Part shown: positions 1-64,000 of the stretch, one piece after another
How positions within the stretch are numbered: position 1 is the stretch's first letter
Layout of the letters: every line of letters starts with the position of its first letter
Source of the DNA: Tortispora ganteri
Taxonomy: Eukaryota
Assembly: GCA_003707115.1 (NCBI GenBank)
Contig: PPNB01000002.1
Location: 1-64,000, forward strand
Reading direction: 5' to 3'
Length of the DNA: 64,000 bases
Notes under the pieces: generated by a model
Told to the model about the DNA's origin: nothing
The model's database searches: none
The model's input: the letters and a program-made list of their open reading frames with translations, nothing else
Translations under genes and position numbers: made by a program

Positions 1-561
<561 letters not shown>

Positions 562-696
562 GTTTGTTAATCTGTAGTAATTGTTGGAGTGTGAAACTGC
601 AGCATGAGACACACAGAGAATTAGATGTTGAATAATGGAGACTCGTTGCTATGCGGGAGACAAGTATTTTTGTTCCCTATACACCCGATCAAAAAC

Positions 697-744
697 CCAC
701 CAATCGAGAAACCACCAATCAAGAAACCAACAATCGAGAAACCA
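697..744 (+). repeat. Three tandem 15-nt repeats (CCA[C/A]CAATC[G/A]AGAAA) directly upstream of ATG 747
   Basis: ccaccaatcgagaaa/ccaccaatcaagaaa/ccaacaatcgagaaa read directly. Confidence 0.9.
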
Positions 745-746
745 AA

Positions 747-1042
747 ATGGGTCTATTATCATACGTGCTCGGATACTCGCTAGCAGGTAAGTGCATATTT
801 ATTCAATTTGAGAGGAGATCTGATCTAACAATGTAGGCGCTGGCGCTCGTGCACTTCAGCTTGGTATAATGCAGAGACCTTACTATTACAAACCCTCTGG
901 GTACTTTATAAGTGCTGGCGTCTGGGGCACCATGGCGTATTTTCTGTACACCAAAGTTGTGCAGCCGGAAGAGATTGCTTTGAAGCTACGTCAAAAGGAG
1001 CTGCTTGAATCACGCTCTGCTCGTGCAGCATCACATAACTAA
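747..1042 (+). CDS. 81-aa mitochondrial complex I accessory subunit (NDUFC2/B14.5b, fungal 14 kDa subunit-like); exons 747-786 and 837-1042
   Basis: Intron 787-836 (GTAAGT...TCTAAC-AATGTAG). Spliced product is MGLLSYVLGYSLAGAGARALQLGIMQRPYYYKPSGYFISAGVWGTMAYFLYTKVVQPEEIALKLRQKELLESRSARAASHN. The R-x-x-QLG-x-x-x-RP motif and two hydrophobic segments recall fungal NDUFC2. Confidence 0.8.
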
Positions 1043-1167
1043 TAGAATGAAGACGATCCTTATATAGATTCGTTTTTGTAGCCGTAAAGGGATCCCCCCA
1101 AGAAGAATTGATTCTCCCAAGAGAGCCCTCCTCCTCTAGGTGGGAAACCCTTCGAGGACCAACAACT

Positions 1168-3108
1168 ATGAGCCCAAAGGCTCGAATCAAGAAGAAAAAG
1201 CTGAAACCGCTCAATTTTATAGACCAAAAAAATGATCTGCCTATAACTAAAGTGAAATCGTCAATAATAGATGCAGTGAAGACACATCAGATTACAATTA
1301 TCGTCGGTGAGACCGGTAGTGGTAAATCTACGCAGATCGCACAATTTTTGCTAAAATCAATCGGAAATGCTTCTGTAGCCGTCACGCAGCCTCGAAGAGT
1401 CGCAGCGATAAGCTTAGCTAACAGAGTATCTCAGGAGATGGGTCTTAAAACTGGATCTGTTGTCGGCTTCTCTGTGAGGTTCCAGCAGTCTGTCTCTAAA
1501 CTCACTAAGATAAAATACCTTACCGATGGTATGCTATTGCGGGAGTCTTTACTCTCTCCAAATCTTGATTCTTACAATATAATTATTTTAGATGAAGCGC
1601 ATGAACGTACTGTTACCGCCGATATGCTGATGGGATTTATAAAATCTGTAGTCAAGCGTCGACCTGATCTCAAAATAGTCGTTATGTCAGCTACATTAAA
1701 CGTCGCTTTGTTCAGGGACTTTTTTCATACAGACAACATCCTTTACGTGCGTGGAAAATCCTTTCCAGTCCAAATTTTTTATTTGTCTAAACCTGTTGAC
1801 GATATTGTGGATGCCTGCGCCCGTGCGATCATGCAGATTCATTCTGAACAGCCTCTAGGCGACATCCTTGCCTTCCTTCCAGGCCAGGAAGAAGTTGATC
1901 GCTGCATTTCTATTATAAATGACGTGGCTCCGACGCTACCACCTACAACTCCCGCCCTAATTTCCTATCCGCTATATGCGGCCTTATCGATGGACGAACA
2001 ACAGGCCGTATTCACACGCACTCCTTCGAACACGCGCAAGGTAATTGTGGCAACTAACATCGCAGAAACATCTCTAACAATCCCTGGTGTCAGATACGTT
2101 GTCGACAGTGGAGTGCAAAAAGTGAAAGTATGGAAATCTGATCTCGGACTAGACACTTTATTGACTGCCACAATAGCAAAGGCCAACGCCATTCAGCGAG
2201 CCGGACGAGCCGGCCGTGAATCACCTGGAAAATGCTATAGATTGTATTCTGAGTCAGAATTTCGCAAAATGAAAGGGGAGCTACCACCAGAGATTCTGCG
2301 TTACGATGTCACTGGCCCCATTTTGACACTGAAACTTTCAGGTGTAAATGATATCATCGATTGGCATTGGCTAGAGCGGCCTGAAAAGGGCGCCATTCTT
2401 GCAGCGCTACAGCGGTTATATATCTTGGGAGCATTAGATGATGCTGGAAATATCACAGAATTTGGGCGAAAAATGGCCGTAATGCCGCTGCCTCCTGTAT
2501 TTAGCGCCATACTGCTGCATGCGGTGGACTTAGAAGTTTTGGACACAGTCATTGATATTATCAGCTGTATGTCTGTGGACAACTTGCTGATTAACCCACC
2601 GACATCAAAAAGGGAAGAAATCACCGAGAAAAGGCAATCTGTGTTCACTGTTGGCCCGAAACATGGAGATCTCGCGGTGTTGAAGCAAATGATAGACTTG
2701 TACAGAGAAATGAATTCGTCTTCTGAGCGCAAAGCATGGTGTTCAGAGCTGTACATTAACTACCGCGGAATGAAAAATGTGCAGAAGGTACGGGACCAGA
2801 TTATTCGGTACCTCGGAATAGAGGTCACATCAGATAATGGAGACATGGAGTTAGTGCTGAAATGTTTCTTGAAAGGTCTTGTGCACAACACGGCACTACT
2901 ACTTCCAGACAGATCATATACCACTGTACTTGGGGGTCAAAAAATATCTATTCATCCATCTTCTTTTATGTTTGGCGGCAAAAGTGAGGCTATTATGTTC
3001 GCGGATTACGTGTTCACGACTAAACCGTACGCTCGTATGGTTAGCCCCATCGAGCTGTCTTGGATCCAAGAAGCGTCGCCACATGCACTGGCAAGAAGGT
3101 CAGCTTAG
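1168..3108 (+). CDS. DHR2: DEAH-box RNA helicase Dhr2 (DHX33-like), 18S rRNA biogenesis
   Basis: GETGSGKST, TQPRRVAA, DEAH, SAT and QRAGRAGR motifs; short N-terminus; first ATG at 1168. Confidence 0.85.
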   Translation: MSPKARIKKKKLKPLNFIDQKNDLPITKVKSSIIDAVKTHQITIIVGETGSGKSTQIAQFLLKSIGNASVAVTQPRRVAAISLANRVSQEMGLKTGSVVGFSVRFQQSVSKLTKIKYLTDGMLLRESLLSPNLDSYNIIILDEAHERTVTADMLMGFIKSVVKRRPDLKIVVMSATLNVALFRDFFHTDNILYVRGKSFPVQIFYLSKPVDDIVDACARAIMQIHSEQPLGDILAFLPGQEEVDRCISIINDVAPTLPPTTPALISYPLYAALSMDEQQAVFTRTPSNTRKVIVATNIAETSLTIPGVRYVVDSGVQKVKVWKSDLGLDTLLTATIAKANAIQRAGRAGRESPGKCYRLYSESEFRKMKGELPPEILRYDVTGPILTLKLSGVNDIIDWHWLERPEKGAILAALQRLYILGALDDAGNITEFGRKMAVMPLPPVFSAILLHAVDLEVLDTVIDIISCMSVDNLLINPPTSKREEITEKRQSVFTVGPKHGDLAVLKQMIDLYREMNSSSERKAWCSELYINYRGMKNVQKVRDQIIRYLGIEVTSDNGDMELVLKCFLKGLVHNTALLLPDRSYTTVLGGQKISIHPSSFMFGGKSEAIMFADYVFTTKPYARMVSPIELSWIQEASPHALARRSA

Positions 3109-3548
3109 TATACCTTCATGCATCTCATTTCTTTATGGACATCTGCACACGATAACGAGCAATAAGGCGCTGAACATTTAGAACATGTAATATTGGTAAC
3201 TTGACCACATATGCTGCACACTTTTCTAGTAGGGTATTTTGATTGCTTTACGGCTGCAGCCTTATAACGAGCAGCACCTTCATCTTCATCTAGCCAGTTC
3301 GCCAACGTCTTTTTCGACCCCAAAATTTTTCTGACCGTTGCAGTCTTTCTGTTTCTTTTAAATGCAGGATCATTCGGCAGCGGTTCAATCCGTACTGAAT
3401 CATGGTAGTTGTCCCGTTCGAGTTCATTCAAAGTCCTCACAACAGCTTGAGCAGTTATAGATGGGTCTACAGACTTTTTGACACCTTTCTGCTTAGCAGA
3501 TTGTCCCGGTTTCCGTTTGATCGTGGGGATCTCTTGTACAAATGGCAT
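3105..3548 (-). CDS. VPS71: SWR1 complex subunit Vps71/Swc6 (zf-HIT)
   Basis: LNELERDNY motif, RKILGSKKTL, C-terminal CSICG...CSKC...YCSLSC...HKEMRC HIT finger. Confidence 0.9.
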   Translation of the reverse strand: MPFVQEIPTIKRKPGQSAKQKGVKKSVDPSITAQAVVRTLNELERDNYHDSVRIEPLPNDPAFKRNRKTATVRKILGSKKTLANWLDEDEGAARYKAAAVKQSKYPTRKVCSICGQVTNITCSKCSAPYCSLSCADVHKEMRCMKVY

Positions 3549-3687
3549 TATCTATTGCGAAGTCGATAACATTAGTAGTACTCAGTAGAGTAACACGTTC
3601 CATAGCAACGGTAACACCAGCTAGTCGTGTCACGCCGCTCGTGTTTACCTGACTTGGTCCAAACCCAGCAGTAAACAAACCTGCTGA

Positions 3688-6600
3688 ATGGAAATATCAT
3701 CAATGTCTGCAAAAAGACCGAGAAATAACTTGAATAAGTATTTAAAGGGAATACCTGTGAACAATGTGTCATCACTTACCGAATCTGAACGTAACACGAT
3801 CAAAAAGTTGCACAGTATTGTTGATTCCGGTGCTTGTATCACAGGCTCAGTCAACCAGTTGATTTCGCATGCTGCCTCGAATCAAACTCTCAATGTTCTT
3901 CAGAGCACTTCGAGTGCTTTGAAAAACGACTATATAGATGAAATCAGTGATGAGATTTCTTCAGATATGTTAGATGCGCCTCCTCCTGAGCCAGTCCAAT
4001 CATCGCTTCCCCACATATCTCTGGAAGACTGCAATGACTTCCCGATGCCGCCTGATATGCTCTCAACCGATCCATGTTCATCCTCCAAGAGTATAAACAG
4101 CATAAACACACATACAAGCACTACAAGCTCCATAGAAGAGGACCTAGATCACTTGTTAGAACTTGCCTCTCTTTACAGATCGTGCTTCCCTACACTCAGC
4201 AAACACAATCTATCCAGATATGCCATCGATAGAATTGAAAACCTATGGAAAACACTTGAAAATAAGGGTATAACACCTTTGGAATGCAATTTACATTCCA
4301 CTGCCACGCAAGAGACATGTACAACAGCATCGATCGCTTCTCCGCCGCCTAGTTTCACGGACCTTCCTCTAGATGCCACTGAATGCTATTTTCAGCCTAA
4401 TTCTCATTCATTTGTTTGTGACAATATACTATCTTCACCCGAAGGAAATGATGAGGGCTATAATAACCAAGATTTTGGAGTTAATGTTAACAATTCAATT
4501 GAAATAAACGACGATTCGATTATCGAAACTTCACCTACCAATTTCTCTGATGTCATAGGCGTTCATTCTCCATCTCCTCAAATCAACGGCCACTTGAATT
4601 CTCATTGCTACGACGAATGTTTGCAAGATGAAATGAACCCTGATACCGAGATTATCGAAGAAGTCGTACAGTCTCAGAAGCCCGCAATTGTTTCGTTGGA
4701 AAATATTGGCACCGAAATGAGGTACAAGTGGTCAGCAGACGTGCAGAATGCACTGCGCAACAGGTTTAACCTTGAAGGATTTCGTCCTTGTCAGTTGGAA
4801 GCAATCAATGCTACTTTGAAAGGACTAGATACTTTTGTATTAATGCCTACTGGAGGCGGCAAATCATTATGTTATCAGCTACCCGCATTAGTCTCATCGG
4901 GAAACACTAAAGGCACTACAATAGTGGTTTCTCCGCTAATATCACTAATGCAAGACCAAGTTATGCATTTACAGAAAAAGAACATCAAAGCTCAAAAAAT
5001 TAACTCTACTCTATCTCCTGAAGAGAAGAATGCGATTATGCGCGTATTAGCTAACGGGGAACTCGAACTTCTTTATGTTTCCCCGGAAATGATTAACGCA
5101 AGTTATCAACTTGGCGCTGCTTTAAATCAATTGCATTCAAATAAAATGCTTTCACGATTTGTGGTTGATGAAGCACATTGTGTCAGTTCCTGGGGTCACG
5201 ATTTTCGACCAGATTATAAAACACTTTCTATTTTTCGAGAACAGTATCCTGGAATACCTATCATGGCTTTGACAGCCACAGCAAACAACAGAGTTCAGTC
5301 TGACATCATGCATAATCTAAAACTGAATGACCCTGTTGTGGTGAAGCAAAGCTTCAATAGGCCAAATCTGTTTTATGAGGTGCGTCCGAAGAAAAATACC
5401 ATGATTAAAGAAATGCAGCAGATAATCACTTCTCAATATAGGAATGCGTCAGGAATAGTGTACTGTTTTTCAAAAATGGCCTGCGAAGATGTTGCCAAAT
5501 CTTTGAGTGATTTAGGAATTAGTGCGCATGCTTATCATGCGGGGATGAATGCAGAAACTCGTGCAAGAGTTCAAGAGATGTGGCAGACAGGAAAATATCA
5601 AGTAGTTTGCGCAACTATAGCATTTGGTATGGGGATTGATAAGCCTGATGTTCGATTTGTAATACATCAAACTTTGCCAAAAAACCTGGAAGGCTACTAT
5701 CAAGAAACTGGAAGAGCCGGCCGTGATGGATTGCCATCGCGCTGTATTCTTTTTTATTCCTATCAAGATATTGGTAAAATCAGGTACCTTATTACCAGCC
5801 AGAAAGACTCAACGCGTGAATTGAAGGATACCCAATTGGAGTTTCTGAGATACGTTCTTTCTTATTGTGAAAACTCGACAGATTGTCGCCGGCGCCAAGT
5901 ATTACAATATTTTAATGAATCTTTCGATGCTCAAGATTGTGGCAAGCAATGTGATAATTGTGTGAAAGGGACGGTGAATAACTCAGCGAAGGTGAATGTC
6001 ACTACTATTGCGAAGAAAATAGTTCAGTTATCGCTTTCCTTACGTGGCCAACCTGTTACAATGGTGACTCTTATAGACATCTTTATGGGTTCCCGAAGTG
6101 CTAATATGATTAAATTTGGCTTTCATCGCATACTAGGTTATGGAATTGGCATCCAATTAAAGCTTGGTAAGTCCGAAATCGAGCGCCTATTTCATAGTCT
6201 AGTTGCTCAAGATATTTTGAGAGAGTATAGTAAAGTGAATCGTGGTGGATTTGCTAATTCTTATGTGACTACTACTAAATACGCCGACGAAGTGGTTGCT
6301 GGAACGCGGTTGGTTTCTTTTATGGTACCAAAAGACTTATTGAAGAGTTATATCGATGCAGGATGCTCTACGTTTGGCAAAGATAACACCTTGAAGGCGA
6401 CTGTATCCAGCAGGGTAGCAAACTTGGCGTATAATGCTGATTTACCTCCGCGAAAGGCATTGAACAAGAGCATGGGAACTCAAAGTAAGACTAATATGGA
6501 AGGGATTGCAGTGTTTAAGGAGTACGCGCGTTCCGAACTGAACGACTTGCGCAAAGAAATTGGGGAACGTACTGGAGTGCATGATCTAGAGAGCATAGTG

Positions 6601-7134
6601 AGTTTGAAATCTCTGGATGACATTGTGAAAAGTTTGCCGCAATCAGAGAAGCAATTCAGAAGCATTCGAGGTATCAGCGAGGAGCAATGTACACAATACT
6701 ATAATAGCTTTGCGCCTGTTTTGCGACGATTGAAAGATGATCTTCGGCGCAACATGGGCGAGATGTCTGCTTATGGCCCCGAAGCGTCGAATGATCTGGA
6801 TGACTTTGAAGATTTTGATGATATGGACGATCTTGAATCTCGTGATTTTATGAACAGCCTTGTCAGTGCTAGCAATATGTCAAGCCTTTCCAACACATCG
6901 CAGGCTACAACTACGCTACGGCAAACCACCGAAGAGTCAAGCTATTCAGGTTTTGCGAGTTCAGGGGAGAAAGTGGATATCACAGCGTCTCCTATAAGAA
7001 GAAATTCCAAGAATAGTGCTGGGGGCAAGAAATTTGCTCTGCACGGATATAAAAGATCTAATACGGCGAGAGGTCAGGGCCCAGGAGATCTTGGGAAACG
7101 ACCACGCATTTCTAACATGAAGATGCTGTTCTAG
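3688..7134 (+). CDS. SGS1: RecQ DNA helicase Sgs1
   Basis: MPTGGGKSLCYQLP, DEAHCVSSWGHDFRPDY, YYQETGRAGRDG, RQC Zn site (CRR...CDNC), winged helix and HRDC-like region. The start could instead be 3703. Confidence 0.95.
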   Translation: MEISSMSAKRPRNNLNKYLKGIPVNNVSSLTESERNTIKKLHSIVDSGACITGSVNQLISHAASNQTLNVLQSTSSALKNDYIDEISDEISSDMLDAPPPEPVQSSLPHISLEDCNDFPMPPDMLSTDPCSSSKSINSINTHTSTTSSIEEDLDHLLELASLYRSCFPTLSKHNLSRYAIDRIENLWKTLENKGITPLECNLHSTATQETCTTASIASPPPSFTDLPLDATECYFQPNSHSFVCDNILSSPEGNDEGYNNQDFGVNVNNSIEINDDSIIETSPTNFSDVIGVHSPSPQINGHLNSHCYDECLQDEMNPDTEIIEEVVQSQKPAIVSLENIGTEMRYKWSADVQNALRNRFNLEGFRPCQLEAINATLKGLDTFVLMPTGGGKSLCYQLPALVSSGNTKGTTIVVSPLISLMQDQVMHLQKKNIKAQKINSTLSPEEKNAIMRVLANGELELLYVSPEMINASYQLGAALNQLHSNKMLSRFVVDEAHCVSSWGHDFRPDYKTLSIFREQYPGIPIMALTATANNRVQSDIMHNLKLNDPVVVKQSFNRPNLFYEVRPKKNTMIKEMQQIITSQYRNASGIVYCFSKMACEDVAKSLSDLGISAHAYHAGMNAETRARVQEMWQTGKYQVVCATIAFGMGIDKPDVRFVIHQTLPKNLEGYYQETGRAGRDGLPSRCILFYSYQDIGKIRYLITSQKDSTRELKDTQLEFLRYVLSYCENSTDCRRRQVLQYFNESFDAQDCGKQCDNCVKGTVNNSAKVNVTTIAKKIVQLSLSLRGQPVTMVTLIDIFMGSRSANMIKFGFHRILGYGIGIQLKLGKSEIERLFHSLVAQDILREYSKVNRGGFANSYVTTTKYADEVVAGTRLVSFMVPKDLLKSYIDAGCSTFGKDNTLKATVSSRVANLAYNADLPPRKALNKSMGTQSKTNMEGIAVFKEYARSELNDLRKEIGERTGVHDLESIVSLKSLDDIVKSLPQSEKQFRSIRGISEEQCTQYYNSFAPVLRRLKDDLRRNMGEMSAYGPEASNDLDDFEDFDDMDDLESRDFMNSLVSASNMSSLSNTSQATTTLRQTTEESSYSGFASSGEKVDITASPIRRNSKNSAGGKKFALHGYKRSNTARGQGPGDLGKRPRISNMKMLF

Positions 7135-7165
7135 GGATTTTTGGCATTGTGTATCAGAGGGTCGT

Positions 7166-7423
7166 CTATTTTTCTTTTTTATTATTGTCATTAATGGATG
7201 CAGCAGTTGAGGCTTCTAGTTCCTTGATAAACCAGGAAACGCTGGCCCACAGAGCGCTTGCTATAAGGAAAAGTGCAAGGAAGTGGTAATTCCAGGTGTA
7301 CAAGAATAAACTAGAGAGGGTCAGGAGCAATAATGCACAAGTTATGTGGGTAGCGGCTATCAATACGGGAGTAACACCAGGTGTGGAAATAGAATCCCAT
7401 AATTGTACAAATACATTAGACAT
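7166..7423 (-). CDS. PKR1: V-ATPase assembly factor Pkr1 (85 aa)
   Basis: MSNVFVQLWDSISTPGVTPVL...NYHFLAL...LWASVSWFIKEL matches the Pkr1 pattern; ATG at 7423. Confidence 0.88.
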   Translation of the reverse strand: MSNVFVQLWDSISTPGVTPVLIAATHITCALLLLTLSSLFLYTWNYHFLALFLIASALWASVSWFIKELEASTAASINDNNKKEK

Positions 7424-7580
7424 TATTGATGAATGCGAAAAAGAGGGAAGAGAGGGAAAGGGAGAGAGTGTGTGGAAGTAGGAGGGGTGGGGGGATGGTT
7501 GGTGGGACAAACCGCAGGAAAAGATTAGGCTCGTAGAGCGGAGGGCTTTTATCGTTATTGTCAACGATCGCCAATGCATA

Positions 7581-8996
7581 TTAAAATACCGCACCGTCCT
7601 GAATAAACAATCGTTTTTCATGCGCATATATCCAAGAAACCAATTGATTGAGACTTTTCGTCAGGGCGGATCGTTTGACATAGGGGCCCGCGATACAGTA
7701 GACTTCGAATTCGTTAGTGACCCATACCATTGCCGACACGGATTTATTCACTGCATGAAGCGATCTGAAACTGGAATAAGGTCCGTGAATTAAAGAGTGC
7801 AAGTGTCTGTATACAGACATTAACTGAGAGGCGTCGGATTCGGAATGAAAATAAGGCGGGTAGTCTGGCATAGTAAATTGGACAAGTTTTCTTGATTTAA
7901 ACAAGAAGTGACGTATTGGGGCAGCATTTAAATGCGAGAGAAAGTTTCTGCCATTTTTCATAGATTCTTCTATCGGGTGTATAGAGTCAGTTGAATGCAT
8001 TTTGTCGAGAATAGTGTTTTTGGCTTCCTTCAGGCTGAAGAAAGAGTGACGGTCTGCTGATATGAGAACCAAAGCGATACCAGGCTGGAAGAAGTGAATG
8101 TAGGCGTACAAGAAACCTTTAGAGTTAAATTTTGGAAGGCAAATCGGTACCCAGTGTTCTTCGCCATTCTGAAACACCGATGTGTGGAAGAGCATTGAAA
8201 AAAGGAGTTGGAGATCTGGTGGATGCAAGCTTTCACGACGAGGTCTAGCAATAGCGACTAACCTGCTGTCTGCAACTATGAGGCCATATAGCATTGAAGG
8301 AACACGACCTTTGAGGAGACAGTCGGCGATCTTCATTCTGGCATGCTGTGTGAGATAGAGGCATTCGAGGGCTCCTAGTAGAATTGGAGGTGATCCAAGA
8401 GCCATTGATTTTGACAAGGCCGAGAGGAAGACGTCAGTACCACTGAGTAGCTTACGTAGATCAAAATTTTGACGGTTCTGGAATGCTTTCAGAAGCTGAG
8501 GGCTTGTAAGGGTGGAGAGAATTTGCGTGTGAAGGATGTCTAGCTGTGATTGGAGTTGCAATTCCGATTCACCTAATTTAGAGGCAGCAGCATAAATTAA
8601 AGTATCTTTCTGTTCAATTACGAACAGTATATTTGAAGATTTGAATGATTTTAGCCTTGTTGAGCTGTTTGGATCGTTAAAGTAGTTGACGAATGCCTGT
8701 ATTACGGCAGTATAAGAAGTCACGAGTTCATCAGAGCCATAAAGAGAGAATATAGGTTTTCCTGCGGCGCTGAGAATAAAAAATTGTTTGTTTTTCTGTA
8801 GGAATAAATCAATTGGCTCTTTAATATCTGATGCCGGATCAACAGGCATTGATATGAAGTGTGTGTCACCAACAGAGGTATCTATACTTAAAGTCGGTGA
8901 TCCTACAGACTCATCAATTGTAGAAGTAGTTGCACCTGTTATTGACCGTGATGGCTTAACATAGTCGTCATGGATATCTGGTATGTTTTCCGACAT
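7581..8996 (-). CDS. MON1: Vacuolar fusion protein Mon1 (Mon1-Ccz1 GEF)
   Basis: KQFFILSAAGKPIFS, NFDLRKLL, LHPPDLQLL and EHWVPICLPKFN motifs; start uncertain (8996 or 9044). Confidence 0.93.
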   Translation of the reverse strand: MSENIPDIHDDYVKPSRSITGATTSTIDESVGSPTLSIDTSVGDTHFISMPVDPASDIKEPIDLFLQKNKQFFILSAAGKPIFSLYGSDELVTSYTAVIQAFVNYFNDPNSSTRLKSFKSSNILFVIEQKDTLIYAAASKLGESELQLQSQLDILHTQILSTLTSPQLLKAFQNRQNFDLRKLLSGTDVFLSALSKSMALGSPPILLGALECLYLTQHARMKIADCLLKGRVPSMLYGLIVADSRLVAIARPRRESLHPPDLQLLFSMLFHTSVFQNGEEHWVPICLPKFNSKGFLYAYIHFFQPGIALVLISADRHSFFSLKEAKNTILDKMHSTDSIHPIEESMKNGRNFLSHLNAAPIRHFLFKSRKLVQFTMPDYPPYFHSESDASQLMSVYRHLHSLIHGPYSSFRSLHAVNKSVSAMVWVTNEFEVYCIAGPYVKRSALTKSLNQLVSWIYAHEKRLFIQDGAVF

Positions 8997-9088
8997 ATTA
9001 TGTAGATGTTGGTAGAGGTTGACTTGGCAAGGGTTCTTTCCCATATTTGTAGCTACAACTTTACCCAAAAACAACAACACCAATCAAG

Positions 9089-12000
9089 ATGTCTGAAGCA
9101 AGGAAATTGACTGGTGCAACCTCCTTGCTCAATAATTTATCACCAATTGCGTTACGTGCACAGAGAGACGAGTCACCTTTAAAGCGGGATTCAAAATATA
9201 AAAAGTATGCCGCAAACGTTGAGAAGGCTCTGGCGGCTTTCGACGCCGTCACTGAATGGGCAGACTACATTGCCTTCCTAGCTAAGCTACAAAAAAGCCT
9301 CCAATCGCATTCCGTTCACGCGATTCCTTACGGCTCACAAGTATCGAGCTGCCTTGCTCAATGTGTGGCTAATGGATTGCCATCTGGCGTCCACCAAAAG
9401 ACTCTCGAAGTGTACCACGCTATATTTCACATCTTAGGCCCCGCTAATCTCGCAACTGAACTAGATATCTGGCTGCCTGGATTGCTCCCACTTATGCCAT
9501 ATGCCTCAATTAACGTAAGAATGTTGCTTATCACGCTTTACAGCGATGATCTTCTAGTGCTTCCTACTGCCACTCTTCGCAACTGTCTTAAACCTATGCT
9601 TCTCGCACTTCTAGCGGCTTTGGACGACGACGAATCTACAGAGTCCTACCAAGCTACATTCAAGCTTATAAAATCTCTCCAGGAGATTATTGCGGATCCT
9701 GCATACTTTTGGCAGTGCTTCCTGCTTTGCTCCATTACCTCTCCTGATCGCAGACCCGGTGCACTGGCTTTCGCCCTACACGAAATGCCCATTCTCAATG
9801 CTCCAGCCAATACCCAATCAAAGGACGATTATTTAAATACACTTGATGATTCACAAAAAGCTCTAATTCTCCCTGATTCTGGAATAATCATACGCGCTTT
9901 TGTTACTGGACTCACCGACTCTCAATCCCTGGTCCAGAGAGGTTTCCTTGATCTGCTTCTCAAAACCCTGCAACTCCACTCCGGTGTACTCCAACTTGTT
10001 GTTTCTTCAGAAGACCGGGCTTCTTTATGTTGGGCAGCTGCATCGGTAGTATTACGTAAGGATATGGCCTTAAATCGCCGCCTCTGGAGCTGGTTCCTTG
10101 GCCCTGACGTCCTCCCAGATAATCTGTCCGTATCTAAAAGTGCAGACTATTTTCGCTTCTATGGGCTTATATCTATACGTGAAGGCCTTTTTACAACCCT
10201 TACTTCTACAGATGTCTCTCCACAGCAAGCTTCACGCCCTTTCAGAATTTGTCTTTCGTTGATGGACCGCTGGGAACTTGGCGGTCAACTAGTCACAGAA
10301 ATATTCATGCCTCTCATATGCTTTGTCAGATCCTATCAGCAAAAGGCGCTTCCCTTAGCTTATAATGAGGTAATGAAAAGTGCTAATGCGTTCTTCGATG
10401 GCGTAGAATCAACCAGCATATGGGGGAGCTTTTATACATACATGAATAAGAATCTGGAGGAAGGTTTGGAGCTCCTGGAATTTGTTGTCAAGAATTTCAA
10501 TGTCAAAGACGAAGAGATGCTAGTTGTGCACATTCCAATGATGTTGCTGTATTTATTATTACTTGCATTGAATGATTTCCAAGGTATAACACCTAATATC
10601 TACCAGCAATCTCTGACTCTCCTCAATCTTGTACCTAGCCGAGGACTATTGCCTCCAGCACATTCAGAACTGTCCACTTTTGACCCATGGTCTATTTTGT
10701 CTATTATAAATAATAATTATAAGGACTTGGGACAGTACGATACTCAACCTCTTTCACCATCTGCGCTGTCTTTTTCTTTAGTAAAAACATTGCAAAGACT
10801 ATTGATCCAGGCTCTAAAAAGGAAGTCAGTCAACCTTTTATGCATATCAACGATGTATCGCACTTTGTTGGCAAAGATACCTGGAAACGTTCAAGTGGAA
10901 TCCGCACCTCTCATTAAAACTATTTCTGAAGAGTCGTTTGACAACTGCAGTTATAGAATTATCAAGGGTATTTATAACTCTCTTATTAGCGTTCTCACAC
11001 ACTCATTAGTTGACAATAAAGCAAAAGATATTCTTCTTTATCGTGTGATGAAACTCTACTGGCATCACCTTGATTCGCCATATTACCGCCAGGCGGCAGA
11101 TGCAGTTGCTGACATATGGTCTTTGACACAATACTGTGATAGCGGTGTCATCCAAGATATAATCATGTCTTTATTCTGCAAAGATATAAATACTGGTTCT
11201 GGAAATTTTCAGAGCTTTTTAGGTCTGTGGAATGCAGGAATTGAAATGTCCAGAAATGATGTGATATTGGCTAAACCTTTACTGCGGTTGATCGATTGTC
11301 TAAACAATGACGATAACGAGCTCTTGAGATACAATGCAAATTTGATACTCGATGTATGTATATCAGGCGGTAGGCAAGCCAAATTATTCAATATTTTGCT
11401 GCATCCATTGACTAGCATGGACATATTTGTGCGTTGGAAAAAGGAACTGCGACCAGATGATGACATAGAGCTTTTAGCGTACTACCTGCGCACCCTAAAT
11501 AGCACTTTAGGTGCTATTCAGCAAGATGCTCTGGTTAGTTTGTCGTCAGATGTATTAATTCTTGAAGAGTTTCAGAATGCAGAACTTTGGCTAGAGCTCT
11601 TGCCGTCTTCAGATACTCATTCTTACAGGAATATGTTGGCTGTTATTGGCGAAGCTACGTTATCATTATCTATACCCAAAAATAGTGAGGCAGAGTTTGC
11701 TACGCGTTACGAACGTTTACTTCTATGCAATTTAAGATTTCTCTCAACGTTGCTGCAAAGATTCGACGCTGGTTTTATAACAGCCAAAGGTCGTTTAGAA
11801 GATGTGATGATCAGCAAGCTAATATACTTTGTCGAAAAGGGTAATGAACCGGTACAGGTGGCTCTGCTTGATTGCCTTTCTCTGACTACCAGGATTGGAC
11901 ATAGTGTTGATCCATATTCTGCCATGTCTAAATGGCGAAGCAAATCAAAGCATGTTAATTCTGAAGATGAGACAGCGGAGAATATTCCTATGGTTCAGTG

Positions 12001-14242
12001 TATTGCCAAGGGTATTTCTCATGCAAACACAGGGCTTATGACTGAAGCATGGGTTAAGTTTGTAATAACATGCGTACCATTATTAGGAGAGAATATATTT
12101 CAGATTCTCATTCCTCTCGAAGAATGCTTCTGTCATTCTATCAATGATCTCCTCCCGCTATTGGATGCGGCATTTCATGAGAAGGTTGACACTCTTACGT
12201 CTGAAGATGTAATGATTTCTTTGCTATCTGGTTTGGAAAAAATGTTAATGCTTTCATACAATGCTCTATCAGATGGTGGAAAATACAAAAGGGAGACCAA
12301 GTCTGCAAATGACCCCGGATTTTTTGGTAACGTAATTTCTGGCGTTTTTTCCATAGAGTCTCCAACATCTCGCAATTCGTCGATAAATAACCGACTAACA
12401 GTGCTGCTATCCTTCCAGGATGTTATCAAGTCTTGTTTTTCTGTCTGGAAATGGGCTGATAAAATCTTGAAGGAACCTGACACATCTGAGCTCAGTTATC
12501 ACACAGTTACTCAAATTATATCCAGAATACGGTTCAAATTAAGGAAATTATTCGAGTTCATGTACAATGCGGAAACTTTGGAAACTCTCGAAATATTTGT
12601 TTTGATGAAAGAGAGCAGCCTAACAATCAAACTATTAAATATACTTACTGGTTCGCAACCAAAGAAGATTGTTCCACGTCTGATATCGTCTATTTATTCT
12701 AGAGTACAATCATCAGGATCTAACGACTATGAAATCTCCACTCTTACTACAGACCTTGAAACTCCTGTTCTTATGCAATTTCTCGTCGCATATATTGAAT
12801 CATTGGAGAACGATGCCGTGGAAGAAGTGTGTGTGAACTGTTTGTCTTTAGCTAAAGATGTCACGAGCAACATTGGTGTATACGGAGAGCTCTATCCGGA
12901 TTCTTTAGTGCTCGTTAGCTGCATATCAAAGAAAATTGAGTCTACATTATTTGGAGAGCAAAAGAAGATCCGCAAAGAGGTATACGAGCTAATCGTCAAA
13001 CTGATTGCATCCTATCCGTCATATAAGGCCTATGTGAACTCTGCGACCAAAGTGCCTGGACTAGCTGCGGGAATCATCAATGAAAGTAACAGTGAGGTAT
13101 CCGAAAATGCGACACCAATTCCATATGATCCTGATGAAAAGGGTAACGATATTAAAGAGATTAGCTTGATGGATGAATTTCTCATTAAGTTGACACAGTT
13201 GTTGCCAAACATAGTATCCTCGCTATCAGAGAGTGAAAAGCTATACAGTGTTGTTAGCACGATTGTATCGAATGTGATTCAGCCTCCGATCAAGTCTCGA
13301 CATTTTCCTGAGAATACATCTGATCCGTTAATTGATTTGTTCGCATCATTAGTGCAAATTCCTGGTACGGTAAAGTCGTGGAAACCTGTTGTTGCAGAGG
13401 CAGTTTTAGATGCGAAGTTTTTAAAGATGAAACCTGAACTGGCCTTGCGCTGGGGTCCAATTTTAGATGCATGGACATTCCACGATAGAGAAGGAATGCT
13501 TTCAGTATTGGGAAAAGTGACTTTGCCAAATATCAACGCGGCAAATTCGTTATTTGGCTGGTCTGACGGTGAAAACCAAAGCCGTATCGCATTGAAAAGG
13601 ATGGCTTTGGTGATGGTTTTGTGTGCGGAAGACAAGTTTGCGGGGTCTGCGGCAGATTTGCTAGAACGACTTGTTGCTCTTTTGAAGTCTTCGCATGTGA
13701 ATGGATACATAGCCGAGATATACATGTGTCTCAGGAGTGTTATTTTGAGATTTTCTGCCGTTAATTTGCAGTCATACTGGCCCATAATATACCACCGACT
13801 GCAGGAATCGTTTATCGAGATTTTGCGCCAGCTCAACCATCAAGAAAAACTGCCTGACGCTAGAGTTATATTGATGGCGAGCAAATTGTTGGATGTGCTA
13901 TTACTTATTAACGTGGATGATTTCCAGAATTATGAATGGCTTTTTGTGAACGATACAGCAGAAGCGATGTTCCGAGGTGAGAGCGAGAGTTCACTTGCCT
14001 TGTTTGATATTCTTGCTACACAGATGCACCAGCTGTCGCCGAGTGAAACAGGGACATTAAACCTGTGTCAAGATAAGAATAAACCGCTGCTCTTTGGAGT
14101 CAGAAAAATAAACAAGATATCGGAGCTAAGGTCTTTTTTTGTGCACACAAGCTTAGATTTCTACGAGAAAGTGTATTCGCTTGGAAGAGGTGATTTGGAT
14201 GCATGTGCGGTTGATCTTGTTGAAGACATACTTTATCAATGA
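9089..14242 (+). CDS. DOP1: Dopey-family trafficking protein Dop1
   Basis: Dopey_N motifs EWADYIAFLAKLQK, LPSGVHQKTLEVY, LRKDMALNRRLWSW; 1717 aa. Confidence 0.95.
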   Translation: MSEARKLTGATSLLNNLSPIALRAQRDESPLKRDSKYKKYAANVEKALAAFDAVTEWADYIAFLAKLQKSLQSHSVHAIPYGSQVSSCLAQCVANGLPSGVHQKTLEVYHAIFHILGPANLATELDIWLPGLLPLMPYASINVRMLLITLYSDDLLVLPTATLRNCLKPMLLALLAALDDDESTESYQATFKLIKSLQEIIADPAYFWQCFLLCSITSPDRRPGALAFALHEMPILNAPANTQSKDDYLNTLDDSQKALILPDSGIIIRAFVTGLTDSQSLVQRGFLDLLLKTLQLHSGVLQLVVSSEDRASLCWAAASVVLRKDMALNRRLWSWFLGPDVLPDNLSVSKSADYFRFYGLISIREGLFTTLTSTDVSPQQASRPFRICLSLMDRWELGGQLVTEIFMPLICFVRSYQQKALPLAYNEVMKSANAFFDGVESTSIWGSFYTYMNKNLEEGLELLEFVVKNFNVKDEEMLVVHIPMMLLYLLLLALNDFQGITPNIYQQSLTLLNLVPSRGLLPPAHSELSTFDPWSILSIINNNYKDLGQYDTQPLSPSALSFSLVKTLQRLLIQALKRKSVNLLCISTMYRTLLAKIPGNVQVESAPLIKTISEESFDNCSYRIIKGIYNSLISVLTHSLVDNKAKDILLYRVMKLYWHHLDSPYYRQAADAVADIWSLTQYCDSGVIQDIIMSLFCKDINTGSGNFQSFLGLWNAGIEMSRNDVILAKPLLRLIDCLNNDDNELLRYNANLILDVCISGGRQAKLFNILLHPLTSMDIFVRWKKELRPDDDIELLAYYLRTLNSTLGAIQQDALVSLSSDVLILEEFQNAELWLELLPSSDTHSYRNMLAVIGEATLSLSIPKNSEAEFATRYERLLLCNLRFLSTLLQRFDAGFITAKGRLEDVMISKLIYFVEKGNEPVQVALLDCLSLTTRIGHSVDPYSAMSKWRSKSKHVNSEDETAENIPMVQCIAKGISHANTGLMTEAWVKFVITCVPLLGENIFQILIPLEECFCHSINDLLPLLDAAFHEKVDTLTSEDVMISLLSGLEKMLMLSYNALSDGGKYKRETKSANDPGFFGNVISGVFSIESPTSRNSSINNRLTVLLSFQDVIKSCFSVWKWADKILKEPDTSELSYHTVTQIISRIRFKLRKLFEFMYNAETLETLEIFVLMKESSLTIKLLNILTGSQPKKIVPRLISSIYSRVQSSGSNDYEISTLTTDLETPVLMQFLVAYIESLENDAVEEVCVNCLSLAKDVTSNIGVYGELYPDSLVLVSCISKKIESTLFGEQKKIRKEVYELIVKLIASYPSYKAYVNSATKVPGLAAGIINESNSEVSENATPIPYDPDEKGNDIKEISLMDEFLIKLTQLLPNIVSSLSESEKLYSVVSTIVSNVIQPPIKSRHFPENTSDPLIDLFASLVQIPGTVKSWKPVVAEAVLDAKFLKMKPELALRWGPILDAWTFHDREGMLSVLGKVTLPNINAANSLFGWSDGENQSRIALKRMALVMVLCAEDKFAGSAADLLERLVALLKSSHVNGYIAEIYMCLRSVILRFSAVNLQSYWPIIYHRLQESFIEILRQLNHQEKLPDARVILMASKLLDVLLLINVDDFQNYEWLFVNDTAEAMFRGESESSLALFDILATQMHQLSPSETGTLNLCQDKNKPLLFGVRKINKISELRSFFVHTSLDFYEKVYSLGRGDLDACAVDLVEDILYQ

Positions 14243-14862
14243 CGTGTCCTCTCAAATCTGTAAATGGAAAGAATTTCCCATCCAGCCTGACGCTCGAACA
14301 CTTTAGTTTTATTAAATCCGGGGACGGTGATTGCTTCTGGGTGGTTTGATTTGCAGAAGAGTATATATGCGATGCCTTTGTCTGAGAGTATAATATTTAG
14401 ATTGTTTAGTAGTTTATTTGTGAATTCCATACCATTTTTGCCACCGTCTAGGGCGAAGTATATCCAATTACCATCAACTGGTGGTTCTGGTAGTTTCTCT
14501 GTGGGGACGTACGGAGGGTTGCAGATGAGCAAATCCACTAGTCCAGATCTAATACCTTGTGCAATTGATGTATTGATACTATCTATCTGAATATTATTTT
14601 GAAATGCAATGCTTTGAGTAGTTTTGCATGCATCCATGCTGATGTCAGTTGTGAGAACAAACGATAGAGGCAGAATATTTTTTTTGAGGAATGTCGAGAT
14701 AAGGCCTGAACCCGAGCCTACTTCTAGTATCACAGGAGTCTCGAAAATATCCTTTAAAAAAATCATTTCATTTTCCAATAGGTCTAAGAATACATAAGTG
14801 TCTTCTGATGGCTCGTATACTTTGGTGTAATCGAACCTATTGTAGTCTGGTGTTGGCAGCAT
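14236..14862 (-). CDS. MTQ2: eRF1 glutamine methyltransferase Mtq2 (HemK2/N6AMT1)
   Basis: MLPTP start, VYEPSEDT, LEVGSGSG, NPPY, GWEILSIYRF. Confidence 0.93.
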   Translation of the reverse strand: MLPTPDYNRFDYTKVYEPSEDTYVFLDLLENEMIFLKDIFETPVILEVGSGSGLISTFLKKNILPLSFVLTTDISMDACKTTQSIAFQNNIQIDSINTSIAQGIRSGLVDLLICNPPYVPTEKLPEPPVDGNWIYFALDGGKNGMEFTNKLLNNLNIILSDKGIAYILFCKSNHPEAITVPGFNKTKVFERQAGWEILSIYRFERTRH

Positions 14863-17100
14863 GTCGAAAGAGGAGAATCGGATCATTGAAGGTTATTATG
14901 TTATATGCAATTTCTTGAACATCCTTACAATCAGAAGATTTAATAAGTAATAATGTAGTAATTACTGTTGAATTGTAAATTTATTTTGATTTTTAAGCAA
15001 TATTTAAAACAAAATGGCCATTAAGAATAGAAAAAAAAAGTAACAAGTTTATAGTTAACAATTGAACGGTATTGTTAATTTATCGTACGTAAATACGAAT
15101 GGCTAAATATCAGATATTAAAGGCACTTTACAGGTTTGCAGAGACACCATCTAAGATATTGTCGCTAACCAAAAGACACAAAAATTCGGCTGAAAATCGA
15201 GGTCATATGGCTCATAGATGGGCAAGAAATCAATACGAACAGTTGCCTAACTGCCTTCTTTCTATGCTGGCACTTTTTGAGTAATAGTACCCCAGAATAA
15301 AGAGTAGGATTTGAAGATATATTTATTTGAGGCAATTTAATTCGCAGCCTTATACGGAACCTTTTGCTGCTCCTTCGGATTGCAGCCAGTACAAACCAAG
15401 ATCTTACATTTTGTTATCATAATATTACACCAAACTGCTGTTTTGTTCTCTCCTCTTGCATTTGTATATATAACATTATCAGTGTCTTTAGCTTAGTCCC
15501 AATTAACAATTCTGATTAATTCTGATATAATATACATTTTATTGGCAGAAAAGCTCAAACAACCTCATTTCGCTTGAGTTAAAAATATTAAACCGATTAA
15601 TGGCATATGAAAACTATATTCAGTGAGGGGTTAGCAAATTCTACACACGTGTAGTATATCATCAACTGTAGCCGATCAGGCTTCTTGTTGATAAAATTAA
15701 CCATATAAATACGTTATCGAACTGGCTATGGAGTTTTGATAAGTGGCTAATTTTCTTACCTGCAGCAATCGATCCTTCACATTGGTTCGAATACTAGTTG
15801 GTAAGTATTATCCTGAGGTTTTCCTTGATCTCGTAATCATTTATTAAACGCTAATTTGGGGATGAATTGATAGGAATTCGCGAGATTGGCGATTTGGTCA
15901 ACTGCAGAAACTAAAAATACAGTCCATCTACGTATCCGGAAGGTTAGAAACTTATTTTGTAGTGACTTAAACGTTTCAATTCGTCAGAACCATTGTTCAA
16001 TACCACATGTGTATTTTAAAGATTGATAGTCTTACTTCAAATCCTAATAGCTAAACTCATAGACCAATTACCCTGCTGTTCTTAAATCTAACATTTGACT
16101 CTTCTGTATACACCTTTGTGTCTCTGACTGCTATGTCATATATACGTCAATCTCTACACTAGCAATTATTAGTTATTAGTAATGCAATTAGATGGAAATT
16201 CTCTAGCTTCCTGACTGTTATTGATTCCTGCACTTCTTGACGACTCGGCCGCTTATATGCAATGATTTCCGTGCACCTATACAATGCACCTTTGTTCATC
16301 AAAACTCTGTACAAAAAAGTTTATCTATTAGAAACGTACCTTGTTCTATGTGTCAACTTACCAATACAAAATGATGAGTGCTATTTATCACTTCTAGTTT
16401 TCGCTAAGATGGCACTACAACGTAGTGTGGGCAGCTCTGTTACCTCTAGGTACATATTATACTCTGATAGTTTAATGCGGAATGACTGAAAGATATGAAA
16501 TAATACTGTTTAACACTCAAGTATTTACATATTAATTGATTAATTTATGGCATGACCTTTGCTGAGTTAGTAAGTTTTTAAGTCTAGGCGTGAAGACATA
16601 CTCCTTTGCGGCTAACCTTACTCTGACGGCAAACTGACCGGCCACCGACCAACAAATATGATAAACGTTCCAGTCCTTGTGAGCGGCAAAGCATCTCAAA
16701 GTACACTAATATATTTTATATCTCAAAAATATTAAAACAGCTTTCTGGTTGATTGAATCATCATAATCTGACAACGGATCCGTCTATCTTTGATACTTGG
16801 AATTAGTCGATATAAGCTTTCAGTTCCGGATGCAACAGTGTGCTAGCCGTTTCTGTAAAACATAATTAAACTTTCTTGGCCGATTTACTAGTCTATGTTA
16901 CCTTCAAAGTCTATTTGTTGGCCGAGTTTGTTTTACAGTGCAACAGTGACATTTCGCCAATGAACTGACCGGCGATGCTAACGAATACTGCTTTTAAAGT
17001 TGCTTATGAAATATTTCCGCAAGCCTATATTAGGGCATGCTTCTCGCACTCTTGCTGAATTACCTTCATTGCATGGTATTACTGAAATATCACTACAGTT

Positions 17101-19056
17101 ATGACCATACAAGCTGTTACTGTTACTGAGACATATCTGTGCTCACCACCGGTAGAAACAACTACCGTGTACCAGAAGGCGTTCTCTTCAGGTAAAGGAG
17201 TTGTAACCGTTTATGATGACTTCTGTGTACCAAAAACAGAATCCGTCAATGGTGTATATTGCTATGCCTGCACACCTGCTGTGGTGACTTATGTTCCAAA
17301 ACCTCCACTTGTCAAAGATTCTCAAACATTTGTGTGGGGGTTTTACGAAGAAATATCTGTTTCTGTATCAATCGACATTGATGTAACAGTTGAGATACCT
17401 ATTATTATTACCGAAACAGTTGCACCCACTTCGGCCTCTGCAACGGGAACTTTGCCCACTACGACTAAGAGTTTGCCAACTACGACTAAGAGTTTGCCAA
17501 CTACGACTAAGAGTTTGCCCACTACTACCACTTCGGTCTCCTCTAAGAGTTCGTCCAGTCTCACTGGAGGTTCATCTAGCATTACCGCTGGTGCTCCTGA
17601 AAGCTGTTCTACTGCACCTCCATATCAGGATGGGATTGTAAGCGCAGAGTTTTACCCAGGTGAATGGACCCCTCAGGATATTGCTGACTTAGCGTACAGG
17701 AACGCCATTTATGCAGCGGGGGCTAATTTTGTTATTGATAACAGTAACAATTCTATATCATTTGATGCGTTCAAGGGGGGTGTCACAGAAATGATGGCAT
17801 ATGTCTTTATACATGATACCAATCAGCTTACGGTCACATCAATAGAGCAAGCGGCTAATGCTCATATTTACATTGGAGAGAATGCGATGAGTTGTTCGAA
17901 TATCACTGAAGTTGGAAGTGAAGGATATTCTGGATCTGGAGAAATAGTTGCAGGAAATGGCTACTCCGTTGTTTTTGATTTCAATGCTTATAACGCGTGG
18001 TACCCTGTCCGTCTTCTAATCCTAAGAAATGAAGAATCTGATTCTGCTAATAAAAGAGACTACGTTGACTTTTTTACTCTAAAGTTTCACGAGGAACAAC
18101 CCGAGAAAACCTTTTCAGTTCGTGCGGGCGTTTCACAGAGTTCTTCTTCAACTTCAGTTGTTTCTACACCCACTTCGGTCTCCTCTAAGAGTTCATCTTC
18201 TCTAAATTCTACGCTTTCTCTTCAAACTCCTTCACTTTCTTCTCCTAGTGAAAAACCTAGCTCTTCTAGTGTTCATGCCAGTGTCTCTCATGAAGATTTG
18301 TCATCGAGTGTTTCTTCCACCCTATCTTCCATAACGACTTACTCAAGTGAAATCATATCTTCTGGCTATGTGTCTGGTTGTCCTATAAGTAGTCTGACAA
18401 CATATGGTGCGTCTTTGTACGAAAATATAGGTTGGTATAATGAAGACCAAATACAGAATGGAGAATACCGAACTGACTATATTCGTAAGAGTGATGCGGC
18501 TAGTTCGAATTGCAATCAGGGCACTTGTACTATGGAATACGCGTTTTCTGGTTCCATGTCGCACGATAATTTTATCTTGCAAGAAGCATTGGGTTTCGTG
18601 AAGTCTGTACCGGGTGGAGGAACGTTCCAAGCTGAGTTTAGTTATGAAGGTTTCACTTTCGCAGGATACGTTGGAAATTCAAGCTTTGTGCTACCGCTGA
18701 ATTTTTACGACGCTACAGACTATTTTCTCGGATTGGAAGTTCAGATTACAGCTGCTTGGAATGGTGCGGGAGGAAATTGCACGGACATTTATTCCATTTC
18801 ATCTGAAGCTGTTGCGAACCCGAGTAATTTCGTTACGCAACGGTTTTTTGCCGAAATAGGTGGAGGTACATTAGATTTCCCGAATGATTTTGATGCTGTA
18901 TACTATTATCCCGTCCGTGTCGTGGTACTAAGAAATTTACCGTCTGCCACTGAAGACTTATATTCAGTCATTGGACGTGCCTATGGAGTTAATCCTGACG
19001 AGATTACTATCAACACTATCACTTCCAATTCAACTCTTAACTTTTTCATCCAATAG
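17101..19056 (+). CDS. Ser/Thr-rich adhesin/flocculin-like protein with two divergent PA14/GLEYA-like modules; 5' end uncertain
   Basis: LPTTTKS repeats, Ser-rich linkers and a KR site. Two related modules end in WYPVRLLILRN and YYYPVRVVVLRN. No in-frame signal peptide or GPI tail is visible. Confidence 0.6.
   Translation: MTIQAVTVTETYLCSPPVETTTVYQKAFSSGKGVVTVYDDFCVPKTESVNGVYCYACTPAVVTYVPKPPLVKDSQTFVWGFYEEISVSVSIDIDVTVEIPIIITETVAPTSASATGTLPTTTKSLPTTTKSLPTTTKSLPTTTTSVSSKSSSSLTGGSSSITAGAPESCSTAPPYQDGIVSAEFYPGEWTPQDIADLAYRNAIYAAGANFVIDNSNNSISFDAFKGGVTEMMAYVFIHDTNQLTVTSIEQAANAHIYIGENAMSCSNITEVGSEGYSGSGEIVAGNGYSVVFDFNAYNAWYPVRLLILRNEESDSANKRDYVDFFTLKFHEEQPEKTFSVRAGVSQSSSSTSVVSTPTSVSSKSSSSLNSTLSLQTPSLSSPSEKPSSSSVHASVSHEDLSSSVSSTLSSITTYSSEIISSGYVSGCPISSLTTYGASLYENIGWYNEDQIQNGEYRTDYIRKSDAASSNCNQGTCTMEYAFSGSMSHDNFILQEALGFVKSVPGGGTFQAEFSYEGFTFAGYVGNSSFVLPLNFYDATDYFLGLEVQITAAWNGAGGNCTDIYSISSEAVANPSNFVTQRFFAEIGGGTLDFPNDFDAVYYYPVRVVVLRNLPSATEDLYSVIGRAYGVNPDEITINTITSNSTLNFFIQ
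17452..17526 (+). repeat. 21-nt coding minisatellite (TTGCC[A/C]ACTACGACTAAGAGT, about 3.5 copies) encoding LPTTTKS
   Basis: Read directly. CACTTCGGTCTCCTCTAAGAGTTC also occurs twice (about 17530 and 18171). Confidence 0.95.
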
Positions 19057-19218
19057 AGCTAAACAAAGCTCGCCAAATTTTTGTTTCGTTTTTGAGTTAT
19101 AGGTTTTAATCATTTATTTATACAAGTTTTAGTAAATAGTGCAATGTAATATAAAGTAGCATAACTACAGAGACTCGAACTACACCTGCAATGACGAAGA
19201 TGTGCCAAAGTTATGCGG

Positions 19219-20343
19219 TTATTTTCGCGGAAGTATGCTGACTTTCCAGTTTGAACTTGAAGACAGTTGGTCAGGGAGAGATTCGTGATACAATTGTAAG
19301 GTAATATTCAGATCATGAAACACATGTTGATCAATGTAAAATAATTCTTGAGGGGTTGCAGTATTGATATCGTGATTATACATAACATTCAATGCATGTA
19401 TTGGTTCAGGTGTATTCTGGTTTGTGAAATATATGTCAGAACTTATGACTCGTATAAGGAGAGCATCATTGAACTGGTAGAAGAAATGACCATGCGCATG
19501 AATTGCCTCTAAAATCAAATTAGAAATGACTTGGACTGAGGTGAAATCATGCGAAAAAAAGTTCCATTTAGGTATTTTAATAGTCCCGGAGTCATTGAGG
19601 GACATTCCGATTGGTGCGCTACAACTGTTGCATCTGACGACGTCACCAGCGATCTAAATTCTGTTAGTAACCACATAAAGAATAAGAAAATGCATGTCCT
19701 TGTTGCACTTGCTACATGTGGCATGAGTACAGATAATCTTAAGATATATCGGCCAAAGTAGAATATGCAGCTTCAAGAATGTTGTTCTAGGACCTTAGTA
19801 TCGAAACAAATACATCAATACGTACAGGTTTCTTCTTCGAAGGTCCATTATGGCAGTTTAGCTTACCTTAATCAGACAATTTTTTGCATTTAAAAGCAAG
19901 TAAGTGGATGCAGAATATACAGTACCTTCCTGGCATTGAATATTGTGAGACACCGCATACCTTAAGGACGTTGTCTCTGATACGGGTTCGTGACAGTGCC
20001 ACAAGTCTAAAAGCTCCTCCCAGTATTCTGAAGGCAGGTCGAAGCAATACTTTGCGCCGCTTGTAAGCACCATGTTACAATGTACGCACGATAATGGCTT
20101 ACCTTGCAGTTCAGACGCTGGCCATATATCTGGTATGTCGCGAAAGTGTTGTTCGACATCTGCGTTTGAAGCCAATTTCAATGTTGTGTCATTACAATCG
20201 CCACAATATGATGTTTCACACGCTAAAATATAATTTCTGCCATTAGAAACAGTCGCTATATTCCTACATACACTCTTTACTGGCTCTTCGCTGACAATTA
20301 GTACCCTTGAAAGTCGCGGAAGATATTCCGAGTAAAACTTCAT
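19219..20343 (-). CDS. IPA1: Ipa1/UBE3D-like HECT_2 protein (about 303 aa); exons 20343-19867 and 19653-19219, intron 19866-19654 (213 nt)
   Basis: MKFYSEYLPRL start, CVHC, and DLPSEYWEELLDLWHCH signature. A phase-0 intron GTAAGC...TACTAAC-AGAATTTAG joins LIK to IAGDVVRCNSC...IKIPKWN, merging two track ORFs and restoring the second CxxC. Confidence 0.88.
19692..19848 (-). ncRNA. SNR81: Intronic box H/ACA snoRNA, snR81-like (predicted guide for U2 Psi42 and LSU rRNA Psi1052 equivalents)
   Basis: Hairpin 1 is GGACCTT/AAGGTCC plus GAAAC/GTTTC with pocket AAGAA/GATACT. H box AGAACA at 19788-19783. Hairpin 2 is TTCTTG/CAAGGA plus CTAC/GTAG with pocket TGCATATT/AAGT. ACA box at 19697-19695. Ends are approximate. 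Confidence 0.85.
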
Positions 20344-20677
20344 ATAAGGGACTGGGTTACATAGGCAATTTTCCTGTGGTTTTATTAGGCAAATTGACCA
20401 ATAAAAATCTCCCATTTCTCCCAAATACTTATAAAACTTTTTCATTCTCAATCTATATCCCATCATCCCCCCCTTCCTCGCGAGACCAATTTTTTTTTTC
20501 TTTGTCTTTTTCTTTATTACTAGTGGATCCTATTATTAATTTTACCTGCTACATTGATATTTCTATAGATCTCATTGTATAATTGGAGATTTATTTGCCC
20601 ATAGAGGATATGTTTTAAGAATTCACTTCTTTCACACCTCTTAGCACCTTTACCGTACGCTTCATTTTTGATACATC

Positions 20678-22531
20678 ATGGCTCCTGTAGAATCTCCTGT
20701 TATGGCAGGCACGCCATTGATTACCGCACCATTGAAACGTAAAAGACGAAACGATGCTCCTGTTACAAACAAGAAAATCGAAATTGACATCTCTTCTTCC
20801 CCTTACCACTCGCATATCACACAAATTATTGAATCGTCAAAGAATGGCAACTTAGATCTTCTTAACAGTTTGATAAAGCAACTCAAGAACGACTCAGACT
20901 CTGATCCATCTTTAACACCTCTTTCAGACGATGACTTGAGCCATATTCTCACTGCTCTCACAGCTGAAATGTCCCACTTAGATGCTCCCGTTTTCTCCGA
21001 GCTCATCGTTACTATCCTGAACCTCAATTGTACCATTCATCGTTCAAGCGTCACCAAACTCCATGTCCGATTTTTAGCTGTACTAGTTTCTACGGCCCCT
21101 AAGTGGATTAGTGAAATATATAGACGTATAGTCGCTCGATTTGTCTATCCGGCGTCTGAAGATGACCATTATGCTATCAACTCAATATTGTCTGTTGTAC
21201 CAACATCATCTTCTACTTTAGGGAAAATTATCACAAAGCAATTTCCGGATATAGCGGAAGAAACTGTTTTGATAGTTAACTATTTGGAAAACTGCCTCCA
21301 TGTCCTTCGTTATTGTCCTGAATTGTCGCAATCTATCTGGAATGCGATCTTTGAGATCCTTGTCCGCATAGATGTTGAGTTGGTCCTTGACGATGACGAA
21401 GAAGAAGATGAGGATCAAATGGACCAAGCTGATTCTTGCGACGGCTTGTCTAACCACTATGAACGCCCGCAGAGACACGTAAGGTTTGAGGATGACGTGA
21501 TGTCGGAAAACGAACAATCTTCTCCTGTACATGGCGCATCTGAGCCACCTGTCAAGTCAGACGATATCGACGCCAAAGAGGAACTAGTCGATGAAGGCGG
21601 TGAAGTCGAGGAAGACGATAATAGCCCCTCCGCTAAACAGTTACGTGCTACACTTGATGCACTACTTGCACGAATTTTCTGCTCATGTGAATTTGCATTT
21701 TCAGAGTCTGCTGCTTATTCTGAAGATACTTCCGCTCTATACTCGACGTTTCTATCAGCATTTCGAACGTATTTATTGCCGACGCATCGAACACAGTTCA
21801 CACAATTTTTAATTTTTAAAGCCTCGCAAGCATCCCCAGTTTTCATGGATGCGTTTCTGGTATGTCTTATTGAAGCAGCGCTTTCACCTTACGATAATAT
21901 TCAGTGCAGGCTGAAAGCAGTGCAGTATATTGGATCTTATGTTGCACGTGCAAAGTCGTTAACCCGAGGACAAATGCTTTTTGTTGTTTCTATGCTCGTT
22001 TCTTGGGTTGATAGATACATCCGGGAAAGGGAATCAGAGGTTGCATCAACAAATTCCATGATTCGCTTTTCATTGTTTTACGCGGTTGTTCAATCAATGT
22101 TTTATATTTTCTGTTTTAGGCATCGCGATTTAAGACACACCAAGGAAGATGACATTGAGAAAGAAGCATTAGCAGCAACAGAGCTGCCAGCTGCGCCCAG
22201 TGAATGGGTTTTTGGTTTGGATCAGTTTTTCCAGCGAGCGATTACATCGCAATTTAATCCGCTGAAGTACTGCAACAAGTCAGTTGTATCGATGTTTGCA
22301 AAAGTAGCACAGCGCCATGATGTTGTTTACTGCTATTCTATTATGGAACAGAATCGCCGTGGACTTGGGCTACAACGTACGCCGTCTGTACAGTTGGTGA
22401 ATAGCATTATTGATTTCACCGAAGTTGAAGCATACTTTCCGTTTGATCCGTTCACGTTACGAAATTCGAAACGTTACATTACGAATTTGTATGTCGATTG
22501 GTCATCAGTAGCGGATATTAGTGAGGATGAA

Positions 22532-22566
<35 letters not shown>

Positions 22567-22648
22567 AGAAGAAGAAGATGAGGAAGACATGAATACAGAT
22601 TCCGATTCGGAGGATTCCGAAGGATCTGAATCTGAAGTGGAAGTATAA
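20678..22648 (+). CDS. RRN3: RNA polymerase I initiation factor Rrn3
   Basis: LLPTHRTQFTQFLIF, AVQYIGSYVARAK, FYAVVQSMFYIFCFR, FNPLKYC, YFPFDP; acidic tail. Confidence 0.95.
22529..22576 (+). repeat. (GAA)n microsatellite encoding 16 Glu in the Rrn3 tail
   Basis: Read directly; one GAG interruption. Confidence 0.95.
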
Positions 22649-22895
22649 GACGGTGTCATCGATTCCAATTATTTAATCAATTAGGGCCAGGAAGGCAGAG
22701 GTGATCTCTAGTACAGGTTTGTTTTGGTAAAACATGCAAAATATAACAATTATCACATAAAAGGATAGCACACTATAGTGTATTAATAGGTAACAGCCAA
22801 GTAATAAGTGGGAACTCTTCATGGGGACTTTTCACCCACCACCACCCTAGAAAGTGGCAACCACACTACGACAATTTTTGTGATTCATAAGAACG

Positions 22896-23594
22896 ATGCA
22901 GATCTCTTCTAGCAAAGTAATTTTGTTTGCGAATTGCATTATTGGTCAGCTGGTAGGATATGATCTTCACGAGTTTAGCAATTACGCTCAGGAACCATTG
23001 CTATTGAACGGTGATACCAAACCACTTGGAGACAATAAAATGGAATTTTTTGACTATCTAAGATCAAGTGGCGTTGAAGTTAGAAACAAACAGACATACG
23101 TCGAAGATGACGTGAAATTAGATCCTCACGGAGGACCTATGTTCCTTGACACTGCGCTCACCGTTGAACAGTCAGTGAGCACGTTTTTTTCTGAAATACG
23201 GGAAGTGAAGGGCATGAACGAACTACTATCATCCAAAGATGCGTATACAGTTATACTTGCACCTACGAACGAAGCCATGATGAAACTGCCTAAGAAGCCA
23301 TGGGCATTTCCGCGCTCTACTGAGCATATTCCATCAATTATAGCCGATATGCTGATATCGCGCAACATCAAGGATTTCGTCTATAGACACACTATTGCTC
23401 AACGAATTGCAGATGCACCATTCGAAGACGCTAAATGTACAGATGGAGCTACAGTTTCGCTGTTGCTGCATGATGGTCGTGCCTATATAGAATGCAAGAA
23501 AGACGATCGCACGTTCAGTAGTAATTTGATAAAGGTTATACAAGTGGACAATGGCGCGATCTGGGTAATTGATACGTGCTTGTCATACCCATAG
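22896..23594 (+). CDS. FAS1 (fasciclin) domain protein, YDR262W-like
   Basis: TVILAPTNEAM-KLPKKPWAFP (H1) and VDNGAIWVIDTCL (H2) fasciclin motifs; hydrophobic N-terminus. Confidence 0.8.
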   Translation: MQISSSKVILFANCIIGQLVGYDLHEFSNYAQEPLLLNGDTKPLGDNKMEFFDYLRSSGVEVRNKQTYVEDDVKLDPHGGPMFLDTALTVEQSVSTFFSEIREVKGMNELLSSKDAYTVILAPTNEAMMKLPKKPWAFPRSTEHIPSIIADMLISRNIKDFVYRHTIAQRIADAPFEDAKCTDGATVSLLLHDGRAYIECKKDDRTFSSNLIKVIQVDNGAIWVIDTCLSYP

Positions 23595-23605
23595 TATACG
23601 GGTTA

Positions 23606-23657
23606 TATTGGGTTATATAAATATGCTGGGTGTATTGGTTATATAAACATGCTGGGT
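23606..23657 (+). repeat. Imperfect ~26-nt direct repeat (TATTGG(G)TTATATAAA[T/C]ATGCTGGGT x2) in 3' flank
   Basis: Read directly. Confidence 0.8.
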
Positions 23658-25408
23658 TGTAATTTACACGAACTGAGATGTGTTAGTTTTAATTGTGTAA
23701 CTGACATTTTCCGTATCCATAAATTCGTCAGACCGTTCTAACGAGTTTGAGAGCTTGTATTACGTAGAGGCCAATGACAATATACTCCCGCATATTCGGA
23801 AGTCGCTTAACAGTCCTAAATTGGCAAAGCATTAATGTACTGCTACAGTTGAAGTAAACATGTGATAGCGAAGTTATGACACGAATGGAAATTAATACAT
23901 GCCTGATAATTTTTGAGTTAGTGACGCTAGCAATCCCGGGCATGAGTTCATTCAGTTCGAAACTCATCGGCGCATAAAGTTCATGCTGTTTATGGATCGG
24001 GACAGCTCACACATACGGCCATGCTCTCATGTTGATAATCGCGTATCTTTCTAAATACATTCGCTCATGTGAATAATAATTGCTGCTACTTGCTTTGCAT
24101 GAAGTAACGGTCGCAAAGGTTGGGTGACAGCTTAACTTTACTCTTTCACATGCCACAAATTAGAAATGTAGAAAGAGAATTTGTGAAAACTGAGAAAAGC
24201 GCAGTTATCAAAGAGTATAGCATAAATTAAAAAGCGATTAAGCATATTAAATATTATAAAGCTGAAAAAACAGGATGATACAATGCATTGCAGGTATGTA
24301 GTCTTCATAAGACAGATAGGTGTGACAGGAACTATTCCACCATGAAGCTACATCAGCCAATGGAGAATCTTTATCACATGAGACGCCGCAGCGAAATGAA
24401 GCAATATGATGACAATGGTAAAGAACGCGCGCAATGGGGTTTTTATAAAAGTGGTTTAACCATTGATTGCCATGTTTGATCGATAATGTAATATTTTAAT
24501 TGGATAAGCATTAGTTCGATTTACATCATTGTTGCATCCATCCTAGGCAAAGATCTAACTATCATATTGTGAAGAGAGAAAAGTTTATTGATGTTTAAGT
24601 GCAAATGTGTAAAGTTGTAGAGCACATAAATTTTGAGTCATTCTGATCGGACGAAGATCAAACAAGGGATTCTACAAAAGTGATGGCTCGATTTATAAGC
24701 TATAATAGCATTCATTAGTTAATGAATGGTTTTTCTTTTTGTTTCTTTCTAGCACGTAGACTCATGATGTCAATGCATAATATTCTTGGCATGTAAAAAG
24801 TACGGTTATAATGCGGTAATAATTTTTCACCGCACGAGGCGGTTTACTAAGATGAGTTGTGGTCAAGAGGAAAAACAAGCACATTTTACCGCTTCACCAA
24901 AACTTTATTAGTCACGGAGTTACTCCAGAAGTCCAATGAGAAAGATTCATGCATTTTAAGTTGAAACCTATTTTAGAACGGTATCAGGTAAGGAGATTTT
25001 TTGGCTGTATTTTATTTTTATCACATGATGTAGGTAGGTCGTAATCATCCGATCTATTGCAATTGAAACTTTGGAGTTCCAGATAGTAGAAATCAGGCGA
25101 TATTTTTTTACATCTGCTTTTTGAAAATAAGCCTAGATATTTATGTAGGTAGTCTGCACGCCAAGTGTGGTACACTTGTTAACTGAATTCCGCTTCGAGA
25201 ACACAAAAAAGTCTCTTTCGAAAAATCTGCATAAAGATTTACTTTTGAGAAACAAAAATCTCGAAACAGTAAAATCATTGGAAGCTAGATCGACTAAAAG
25301 TTAAAAACCTAACTGGCTGAACGTTTCTTACTCCGAAAGCATTATTCGAGAGTCAGAATAGGAAAAACCGAAAAAGGTAAATAAGCAAATTGGAACATTA
25401 TTGTTGCA

Positions 25409-25416
25409 TATAAATA
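25409..25416 (+). promoter_or_regulatory. Putative TATA box of the aquaporin gene
   Basis: TATAAATA about 140 nt upstream of ATG 25554. Confidence 0.45.
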
Positions 25417-25553
25417 GTGATGACTCTCGTGGATAATCTCATTTCTCAGCAACAGAAAGTATCTTTCAGCGATTGACCATTGACGATTAATCATAGCTGC
25501 TTAAAGTGCAATATATCAGATTTTATCATCACGTTACCTAAACCGTTCTTAAA

Positions 25554-26405
25554 ATGACTCCACCACCCGGTCTTCCAGTTACTGAAGAGCTTCAACAGCC
25601 TCCAAATGCACCATATGTTCACTCGGGATATAATCGTTCTCGAATTGCGGATATGTTTCCTGATCATATTCGGAATCACATGATTTCTATGATTGCTGAA
25701 TTTTCAGGAACATTCATGTTTTTGTTCTTTGCTTTTGGTATTGCTGATATAGCCAACCTTAATTTAGCGAGCGAAGGATTAACGTCAAGCAATCCTCAAA
25801 TTATTCTTATTTCGTTCGGCTTCGGTTTTGGTGTAATGGTGAATGTCATGTGTTTCTATAGAATATCCGGAGGACAACTAAACCCATGCGTTTCACTTGG
25901 TTTAGCACTTGTTGGCGCCATCACTCCTTTGAGGTTTCTTTTGAACTCAATTTCTCAACTTGTCGCTGGAATGGCTGCTGCGGGCGCGATATCTGCTATG
26001 ATTCCTGGACCTGTCAACTTTTATAATACTCTAGGTCATGGAGTAAGCAGAACACAAGGTTTGTTTCTGGAGATGTTTTTCACTGCCTTATTGGTAATGA
26101 CTGTTTTGCTCACAGCGGTCGAAAAGAGTCGATTCACGTACATGGCTCCATTGGCCATTGGATACTCTCTTTTCATAGGACATTTGCTTGGTGTAGGTAC
26201 ATCCGGTGCTGGCATCAATCCTGCCAGATCGCTTGGACCCTGTGTTGCTGCTAGATATTTCCCTTCTTATCATTGGATTTACTGGGTCGGCCCTATACTA
26301 GGAGCCTGCCTTGCGGCTGGTCTCTGGCATATGCTCCAGATCCTAGACTATACTACATGTAATCCTGGTCAAGACGATGACGGCATCGCAAAGAAAGAGG
26401 ACTAA
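25554..26405 (+). CDS. AQY1: Orthodox aquaporin (MIP family)
   Basis: [38 protein letters not shown]-terminal NPGQD. Confidence 0.92.
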
Positions 26406-27187
26406 TTCGAACTTTTTATCCGCTTAGTTCATTCAACTATATCAACGAATGACAAACATCACACCTCATCTTTCAAATTAATATTTTCACGTTTTTCTTT
26501 GTTTATCTTATTCAAATAAATAATCATTCTTATCAAAGGAAAGCAGTAGTCAAGTCGTGTAAACTTCTCACCGCTAGAATGATTTTCCATCTAATTGCAT
26601 TGTGCAACTGGTAGTCTCGCAAAATCAGCTAGTATTTGGAACAAAACAAATGCTACCATACATGAAAATTGTGATGCCATAATCCATGGTACATATGGAT
26701 TAACGGATGATGAAAAAGCAAAGTGAACTTTGTAGTTCGCGAACCTTAAGCTCAGTGAACTTCAAGACTACCTGTCTGCTGTACATAGCAGTGCAGGAAA
26801 CACACTTTGGCTATTGATGGCAAGAAAAGTTTCCATGATAGAGTAATACAAACAGGAAGTGATTAATATTAATCTATGCCTAGCATTTTGGCAATTTGTT
26901 TATAAATCTGTTCGTGCAGCTCCGTTAATAAGCCCTAGTTCTGCGAAACCTTAATAAGTTTTTGATGTCCTTGATAAAGGATAAGGTATTGCGTATTGTG
27001 GTATACATATTCCTATATTATATTTTTCTCCGTGATAAAATATATTGGACATGCAATTCGAATTGTATAAGCGCCGTTAAAGCACTGTAAGGCCGAGAAT
27101 TCAAGTTATGACGGATTTGGAACGCTACTAAATAAACTAAGTTCGAAGCCAAAGTGTTCATGAAAGCATCGCTATAAGTTCCTCATA

Positions 27188-27193
27188 ACGCGT
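27188..27193. promoter_or_regulatory. Possible MCB element upstream of RNR1
   Basis: ACGCGT about 490 nt upstream of the ATG, plus CGCG at about 27494 and TATATAAA at 27521. RNR1 is a classic MBF target in yeasts. Confidence 0.35.
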
Positions 27194-27681
27194 TACATTC
27201 TCGGTACGCTGCAAAAAAGACTAGTATTTCTCTATTGTACATGCATGCTATTCATTCACACTGTATTTTGATATTTTATTTCCATGACAAAGGACCATTA
27301 TGAACATGTCCTAACGTGATGATAATATTGAAACCAAACACATAAGTGGTGGCCAAACCTTCTGCAGCTGGTATGTGAAAGATTGCTCAAAAAAGGTGAT
27401 ATTGTCAGGGCAACAGCTACATCGAAGCACCCGATTTGCCCATTGTCCCAACCGTAGACATTCCTGACTAATTCTATTCAGAAAACGCCTAGGCGCGTCA
27501 CCAACCTGCTTCGGAAAAAGTATATAAATATACAAACTAAAATTATAATCTTCCTCTCTGTTTTCTTTACTTTGTTTACCTAGTAAGAAACCGTTCTTCT
27601 TCGGTTTATTACAAAAAAGCACGTTTGTTATTGTTAGCTAATCCGCTAACCTGACTTTCATTCAAGTTCACGCATTAAAGA

Positions 27682-30318
27682 ATGTACGTATATAAACGCG
27701 ACGGAAGAAAAGAACGCGTTCAGTTTGACAAAATAACTGCACGCGTCTCGCGTCTTTGTTATGGTCTCGACACCGATCATGTAGACTCCGCTGCTATCAC
27801 TCAGAAAGTTATCTCTGGTGTATATCAAGGCGTAACTACTGTCGAATTAGACAATCTTGCCGCCGAAACCGCTGCATACATGACTACTCAGCATCCGGAC
27901 TATGCCATCCTAGCCGCGCGCATCGCTGTTTCAAACCTGCACAAACAGACCAAAAAGGTCTTTTCTCAAGTGATAACTGATCTATACGAATATGTGAACC
28001 CGCGTAACGGAAAAGCTGCGCCACTTGTCTCGAAGGAAACGTATGAAGTCGTTCAACGCCACGCGGAGGAACTTAACTCCGCTATTGTTTACGACCGCGA
28101 TTTTCAGTATAACTTTTTTGGTTTCAAGACTCTAGAGCGCTCCTATTTGCTTAAACTTGACGGTAAAGTCGCCGAACGTCCGCAACATATGATTATGCGT
28201 GTCGCTGTTGGCATCCACGGCGATGACATCGAAAGTGTCCTTGAGACTTACAACCTCATGTCGTGCAAGGCTTTCACGCATGCTTCTCCTACTTTGTTTA
28301 ATGCTGGAACTCCTAAACCGCAGATGTCGTCTTGTTTTTTGCTTACCATGAAAGATGACTCTATCGACGGTATCTACGACACCCTTAAAACCTGCGCTCT
28401 TATCTCAAAGTCTGCTGGTGGTATAGGCCTCTCCGTGCACAATATTCGCTCGACTGGCTCCTATATCGCTGGTACTAATGGTACCTCTAATGGTATCATC
28501 CCTATGCTGCGCGTATTCAACAACACTGCTCGTTATGTCGACCAAGGAGGTAACAAGCGTCCCGGTGCATTTGCTATTTATCTTGAGCCATGGCATCCTG
28601 ATATCTTCGATTTTGTTGAGTTACGCAAGACTCACGGAAAGGAAGAAATTCGTGCTCGTGATCTTTTCCTGGCCTTGTGGGTCCCCGATTTGTTTATGAA
28701 GCGTGTCGAGGCTAACGGCGAATGGTCCTTGATGGATCCCAATGAATGCCCTGGCCTTGCTGACTGTTACGGCGACGAGTTTGAAGCCCTTTACGAGAAA
28801 TATGAAAGAGAAGGTCGTGCACTTAAAGTAGTGAAAGCTCAGAAATTATGGTATCATATTCTTGATGCTCAATCTGAAACTGGTAATCCGTTCATGCTTT
28901 ATAAGGATCATTGCAACCGCAAATCAAATCAAAAGAACTTAGGTGTTATCAAATCGTCTAATCTTTGCTGCGAGATTGTTGAATACTCTTCTCCTGATGA
29001 AGTGGCTGTTTGCAACCTCGCATCTCTTGCTTTGCCAACTTTTGTTGAAGCTGATGGTGACGACGTGGTATACAATTTTGCAAGACTTCACGCGGTCACT
29101 AAAGTAATCGTTCGCAACTTGAATCGCATTATCGATATCAACTACTACCCAGTTCCTGAGGCAAAGCGATCCAACATGAGACATCGCCCCATTGCAGTCG
29201 GTGTTCAAGGATTAGCCGACGCATTTTTGGCATTAAGACTTCCTTTCGACTCAGCTGAAGCCCGTGAATTGAATCGACAGATTTTCGAAACTATTTATCA
29301 CGGCGCTGTTGAGGCATCTATTGAATTGGCCAAAATTCACGGACCTTACGAGACTTATGAAGGATCACCTGCATCTCAAGGACTTCTGTCTTATGATCTA
29401 TGGGAAGTTACTCCTTCCGATTTATGGGACTGGGATATATTGAAAGAGAACATGGCTAAATATGGCTTGAGAAACTCGCTTTTGGTTGCTCCAATGCCTA
29501 CTGCGTCTACATCTCAGATGCTTGGTTTCAACGAGTGTTTCGAACCATACACTTCTAATATCTACTCTCGTCGTGTTCTTGCGGGTGAGTTCCAGATTGT
29601 CAATCCTTGGATGTTGAAGGATTTGGTAGATATGGGATTGTGGAACGATAACTTGAAGAATAGAATCATTGCGGACAATGGGTCTATCCAAAACATTTCA
29701 GGCATTCCTGAGGACTTGAAAAAACTTTATAAGACAGTTTGGGAAATTTCTCAGAAGAGTATTCTGGATATGGCTGCGGATCGTGGTCCTTTCATTGACC
29801 AATCTATGTCATTGAACATATATTTGCAGAACCCTACTATGGGCAAATTGACCAGCATGCACTTTTATGGATGGAAGAAGGGATTGAAAACGGGCATGTA
29901 TTATTTACGTACACAAGCTGCTGCCAACCCTATTCAGTTCACAGTTGATCAAGAAGCTTTGAAGACCAATGTTGATTCAGATGTTAAGCAGGCTATTATT
30001 CGCAAATCTTACCGTCAGGTATCTCATCGCCAAGTATCTGACTCGTCTTTGGTTGCACAAAGTGAGTACCTTTCTGAAGTGAAGGACATTACCTCTAACA
30101 CTGCTCGTCTTACAGTCAGCTCGAAGAAAGGAGTGTTAAACGACGGCGAAGTAGATGAGAATACGGCTCCGGTTTCCAATGACAAGGATGAGATCGACGA
30201 TATTATCAAGCCCAGTACTAAAGCTGCAAATGAAGAGAACGAGTATGACATTTTTAATTCTAAGGTGATTGCATGCTCTATTGCTAATCCTGAATCTTGC
30301 GAGATGTGTTCAGGTTAA
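27682..30318 (+). CDS. RNR1: Ribonucleotide reductase large subunit
   Basis: ATP cone [35 protein letters not shown]-terminal CEMCSG. Confidence 0.98.
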
Positions 30319-30954
30319 TACGTTTGGTGTTGATTCTAATACATGACCGTTTTTGTTGTATGCCCATATTTACTGGTTTTTGGCACACAAACGGTCCTGT
30401 ATATCTTTTTTCGTTTTGTTTTCTCTGTTTGTTTATTTCTTTCTTTCTTTCCGCTACTTGTCTTTCATTCTGTGGTTTTAAATTTCTCTAATCAATCTCT
30501 TTATAATGATATACATATAAACAATGGCTTATACATAGATTTTGGAAAGATCGAGATGAGTAGTAAGCTGTCTTACCTACACAAGTAGCGTTTAATACCT
30601 TACATTAGAAACTCAAACCCGTGATGACCAATAAAAATCTATAGTGGTTAATTTAAGGTTTCGGTGCTTCAAGTTCGCTAAGTAAGCACCGTCACTTCTT
30701 ATTCACAACCCAACAACATTTGTGAGACAGGAAACTCGCATTAGAATACCTCTTTTGGCTTTCTTTGCATTAATATCTACCAATAGATAGTTTTAATAGA
30801 CCTAATATACTTACTATTTATTGATATTGCCTGGTGTATTGACTGAAGTCAAGCCAGCGAGCGGCAAAAGAGATCTACCATTACTGTTTATGCCTTCTCT
30901 GATTGACCCCACATTACAGTATTCTTCGCGCTACTATTGAATAGAAATTTCAGA

Positions 30955-32721
30955 ATGGCGGATAATGATAGAGATGAACCTAATTTTAGTCAGCTACTAG
31001 AACAGTTTACTCTGTCTGATAATCCCGTTGATTTCCTCGAAACTCCTGTGCGAGAAGATGCCCCAAGTCTGGAGTTCACAGCATCCCAGGGTCCAGCCTC
31101 CAGTTCTAACACAGCCGAAATTTCCACTGGGTCCGCGCTATCTGGTTCAAATGTTTTTGTGCAACAACCTTTTTCTATTTCGAATAATAATATGGACTTC
31201 ATGGTCTCAATAGCGAACGATAACGTGACCACGTTACCCTCTCCGCCTAGCACGATTCCTTCTGTATCCATAGGCCAGTTTTACTTGGAGTCCAGTCCGC
31301 TACCCCCTTCTTATTCCTCAAACTATGCGCATTCAGAAGGCTCTAATGATGTTTTAGCACCGGATCTCAATCTGTTAGATCATTTGGACTCTTCAACCAA
31401 TCCATTATTGAACACATCATCATCGGTATCTCTCAACGGAATGGGTATACATCATGTCGATATGAAGAATGCACAGTCACCACAACTATCAACTTATAAG
31501 GAATATGATTCTGATATACGAAATCAACAATTGATACCAGGTCAACAACAAGATTGCCACACGCAACATCAGTCTGAACCACAACTTCAGCCGGCACCCT
31601 CGCAACAAATTTTGCAGAATCAGCAATACACTCAAACGCCATTCAATCCACACTCACATTCGCATACACAATCACAAAATTTTGCCCTATCTTCAGGCCT
31701 AGAAATCCCTGAAAATTCCAATGATCTGACCGTTTCTTGGAATGATGATGTACCTGCAACGAACTATCTTTCAATGCTACATCAAAGACCGCGATCTATC
31801 TCTGAATCTAATGTACATGATCGATACCCTTCTTTGAGTTATGTTGAATCAGGATTTGCAGCCCAAATGGATGAATCTGGGTTCCCTTTGTTCATGGATC
31901 GAGATGCTTATGACAGCTTTACAGATAGCAATATAATGAACCGATCTGTATCTCCAGCATTATCCGATTCTTCCGCCATTTCTCTTCATGCTGGGCCTCC
32001 TGCTCATGTTGAATCCACCGGATTCGGCAGCATGATCACCAACAGTCAATATTTGGATATTCCGAACGTTCGAAAATCTCGACGAAGGTCGAATTCTTCA
32101 TCTTCTACCAGATCAGATGTTTCTGCAAGCGGCCGGTCAAAAGGCATATCAAAAACGGGGTCTTCAGTTAAATCCGGTGTATCCTCGAGGACTGGGTCAA
32201 GAAGCCCGAGCCCGAGGCGGCTAGATCAATCGCGAGATTATGTACTTCATCTTGCCAGCCATGAAGCCAGTAAATCGCCGCAGCGCACAAGTGAAGGCCA
32301 TTTTAAATGTCCTAACTGTGACGCATCGTTTACGCGGAAATACAATCTAAACTCGCATATGCTTACCCACACCAAAGATCGGCCATTCAAGTGCAAATAT
32401 TGTACTAAAGAATTTACTCGTGCTCACGATCGTCGAAGACACGAACTGCTTCACGAGGGAGTTAAACGGTTTCATTGTGGGGGTGAGTTATCGGATGGTG
32501 GTAAGTGGGGGTGCGGTGCTACGTTTGCTAGGTCTGATGCACTAGCACGACATCTGAAATCGGAGAAGGGACGCCAATGTATACGACCTCTGCAAGAGGA
32601 TGAAGAAAGACTGAGAGCGATAGAATTCACTAAGCTTCATAATGAGAGGGCGCACAGTAAATCCAACCAGAACCAGACTTTTGAGGTACCAGAGATTCAG
32701 ATTCAGACTGCAGATGTTTAG
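30955..32721 (+). CDS. CRZ1: Calcineurin-responsive C2H2 zinc-finger transcription factor Crz1-like
   Basis: [34 protein letters not shown] and the extended third finger [24 protein letters not shown]...GRQCIRP; Ser-rich region; first ATG at 30955. Confidence 0.85.
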
Positions 32722-32904
32722 GAATTTTAGAGAACATGGTCCGAATTTGTACAATCTATGTGACTTTTGTTTCTATAATATCACGGCTTGTTTGATATGT
32801 GCATGTGTATGCCGCAGCTTTTGACGCCGAACATTGTGAAAATTAACGTCGTTAAAATCAGAAAACAGACTTAGCATCATTATATAGATTAATTATTTAT
32901 GTGT

Positions 32905-33117
32905 TTAACTTAATACTTTTGAGCCTGTAATCTTTTTGCCTGTTTTTTGAATGGTTTCAGTGATCTTTTCCTGTGGCAAGGAAGATTGCACTAGTACAGA
33001 TTGCTTGTCTAACGATATTTCAACTGAATCAACACCATTGAGCTTGTTCAACACCCTATTTATAGCATTTACGCATCCTTGACAGGTCATCTCAACGGTA
33101 TACTCATAGGTAGTCAT
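32905..33117 (-). CDS. ATX1: Copper chaperone Atx1 (70 aa)
   Basis: MTCQGC metal site, C-terminal KTGK. Confidence 0.93.
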   Translation of the reverse strand: MTTYEYTVEMTCQGCVNAINRVLNKLNGVDSVEISLDKQSVLVQSSLPQEKITETIQKTGKKITGSKVLS

Positions 33118-33374
33118 GTTTGTAGTGTTTAAGATAGTCGGCGATGAAGAAAGGTGATTAAATGTGGCGATGGTAGGAGTGTATTTATACTTGTACACAC
33201 ACAAGCTTACTAATAGTGCCACACTATTAAGGCGAAAAGTATGTAATGACCTTCTACGCTATTCCGCCTAATTCTACGTATATAATTTGAATAATTATAA
33301 GACTTCAAGGATAATTAAGCGCTATTGTTTATATAACATTTATTAGTTAGTTAGTTATTGCCGGTAACAGTTGT

Positions 33375-34739
33375 TTACCAGAAATCACCAAGAGCCTTCA
33401 TACCCTCAGCGACCTTCACGAACCCAGCGATATTGGCGCCCTTGACAAGGGATGGGAGGCCGTCACTCTTCTCAGAAGAATAAGCAATAGCAGTATCAAC
33501 ACAGGTGTCAAAGCAAGTCTTCATGATTCCGTGGAGACGTTCATCGACCTCTTCGGAAGTCCAGGTAGTGCGCTGCGAGTTTTGTGCCATTTCGAGGCCA
33601 GAAACAGCAACACCGCCACAGTTAGCAGCCTTTCCAGGAGCATACCATATACTCTCTGGAGTTTTTAGTCTCTCAGCTTCGAAAACATCAATAGCCTCTT
33701 TTGTAGAACCCATGTTAGAGCCTTCAGCGATGAATCGGCAGCCGGCAGCAACCAGGCCCTCTGCCTCTTCGCCAGAAACTTCATTTTGAGTAGCGCAAGG
33801 CAATGCAACGTCGACCTTGCCGACATTCAACCAAGGTCGAGCGTTTTCAAGGTACTTGAACTTGTCAGATTTGAAGGTTGTAGTGGATAGCAGGGAAGAG
33901 AGTTCCTGACGATTGTACTTGCAATCAGCAATCTCACCAATCTCTGCAGGAGTGAAGCCTTCTTCAAGGGACAAAAGGCAACCCTTGGAGTCAGACAACG
34001 AAACAACTTTACCACCTAGTTCAATTACCTTGAGAGCAGCATATTGTGCAACATTACCAGAGCCCGAAATAGCAACAGTTTTGCCCTTGAAGTTCTCTTG
34101 TCCTTTGGAAGCGTACAAGATCATCTGTTCAACATAATAGACAAGACCGTATCCTGTGGCTTCGGGACGGATAAGTGAACCACCCCAGGTAAGACCTTTA
34201 CCTGTGAGGACACCTTCCCAAGAATTACGGTAGGATTTGTATGCTCCAAAGAGGAAACCGACCTCTCGGCCACCCACACCGATATCTCCTGCAGGAACAT
34301 CAGTATCGGAACCAATGTGGCGCGAAAGCTCTTTCATGAAGGCGTAGCAGAAACGTCTGATCTCAGAGTCAGATTTTCCTTTAGGATCGAAATCCGAGCC
34401 ACCTTTTCCTCCACCCATGGAGAGGCCGGTGAGGGCGTTCTTGAAAATTTGCTCATAGCCAAGGAACTTCAGGATAGAGAGATTGACAGTGGGGTGGAAA
34501 CGCAAACCACCTTTGTATGGACCAAGGGTAGAGTTGAATTGGACTCTGTATCCTCTGTTTACTTGCAATTCTCCTGCATCATTTTCCCACACGACTCTGA
34601 ACTGTATAATTCTTTCAGGGACAGAGACGACTGGAATACATTTGCGAAGATCAGGTCTTTTTTCGAAAAGAAGCGAGTCCTCCAAAGTGGAGAGGAGTTC
34701 TTCGTAAGCTTGTTGAAATTCTGGTTCGGAAGGCTGCAT
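33375..34739 (-). CDS. GDH1: NADP-specific glutamate dehydrogenase
   Basis: [46 protein letters not shown]. Confidence 0.97.
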
Positions 34740-35939
34740 AATTGATCTAACAAAAGAATAAAAGCACAAAAAAGATGCTGCAGCTCAAAGTGGTTTTCCG
34801 GAATGACTTTATATGAGTCTCGGGAGGAAGACAAAAAACACATTAAAGTTTATATGTGTGGGATAATGTTGAACGTTAACCTTAACTAAGGTATCGAGGA
34901 TGGTTTTTTTTCACTTGTAAAAGTAGACACAGAACCGTTGTATAAAGTGTTTTTGTTATTAAATCTACTTGTATTATATGCGTATAAAGCAAATTTTATT
35001 AAGGAGGTTTGACTGTGATTGTTTCTCTGGTAAACAGCACGGAAATTTCCGGAAAGAAGGTATTTTAAGGACGAGTCGCTTTAGTATAAACTTGCTTAGC
35101 CTTTAACCGGAATAAAGTTACTATCCTTTGATTGGAACGATAAGGACGTAAAATTGATGATCGGAAACTGAAATAAGCCCTTTTGCCTGGAATGTCCGAT
35201 GATCGGGCTTTTCGATGACTCTGCAACAGAAACTTTATTGCAACGGCTATTATCCCTCTTCGTTGGACCGTTCTGCGTGGGCGCGCTGAAATTACTGGTA
35301 TATATCGCCTAACAAACAGGCAACAGTCAAGATTTGATCAGTGTCATAGGGGCATCGATAGGGGTGATGTGTTAACTTCGAAATTATTTTTCGCATAGCT
35401 AACTGATTTTAGTAGAATGTTACGATTCGTTGTGCCCTGAGGAACGCCCGCAAAAAATCAAAAAAAAAAAAAAATTTGAGGCAATAAAAATGAGCTTCAT
35501 CGGTATGATGATTATGATTGGCTACAGATCGATCTGATAAAATTGCAAATACCCGGGACACTGTCGCTTTAACGTATAGTGTCCGTTGTGCTCGCACATT
35601 ATAAATCTAGGTTTACAGATATTTTATTATGCCCATTATGCAGCGATATTACGGAGGCATGCAAATAGTATGGCGAATACGGCAGTATCCGTGAGCTTTT
35701 GGGCGGAGGGTGGGATGCGCAACCTAGATCGCAGTGAGTCGAGGGTAGGTTAGAGAGTTTCTAGTTCCACCCTAGGGTTGTAGGACCCCCCACTAAAAGC
35801 TGTTGGTGGGATGTAAAGAATGAAGCAATTATTGGGAGGGTGCATTGCATCCTTAACCCTGCTAGAGACCTTAATATCTTCTATAGAGATATATTTATTT
35901 TCTTAAAGAGTTTGCGTTATTTATTGATTTCCGTTTATA

Positions 35940-36716
35940 ATGACTGAAATACATAAAAGAGAAGGACGTATGTTAAAAAAGCATGATCATCAGGGTGACT
36001 TCGATCCTAAATTGACGAGTCGACAACAACGCCATTCTCATCCGATTGGTCCTATAGCGTGGGTAAGACGACTTGTCAATCGATCGAGGAGTAGATCAGT
36101 AAAGAATTCTGTGAAGAATTTGCCTTGTTCTAGTGGCATCAAACCAGTTGAACAGTCTGAATCTATTCATTGGCATTTTCCATCTACTGCATCAAAAGTG
36201 GCCTTGCCGCCGCTTTCTTCAGCACAGTCTGCAAAATCGCATTTTTATGTACGTTACGAAAATAGTTATGTGGGAGATAATGATGTTGATTGTATTTCTG
36301 CCAACTCGTCTGATTTACCTCTTCCGGGATCTTCGCTATCGCACACAGGTGAGACTGGAATTGCTGCTAACGACACTATCCCGCGATCAAGCGATATGAG
36401 ACCTTCAAATCTAAGAAGCGATCAAAATGCAATATTAGCATCATCATCGTCTGGGTTTACCGAAATGACGCTCCCGGACGAGATGCTTATTCAAAGCCAA
36501 GCTGCACTACCAATGGTACTGCATCATCAAACAACACAGCCTCGTTCGTTACTCGATTCTGCGTCAATGCTATCGAAACATATTGATAATGCTTCTATTA
36601 TCACACTTGCATCGTCATCGCGTCGTGTAGAATCTACTGCCAGATCGATCAAATCTGTTAGCACTGACCTCTCGATCAGAACGTCTACGGCTGGTCCGTC
36701 GCATTTAGTCAAATGA
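35940..36716 (+). CDS. Uncharacterised Ser-rich protein (258 aa)
   Basis: ATG-initiated 258-codon ORF in good context (TATAATG) filling the gap between GDH1 and RQC1; no domain recognised. Confidence 0.6.
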   Translation: MTEIHKREGRMLKKHDHQGDFDPKLTSRQQRHSHPIGPIAWVRRLVNRSRSRSVKNSVKNLPCSSGIKPVEQSESIHWHFPSTASKVALPPLSSAQSAKSHFYVRYENSYVGDNDVDCISANSSDLPLPGSSLSHTGETGIAANDTIPRSSDMRPSNLRSDQNAILASSSSGFTEMTLPDEMLIQSQAALPMVLHHQTTQPRSLLDSASMLSKHIDNASIITLASSSRRVESTARSIKSVSTDLSIRTSTAGPSHLVK

Positions 36717-36880
36717 ACTTTTCTGGAGTGGATTTTTGTATTTGTTAAAGTTTTTTTTTATTTGCTTGTTATGTGGAAATGCTACTATCAGGGGAAGGTA
36801 TCTATATTTCATAAAAGATGTAATTGTAGTCTTCGCTATAGCCTATAATTTAGACTCCGTCAGAGACCCATTGAGCTTTT

Positions 36881-38380
36881 ATGTCTAGCCGCGCTTTAAG
36901 ACGACTGAATAAAGACAATCTCACCTCTTCTGTAATAGATAATACAGATGAGCCAGAATATCAACCGCCGCCTAAATCCAGTTTTGCCTTTTTAGCTAGC
37001 GCTGATGACCTTGATGGTCCGGACGACCCTGAAACGCCCGAACCGATTGAAAACGGTACCACAGCCACCGACCATTCAAAGAAAAGGAACCGAAAGAAGA
37101 AAAAGAAAAGGAAAGGGAAAGAAGTGAAGAATGACTCTGATGATGAAGTTCTAGACCAAGCATTAAGGGCGCTACAAGTCGCCTGCGATACGAAACTTCC
37201 TATGAACATTAATGTGAAGTACTTGGACCCAGACTACGAGATGCTGCAGATGTTTGGACCGGAAATTATGAAACAGGAAGCTAAAGAAAAGCGTGATGAA
37301 CTTTTTAAAGCCGCTAGAAGGTTGCCATCTAGTGTTAAGCAAATGATCTCTTCGTGGGGTGGGCCGGACGGTAGATCTGTACCAGGTCTGCATAACCGAA
37401 AGCTCTATTTCACGAAAGTACAGCCTGAGTGGCCTGTACAACAACATCGAAACATGTCTATGTTATCTGTACCGGGTAAAGACGACAGTTATAGATTTTT
37501 TCATGATCAAGACTACCAAGAGTCTCAACACGCCTTCTTCAGCATGTCGGAGCTAGGTGATACCGAATTGTTAGTTAACGCTCTACAAAAGTATCCCTAT
37601 AACGTCTCCTTACTGTCTCATTTAAGCGACATGGCAAACCTGAGTCATGACAGCTCAACTGCTAGAAGACTTATAGACCAGGCTATGTTTGTATTTGATA
37701 GAGCCTTTCATCCTCGATTTGTCCTGGGCTCCTCCAAACTTCCGATAGAGTACTACGAGAACAGACTATTCTATGTGTGTTTGATTCGAAGAATTAAGTC
37801 CCTACAACAACAGAATGCATGGAAATCGGCGTTTGAACACGCTAAGCTGCTCTATTCGTTTGATGACAAGGACCCCTACTACGCGGAGATACTCATAGCA
37901 ATACTCTCTTTGAAATCCAACCAGTTCGATTTTCTGATCTCATTCAATTTGCCTGATTCTCCATCTGCAGCGCTACTTATGTCTGTGGCACTAGCACACT
38001 TACATCGTAATAATACTAAGGAGACTAGTAAATTACTGGAATTGGCTATGCAACAAGCCTCTTACGCTATTGAGATCTCAAACGCCCTTGGTTTCGCAGT
38101 GGGAGATTCTGGCGATCCGATAGCGAAATTATACGCCACCGAAATAGTTCCGCTATGGGCTCAGGATAGCACATACAAAAGCCTACTACTTTCCGCATTG
38201 AGTTCGTCCCCATTGGAGATGAATCTAGATCAGTCGGAACTCAAAACTAATGCAATTCGTCTTTTAGTTCTTTACACTGGTAAGCCTCCAGTCTCAACTG
38301 TGGTATGGGCGGACGACCCAATTGCTCCTCACTCCACAGATTGCCCATACCCTGAAATCACTGCCAGGGAATATTCATAA
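36881..38380 (+). CDS. RQC1: Ribosome quality control subunit Rqc1 (TCF25 family)
   Basis: MSSRALRRL start, SSFAFL, poly-Lys tract, YLDPDYEM, YPYNVSLL, YYENRLFY, AFEHAKLLYSFD-DPY. Confidence 0.9.
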   Translation: MSSRALRRLNKDNLTSSVIDNTDEPEYQPPPKSSFAFLASADDLDGPDDPETPEPIENGTTATDHSKKRNRKKKKKRKGKEVKNDSDDEVLDQALRALQVACDTKLPMNINVKYLDPDYEMLQMFGPEIMKQEAKEKRDELFKAARRLPSSVKQMISSWGGPDGRSVPGLHNRKLYFTKVQPEWPVQQHRNMSMLSVPGKDDSYRFFHDQDYQESQHAFFSMSELGDTELLVNALQKYPYNVSLLSHLSDMANLSHDSSTARRLIDQAMFVFDRAFHPRFVLGSSKLPIEYYENRLFYVCLIRRIKSLQQQNAWKSAFEHAKLLYSFDDKDPYYAEILIAILSLKSNQFDFLISFNLPDSPSAALLMSVALAHLHRNNTKETSKLLELAMQQASYAIEISNALGFAVGDSGDPIAKLYATEIVPLWAQDSTYKSLLLSALSSSPLEMNLDQSELKTNAIRLLVLYTGKPPVSTVVWADDPIAPHSTDCPYPEITAREYS

Positions 38381-38574
38381 ACTGAAGGTATCGAACACGG
38401 TTTAGAACGAAAACATACATCAACCTAGAAAAAAGGCACAGAAACTCGAAATCAATCTAACTAACCCTGGGTCGATCTATTCCCGAATAGGCAATATCTC
38501 AGATTTTGCTTGACGAAGAAAGTTACCCGGTTTAACTACTAAAGATATTGAGTTCAACTAAAAATAACCACATG

Positions 38575-38582
38575 TCACGTGA
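38575..38582. promoter_or_regulatory. Cbf1 (CDEI/E-box) site in the MET6 promoter
   Basis: TCACGTGA about 165 nt upstream of the ATG, followed by TATATAA at about 38600; typical of yeast MET genes. Confidence 0.65.
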
Positions 38583-38744
38583 TGATTTTACCAGTTCCCT
38601 ATATAACTTTCTCGATACCAATTTTTCATTCCACCCCCTGTCTATATTTGACAACTTTGCCGAAGAACCGGAGGCTTATCTACATTTCTCCGTCTAAACG
38701 CAGTCCAATTGTAATTTTTTTATTCATTACATTTTTGTTTAACT

Positions 38745-41030
38745 ATGGCTAAATCTTCTATCCTTGGATTCCCTCGTATTGGCGCTCAACGTGAACTGAA
38801 GAAGGCCACTGAAGGTTATTGGTCTGGTAAAGTGACTGCTGAGTCTCTTTTGGAAACTGCTAAGACCATTCGTGCTGAAAATTGGAAAACTCAAAAGGAT
38901 GCTGGTGTTGATATCATTCCTTCCAATGACTTTTCTTTTTATGACCAAGTCCTTGACCATTCCATTATGTTCAACGTCATTCCTGCTCGCTACACCAAAT
39001 TTGACTTGAACGATTTGGACCTTCTATTCGCTATGGGTCGTGGTCTCCAACGCGAAGGCGTTGATGTCACTGCTCTTGAGATGGTTAAGTGGTTCGACTC
39101 TAACTACCATTACGTCCGCCCTACTTTCGGCAAAAACGTCGAGTTTAAATTGAACTCCACAAAGCCAGTCGACGAGTATCTCGAGGCTAAGGCCCAAGGT
39201 GTCGAAACTCGCCCTGTTATTCTCGGCCCTGTATCTTACCTTTTCCTCGGTAAGGCGGACAAGGATAACTTAGACACTGAACCTATCTCTTATCTCCCCA
39301 AGTTGTTGCCCGTTTATGCTGAACTCTTGAAGAAGCTGCTCGAGGCTGGCGTTACTGATGTTCAGATGGATGAGCCCTCTCTTGTTCTTGATCTCCCTGA
39401 GAATGTCCAGGCTGCTTTCAAGGATGCTTATTCTGCTCTTGCGCAAAGCGGTCTTAACCTTCATCTCACTACTTATTTCGGTGATATTCGTCCCAACTTG
39501 AAGGCCGTCACTGACCTCCCCATCGCTGGAATCCACATCGATGCTGTTCGTGTTCCTGAGCAAATAGAAGAGGTCGCCAAGGCTCTTACTGACAACCAAA
39601 CTCTTTCAGTTGGTGTCGTCGATGGCCGTAACATCTGGAAGACCGACTTCGCCAAGGCTATCGAGAAACTTAAGACTGCCGATGCTATCGTTGGAGATCG
39701 TCTGGTTGTTGCTACTTCATCTTCTCTCCTTCATACTCCCGTTACTCTCGAGTCTGAGAAGAACTTAAAGGAAGAGATTAGAGACTGGTTCTCTTTTGCT
39801 GTTCAAAAGGCTTCTGAAATTGTTGTCATTGCCAAGGCCTACTCAGGTGATTCTTCTTCTGAAATTACTGAAGCTTTGGCTGCTAACGCTAAGAGCATTG
39901 AAGCCCGTAACACTTCTAGCATTACCAAGAACCCTGCTGTTCGCGAACGTCTTGCCAAATTCACCGATGCTGACAAGTCTCGTAAGTCTCCTTTCTCTGA
40001 GCGTGTTGTTGCCCAGAAAAAGAATTTGAACTTGCCTCTTTTCCCCACAACTACTATTGGCTCTTTCCCTCAGACCAAGGAGATCCGTGTTCAACGTAAT
40101 AAGTTTACCAAGGGTCAAATCACCGCTGAAGAATACGAAAAGTTCATTGAAAAGGAAATTGATGAGGTCGTCAAATTCCAGGAGGAAGTTGGTTTGGACG
40201 TTCTTGTGCATGGTGAACCCGAGCGTAACGACATGGTCCAATACTTTGGTGAGAGACTTGATGGCTTTGTTTTCACCACCAATGGTTGGGTCCAATCCTA
40301 TGGTTCTCGATACGTCCGTCCTCCTATCATTGTTGGTGATGTGTCCCGTCCTGCGCCTATGACTGTCAAAGAGTCCAAATATGCTCAGTCTATTACTAAG
40401 AAGCCTATGAAGGGTATGCTTAGTGGTCCAATTACTTGTCTTCGCTGGTCATTTCCCCGTGATGATATCCCATTAAAAGATCAATCCTATCAACTTGGTG
40501 CCGCTCTTCGTGATGAGGTCAACGACCTTGAAGCTGCTGGAATTTACGTCATTCAAGTTGATGAGCCTGCTATTCGTGAAGGTCTTCCTCTTCGCGCTGG
40601 TGCCGAAAGAGAAGAGTACGTTAAGTATGCTGTTGAAAGTTTCCGTTTGGCTACCTCTGGCGTTCAAGATTCCACTCAGATCCACTCTCACTTCTGTTAC
40701 TCTGACTTGGATCCTAGCCACATCAAGGCCCTCGATGCTGATGTGGTTTCCATTGAGTTCTCTAAGAAGGATGATCCTAAGTATATCCAGGAGTTTGCTG
40801 AGTACCCCAATCATATTGGATTGGGTCTTTTTGATATCCACTCTCCTCGCGTTCCACCTCAATCTGAATTTGAAGCGCGTATTGCTGAAATTCTTAAGGT
40901 GTATCCCGCTGAAAAGTTCTGGGTTAACCCTGATTGCGGACTGAAAACTCGTCAATGGGAAGAGGTACGCCAACAGCTTACCAACATGGTAAATGCTGCC
41001 AAGGTTTTCCGTGAGAAGTACTCTTCATAG
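38745..41030 (+). CDS. MET6: Cobalamin-independent methionine synthase
   Basis: LGFPRIG-RELKKA, KWFDSNYHY, TTTIGSFPQT, HGEPERNDMV, HFCYS, WVNPDCGLKTR; strong codon bias. Confidence 0.98.
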   Translation: MAKSSILGFPRIGAQRELKKATEGYWSGKVTAESLLETAKTIRAENWKTQKDAGVDIIPSNDFSFYDQVLDHSIMFNVIPARYTKFDLNDLDLLFAMGRGLQREGVDVTALEMVKWFDSNYHYVRPTFGKNVEFKLNSTKPVDEYLEAKAQGVETRPVILGPVSYLFLGKADKDNLDTEPISYLPKLLPVYAELLKKLLEAGVTDVQMDEPSLVLDLPENVQAAFKDAYSALAQSGLNLHLTTYFGDIRPNLKAVTDLPIAGIHIDAVRVPEQIEEVAKALTDNQTLSVGVVDGRNIWKTDFAKAIEKLKTADAIVGDRLVVATSSSLLHTPVTLESEKNLKEEIRDWFSFAVQKASEIVVIAKAYSGDSSSEITEALAANAKSIEARNTSSITKNPAVRERLAKFTDADKSRKSPFSERVVAQKKNLNLPLFPTTTIGSFPQTKEIRVQRNKFTKGQITAEEYEKFIEKEIDEVVKFQEEVGLDVLVHGEPERNDMVQYFGERLDGFVFTTNGWVQSYGSRYVRPPIIVGDVSRPAPMTVKESKYAQSITKKPMKGMLSGPITCLRWSFPRDDIPLKDQSYQLGAALRDEVNDLEAAGIYVIQVDEPAIREGLPLRAGAEREEYVKYAVESFRLATSGVQDSTQIHSHFCYSDLDPSHIKALDADVVSIEFSKKDDPKYIQEFAEYPNHIGLGLFDIHSPRVPPQSEFEARIAEILKVYPAEKFWVNPDCGLKTRQWEEVRQQLTNMVNAAKVFREKYSS

Positions 41031-41279
41031 TTTTCTCTGTCTATGCCTGAAGCAAAGAAAATAATTGCATCATATTCAACACTTTGATGCTTTCAAAAAT
41101 ATTATCCATTAATGGATCAACGAAGAAAAAAGATAAATAGCAAAAGTGTGTATACCGTTTTTACGATTTAATGACCGTTCAACACCGATCATAGTATTCA
41201 ATATGATACTTACATTGTGTAAAATTTACTCTGTATTAAAATAATTAGGATTTAGAGTCACTTTTTTTTTTTTTTCAGT

Positions 41280-44200
41280 TTACTTTGTTATGTTCCATTT
41301 CTTTTCTTGTCTTCGGTCATTAAATCTGACATACTCAGCCAGTTTCGTCTTGCTAAAATCATAAGAAGAATCAACTTCACAAAATGGGTGCTTGAGAAGT
41401 TCATCGGCAGTAGGTCGTTTTTCCGGATCAATTGTGAAACATAGACTAATGAAGTCTTTTCCAACAGAAGATATGTACTCTTTTGTGTCATCAGGAATAG
41501 GTGGTGCTTGACGAGAGCTACCAAGTTTGTACATAGCACCAATAGCTTCGTCATTAGACCAAGGACGTCGACCTGCAAATACTTCCAAAATAACACATCC
41601 AACGGACCAAATATCAACCTTGGCGCTATAACCCATTCTCTCATCATTTCGAACATTGTTGATAACTTCTGGTGCCATCCAAAATATGGTACCTTGCATA
41701 GACATTTCGGCGTTATTAGCGTATATGTCACCACTTCGTTTCGAAATGCCGAAATCAGAAATCTTTACAATACCGTCCAAGTCCAACAATATGTTGTCAG
41801 CTTTAAGGTCACGATGGAGAATTCCGCATTTGTGCAAATACGAAAGACCATCCATGATTTGCTTACTCAACCATTTAATATCCGGTTCTTCGAACCGTCC
41901 ATGCCGGCGGAGTAAATTTCCAATAGCACCTCCTGGAACGTACTCCAAAAATAAATTAGCCACATTGCGTTTCACTTCGTATCCAAGGTACTGAACAATG
42001 TTAACATGATCTAGATCCTTCATAGTTTCCACTTCTGCATAATGATTTTGCATAGCTTGTTTCAATTCTTCTTGGTTAGAACCGTTTGCAGCATTAGGAA
42101 TCTTGACTTGTTTTACTGCCATTAAATCACCAGTATTAGCATTAAGTGCTAAGTAAACTCTTCCAAAAGTTCCTTTACCTATTAAGTCACCTTTGACCCA
42201 CACAAATCCTTGATCAGATTGTCGTTGAGATCGACCAATTGACAATGTGCGCTTTGCTAAGGCATCTGGAGTCATTTCAATAATTTTTTGGCCCCACATT
42301 TTAGTGCTTTTGCGCCGCAGCATCAGTTTCTTCTTCTGTGCATCACTTCCATTGCTATCTAACGGTGGAAGCGTATCGGCCTTCGGTTCTTCATTTTTTG
42401 ACCCTTCGTTATTAGCAGCTTTCAATGCAAGGCTTTTGCGGGCGGCATTTGCCTCGTTCGCCACAACACGAATAGATTTCATACGAGAGCGCATAGGTCT
42501 GCTTGGTATTCTAGATGCATTTAAAGTATTCGCCATCACAGGAAGGTCGTCTGAAGTTTCACTTTCTTGAATAATGGGCTCATCAAGGTTAGCACCAGGA
42601 AAGAACTCGTCCAAGCGATCGTACAAAACATCTTCGGGTGGTCTAACTGCCCAAAATGCTGAGTTTCGTTTCTTAGTGTCCTGAAAAGCCGTGGACGGCG
42701 GTCTTTTAGCCCAAAGGCCGTCATCGCTATCAGACTCGTTCGTTGAATCATCGTCCAAAGGAGGAGCGTCGTCAAATGATATATCGTTTTCATGAAACTC
42801 TATTTTTTCTTTATGAGTATCAAAGTCATTTTTAGTGATGGATTTCTCTTTAACTTCCGTCGGCGACGTGTGACCCACAGGTTTACGGATTACCGGCGAG
42901 CGTCTATTACCTAACGGTGGAGTGGTAGAAGAACGAGGTCCTTCCAAGTAAGGCACGCGAAATACAGTGGGTCCAGTGGTTACCACAGATAAATTCGAAT
43001 GATCACTTTTGGTTTCTGTTGACTTAGCGGGGGCTAGTGCAGGAGGGGGAGGAGGAGGTGGCGGTGCACGATGTGCGACTAAACCTGCACTGCGCTCGTA
43101 CGGTGAGCTCCTAGGTTTATCAAAGTCAATTCTAGGGCGACCACGCTGTCTCAGGATTTTGAAGGAATCAGCTCGATCAAGGGAAGGATTTTCAGTTGAG
43201 GCAGATGGAGGAGCCGAAGGCTGGACAGGGTTATTTGACTCTGTCTCAGCTGTTGGTAAACTGGAGTTCTGTAATTCTGATAATTCTTCTGGTCCTGAAC
43301 GACCAGAAGCAGATGAGTCCAACTTTTGATCAGTCTCGCGAACTTTAGAGGGTTGTTGACTAGTCGAAGGTTCAGGCAGAATTGCATGTAAGACCAGGGG
43401 GGTTTCAAAATGACTTTTAGGTCTACATGCCCATTCTAGTTGACCTATAGTAAGTGGTCGTCCGGGAGGTTTCAGGAGACCTAGTTCAGAAATGTATAAG
43501 GTCAGACTTTCTGGAGGCAGTTTTAGTATCTCACCCAGTTTTGATTTAATTGAATTACCGTCAAGCGTTGTTTCATCCAATGAGACCAGCTTAAAATTAA
43601 GTCCATCCACTGTCAGAAGCAATTTTGGCGAGCGCAAAGGCTCAGAATGAGAGTAGTTTGCTGACTGTTCTGGAACAGGAGATGTGTCCAGAGTGGCAGC
43701 GGCGCTGACAGAAGCCGAACTAGAAGACAATGTGCGTTGGATCGGAGGCTGGTCGCGCGCAGACTCTGGGTAGACGGAGATAGCTGAATCGATATATGTA
43801 GTGGGTTGCGAACTTGTAGTGTTCAATGGAGGATTGTAGTTGGGATCTGAAGTGAAGGAAGGAGGAAATGGGGAGCGGTAGTCGTCAGAGAGAGATCGTT
43901 GAAGAGTATTAGAGACATGTTGAGAAGAAATAACAGATATAGGTATATCTGGAGGAGATTCGGCAATAGGAGAAGGACGTGAGAATTCATTAGGGGATGT
44001 GTCTGGCGGGTATCGGAGCGGCTGTGACCTTGGATCAGCGGGAGGATCGTTCGGCCAGGAGTCATTTTGGAGATAGTCTGAGTGGAAATTACCTATAACA
44101 GATCCGTAGTCAGAAATTAGCGAAGATTGATCATCATAAGAGTTGGACCAATAAGGATCAGGGTGAACTGGGTGAGGATGTGAGTGGTGGTGAGAATGTG

Positions 44201-44717
44201 AGTATGGAGCGGCCGCCGGGGGGTTGGCGGGGGTAGGCATAACAGGAATGGAGGCGTTCACATGAGACGGTTTCATGTGAAAATACGAATCATTATATGA
44301 GACAGGGAAATCTATGGGTGCATATTGTTGTTGTTGTTGTTGTTGTTGTTGCTGTTGCTGTTGCTGCTGTGCGGAAGATGCAGATGCTGATGAGTCGAAA
44401 TAGGAATAGTGTTGATCTTGGTACCGCTGTCTCTGCGCAGATCTATGCTGCGCACTAGAAGGTCGCGTTTTCCATCTGGTATTTGTTTCTCTATTCTGTG
44501 AAAATTGTTGAGACGGCGAAGAACCAGATTTGGACGTTGAAGACTTGGATTTCGAGGATTTGGACGATTTTGAGGAAGGATTGGCCATTGTCGGGTAAGG
44601 TGAATCATGTAGTGAACGAGCAAGTTTGCTCGTTTGTGTACCTATCATCAACGGAATATCTTCGAGGATTATGTCGTCCACTTCGACTTCATCATCCTCC
44701 TTTGATTTTCGCGGCAT
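41280..44717 (-). CDS. BCK1: Cell-wall-integrity MAPKKK Bck1
   Basis: C-terminal kinase (IGKGTFGRVYL, HRDLKADNIL, DFG, GTIFWMAPE) with Bck1-type WAVRPP...LDEFFP and RRKSTKMWG motifs. Confidence 0.92.
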   Translation of the reverse strand: MPRKSKEDDEVEVDDIILEDIPLMIGTQTSKLARSLHDSPYPTMANPSSKSSKSSKSKSSTSKSGSSPSQQFSQNRETNTRWKTRPSSAQHRSAQRQRYQDQHYSYFDSSASASSAQQQQQQQQQQQQQQQYAPIDFPVSYNDSYFHMKPSHVNASIPVMPTPANPPAAAPYSHSHHHSHPHPVHPDPYWSNSYDDQSSLISDYGSVIGNFHSDYLQNDSWPNDPPADPRSQPLRYPPDTSPNEFSRPSPIAESPPDIPISVISSQHVSNTLQRSLSDDYRSPFPPSFTSDPNYNPPLNTTSSQPTTYIDSAISVYPESARDQPPIQRTLSSSSASVSAAATLDTSPVPEQSANYSHSEPLRSPKLLLTVDGLNFKLVSLDETTLDGNSIKSKLGEILKLPPESLTLYISELGLLKPPGRPLTIGQLEWACRPKSHFETPLVLHAILPEPSTSQQPSKVRETDQKLDSSASGRSGPEELSELQNSSLPTAETESNNPVQPSAPPSASTENPSLDRADSFKILRQRGRPRIDFDKPRSSPYERSAGLVAHRAPPPPPPPPALAPAKSTETKSDHSNLSVVTTGPTVFRVPYLEGPRSSTTPPLGNRRSPVIRKPVGHTSPTEVKEKSITKNDFDTHKEKIEFHENDISFDDAPPLDDDSTNESDSDDGLWAKRPPSTAFQDTKKRNSAFWAVRPPEDVLYDRLDEFFPGANLDEPIIQESETSDDLPVMANTLNASRIPSRPMRSRMKSIRVVANEANAARKSLALKAANNEGSKNEEPKADTLPPLDSNGSDAQKKKLMLRRKSTKMWGQKIIEMTPDALAKRTLSIGRSQRQSDQGFVWVKGDLIGKGTFGRVYLALNANTGDLMAVKQVKIPNAANGSNQEELKQAMQNHYAEVETMKDLDHVNIVQYLGYEVKRNVANLFLEYVPGGAIGNLLRRHGRFEEPDIKWLSKQIMDGLSYLHKCGILHRDLKADNILLDLDGIVKISDFGISKRSGDIYANNAEMSMQGTIFWMAPEVINNVRNDERMGYSAKVDIWSVGCVILEVFAGRRPWSNDEAIGAMYKLGSSRQAPPIPDDTKEYISSVGKDFISLCFTIDPEKRPTADELLKHPFCEVDSSYDFSKTKLAEYVRFNDRRQEKKWNITK
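44325..44369 (-). repeat. CAG/CAA repeat encoding poly-Gln (15) in Bck1
   Basis: Read directly. Confidence 0.95.
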
Positions 44718-44866
44718 TGTAGGTTATAAAAGGGGAGAGGGGTGGGTCCTAGCGTTTGAAGTGAATGTAGGTTCCTGGGAGGGTAGAGGGGAATTTTCAG
44801 GTTCGGAAAAAACCACACCACTAGTGTTTTTCTTTTACTTCATTTTTGGATTCAGTTATTAATTAG

Positions 44867-45364
44867 ATGTCGCTGAATGGGTCGCTACTAAGCGGTCTTG
44901 TGATAGGACTAGGGTCAGGATATTTTATAGCACGTTTACTTAGTGGTTCTACAAGAGTGGCTGCTTTAGATGAAGGATCAGTAGATGAAGGAGGATACCC
45001 TCTATCAATCGAAGAGTACAAGATGGTTCTTGTTGTGCGGACAGATTTGCATATGGAACGTGGTAAGGCTGCTGCTCAATGTGCACATGCAGCTGTCGCC
45101 TGTTACAAAGCATCATGTAAGAGCTCTCCTGCTGCCGTTCGATTGTGGGAAGTAGCAGGTCAACCCAAAATAACGCTGAGAACAGATTCTGAAGAATCAT
45201 TAGAACTACTTTACGCTAAAGCACTGTCATTAAATATTACTGCACGCATTATTCATGATGCAGGACGCACACAGGTTGCTCCTAACACAGCTACTGTCAT
45301 AGGTATTGGTCCTGCGCCAAAATCTTTGATCGACCAAGTCACAGGTTCGTTGAAGCTATACTGA
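44867..45364 (+). CDS. PTH2: Peptidyl-tRNA hydrolase 2
   Basis: N-terminal TM segment, KMVLVVRTDL-M-RGKAAAQCAHA, DAGRTQ, GIGPAP. Confidence 0.95.
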   Translation: MSLNGSLLSGLVIGLGSGYFIARLLSGSTRVAALDEGSVDEGGYPLSIEEYKMVLVVRTDLHMERGKAAAQCAHAAVACYKASCKSSPAAVRLWEVAGQPKITLRTDSEESLELLYAKALSLNITARIIHDAGRTQVAPNTATVIGIGPAPKSLIDQVTGSLKLY

Positions 45365-45436
45365 TACAAACCTTACTTCCATTTAATGAATTAATGACTG
45401 ATCATACACATGTTATTCGTAATTTATTTTCGTAAT

Positions 45437-46954
45437 TTATTTTCGTGTCTTCTTTTTCCCATTTCCGTGAAACTTGTGTGAAAGTTCTTTATATGCCTCT
45501 TTTGTGCTCAAAAGCTTTCCTTCTTCGTTCCTGTACTCCAATTTAATATCCGGTTTGTAGTTCTTTAACCGTTCTCGTGCTAATTCTGCATTCACTTTAT
45601 CCATATCCTTTTTCTGATTTTGTGCAAGTTCTTCTCTCTCTTTCGGCGTGAGACGTTTCAAAATATCACGCTGCTGTTCCTTCATTTCCTGTTGTTCTCG
45701 TGCTTTCATAGCATACTTTAGCTTCATTTCGTGATTTGCACGCAGTTGCTCCCTTTGACGTTTTAGTTTCTCTTTTGCTTCATCGTCATTGTGAATAGCA
45801 CCGGTTTTAGTTAACTGTTGTAGTATATCGGCGAGCCCGCCCTCTTTCTTATTTTCATTTGCATCCGTATTTGCGTCCGCATTATCGTTTTCATCAGTCA
45901 ATGAATCAACATTAATAATTTTAATATCCTCATTATCTGCAACATCATTATTATCGGCTGCAGTTTGCTCAACATTCGATCCAGGTTCAAAGGACTCTAC
46001 AAAAGACTTAGTACCATCAATCACTAGGTCGTTCTCCTCACTATCCGCCGTTGACGCAAAATTTCGTTCAATTTCTTCTGCCTGCTTCATCAATAGTACT
46101 ATGTCTTTTTTCCGCTGTTTCAGCGCCTTCAGGCGATTGCGTTCCAGCGCATTGTCGTAATCTTCTTCGGCATCAAGTTGTATGTTAGCCTTGACTGCCT
46201 TAACAAAATCGTCCGTGTCAATTGCATGACGTGATTCTGCAGAACGATCTTTTCGTTTACGTTTCTTTATCTTTTGCGGCTTGTAATCCGACTCGGGCAG
46301 GCTCTCAGATGTCTCTTCTAATGTATATACAGTATGAACGAGTGGCTTGTTGGTGGGCACGCCAAGATCTACTTGGGCAGTGTCTTCATTCACTTCCGAG
46401 GCTGCAATTGCCTTTTCCAAGTTCGCCAGTGTGACTAGTTGATCGGTATCTTCTGTGTGATCAGCAAATGACATGCGCAACGATGACGGCTTCGACTTCC
46501 GCGGCATTTTCGCAGATATCTCTAAAGCATCTTCAGACTCATCTAACACTGAAGAATCTCTTAAAGTGAGTATTGCCGAACTTTCTGCAGATTGAAAATT
46601 GGATGAATCAATAGGGGTAACTTTCAGGTGCGAAATGTCTTCGCTAGTGTATGCCGATGATTCATTTGGTACTGTAGTGGCGCTATCGTCTTTAGCAGCA
46701 CTGAAATTTGTTTGACCTAACCATTCAGCAGTACTCAATGATTCTTTTAGTTGTTTCGAGTGTTTAGAATGATCGATTCGCGCCTTTGCCTGCCGTATCC
46801 TATCTGCTATATCATCCTTTAATTTAGCTGTATCTTCTATTTTTGATTCTATTGTACTTGACGATTCAGGAACTTCAGAAGTAATCACTATAGGTCGCAG
46901 GCCTAAAGCGATACGGATCTTATTGGTTTCATCAATTGACAGTTCTTTCGCCAT
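45437..46954 (-). CDS. SNU66: U4/U6.U5 tri-snRNP protein Snu66 (SART-1)
   Basis: HIND motif LSIDETNKIRIALGLRPI, ILTLRDSSVL, KEAYKELSHKFHG. Confidence 0.93.
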   Translation of the reverse strand: MAKELSIDETNKIRIALGLRPIVITSEVPESSSTIESKIEDTAKLKDDIADRIRQAKARIDHSKHSKQLKESLSTAEWLGQTNFSAAKDDSATTVPNESSAYTSEDISHLKVTPIDSSNFQSAESSAILTLRDSSVLDESEDALEISAKMPRKSKPSSLRMSFADHTEDTDQLVTLANLEKAIAASEVNEDTAQVDLGVPTNKPLVHTVYTLEETSESLPESDYKPQKIKKRKRKDRSAESRHAIDTDDFVKAVKANIQLDAEEDYDNALERNRLKALKQRKKDIVLLMKQAEEIERNFASTADSEENDLVIDGTKSFVESFEPGSNVEQTAADNNDVADNEDIKIINVDSLTDENDNADANTDANENKKEGGLADILQQLTKTGAIHNDDEAKEKLKRQREQLRANHEMKLKYAMKAREQQEMKEQQRDILKRLTPKEREELAQNQKKDMDKVNAELARERLKNYKPDIKLEYRNEEGKLLSTKEAYKELSHKFHGNGKKKTRK

Positions 46955-47376
46955 CTAAATGTTCAGCAAAATCTCGCATTAAAAACTTGCGATTACGCGC
47001 AAATCGATGGCCTTTTAATCACGTGCGTAATCTTTTTTCAAAGAAGATGATAGCAGCGGACAATATCGGGGCGATAAAATTAAGCCGCACTCGCACATAA
47101 GGAAGTGCGTGCGGAGAGGTGATATTACGCTGGTGCGCGATCCCGGTATCCTCCGACAGTCGATAGCACTGCACACCGCAGAACAACATACTAGGCCAGC
47201 GTAAAAGCTGCATATGCAAAAAATTAAAATAAATTATAAAATGAGTGTATTTAATATCATTTAATAGGCTAATTGGAACGGGAATAGGAGTCTGATGACA
47301 TCGGTAAGCCAGCGATGCCAAGAAGCTTAACGTGAATAGACTTTTTAAATGGGCCAATTTTCCCTTGCAGTTTACC

Positions 47377-47383
47377 TGACTCA
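47377..47383. promoter_or_regulatory. Gcn4/AP-1 site upstream of AAT1
   Basis: TGACTCA about 100 nt upstream of the ATG, next to TATAAA (about 47403); TCACGTG also at 47019-47025. Confidence 0.5.
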
Positions 47384-47484
47384 GAGGCCCCTTCTATCCA
47401 CATATAAACCCGAGGCATCGCCTACTGCTTTCAATTTTTCACGCACATTTATTTTTCGGGTACGCTGCTAGTTTGATATAAGAC

Positions 47485-48744
47485 ATGTTATCGTCTTCAT
47501 TCAAAGCATCGAAACCAATTGCTGTGAGCCTTGCTGCGCGCAGCTCATCATTCTGGGCTGCCGTCAAACAGGGACCTCCTGACGCTATTCTAGGTATCAC
47601 CGAAGCTTTCAAGGCCGACACGTTCCCACAGAAAATCAATCTTGGTGTTGGTGCGTATAGAGATGACAACGGCAAACCTTATGTCTTGCCGTCAGTTCGC
47701 GAGGCCGAGCAGATTATCGTCTCGGAGAAACTTGATAAAGAGTACGCACCTATAACGGGTGTACCGGCGTTCGCGCCTGCAGCGGCAAAGCTTGCTTATG
47801 GAAGCGACTCTCCTGTGCTTGATCGCGTTTCTATTACGCAAACGATTTCAGGCACTGGCGCACTTCGTGTTGGTGGAGAGTTTTTCGCTCTTCATTACCC
47901 ATATGCAAAGAAGATCTATGCGCCCACACCTTCCTGGGCCAACCATGCTTCCGTGTTTAAGCACGCTGGCCTTGAGGTAGGATCCTATAGGTACTATAAC
48001 AAGGAAACCATCTCGCTTGATTTCGAGGGTATGATTGCAGATATCAAAGCCCTACCCGAAAAGTCTGTTGTGCTTCTTCATGCCTGTGCGCATAATCCTA
48101 CCGGAGTTGATCCCACACAGGAACAATGGATAGAAATTGCAAAGGTCGTCAAGGAGAAGAACCATTTCTCGTTCTTTGACATGGCGTACCAAGGATTTGC
48201 CTCCGGTGATACTGTTCGCGATGCTTTTGCCGTCCGCCATTTCGTAAAAGAGGGACTTCAGGTGGCATTGTGTCAGTCGTTTGCTAAGAACATGGGTCTA
48301 TACGGTGAGCGTGTAGGAGCTTTTTCGCTCGTCACTGCTGATGCAGAAGAGAAAAAGAGAGTCGACTCTCAGATCAAAATTATTGTACGTGCATTGTATT
48401 CAAATCCTCCTGTACATGGAGCAAGAATTGCCGCGAAGATTTTGAATGACGAAAAACTTAACGCCCAATGGTTGACCGAAGTCAAGGGCATGGCAGACCG
48501 CATCATTGAAATGCGTCATTTACTTAAATCCAACCTCGAAAAACTTGGCTCGTCTCATGACTGGAGTCATATCACCTCACAAATTGGCATGTTTGCCTAC
48601 ACTGGTCTCTCTCCCGAACAGGTCGATATCCTTGCCAAGGAACACTCAGTTTACTGCACTAGAGATGGCCGTGTTTCTGTTGCTGGAATCAACAGCAAGA
48701 ACGTCGAGAGACTCGCTGAGGCTATTCATGCTGTTACTAAGTAA
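47485..48744 (+). CDS. AAT1: Mitochondrial aspartate aminotransferase
   Basis: Presequence-like N-terminus, [40 protein letters not shown] (PLP Lys). Confidence 0.93.
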
Positions 48745-49641
48745 ATATGGTCAATAATAGAGAAGATTATGTATCAATTTGTAGTTTGTTAGCTGTTAAA
48801 TTGATTGTAACTTATACTGCATCATCAAATTTGCTCGGAGTTAAACATTTGTGAATATAAGGGTTAAAAAAATCTTAACCTAAAAAAAAACCTAAAGCAC
48901 TGTGATGTCACTGTAGACATCGCAAATATTTTGCACTAGTGAGGTGCTACAGAAACACAGTATAGCGGTAATAGACAAAATAAAATTAAGAATTTGCCAT
49001 TTATAAAAAAGAAAATAGCTTAAATATTTATATAATGTAGAAATATGAGCAATATTGAAAGAACGGAGATGTTATTTTAAACAATGTGTCATTTTAACTT
49101 TCATAGCAATGTGGTAATACGAGAAATCGCCCAGGCACTCTCTTCCCCCTGCACTCTCTCTTTCACCCCTCTTAACCGCGAAGCTCTTCACGTTAGATTT
49201 TATAAGAGCAATTCTACCCTCTGACTTCTCCATTTTATTCATATAAGAATTATTTTGCTTTCGTTTATCAATATCTATCCGGAAGAGAAGAATAGCAAAG
49301 TAACGTTCTGTCTCAAACCATCTCTACTCCATCGATATCATCTTTTCCCCTCGAACTAGAAAAAAAAACCCCACAACTGACCACTCCACTGCACTTATCC
49401 GCATCGTACTTGACTCTAGCGAAACATAAAGATTCTTTCCAATACGTGTGAGCGAATCACAAAAAATTTTAACTATCAGAAAAGACACAGCCTATAGGCA
49501 ATATTATCAGATATAAAACACAACCATCTCCAGGTACTTCTGTTAGGTTGGTTTGCATAGTTCTATAAGCATAGAACAAAGCACTTACTGTTCAGCATAC
49601 ATTTCAAATCTTTTTCTCTTTGTTCACCTGACATAAACCAA

Positions 49642-50052
49642 ATGACTGATACTAGTATAGACATAGACTGGGAAGTTTTGAATCAAGTTCTCGAAATGGA
49701 CGATGATCCTAAAGAGAGGGAATTCAGTAAAGGACTAGTTTCTCAATTTTTCGATCAAGCTGATACTATTCTCAGTGATATCTTTAACCATCTGGAATCT
49801 CAGGGTGACCTCAACCATTTGTCTTCTCAAGGCCATTTCCTAAAGGGCTCCTCTGCTGCACTCGGACTAACGCGTATGAGAATAGGTTGTGAAAAAATTC
49901 AGCACCTAGGTAACTTCAAAGACGAAACCGGAACTTTTTCCGTTGATGACGAAACTCTTCTAAGAGACAATATAAAGCAGCAGGCTGAGCTAGTAAGAGA
50001 GGCTTATAAAGAGTATTATGCCTATCTGTACGACTACTTCGGCTCTTTCTAA
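49642..50052 (+). CDS. YPD1: Histidine phosphotransfer protein Ypd1
   Basis: QVLEMDDD, GHFLKGSSAALGL, CEKIQH HPt motifs. Confidence 0.95.
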   Translation: MTDTSIDIDWEVLNQVLEMDDDPKEREFSKGLVSQFFDQADTILSDIFNHLESQGDLNHLSSQGHFLKGSSAALGLTRMRIGCEKIQHLGNFKDETGTFSVDDETLLRDNIKQQAELVREAYKEYYAYLYDYFGSF

Positions 50053-50327
50053 ACCTGCACGACACAGATAAGAAGTTTTGAGCTTCAATTTTTCTGACTG
50101 ATATACCCAAATGCAGGAAAAAGTGCCGTAATAGCTTCCAAATCAGTTGTTTTGTTGCTTGATTTTGAAATTTTTATCTGCTATCTTTGCCCTGCTTTTA
50201 GGTATCCGTCCGTGAGATATCTTTATCGGCTTTTATCACTCGTTAACGAATCTATTATGTCAATATATATTTCTCTACTAATAGAGACATTAAGTGTAGA
50301 AGTAATGACAAACACTTTCCATAATCG

Positions 50328-51866
50328 TTATATTTTCTCGATTTCTAAATCAGGATCGTGCTCCTCGCCAAGATCAATATCCGGCAGGAATTTGGTGCCA
50401 TTAATGGACTCAGGCAGGTAATCTTGCATGCACTTTCCTTCAACATAATTTGGATTATATTTATATTCCTTGCCGTATCCCAATTGTTTCATTAATCGTG
50501 TAGGTGCGTTCCGAAGATGAATCGGAATAGGTGCTATCCCAACGTTTTCGTCTTTCAGCATTGCTTTAACCGCATTATAACCCCGATAAACTCGTACCGA
50601 CTTCTTAGCTAGAGCTAGTTTTACTGCACAATGTGCCAATATTATATCTGATTCTGGCATACCTATGTTCTGTGCTGCTTGATAAGCAGCCATTGCAAAT
50701 GGTAGACAGGAATCGTCGGCCAATCCAATATCTTCAGACGCCATGCGAACCATTCTTCTTGCAATATACAGAGGATCTTCGCCTGCTTCCAGCATACGCC
50801 CTAAATAATACAGGGCTGCATCAGGATCAGAACCGCGCACACTTTTATGCAGCGCAGATATCGTGTCGTACATGTTGTCACCTTTACGGTCATATACAAG
50901 ACTGGTTCTTTTCATTGAGGACTCAATATCCTTCTTTTGTAACTTTTCACCATCTTCCAAGTTTTCTGCCAGTGACATTATTACTTCCAGCGCTGATAAA
51001 GCTGCACGTGCGTCACCGTCAGCTATATTAGCGAGATACTGCACGCATTCGTCGTCCAGCTTCATAGCATCGTTTTCAGAGTAGAAATTCTGAATTGCTG
51101 CTCGGACTACTGAAACAATATTCTCAGTGGATAGGCTCTTCAGAACGAATACGCGACATCTGCTTATCAGAGCAGAGTTCACTTTGAAACTCGGGTTCTC
51201 TGTTGTAGCACCTATGAGCGTTACGGTGCCTTTCTCCACATGAGGAAGGCACACATCTTGTTGTGCTTTAGAAAATCTATGCACTTCATCAATAAATAAT
51301 ATCGTTCTCTTTTTAAACATCATCCAATGCTTTCCGGCTTCTTCAAAAACTTTCTTGCAGTCATTAACGCCATGCATAGTGGCACTAAGCTCTACAAAGC
51401 GCGATTTTGTCTCATTCGCAATGATACGTGCAAGGGTAGTTTTTCCTGTACCGGATGGTCCCCATAATATCATAGAGGGCACACGATCACCTTTTACCAA
51501 GGACCGCAGAATGCCTCGCGGTCCAACTAGGTCATCCTGCCCTACATAGTTATCTAACGAAGTTGGACGGGCAAGCTCAGCTAGGGGTTCGCGTCGCACA
51601 GGCTTCACTGACTTAGAAGCAGATACTGGTGGCTCTGAAGTATTGTTAGATTCAACCTTTAGATCCGAACTTAACGGAGTTGGTTTCGACTTCTTGTGGT
51701 CTGGACGCGTAGAATGTTCTTCAGAGGAACGACGCTTGAAGAGCGAGTGATATTGAGCTGGTTGATCTTTACAGGAAGCATCAATGTGCGCATTTATTTT
51801 ACCGAGAGATACAGATTTTCCACATACTGGGCATTCCACAGAGTCCTGATCCATAATCGTTGGCAA
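50328..51866 (-). CDS. MGS1: AAA+ ATPase Mgs1 (WRNIP1/RarA)
   Basis: UBZ finger CPVC...INAHID, PLAELARP, GPSGTGKT, GATTENPSF, ASEDIGLAD, PIHLRNAPT. Confidence 0.96.
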   Translation of the reverse strand: MPTIMDQDSVECPVCGKSVSLGKINAHIDASCKDQPAQYHSLFKRRSSEEHSTRPDHKKSKPTPLSSDLKVESNNTSEPPVSASKSVKPVRREPLAELARPTSLDNYVGQDDLVGPRGILRSLVKGDRVPSMILWGPSGTGKTTLARIIANETKSRFVELSATMHGVNDCKKVFEEAGKHWMMFKKRTILFIDEVHRFSKAQQDVCLPHVEKGTVTLIGATTENPSFKVNSALISRCRVFVLKSLSTENIVSVVRAAIQNFYSENDAMKLDDECVQYLANIADGDARAALSALEVIMSLAENLEDGEKLQKKDIESSMKRTSLVYDRKGDNMYDTISALHKSVRGSDPDAALYYLGRMLEAGEDPLYIARRMVRMASEDIGLADDSCLPFAMAAYQAAQNIGMPESDIILAHCAVKLALAKKSVRVYRGYNAVKAMLKDENVGIAPIPIHLRNAPTRLMKQLGYGKEYKYNPNYVEGKCMQDYLPESINGTKFLPDIDLGEEHDPDLEIEKI

Positions 51867-52015
51867 TCTGTCGTGATGCGGCGGAAAGCAGAAAGATCCA
51901 ACTCTATTCTCCGCATTTGTTCCAAATGGTTATGTAACTTATCTCTCTAAGTAAGTAACAATTAGTAGTCTTATCGTTAACAGTAATGTTCGTAAAATAT
52001 TGAGAAAATTTAAAA

Positions 52016-53347
52016 TTATTTCTCTTGCGGGGATTTCAAATTTGTGGACTCAGACAGATACGGAGAGTCATTGACAGTTGGTACGACAGGCGAAGCCATA
52101 TCATTCTGCTCGCTATTTTGTCTCTTGACTTTGCTAAGTTTTCTGCCTTCCGAAACACTTCGTCCTCTTCCTTGTTTAGCTGCTCCGCGTCCTCCTCGTC
52201 CAGAAGCAGCTCTGCTACCTCCCCTACTAATGGGTTTAGAAGATGTGCTGCTGATTGGCGATGGGTCTGCAGAATGTTGAGACATTGGCGTGCCAGGTCC
52301 CATTGCAGATCTAGGTGCACCTCCACCAACAGGGCCAGCCATTTTGGTATTAATATTAGGCACATGAATGTCTGAAACAGGCTGAGATCGAGATACGTGT
52401 AGTAAATCCACAATCTCAGGATCACCATTAGCAAAGGCGTGCATGATGTCAAATGGACTGATCGGTTCTTGCGTGCCCTTTCGATCACGAACGCGGTGGT
52501 CAAGATAAATCAGTTCACGTAATGTCGACATGGCTTGAACTGTTTCAAGGCGCTTTAAGAACATATTAGAAATTCCCAAGTCGCTATAGTCTTTTAACAT
52601 ATTAGTTTCGCCCGAATCAAGCATTTTCAGCACCCTGGCACGTGTGTAAGAGTCTGATATTTCAGCAGCAAGGAATTCGATCCATTCAATTTTCATATTG
52701 GCACTAAATAGTACCCGAAGTGGCCCTCTACATTGGAGGCAAAAACCATCTGCATAATTCTGAGTAATAAGAGCTGACTTAGACTCTAAGAAGACAGTGC
52801 CAGTAGGCATCCGGGCCTCCTGGAGTGACTCGAAGAATATGTGCGTCTTCACGATAGAGGTATTGTATAAGCTGTAGAGAGTGGCGGGAAGAAGCAAATA
52901 AGGAATTTCAAAAAGACGTCTCTCTGCAAGATTATGATGTACAAAAGTAATCCTGACACGCGAAAATTTTGAGAAAAACTCGTTCGTAACGTGCGACCAG
53001 TACTCCATTCTGGAAGCATCCGACTGTGGTCGCACTATAGATAACAATTCCGCTAGACGAAGCAGCCGGCTTTGGCCACTTTCAGGTTTCCCAGGGTAGA
53101 TTACGGGGCCTCGAGTTCGGTTATTGTAAATTACTTCTGCAGGTACGCCAGCGGCATTAGGGCCCGGGCCAGCCATCGGTGGTACAGGCATAGCAAGTGT
53201 ATTGGTCAAGTTTTCGTTTTTGAATCGCTGTGGAGGAACATGTACAGTGTGTATGATATTGGAGTTTGGAGGAGGTGGCGCATACGCAGAACCCGCATTC
53301 GGATTCGAAGGCATGGCAGCATCCTGCATTGAAATAGGGTGGCTCAT
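52016..53347 (-). CDS. MFG1: LIM-domain-binding family regulator (Mfg1/Adn1/PtaB-like)
   Basis: RLLRLAELLS...YWSHVTNEFFS...RLFEIP...GPLRV...KIEWIEF...GIS..FLKRLE...MSTL, flanked by low-complexity tails. Confidence 0.75.
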   Translation of the reverse strand: MSHPISMQDAAMPSNPNAGSAYAPPPPNSNIIHTVHVPPQRFKNENLTNTLAMPVPPMAGPGPNAAGVPAEVIYNNRTRGPVIYPGKPESGQSRLLRLAELLSIVRPQSDASRMEYWSHVTNEFFSKFSRVRITFVHHNLAERRLFEIPYLLLPATLYSLYNTSIVKTHIFFESLQEARMPTGTVFLESKSALITQNYADGFCLQCRGPLRVLFSANMKIEWIEFLAAEISDSYTRARVLKMLDSGETNMLKDYSDLGISNMFLKRLETVQAMSTLRELIYLDHRVRDRKGTQEPISPFDIMHAFANGDPEIVDLLHVSRSQPVSDIHVPNINTKMAGPVGGGAPRSAMGPGTPMSQHSADPSPISSTSSKPISRGGSRAASGRGGRGAAKQGRGRSVSEGRKLSKVKRQNSEQNDMASPVVPTVNDSPYLSESTNLKSPQEK

Positions 53348-54401
53348 GTGGACTTACTGAATAGAATGCGACGATCGCCAAGCGACGTCAAAACTGTACG
53401 TATATCAAACGGCGCTCTACAGAGAATGTAGGTGCAAGCGAGGAAAACTGGTAACAAATAATGATAAAACACTGTATAAAAACAAAGCCAGGAATGATCA
53501 ATAAGATTTAAATTGGCGTGCAAGCTAATTACAGCAGTAGTGGTTCGAGCGTGAAGAGCTGCCGGTCGAGATAAAGTGAAGTTAGATAATAAGGTTTTCC
53601 GACAAATCCATCCTCAGATTTCAGGACGGACTCGAAAATTTCCATAAACTAATAGTCTTATAGTATTATCAGTATTAGAAGATTATTATATATCTGAAAA
53701 CATCTTTTAAAATATTTATAAAGCTTTAGATCAATGTATATCGAAACATCAAGTTGTAATAGAAGGTGCCAGGATAGAAGTTACTTGCAGTTGGGTAATA
53801 ATTATACTGATATTAATATTTAAAAGAGTGTGAGGAAATTTTCTTTTCCCTTAGCCAACCTCTTCAGTAAAACCGAAGATATGAGAAGTCTTTTATTAGA
53901 ATATGGCCTTTCTGTACAAGGTTTCTCATATATTTTCTTTTAAAGGTAAGTTAGTATTATTATATAATGATGACAGAATTTGGTATCTTTCCTACAGTCT
54001 GATTCGACCTAGATGACATATGGTTGGCTTTATACGCTTTTTCTTTTAAGTATTTAGCCTTACTAAGCCAGTATTTTCAAGTCTGAATTGTTTCATTTAA
54101 AAAATAAAAGAATATTTCTAACTTTTATAGTTGAGGCGAAGCTCGGAATAGAATATTTAAAATTATTTTAATCTTTTTCAAGCAAGTCAGATGATGAGAA
54201 ATTCCATTAAACATTCGCAGTTTCCTCGGTAGTAGATCGCTTGAACCCAATTCTTAGATCTATCTGTGACCGCCAATGTCCTTCCTGGGATGTCTGATGT
54301 CTTGTTGTTAAATAAAAATATTAAAATAAATATACATAAATCATAATCTATCGTAAGTATTCGTATCGTCATGCGCACTTGCAGTGTCTTTGCGTGCGTC
54401 G

Positions 54402-55601
54402 TCAAGACCGCAGTCTGCCTAATCCATCTGTAGCGTAGTAAGTCATCGGATACACGTCTGACCATGCAGGCTCTTCACCGAACGCAATAGTCGCTTCATA
54501 GGGCGACAATAATGGTCGGGGGAATGCATAACCCCAGTCAATAGACAACCGCGGGCATGCCACCTGCACCCAGGCATCAACGGTATCGAATAATGCGATC
54601 TTGTCAGGGAAGATTTCAGAAAGTAGAATGAGCACAGTTTTTTTGCCTTTATTCTCAATAAGCTCTCTAATATGTTTGACAGTGTTATTATTGCCCTGTC
54701 TGCCGAGCGTGCCCATTATAATTCCGACTGTGTTGGCCCGACGCGCAATAGATATCGCAGATCGTCGCAGAGAGTGCATCTCCTGAAAGTCATAACTTTC
54801 TTGAGTAAACTTGCGTGAATACGGATCATAGCTGTAGGCTGGTATCTCTGGGTTATGGATCATCATGGACTCTAAATGAAACCTGCCATCGCCAACATAC
54901 ACAATGACGGTCTTCGAATCATCCCCTGTAGTCAGCCTGGGTGACGTGCAGCCCAGAATTTCGCCCTTAGACAGTGGTGCAGCTTGAGGAACAATTACAG
55001 TGCGTCCAGGTGCCTTCTGTGGCAGTTCTCTTCTCAATGCTTGAATAGTAGGGTTGAACTGTATTGTACCAACCAGTACTATTGTGTGACCAGGGCCAAA
55101 GTTCAGGGCCAATGTGTTGATCAGATGATCCCGATCAACGGCTATGGTAACAAATATATAGAGAATTTTAATACCTTTAGTGACTTCTAAGGGTATTAAA
55201 CAAGAATGCGCATAATGCACCATCATGTCGCAATTTAACGCTTTTGCAGTGTAGTCGTCCACGCAACAAGCACCGTATGTTACATCGCCCATCACCACTA
55301 CATCCTGCACTGTTGGACAAAATTGTTCTATGATATCAGCGATCGTGCATGCAAATATTAGTAAACCCTCTGGCATTTGAAGAGCTACACGTTTAGCCTC
55401 CTGTTTGCGCACGTTGAACACGGTCTTATAGATTTCGAAATCATAGTTCTTCGGCAGGATCGAAATAGCTTTCTGTAGATCCTCATCATTTAAGATGTCG
55501 TCGGGAATTTGAGAAACCAACCGAGCTTTTCTCTGTGTAACAAGCTGAGAATCTGCTGCTTTTCGTCCAATGAATCGCCGAGTTTTACTGTCGGACGTCA
55601 T
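54402..55601 (-). CDS. DPH1: Diphthamide synthesis protein Dph1
   Basis: [54 protein letters not shown]. Confidence 0.96.
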
Positions 55602-55753
55602 GATTAGTCAAAGTGTAAGAAGTTTTCAATCTATGGCAATATATGAAAACACCTCCCAACCCAACCACAGAGATACTCATTCAGCGGATGTCAACGTTTT
55701 ATTAACAATTGATCTACTACTTCTCATTGTAATGATCTGAATTTTTTTTTATT

Positions 55754-57025
55754 TTACATAAAATCTTTCAGTCGTCGTAGTCGGCGAACAGCTTCGTCTA
55801 AGTAATCATCATCCTTGCAAACGGCAAACCTAAGGTATGTCTCAGCCATGTGTGCGTGCTCCGGTATGTAGAATTCAGTCGGTGGAACCGCTACTACACC
55901 AAATTCGCGTATCAGCCAGTAAGACATTCTAAAATCATCGGCACGACCTTCCTTGACATCTTCAGGAAATTCGTAGTCTTTTGGGTACTTGACTTTGGAG
56001 AAATCAACCAAAACAAAGTATCCTCCTTCTGGAACAGCATATGCCATACCAAGTTCCTCCCACAAGGCATTAAATCTCCTAAATTTTTGCTTGTACAGTT
56101 CCACCTGATCTTCAAAATATTGGTCAGCTTTCGAGCTATTCAGTGCATTAGCTACAGCTTCCTGCAATGGTGATACACTGGAGAAACAGATACGCGTGTG
56201 CGCGGCCGCAGCCCACTTAATGAGATGGGGCTCGCCTATCAACCAGCCTATACGCCAGCCAGTAGCAGCAAACGTCTTACCAGCCGAACCAACAGAAATA
56301 GTTCGTGCAGAAATCTCCGGGCTTAGTGTCGCAATCCTAGTAAAGGGCTTATAGTATAGCCGGTCGTACACTTCATCCGACAGGATAAGAAAGTTATGCT
56401 TGATAGCCAAGTCACCGATGCGTAAAAGCTCTTCCTTGGAGAAAACCTTACCAACAGGATTATGCGGAGAATTTAACACTATCATGCGTGTTCTAGGAGT
56501 AATGGCATCTTCTAGCTCTTTGAAGTCAATTGACCATTCACCCGCTGAATGGACTCGCTTTTGAGCATCAGCCGGTGGGTGCAATGGCACATAGACCGGC
56601 TTCCCACCTGGAAGAATAATATTCGAGATGTACTGGTCAAAGAAAGGCTCAAAAACTATGACTTCATCGTCTGCATCAAGGAAAGCAGTAAACACGGAGT
56701 ACATTCCTTCGTTAGCCCCTGAGGTGATGACAACTTCAGTTTCCGGATCGATCGCTCTGCCATACCATGGGGCATATGCCTTCGCAAGGGCAGATCGTAG
56801 GCTCATTCTTCCACGAGTAGGCGAATACTGATTAAGCATTGGGACATCTAATGCATCTTTCGCGGCCTGTATGGCAAAATCTGGTGGAGAATACGAAAAG
56901 AATCCTTGGCCCAGGTTAATAACCGGCTTTCCAGATTCCTTTTCCATTGCGGCTCCAGCTTCATTGACTATCGACCAGACGTCTTTAGACTGATTCGACA
57001 CATGTGATGAGGGTTGAGGAAGCAT
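55754..57025 (-). CDS. BNA3: Kynurenine aminotransferase (PLP class I); in-frame upstream ATG at 57160 possible
   Basis: DVWS, INLGQGFF, EPFFDQY, NSPHNPVGK, SDEVY, SAGKTFAATGWRIGW, RFAVCK. Confidence 0.92.
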   Translation of the reverse strand: MLPQPSSHVSNQSKDVWSIVNEAGAAMEKESGKPVINLGQGFFSYSPPDFAIQAAKDALDVPMLNQYSPTRGRMSLRSALAKAYAPWYGRAIDPETEVVITSGANEGMYSVFTAFLDADDEVIVFEPFFDQYISNIILPGGKPVYVPLHPPADAQKRVHSAGEWSIDFKELEDAITPRTRMIVLNSPHNPVGKVFSKEELLRIGDLAIKHNFLILSDEVYDRLYYKPFTRIATLSPEISARTISVGSAGKTFAATGWRIGWLIGEPHLIKWAAAAHTRICFSSVSPLQEAVANALNSSKADQYFEDQVELYKQKFRRFNALWEELGMAYAVPEGGYFVLVDFSKVKYPKDYEFPEDVKEGRADDFRMSYWLIREFGVVAVPPTEFYIPEHAHMAETYLRFAVCKDDDYLDEAVRRLRRLKDFM

Positions 57026-58820
57026 TATATCTGTTGCAGAAGCTTTACTGAAGTGTCTTAACTGATATTTCAGCAGTATTTTTGTTCTAATGAACAGATC
57101 TCTATGTGGCGGTCGACGAGTGGTAGTCACGCAAGTGCTGAGATTCCGTCCAAGAAGCATCTGGATGTCATAAGATTTGAGGCCCATGATTGGCTGGACG
57201 ATGGGTTCCACGGCTTGCGTAATAGTAAAAATACCGCGGCCCGAATAGAATCCACTCGCTCTAGAGTGGCTTACTAAGAAATATTAGTAAATATACACGT
57301 AATGCGTGTATGATAACTGTGGCACGATTAACTATTCAGTAACTATCGAAAAGTGTGTGCACTGTCTGCGCGATCGAAATCACCGAAAACGGTAGGGTCA
57401 GACTTCAGGTTTGATTACGCTTGTCAATAATCCCCACCAGTTAGAATATATAGGAGTTTTAAAGTTCACCTCTAATAAGTAAGCACTTATGAGTTAACTT
57501 TACCGATGGGCTCATATACTCCTGCTGCTGTTGAAACTGAAATGCGGATACCTACGTGCCGTGAGAATAGCTGCAGGTCTATTAATTAATGTGACACAAT
57601 TGTTCAAGTACGTCTCATAATATCACAGTAATCCATCTGATTTTATTCAGTATCATCATACTGTGCGAGTTCAAAACAGTGCATTGTGATACGAAGAATG
57701 CTGTAAACAAAGTTGAAGAACCAACTAGGAAATACATAAGTAGATTGTTCCCATTGTTTAGTCTCAAAAGCTCGGTAATATTATAGCGTGCCACTTATTC
57801 ATATTGAAGCTATTGATTAAGATATATCTTTTGCTAGATATACAATGAATGAGCACAGTATTGAGACAGAGTTTCGTGATATGTGAGTATTTTTATCGCA
57901 GCCGCATTTCAATTAAAGTGCGCCAATTCACAAACTGTCTCAACGCTATAGAACTATGCAAACCATATTTTCGAGGACTTAAACATAAAAGACTAAAAGG
58001 ATCAGTATATATGTGTATTTAGAGAGTTCATAAAAAGTTATAGAGTTGAATGACCTATAACAACATTCAATCACATACATTCTTGCCCATCGTTACTAAG
58101 ACAACAATAACACATAAGGTTTTAAAATTGTCCACTTACCCAATTGGCTAGGCGCCATGTCCGTACTGAGGGGTAACCCTCTTACCCTACATACATTCAC
58201 ATACCCTCATATGGTATAATCCTTCTTCCCTCTTTTAGCACTGTATTCTTTTTCATCATCGTGACAGTTCTTACATTGGTTAAACATTAAGGACTATAAA
58301 TCTCATTTTTATAAAACCGTCGAAATCTGTTATTTTCTTGTCTTGCAATAAGAACAACCGTATAACTCTTTCTTCTTGATCCTATATTTTATAGCAACCA
58401 AACCCCCCTTTTAGGTACTATAACTATCAAGGTCAAAATTTCCTTTTTGAGCAAGATTCGCTTGACTTAATAACTTACCTACTCTTCTACCCATCAGTTA
58501 TATTGCGTGGCATAAGAAGAAGTAATCTTCTAACTATTAAGTATTAATTTCTTTTCTGAAAGAAATTAGATATCCGAACCGAATACATTTACCTGCTGAG
58601 GCGCTCCTATTTCTTCGCCACCTACTGCCGTTGACCCGTGCTTTTTCTGCCGGCCTAGCTGGACTAATAAACAAACCACAACAGAAGGCAAAATAGCAGT
58701 TCAAACCCGCGACAACGACAACTCTATCATCGATATAAAAATATAAATATCGAAACATTCTTGAGCATTTTATTGAGCCCCTATTTCAAATAATCAAAAA
58801 CAGACAGTATTCTCTCTCTG

Positions 58821-58841
58821 TTTTTTTTTTTTTTTTTTTTT
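58821..58841 (+). repeat. Poly(dT) tract (about 21 nt) upstream of MCM1
   Basis: Read directly; such tracts commonly exclude nucleosomes. Confidence 0.85.
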
Positions 58842-59181
58842 GGGCTGTTCGATCAAATCGCATCTCGTTTATTTTAGGAAACCGCTTGCACTTCTTTGTT
58901 TTACCCCTTTTATATCCGCGCACTGAAAGTGGAAATTAAGGGTCCTACCACTTTACTTCTTTCTCTTGCTTCCGGATATCAGTTTCTACTTATATCGACA
59001 ACCTGCAGGAAATCTTTTCGAACTACAATCATACCAAGCTAAATCAAGAAAGTACAGAATTAGAGCAACACCAATACTGTTTACCTCTATCAATTGAATA
59101 CAAAAACAAATCAAACCGTTCGTGACACCTCCGTCTCAATATTTTTAACTGATTATAGTCTGACATCCCTAGCTTAAAAAA

Positions 59182-59922
59182 ATGTCTACTGCCGCACCTA
59201 ACGAGATATCTATGAACGAAGTTCCGGACGTTGCTGTTCCTGGGCAAGAGCAAGACCTTTCTTCGCATATGAAACCTGAAGACGGCCTTGATGATGATGA
59301 TACAGAAAAAGGTTCGCGTGAAAGACGCAAGATTGAAATCAAGTTCATCAAGGACAAATCTAGGCGCCATATCACTTTTAGCAAACGTAAAGCAGGTATA
59401 ATGAAGAAAGCGTACGAGCTTTCAGTTCTCACTGGCACGCAGGTCCTTCTTTTGGTTGTTTCGGAAACTGGGTTGGTATACACCTTCACTACACCGAAAC
59501 TTCAACCGCTCGTGACTAAACCAGAAGGAAAAGCGCTCATTCAAACTTGTCTCAATGCCCCAGAAGAGCCTATCGATCAAGGTAACAATAATGCTTCTCA
59601 ATATGCTCCGCAGTTACCTCCTCAACGATTATCACAATCTAACCTGCCTACGCAGGTGAACCCCCAAATGACAGCTCACGCGCAAATGCAGCAGTCTGCT
59701 TCAATGGGTCAGCAGCGTCAAGCGATGCAGCAACAAGCGCATGCTCAGCAGATGCCAAGACATATTCAACAAGGTAATCAGACCGCTTCTGGTGCCCGTT
59801 CCAGTGTTAACCAGCAATCAGCTGCCGGTGTATCTCAGTATTTACCGACTGATCAGGCTTATCGATACTTGGCTTCTATGCCTCCCCACCAGCAGCGCTA
59901 CATGCAGAACGATGGAATGTAA
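59182..59922 (+). CDS. MCM1: SRF-type MADS-box transcription factor Mcm1
   Basis: ERRKIEIKFI-DKSRRHITFSKRKAGIMKKAYELSVLTGTQVLLLVVSETGLVYTF; Gln-rich tail. Confidence 0.97.
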   Translation: MSTAAPNEISMNEVPDVAVPGQEQDLSSHMKPEDGLDDDDTEKGSRERRKIEIKFIKDKSRRHITFSKRKAGIMKKAYELSVLTGTQVLLLVVSETGLVYTFTTPKLQPLVTKPEGKALIQTCLNAPEEPIDQGNNNASQYAPQLPPQRLSQSNLPTQVNPQMTAHAQMQQSASMGQQRQAMQQQAHAQQMPRHIQQGNQTASGARSSVNQQSAAGVSQYLPTDQAYRYLASMPPHQQRYMQNDGM

Positions 59923-60498
59923 TTCTAGCGCTCTTCTCATCCTGTTGGCCTGCCACCCGGACCGTGCGTAAAGTATTACTTTATTCACTAACCTCCTACG
60001 CGTTCAAGTGTACAGTCCTAATTTCATGCACTCATGCGAACATTCTGTGGGCATTTCTCTATATTTAAATTTCATAGTATGTTAGTTATTCATTTTAGTC
60101 ACCATATGTTAATCCGCGCAGCCGGTTGCATTAGTCACTTCCCAATATCAGTAAAGTCACATTTATTACTTAATTAAATCACTCTTAAATTTCTTTTAAG
60201 CGAAAATTTAATCAAATGACTCAATTAACTAATAACTCGATGATCATTGCCATATTCGGAGACCGACGCAAACTGCTTTCTTGTTCAAGCAACTCCCAAG
60301 TGGTCATTGAGCCTCATTAACCTCAATAGTTCACCATTTCACGCGTCAGGTAGATCATTTCCTGAATGGGGTTTTACTTTTTACAGCACAGATTATGATT
60401 TAATATCCAAAAAAAAAAAAAAAATACACACTAGTAATTTCATATGATAACAGGCAAGATTTCTAACAATCTTAATTCCATTTAAATATCGTAAATCA

Positions 60499-63400
60499 TT
60501 ATTCATCAACACTGTGAAGATTCTGGTCGTTTCCGGACAATTTGTTCTTGCGAGTCGGAAACTTCATGCGCTGCGACAATGGCTTGCTTTGCTTGTACAC
60601 TGAGCGTTCAATAGCACTTAGCACCTCTGATGCACGTGGCTCTAATTCATTACCATCATGGTCTTGATCTTCAGCAGTTTCTGTTTTCCTCTTTGTACGC
60701 TCGTCTCGCCATTTTTTCATCGTAAACTTATCCACAACGCTTTCTTTCAGCTTTTCACCCATAGGTTTCTGGCCAAGTTCTTTCTCGAGCTCTTCCGCCT
60801 GCATCAAGTCATCATAATATCCAAGTTTCACACGTTCACGTATTATATCAACGTCTTTCGGAAAAAACACAGTAGAAACCGATTTGAAAAAGAAACTTGG
60901 ACACAAACATGCCGTTACGGCAATGAAAATTAAAGCCCAAAAACTCAGGGCACCATACACTCGAGGAGCCGCTCCGTAAAACATTGCAGAATAGGTTGAA
61001 GTGGAGTAAACACCTGTCCAGAAAAATAGAATGAGAATTGAAAATGCTTGAAGCCCAATAGTGATACCATCCCATCGGTACTGATTGAGCAGAACATAAA
61101 CATCACAAGCAATGATGGCACCAGTGGCAACATAAACACCAAGGAAGTATGCAGTGTCAATTGCGTATCCCGACTGAGTAACAATCCCTAGACTGCCTTC
61201 GAACAGTCCATACATGAAAAAGAAACACACTGCAGACTGATAAACACCGTCAAGCATGTACATCCAAAATCTCAGTGGGGTCCAATCCAGACCCAGAATT
61301 CCACGCCTATAAAGACGTGGCTCAGCAATAGCCACTGCATCGGGTACATCCTGATCTAACACGCCAAGAACAATAATTGGAAGCGAAGTAAACGCAAGAT
61401 TGACTAATGTCAAATAGGTATAGTCATACAAGTAGGAACCATCAAATTGATTAAATATCTGGTACCAGAAGGAGGTAATTGTAAAGAACAGATTTTTGTA
61501 AAAAAAGTTTGGAAGCATCTCTGCAATTCTGTGATAGCACCAGCGCCCATGAACAAGCACCAAACGTTGTAGAAATCGAAATTGACCAATAGCATAATCC
61601 GCAGACATTACAGCTTGACGTCCTTCAACACCTGCAATACCAATACCAACATCAGCAGTTTGAATCATCGCAACATCATTAGCACCATCACCAATAGAGA
61701 GAGTCATGACCTGAAAATTCTTTCGCACTGCTTTCACAACAGCAGCTTTCTGTGCCGGTGAAACACGACAGCATAAAACAGAGGCACACTGCTTGCTAAG
61801 GATCAGAAACCTCTGAATAACATCGTCATGTAAAGCACATTTGAGAGTATCCCCATCAATCACAAGGGCATGAGTTGCTGAGGGAGAAGAGTGGTCAGAT
61901 TTAGCTTTTTGGAATAGCTCTTCGCTATATTCCATTCCAAACGACTGCAACAGATATTCATCAATCACTTCTCCGACATGGTCGGTAGTGAGATCTTTAC
62001 CTTCCATTTGCAAAATCAAAACCTCCATATCCATGGAGATCAAATTGCATGAATATCCAATATTAATTGCAGTTTCAACCTTATCACCGGTAAGCACCCA
62101 AACTTTGATGCCAGCTTCTTCAAGTTTGGCGATAGTATCAGGTACACCATCCTGCAACCTATCTTCAATTGCAGTACCACCAATTAGCGTAAGGTTCGTT
62201 TCAATCATGCTAGCCGCCTCTTCGAGTTTATCATCACGATTCTCAATACTGGTGGCCGCTTCTTTGTGAATAATTGACCATTTATTATATTCACTCTGTG
62301 AGATTTCTCTTTCAGCAATGCAAAGAGTACGTAAACCTTCAATGGCGTAATTCTCTAAATCTTGGTAAGTTTTTTCGGTAATGTCAACAACTTGTTCCTC
62401 AGCAAGGCGGCTCTTAATGACGGAGTCCGCACCCTTGCAAATCAATAGAATTTTCCCTGTATCGGGCATTCTAACAATAACTGACATACGCTTTCGTGTA
62501 GAGTTAAACTCAAGAATAGCCAAAATATGGTATTCAATCCGCTGACCTAACACATCAATAATCACGCCTTTCTGAGTGCGCTCAATAAGTGCGAATCCAA
62601 GGTCACGAGCAGTAGAGACGAGCGCCTCTTCGTCAGGGCTTTGCGCTTTGTAATCAAGGGGCTCGATATTTTCAGCGCCTTCAGCAGGATACTCAGAACT
62701 AGTTAAAACGGAGTGACAAATGGCCAAACTTAGCATAAAATGATAATTTGCCTTGGCTTGAGCATCACCATTAGCTCCAGAGAGATCTCGCGCAAAATCG
62801 CTGGAAATGAAAGTCAGACGGTCCTGTCGGAATTGAGGGTTTTTGTAAATTTTCTGTAGTTCGTTGGTCATTTCAATCTTATCATTGGCAATAATTTCAG
62901 CCATACGTTTGCCTTGAGCTACCACGTCAATTCCTCTTCGCTTTTCCAAGCCAGCTAAAGCTTCGGTGTAAGCAAGTCCATAAGTCACACCATTGATTGT
63001 GCATTTTTTAAACTCCATCTTGTTTTGCGTTAAAGTGCCGGTTTTGTCTGAGAAAATATATTCTATCTGTCCAAGGTCGTCAGAAATGTTCCAGGATTTC
63101 GGAGTGCAAGGATAGTCAATAGCATCATAATACATAAGGCAGTCAGAATATATGAAAAATGCTTGAATAGTTTTCACAATCTCAATAGATATATACAAAG
63201 ATATCGGTACCAGAGATTGAAATAAGATGACAGCGACAATAAACGTAATAGCACCTGCACCTGCCGGTCCACCACCAATAACGCCAAAGTCAAAGTAGTC
63301 ACCACTTGTCCCTTCTTTGGCAATGTAAATTCCATTTATTAAGCCCTGGATAAAACATAGTGCGAACAGTACAACAAAATTGTAAATAACATATGAATTC

Positions 63401-64000
63401 AAATCTCTCTGAATTTTGGATCGCTTAGAAGGAGTTATTCCCGCGCTAAGCATCACTTTGGTTTCCATACCTGTAAATATGACGACACCGATAACCCACT
63501 CAGTGTTCCTGAGTGAAGAACCTCGCAGAAGCATATTATTTATTGAGATTGGTTCGGATAATTCTTCACGACCATTAACATTCCCTTGCGGATCATGAGT
63601 AATGTTTTCCCAAAACAGAGCTCCGCTGTAGCTGTAAAGATGAGCATTAGGGCCTTCAGATTTAATCCAAAAGCGAGCTCTCTCACAGTCAGAAGCATGC
63701 TTGATAGCTTTAGTAGCCCTCAAAGACTGCCTAACTTTCAGATTTGTTTCACCGTCCAAATTTTTCGTTTCGACATAACAAGCTCCGTCTTCATCAGAGG
63801 TAGAGAGCACAGCAATATCAGCAGGTATCTCATTATCACAATTTATACGAACGATATCTCCAACCCGCACATTTTTCCAATAGTCATATTTAAAATGGGC
63901 GTTGCCGGGTGCAGTTGCATAAGGATCTATTACAGAGGTGACAGGACCTGTTTCTGCGTCAACATGACCTCCAGATTGTGATAAGTAGCGACGACTTGCA
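60499..64000 (-). CDS. DNF1: P4-ATPase phospholipid flippase Dnf1/Dnf2-type, 5' part beyond window
   Basis: DGETNLK, PISLYISIE, DKTGTLT, AQSPDE, TGDK, GDGAND. The frame stays open to the window edge (...HFKYDYWKNVRVGD). Dnf1 versus Dnf2 cannot be resolved. Confidence 0.9.
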   Translation of the reverse strand, partial: ASRRYLSQSGGHVDAETGPVTSVIDPYATAPGNAHFKYDYWKNVRVGDIVRINCDNEIPADIAVLSTSDEDGACYVETKNLDGETNLKVRQSLRATKAIKHASDCERARFWIKSEGPNAHLYSYSGALFWENITHDPQGNVNGREELSEPISINNMLLRGSSLRNTEWVIGVVIFTGMETKVMLSAGITPSKRSKIQRDLNSYVIYNFVVLFALCFIQGLINGIYIAKEGTSGDYFDFGVIGGGPAGAGAITFIVAVILFQSLVPISLYISIEIVKTIQAFFIYSDCLMYYDAIDYPCTPKSWNISDDLGQIEYIFSDKTGTLTQNKMEFKKCTINGVTYGLAYTEALAGLEKRRGIDVVAQGKRMAEIIANDKIEMTNELQKIYKNPQFRQDRLTFISSDFARDLSGANGDAQAKANYHFMLSLAICHSVLTSSEYPAEGAENIEPLDYKAQSPDEEALVSTARDLGFALIERTQKGVIIDVLGQRIEYHILAILEFNSTRKRMSVIVRMPDTGKILLICKGADSVIKSRLAEEQVVDITEKTYQDLENYAIEGLRTLCIAEREISQSEYNKWSIIHKEAATSIENRDDKLEEAASMIETNLTLIGGTAIEDRLQDGVPDTIAKLEEAGIKVWVLTGDKVETAINIGYSCNLISMDMEVLILQMEGKDLTTDHVGEVIDEYLLQSFGMEYSEELFQKAKSDHSSPSATHALVIDGDTLKCALHDDVIQRFLILSKQCASVLCCRVSPAQKAAVVKAVRKNFQVMTLSIGDGANDVAMIQTADVGIGIAGVEGRQAVMSADYAIGQFRFLQRLVLVHGRWCYHRIAEMLPNFFYKNLFFTITSFWYQIFNQFDGSYLYDYTYLTLVNLAFTSLPIIVLGVLDQDVPDAVAIAEPRLYRRGILGLDWTPLRFWMYMLDGVYQSAVCFFFMYGLFEGSLGIVTQSGYAIDTAYFLGVYVATGAIIACDVYVLLNQYRWDGITIGLQAFSILILFFWTGVYSTSTYSAMFYGAAPRVYGALSFWALIFIAVTACLCPSFFFKSVSTVFFPKDVDIIRERVKLGYYDDLMQAEELEKELGQKPMGEKLKESVVDKFTMKKWRDERTKRKTETAEDQDHDGNELEPRASEVLSAIERSVYKQSKPLSQRMKFPTRKNKLSGNDQNLHSVDE

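Follow-up and report, generated by a model that had tools for sequence, protein, structure and literature searches.

A probable intron-hosted counterpart of the guide RNA snR81 in the deep-branching budding yeast Tortispora ganteri

A 213-nt intron in a protein-coding gene of Tortispora ganteri raises the question of whether its length reflects an RNA carried on the same strand, and if so what that RNA might guide. The window, by which we mean the whole stretch of DNA analysed, spans 64,000 nt (positions 1-64,000 of the forward strand of contig PPNB01000002.1, assembly GCA_003707115.1). The open reading frames on either side of the intron both match Pfam HECT_2, in consecutive ranges of the profile, and reading through the intron from exon 1 leads to a stop after two codons.

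19867..20343, minus strand: exon 1 of the host gene (HECT_2, E = 7.8e-17, profile 97-191)
19219..19653, minus strand: exon 2 of the host gene, stop codon included (HECT_2, E = 1.6e-09, profile 205-365 of 369)
19654..19866, minus strand: 213-nt phase-0 spliceosomal intron within the Ipa1/UBE3D-type gene, from the sequence
19866-19861, minus strand: 5' splice site GTAAGC, from the sequence
19663..19669, minus strand: branch box TACTAAC, located 9 nt before the 3' splice site
19656-19654, minus strand: 3' splice site TAG, from the sequence

Judged by these profile matches the host is a gene of the HECT_2/UBE3D (Ipa1-type) family, in agreement with the initial annotation, which also had the intron's length, coordinates and strand right. 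The start codon of exon 1 is uncertain: the ATG at 20343-20341 begins MKFYSEYLP, and the frame is open upstream to 20529. A search with the exon 1 protein against longer proteins gave no match at E<=0.001. The protein of the adjacent RRN3 gene is 31-42% identical to its counterparts in Lachancea, Kluyveromyces, Lipomyces and Yarrowia, with the nearest named relative at 42%.

The same annotation had contrasted this intron with two others of 50-52 nt. These are not in this gene; the 52-nt intron belongs to another gene, and the 50-nt one is a candidate only.

478-529, minus strand: 52-nt intron of a Rab6/Ypt6-like gene, verified
787-836, plus strand: 50-nt candidate intron

The 213-nt intron contains, wholly within 19866-19654 and in the sense orientation relative to the HECT_2 exons, a stretch that we think likely to encode a ~157-nt guide RNA of the box H/ACA class, a counterpart and probably an orthologue of snR81. 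Removing these ~157 nt leaves 56 nt, near the size of the verified 52-nt intron, and the unusual length of the host intron would therefore be that of a mini-intron plus the candidate RNA.

19692..19848, minus strand: putative guide RNA of the box H/ACA class, ~157 nt, with inferred ends; Rfam snR81 alignment and predicted fold
19790..19846, minus strand: 5' hairpin, with a 7-bp lower stem, an open pocket, a 5+6-bp upper stem and an AUUG loop
19846-19840 / 19796-19790, minus strand: lower stem 1, 7 bp
19783..19788, minus strand: H box AGAACA (ANANNA), 14 nt past the upper stem of hairpin 1, unpaired in the minimum free energy (MFE) fold
19698..19779, minus strand: 3' hairpin, with a presumed pocket and an irregular upper stem
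19695..19697, minus strand: ACA box, immediately following lower stem 2 and 14 nt past upper stem 2

Read from 19848 to 19692 the order is hairpin, AGAACA, hairpin, ACA, and the RNA is presumed to end 3 nt beyond the ACA. This hairpin-hinge-hairpin-tail layout, proposed earlier for the minus strand, is borne out in that both hairpins are predicted, although they differ greatly in predicted stability. The 5' hairpin has an MFE of -19.2 kcal/mol (z -4.39, with 0 of 200 shuffles as stable), and its MFE and centroid structures coincide, whereas the 3' hairpin is no better than its shuffles (z 0.00; 96/200 as stable). Over the whole 157 nt the fold has a z of -1.55, equalled by 12 of 200 shuffles. 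An alternative ACA at 19703-19701, following the UGCAU/GUGCA helix, was rejected because in the predicted fold nothing 14 nt upstream of it could serve as a pocket.

The 5' hairpin carries the strongest case for a guide function. Its pocket, open over 7 and 6 nt, was compared with nt 31-78 of yeast U2 as printed in PMC4712673, from which the S. cerevisiae numbering used here is taken.

19833..19839, minus strand: pocket 1, 5' strand CGAAGAA, in which AAGAA would pair with U2 U44-U48 and the G can wobble with U49
19797..19802, minus strand: pocket 1, 3' strand GAUACU, which would pair with U2 A36-C41

The complementarity that had been claimed for this pocket to the site of U2 Psi42, a conserved pseudouridine of this spliceosomal RNA, is exact, and the distance of 14 nt to the H box is reproduced when measured on the predicted fold. 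At the level of sequence, then, the 5' pocket can pair on either side of U2 U42-G43, with 6+5 bp around two nucleotides left unpaired at its top and the uridine placed 14 nt from the H box, which is the geometry expected for pseudouridylation. The 15-nt U2 motif also occurs in papers that, judged by their titles or abstracts, deal with amphibian, fish, larch and human-cell U2.

Comparison with Rfam, which had been suggested as a check with the snR81 model, gave a result that favours the assignment by rank and falls short of it by score. When 4227 families were searched against a 501-nt stretch, the best match was snR81 (RF01246), aligned over the full length of the model (1-188 of 188) to 19853..19692 on the minus strand, at 21.7 bits and E 0.12 against a gathering score of 50 bits. 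The second was Drosophila PsiU2-38.40.42 (RF02667), at 19.3 bits, on the same strand and covering the 5' hairpin only; the remaining two scored 14 bits. Both top matches are thus H/ACA families that guide U2 pseudouridylation, and both lie on the correct strand. Nothing in the 64-kb window passes at gathering level, the snR81 match is not among the six listed in a window-wide search by E-value, and scaling it from the 501-nt search to the window gives an E of about 15 over all families. As the score is under the gathering threshold, we label the candidate snR81-like and not a curated member of snR81. Sub-threshold C/D matches to SNORD24, SNORD36 and snoR30 fall within long open reading frames, and one to SNORD72 lies in exon 2 on the antisense strand, with neither C nor D boxes; all were taken as chance.

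The elements common to the candidate and the snR81 consensus are AAGAAG, CGAUACUA, GGUCC, AGAACAA, CAUAUU, AAG and ACAU. AAGAAG and CGAUACUA are identical in the strands of pocket 1, where GAUAC is also found in the consensus of Drosophila PsiU2-38.40.42. The H-box segment AGAACAA aligns with AGAacAA of the model. CAUAUU, beside upper stem 2, is identical in the consensus, and the AAG of the 3' strand of pocket 2 is present there too.

The second pocket was compared with the LSU rRNA context quoted in the initial annotation, presumed to be that of the LSU Psi1052 site.

19779-19774 / 19702-19698, minus strand: lower stem 2, predicted fold
19761-19758 / 19715-19712, minus strand: start of upper stem 2, CUAC/GUAG, predicted fold
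19762..19773, minus strand: pocket 2, 5' strand AAGCUGCAUAUU, the final 8 nt of which can pair, one pair being G-U, with the 3' half of the presumed LSU context
19703..19711, minus strand: pocket 2, 3' strand CAAGUGCAA, in which AAGU can pair with ACUU of the presumed LSU context, leaving C19711 unpaired

The earlier proposal of an LSU guide in this pocket is weak: there are 4+8 bp of complementarity to the context as quoted, 14 nt from the ACA, but the hairpin folds no better than shuffled sequence and the MFE structure closes the pocket by pairing UGCAU with GUGCA in a 5-bp helix. A fold with both pockets open is 7.8 kcal/mol less stable (-27.9 versus -35.7). The fungal LSU primer LR17R, which ends ...CTC AAA CTT, confirms only the ACUU half of the context (PMC2816965); among printed LSU primers we found none spanning the 3' half, and a literature search for the 14-nt LSU motif returned it only in an unrelated paper. 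With less confidence than for U2, we infer that the 3' pocket would pair with the LSU site also served by snR81 (LSU1052). The dual role attributed to snR81 in the initial annotation agrees with the literature, the available part of PMC5733568 giving it as the guide for U2 Psi42 and a table in PMC2551606 as the guide for LSU1052.

The disparity between the two hairpins is the main reason to consider that the intron encodes a genuine H/ACA RNA of which only the 5' pocket, directed at the U2 Psi42 equivalent, works, the 3' arm being structural and needed for RNP assembly. The LSU match would then have decayed or be coincidental, and the RNA would be a U2-specific guide of the animal SCARNA4 type instead of a dual guide like snR81. 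Besides the z-scores and the helix that closes pocket 2, this is favoured by the second-best Rfam match, which spans the 5' hairpin alone, by the occurrence of the hairpin-2 pattern by itself in 1,874 of 200,000 shuffled introns, and by the rescue of U2 Psi42 in snr81-delta yeast by vertebrate SCARNA4 and Xenopus SCARNA15, as described in the available part of PMC5733568. It sits poorly with the full-length alignment of the snR81 model, including CAUAUU and AAG at pocket 2, with a complementarity found at the right distance from the ACA, and with the fact that pocket 2 points to LSU1052, the very site recorded for snR81 (PMC2551606). We regard it as unlikely.

Whether the likeness could have arisen by chance, in an ordinary long intron with box-like motifs and short complementarities that yields no stable RNA, was addressed by pattern counts and shuffles. 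The hairpin-1 guide and H-box pattern has a single match in the window (0.16 expected), with at least one match in 13 of 100 shuffles, and so has the hairpin-2 guide and ACA pattern (0.15 expected), with at least one in 14 of 100. The intron itself was dinucleotide-shuffled 200,000 times and searched with patterns that tolerated G-U pairs: 1,351 of the shuffles had the hairpin-1 pattern alone and 20 had both patterns anywhere, whereas one had both in the right order; these shuffle statistics are partly post hoc, because the targets were picked after the sequence had been seen. A scan of metagenome contigs for AAGAAG..CGATACTA..AGAACAA (21 specified bases) found 77 loci, about the number expected by chance, and none had a downstream CATATT...ACA arm or convincing stems, so that no relatives were found among them. 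When these loci and the window were compared as 65 distinct hairpin sequences, two of the metagenome hairpins likewise had a flanking helix of 7 bp and two that are GC-rich folded more stably, but none of the metagenome hairpins resembled an H/ACA RNA. Coincidence is in keeping with the low Rfam score, the missing entry in the window-wide search, the modest z of the whole RNA, the metagenome count and the post hoc choice of targets. It does not account for the rarity of the joint patterns, for a highly stable 5' hairpin whose pocket is open exactly at the guide positions, for the sense orientation, for two top Rfam matches that concur in function, or for an intron length that fits a mini-intron plus an RNA, and we consider it very unlikely.

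Extremely improbable, in our view, is a purely cis-acting element, in which the very stable 5' hairpin and an outer stem would join the 5' splice site to the branch site or regulate IPA1 splicing, with no guide acting in trans: the intron-wide MFE does enclose the hairpins in a predicted 6-bp outer stem (19854-19849 / 19675-19670) adjoining the branch box, but this stem has two G-U pairs, and such an element leaves unexplained why the H and ACA boxes lie at 14 nt, why the complementarity to U2 is exact and why the snR81 model matches.

We therefore return to the snR81-like guide as the preferred reading. We presume that S. cerevisiae snR81 is a stand-alone gene and that IPA1 in that species is intronless and on another chromosome. 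The candidate differs from the S. cerevisiae gene (chrXV 234298>234538, PMC2551606) in lying inside the intron of a protein-coding gene. It has the two-hairpin H/ACA layout of snR81 (RF01246, clan CL00025), with the U2 guide bases AAGAAG and CGAUACUA in the 5' pocket, the same AGAACAA H box, and CAUAUU and AAG in common at the 3' pocket, but is shorter (~157 nt against a 188-position model), has shorter upper stems and a weak 3' hairpin. The proposal that it is an snR81 orthologue accordingly gains from the layout, the U2 pocket and the best-matching Rfam family and is weakened by the sub-gathering score and the 3' hairpin; a probable intron-hosted snR81 counterpart in a deep-branching budding yeast is the description that we prefer.

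If so, the RNA would be transcribed within the host pre-mRNA, and Cbf5, Nop10, Nhp2 and Gar1 would assemble on both hairpins. After splicing and debranching, exonucleases would remove the flanks, 18 nt on the 5' side and 38 nt on the 3' side, and stop at the protected core.

Among animal RNAs, Drosophila scaRNA:PsiU2-38.40.42 (RF02667), SCARNA4/ACA26 and SCARNA15 have the same U2 complementarity in a pocket. Unlike the Drosophila RNA, the candidate has no evident additional pockets directed at positions 38 and 40, and its second hairpin, in contrast to those of animal U2 guides, resembles the rRNA guide of snR81 and not a second snRNA guide. In scaRNAs a CAB box, a motif of the UGAG type, lies in a terminal loop. 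By this criterion the candidate does not class as a scaRNA, as no CAB-box-like UGAG was seen by eye in its terminal loops (AUUG and UUAA). Its arrangement is like that of snR44 in RPS22B and snR191 in NOG2, each a single snoRNA in sense orientation that fills most of its intron. The host here, however, is a regulator of 3'-end processing and not a ribosome-biogenesis or ribosomal-protein gene, and the predicted target is U2 snRNA.

The arrangement was at first thought undescribed, and our literature search found no paper that places snR81 in an intron. The broader pattern is nevertheless known: the available parts of PMC4202332 and PMC5033589, citing Mitrovich et al. 2010, describe a 'deintronization' in which snoRNAs intronic in other yeasts are stand-alone in Saccharomyces. 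The candidate is credible, but as a new member of a familiar class of RNA it is fairly ordinary, and its hosting pattern has been described before. Published surveys restrict snR81 more narrowly. It was called genus-specific by Canzler et al. 2018 (PMC5824354), homologues appear only in sensu stricto species in the Fisher table (PMC2551606), and the available part of Donovan et al. 2016 (PMC5033589) reports it as not found in the Candida parapsilosis group. That the surveys did not detect it outside Saccharomyces may reflect the limits of detection, or else hint that the resemblance seen here is convergent.

A bolder extension, unlikely in our estimate, is that a dual U2-Psi42/LSU-Psi1052 guide is ancient in budding yeasts and was first hosted in the IPA1 intron, with S. 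cerevisiae SNR81 a relocated or deintronized descendant and not an invention of Saccharomyces. Were it true, the guide for the branch-site-recognition region of U2 would be freed only when its host intron is spliced, a step that itself depends on U2, forming a feedback loop, and its supply would depend on how far a regulator of the 3'-end endonuclease Ysh1 is expressed.

For annotation, an unusually long intron among introns of ~50 nt is a useful flag for snoRNAs that score under Rfam thresholds. A credible counterpart of snR81 here would add an H/ACA, snRNA-modifying case to the transition of snoRNAs from intronic to independent genes in yeasts, and would suggest that U2 Psi42 is RNA-guided in this yeast too, as it is in S. 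cerevisiae and in animals. The RRN3 protein is only 31-42% identical to those of the four yeast genera compared, and a credible counterpart in so distant a yeast would move the origin of the guide deep into the budding yeasts.

The candidate RNA, an snR81-like stretch of about 157 nt (19848-19692, minus strand), lies within an intron that splits the open reading frame of an IPA1-type gene. The two parts of this frame match HECT_2 (PF09814), the Pfam family of UBE3D and Ipa1:

19867-20340, minus strand: upstream part of the HECT_2 ORF, profile positions 97-191 (E 7.8e-17)
19866..19654, minus strand: intron splitting the HECT_2 ORF, 213 nt, phase 0
19219-19653, minus strand: downstream part of the HECT_2 ORF, profile positions 205-365 of 369 (E 1.6e-09)

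The intron starts with GTAAGC and carries TACTAAC 9 nt ahead of its terminal TAG, and reading through it leads to a stop after two codons. These splice and branch signals, the read-through stop and the consecutive HECT_2 profile ranges on both sides indicate a genuine spliceosomal intron which, as far as profile coverage shows, is the only one in the gene. The abstract of PMC7236606 and a passage of PMC6265451 describe Ipa1 as the yeast homologue of UBE3D, working with the Ysh1 endonuclease. A 6-bp outer stem predicted in the MFE fold of the whole intron (GCCAUA/UGUGGU with two G-U pairs, 19849-19854 with 19670-19675, minus strand) surrounds the candidate RNA and would put the 5' splice site beside the branch box. 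Converging on the 3' end of the gene is a 656-codon open frame (17086-19056, plus strand), serine/threonine-rich with TTTKSLP repeats, whose product resembles cell-wall or adhesin-type proteins.

The initial annotation had set the 213 nt of this intron against two others of 50-52 nt. The 213-nt and 52-nt lengths are borne out; both short introns sit in other genes, and the 50-nt one, probably that at 787-836, is a candidate:

478-529, minus strand: 52-nt intron, GTAAGT...TAACTAAC...TAG; its removal joins the reading frame of a Rab6/Ypt6-like GTPase gene close to the start
787-836, plus strand: candidate 50-nt intron, GTAAGTG...TCTAAC...TAG, lying between open frames 51 and 56 codons long

The 52-nt intron provides the size standard for ordinary introns within the window. 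The candidate RNA is flanked by 18 nt before and 38 nt after, so that the host intron minus the RNA measures 56 nt, about the ordinary intron size in T. ganteri.

The elements of the candidate RNA, with stems and pockets from the predicted fold, are as follows:

19846-19840 / 19796-19790, minus strand: lower stem of the 5' hairpin, GGACCUU/AAGGUCC
19839-19833 / 19802-19797, minus strand: pocket 1, open, 7 + 6 nt, CGAAGAA / GAUACU
within 19846-19790, minus strand: upper stem of the 5' hairpin, 5+6 bp, with an AUUG loop
19788-19783, minus strand: H box AGAACA, one nucleotide past the lower stem of the 5' hairpin
19779-19774 / 19702-19698, minus strand: lower stem of the 3' hairpin, UUCUUG/CAAGG
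19773-19762 / 19711-19703, minus strand: presumed pocket 2, AAGCUGCAUAUU / CAAGUGCAA
19697-19695, minus strand: ACA box, read from the sequence

The predicted upper stem of the 3' hairpin is irregular, and the distance from upper stem to box is exactly 14 nt in both hairpins.

With U2 numbered from yeast nucleotides 31-78 as printed in a portion of PMC4712673, GAUACU of pocket 1 pairs with A36-C41 and AAGAA with U44-U48, with a G-U pair possible at U49. U42 and G43 are left unpaired, which on the sequence is the classical geometry for pseudouridylation of U42. The same 15-nt U2 motif occurs in papers that deal, judging by title or abstract, with the U2 of amphibians, fish, larch and human cells. 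It is very likely present in the U2 of T. ganteri. With what we take to be the large-subunit rRNA (LSU) site, in agreement with the context presumed in the initial annotation, pocket 2 would form 4 + 8 pairs, one of them G-U, on either side of U-A, leaving one unpaired C (19711) beside the upper stem. The fungal LSU primer LR17R, as printed in an excerpt of PMC2816965, ends ...CTC AAA CTT and matches only the 5' part of this context. The evidence for a U2 function is direct at the level of sequence, and that for an LSU function is weaker.

The two hairpins contrast sharply in stability. The 5' hairpin is outstanding, with an MFE of -19.2 kcal/mol against -9.05 +/- 2.31 in shuffles (z -4.39, none of 200 equally good) and an MFE structure identical to the centroid, whereas the 3' hairpin is no better than shuffles (-16.5 against -16.51, z 0.00, 96 of 200 equally good). 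The guide bases of pocket 2 pair mutually in the MFE structure (UGCAU/GUGCA), and a fold with both pockets forced open is 7.8 kcal/mol less stable (-27.9 against -35.7). For the whole 157 nt z is -1.55, with 12 of 200 shuffles equally good. An H/ACA guide RNA in which only the U2 pocket is active would fit this contrast and leave the pairing and 14-nt spacing of pocket 2 without a role; we consider it rather improbable.

No match to Rfam was found anywhere in the window at curated thresholds. A search of 19500-20000 with 4227 families in E-value mode gave four matches, among them snR81 (RF01246, clan CL00025) at 19853..19692 on the minus strand, covering model positions 1-188 of 188 with 21.7 bits (E 0.12). 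Consensus blocks AAGAAG, CGAUACUA, GGUCC, AGAACAA, CAUAUU, AAG and ACAU are identical in the alignment. The match to the Drosophila scaRNA PsiU2-38.40.42 was confined to the 5' hairpin (19.3 bits, E 0.53), and the remaining two matches were unrelated (~14 bits). For snR81 alone (E divided by 4227 families) the E value becomes ~3e-5 on 19500-20000 and ~4e-3 for the window; scaled to all families across the window it would be about 15, and the 6 matches listed in the window-wide E-value run do not include that to snR81. The snR81 match that the initial annotation predicted was therefore recovered, full-length and on the minus strand, at a sub-threshold score, for which reason we call the RNA snR81-like and do not assign it to the curated family. 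It is probably orthologous to snR81.

Elsewhere in the window, a U14 box C/D snoRNA (Rfam SNORD14, full model, 54186-54301, plus strand, 59.9 bits, E 2.8e-10) has C and D boxes clear by eye and was overlooked at curated thresholds because its score lies just below the gathering score of 64. It appears intergenic, between minus-strand ORFs at 52019-53353 and 54405-55607. A sub-threshold SNORD72 match antisense to host exon 2 (19412-19485, plus strand, 28.4 bits, E 4.8) was attributed to chance, as its sequence shows neither a C box nor a D box.

Chance resemblance was assessed from the guide patterns, in statistics that leave the stems out of account and are partly post hoc, since the targets were picked after the sequence was read. 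The pattern AAGAA..GATACT..ANANNA has one match in 128 kb (both strands) against 0.16 expected, with at least one in 13 of 100 shuffles, and GCATATT..AAGT..ACA one against 0.15, with at least one in 14 of 100; these single matches adjoin, in order, on the same strand. When the host intron itself was shuffled 200,000 times and scanned with G-U-tolerant patterns, a test tilted toward chance because composition is kept, the first pattern appeared in 1,351 shuffles, the second in 1,874, both in 20 and both in the right order in 1. About 30 H/ACA guides are known in yeast, and even after generous correction for these a chance origin of the patterns is unlikely. A chance look-alike, with which the sub-threshold Rfam score and the modest z of the whole RNA would be compatible, is a somewhat poorer explanation than a guide active at U2 only. 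Least probable is a cis-acting intron structure, which could account for a stable 5' hairpin and would leave the two boxes at 14 nt, the U2 complementarity and the snR81 match unexplained. We favour, with reasonable confidence, an intron-encoded H/ACA guide RNA that is the counterpart of snR81.

A metagenome scan with the conserved 21 bases found 77 loci, giving 65 distinct sequences together with the window's own hairpin. A 7-bp flanking helix is also present in two of the metagenome sequences, and two that are GC-rich fold more stably; none from the 77 loci has a second arm or is H/ACA-like. Contigs of four other organisms from the same studies gave no alignment to this stretch at 80% likeness, and two DNA sequencing runs of about 10 million letters contain it. 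Divergent from the IPA1-type gene lies RRN3 (20678-22645, plus strand), which encodes an initiation factor of RNA polymerase I (PF05327) with a long acidic C-terminal tail. A search with this protein gave 69 relatives at E<=0.001, the best named being from Yarrowia lipolytica (42% identity over 48% of the query), followed by Lipomyces (35-36%) and Lachancea and Kluyveromyces (31-33%). These low identities indicate a budding yeast far from Saccharomyces, without a close sequenced relative in that protein collection.

A passage of PMC5733568 reports that snR81 guides U2 Psi42 and that vertebrate SCARNA4 and Xenopus SCARNA15 can substitute for it. Excerpts of PMC2551606 place snR81 at chrXV 234298>234538 with target LSU1052 and homologues only in Saccharomyces sensu stricto; those of Canzler et al. 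2018 (PMC5824354) class it as Saccharomyces-only, and those of Donovan et al. 2016 (PMC5033589) as undetected in the Candida parapsilosis group. In PMC2780460, 'snR81' stands in a table column as the name of a box C/D RNA and has no bearing here. Among the papers listed in the literature searches, none describes an intronic snR81 or a snoRNA hosted by IPA1 (YJR141W); snoRNA survey supplements, Ma et al. 2005 and Wu et al. 2011 could bear on the point. The conversion of intronic snoRNAs into independent genes, or 'deintronization', is described in sections of Hooks et al. 2014 (PMC4202332) and Donovan et al. 2016, with reference to Mitrovich et al. 2010. As snoRNA genes are known to move between introns and independent units, the candidate RNA is not very surprising; it would be of use in annotation and in establishing how old the U2-Psi42 guide is among budding yeasts.
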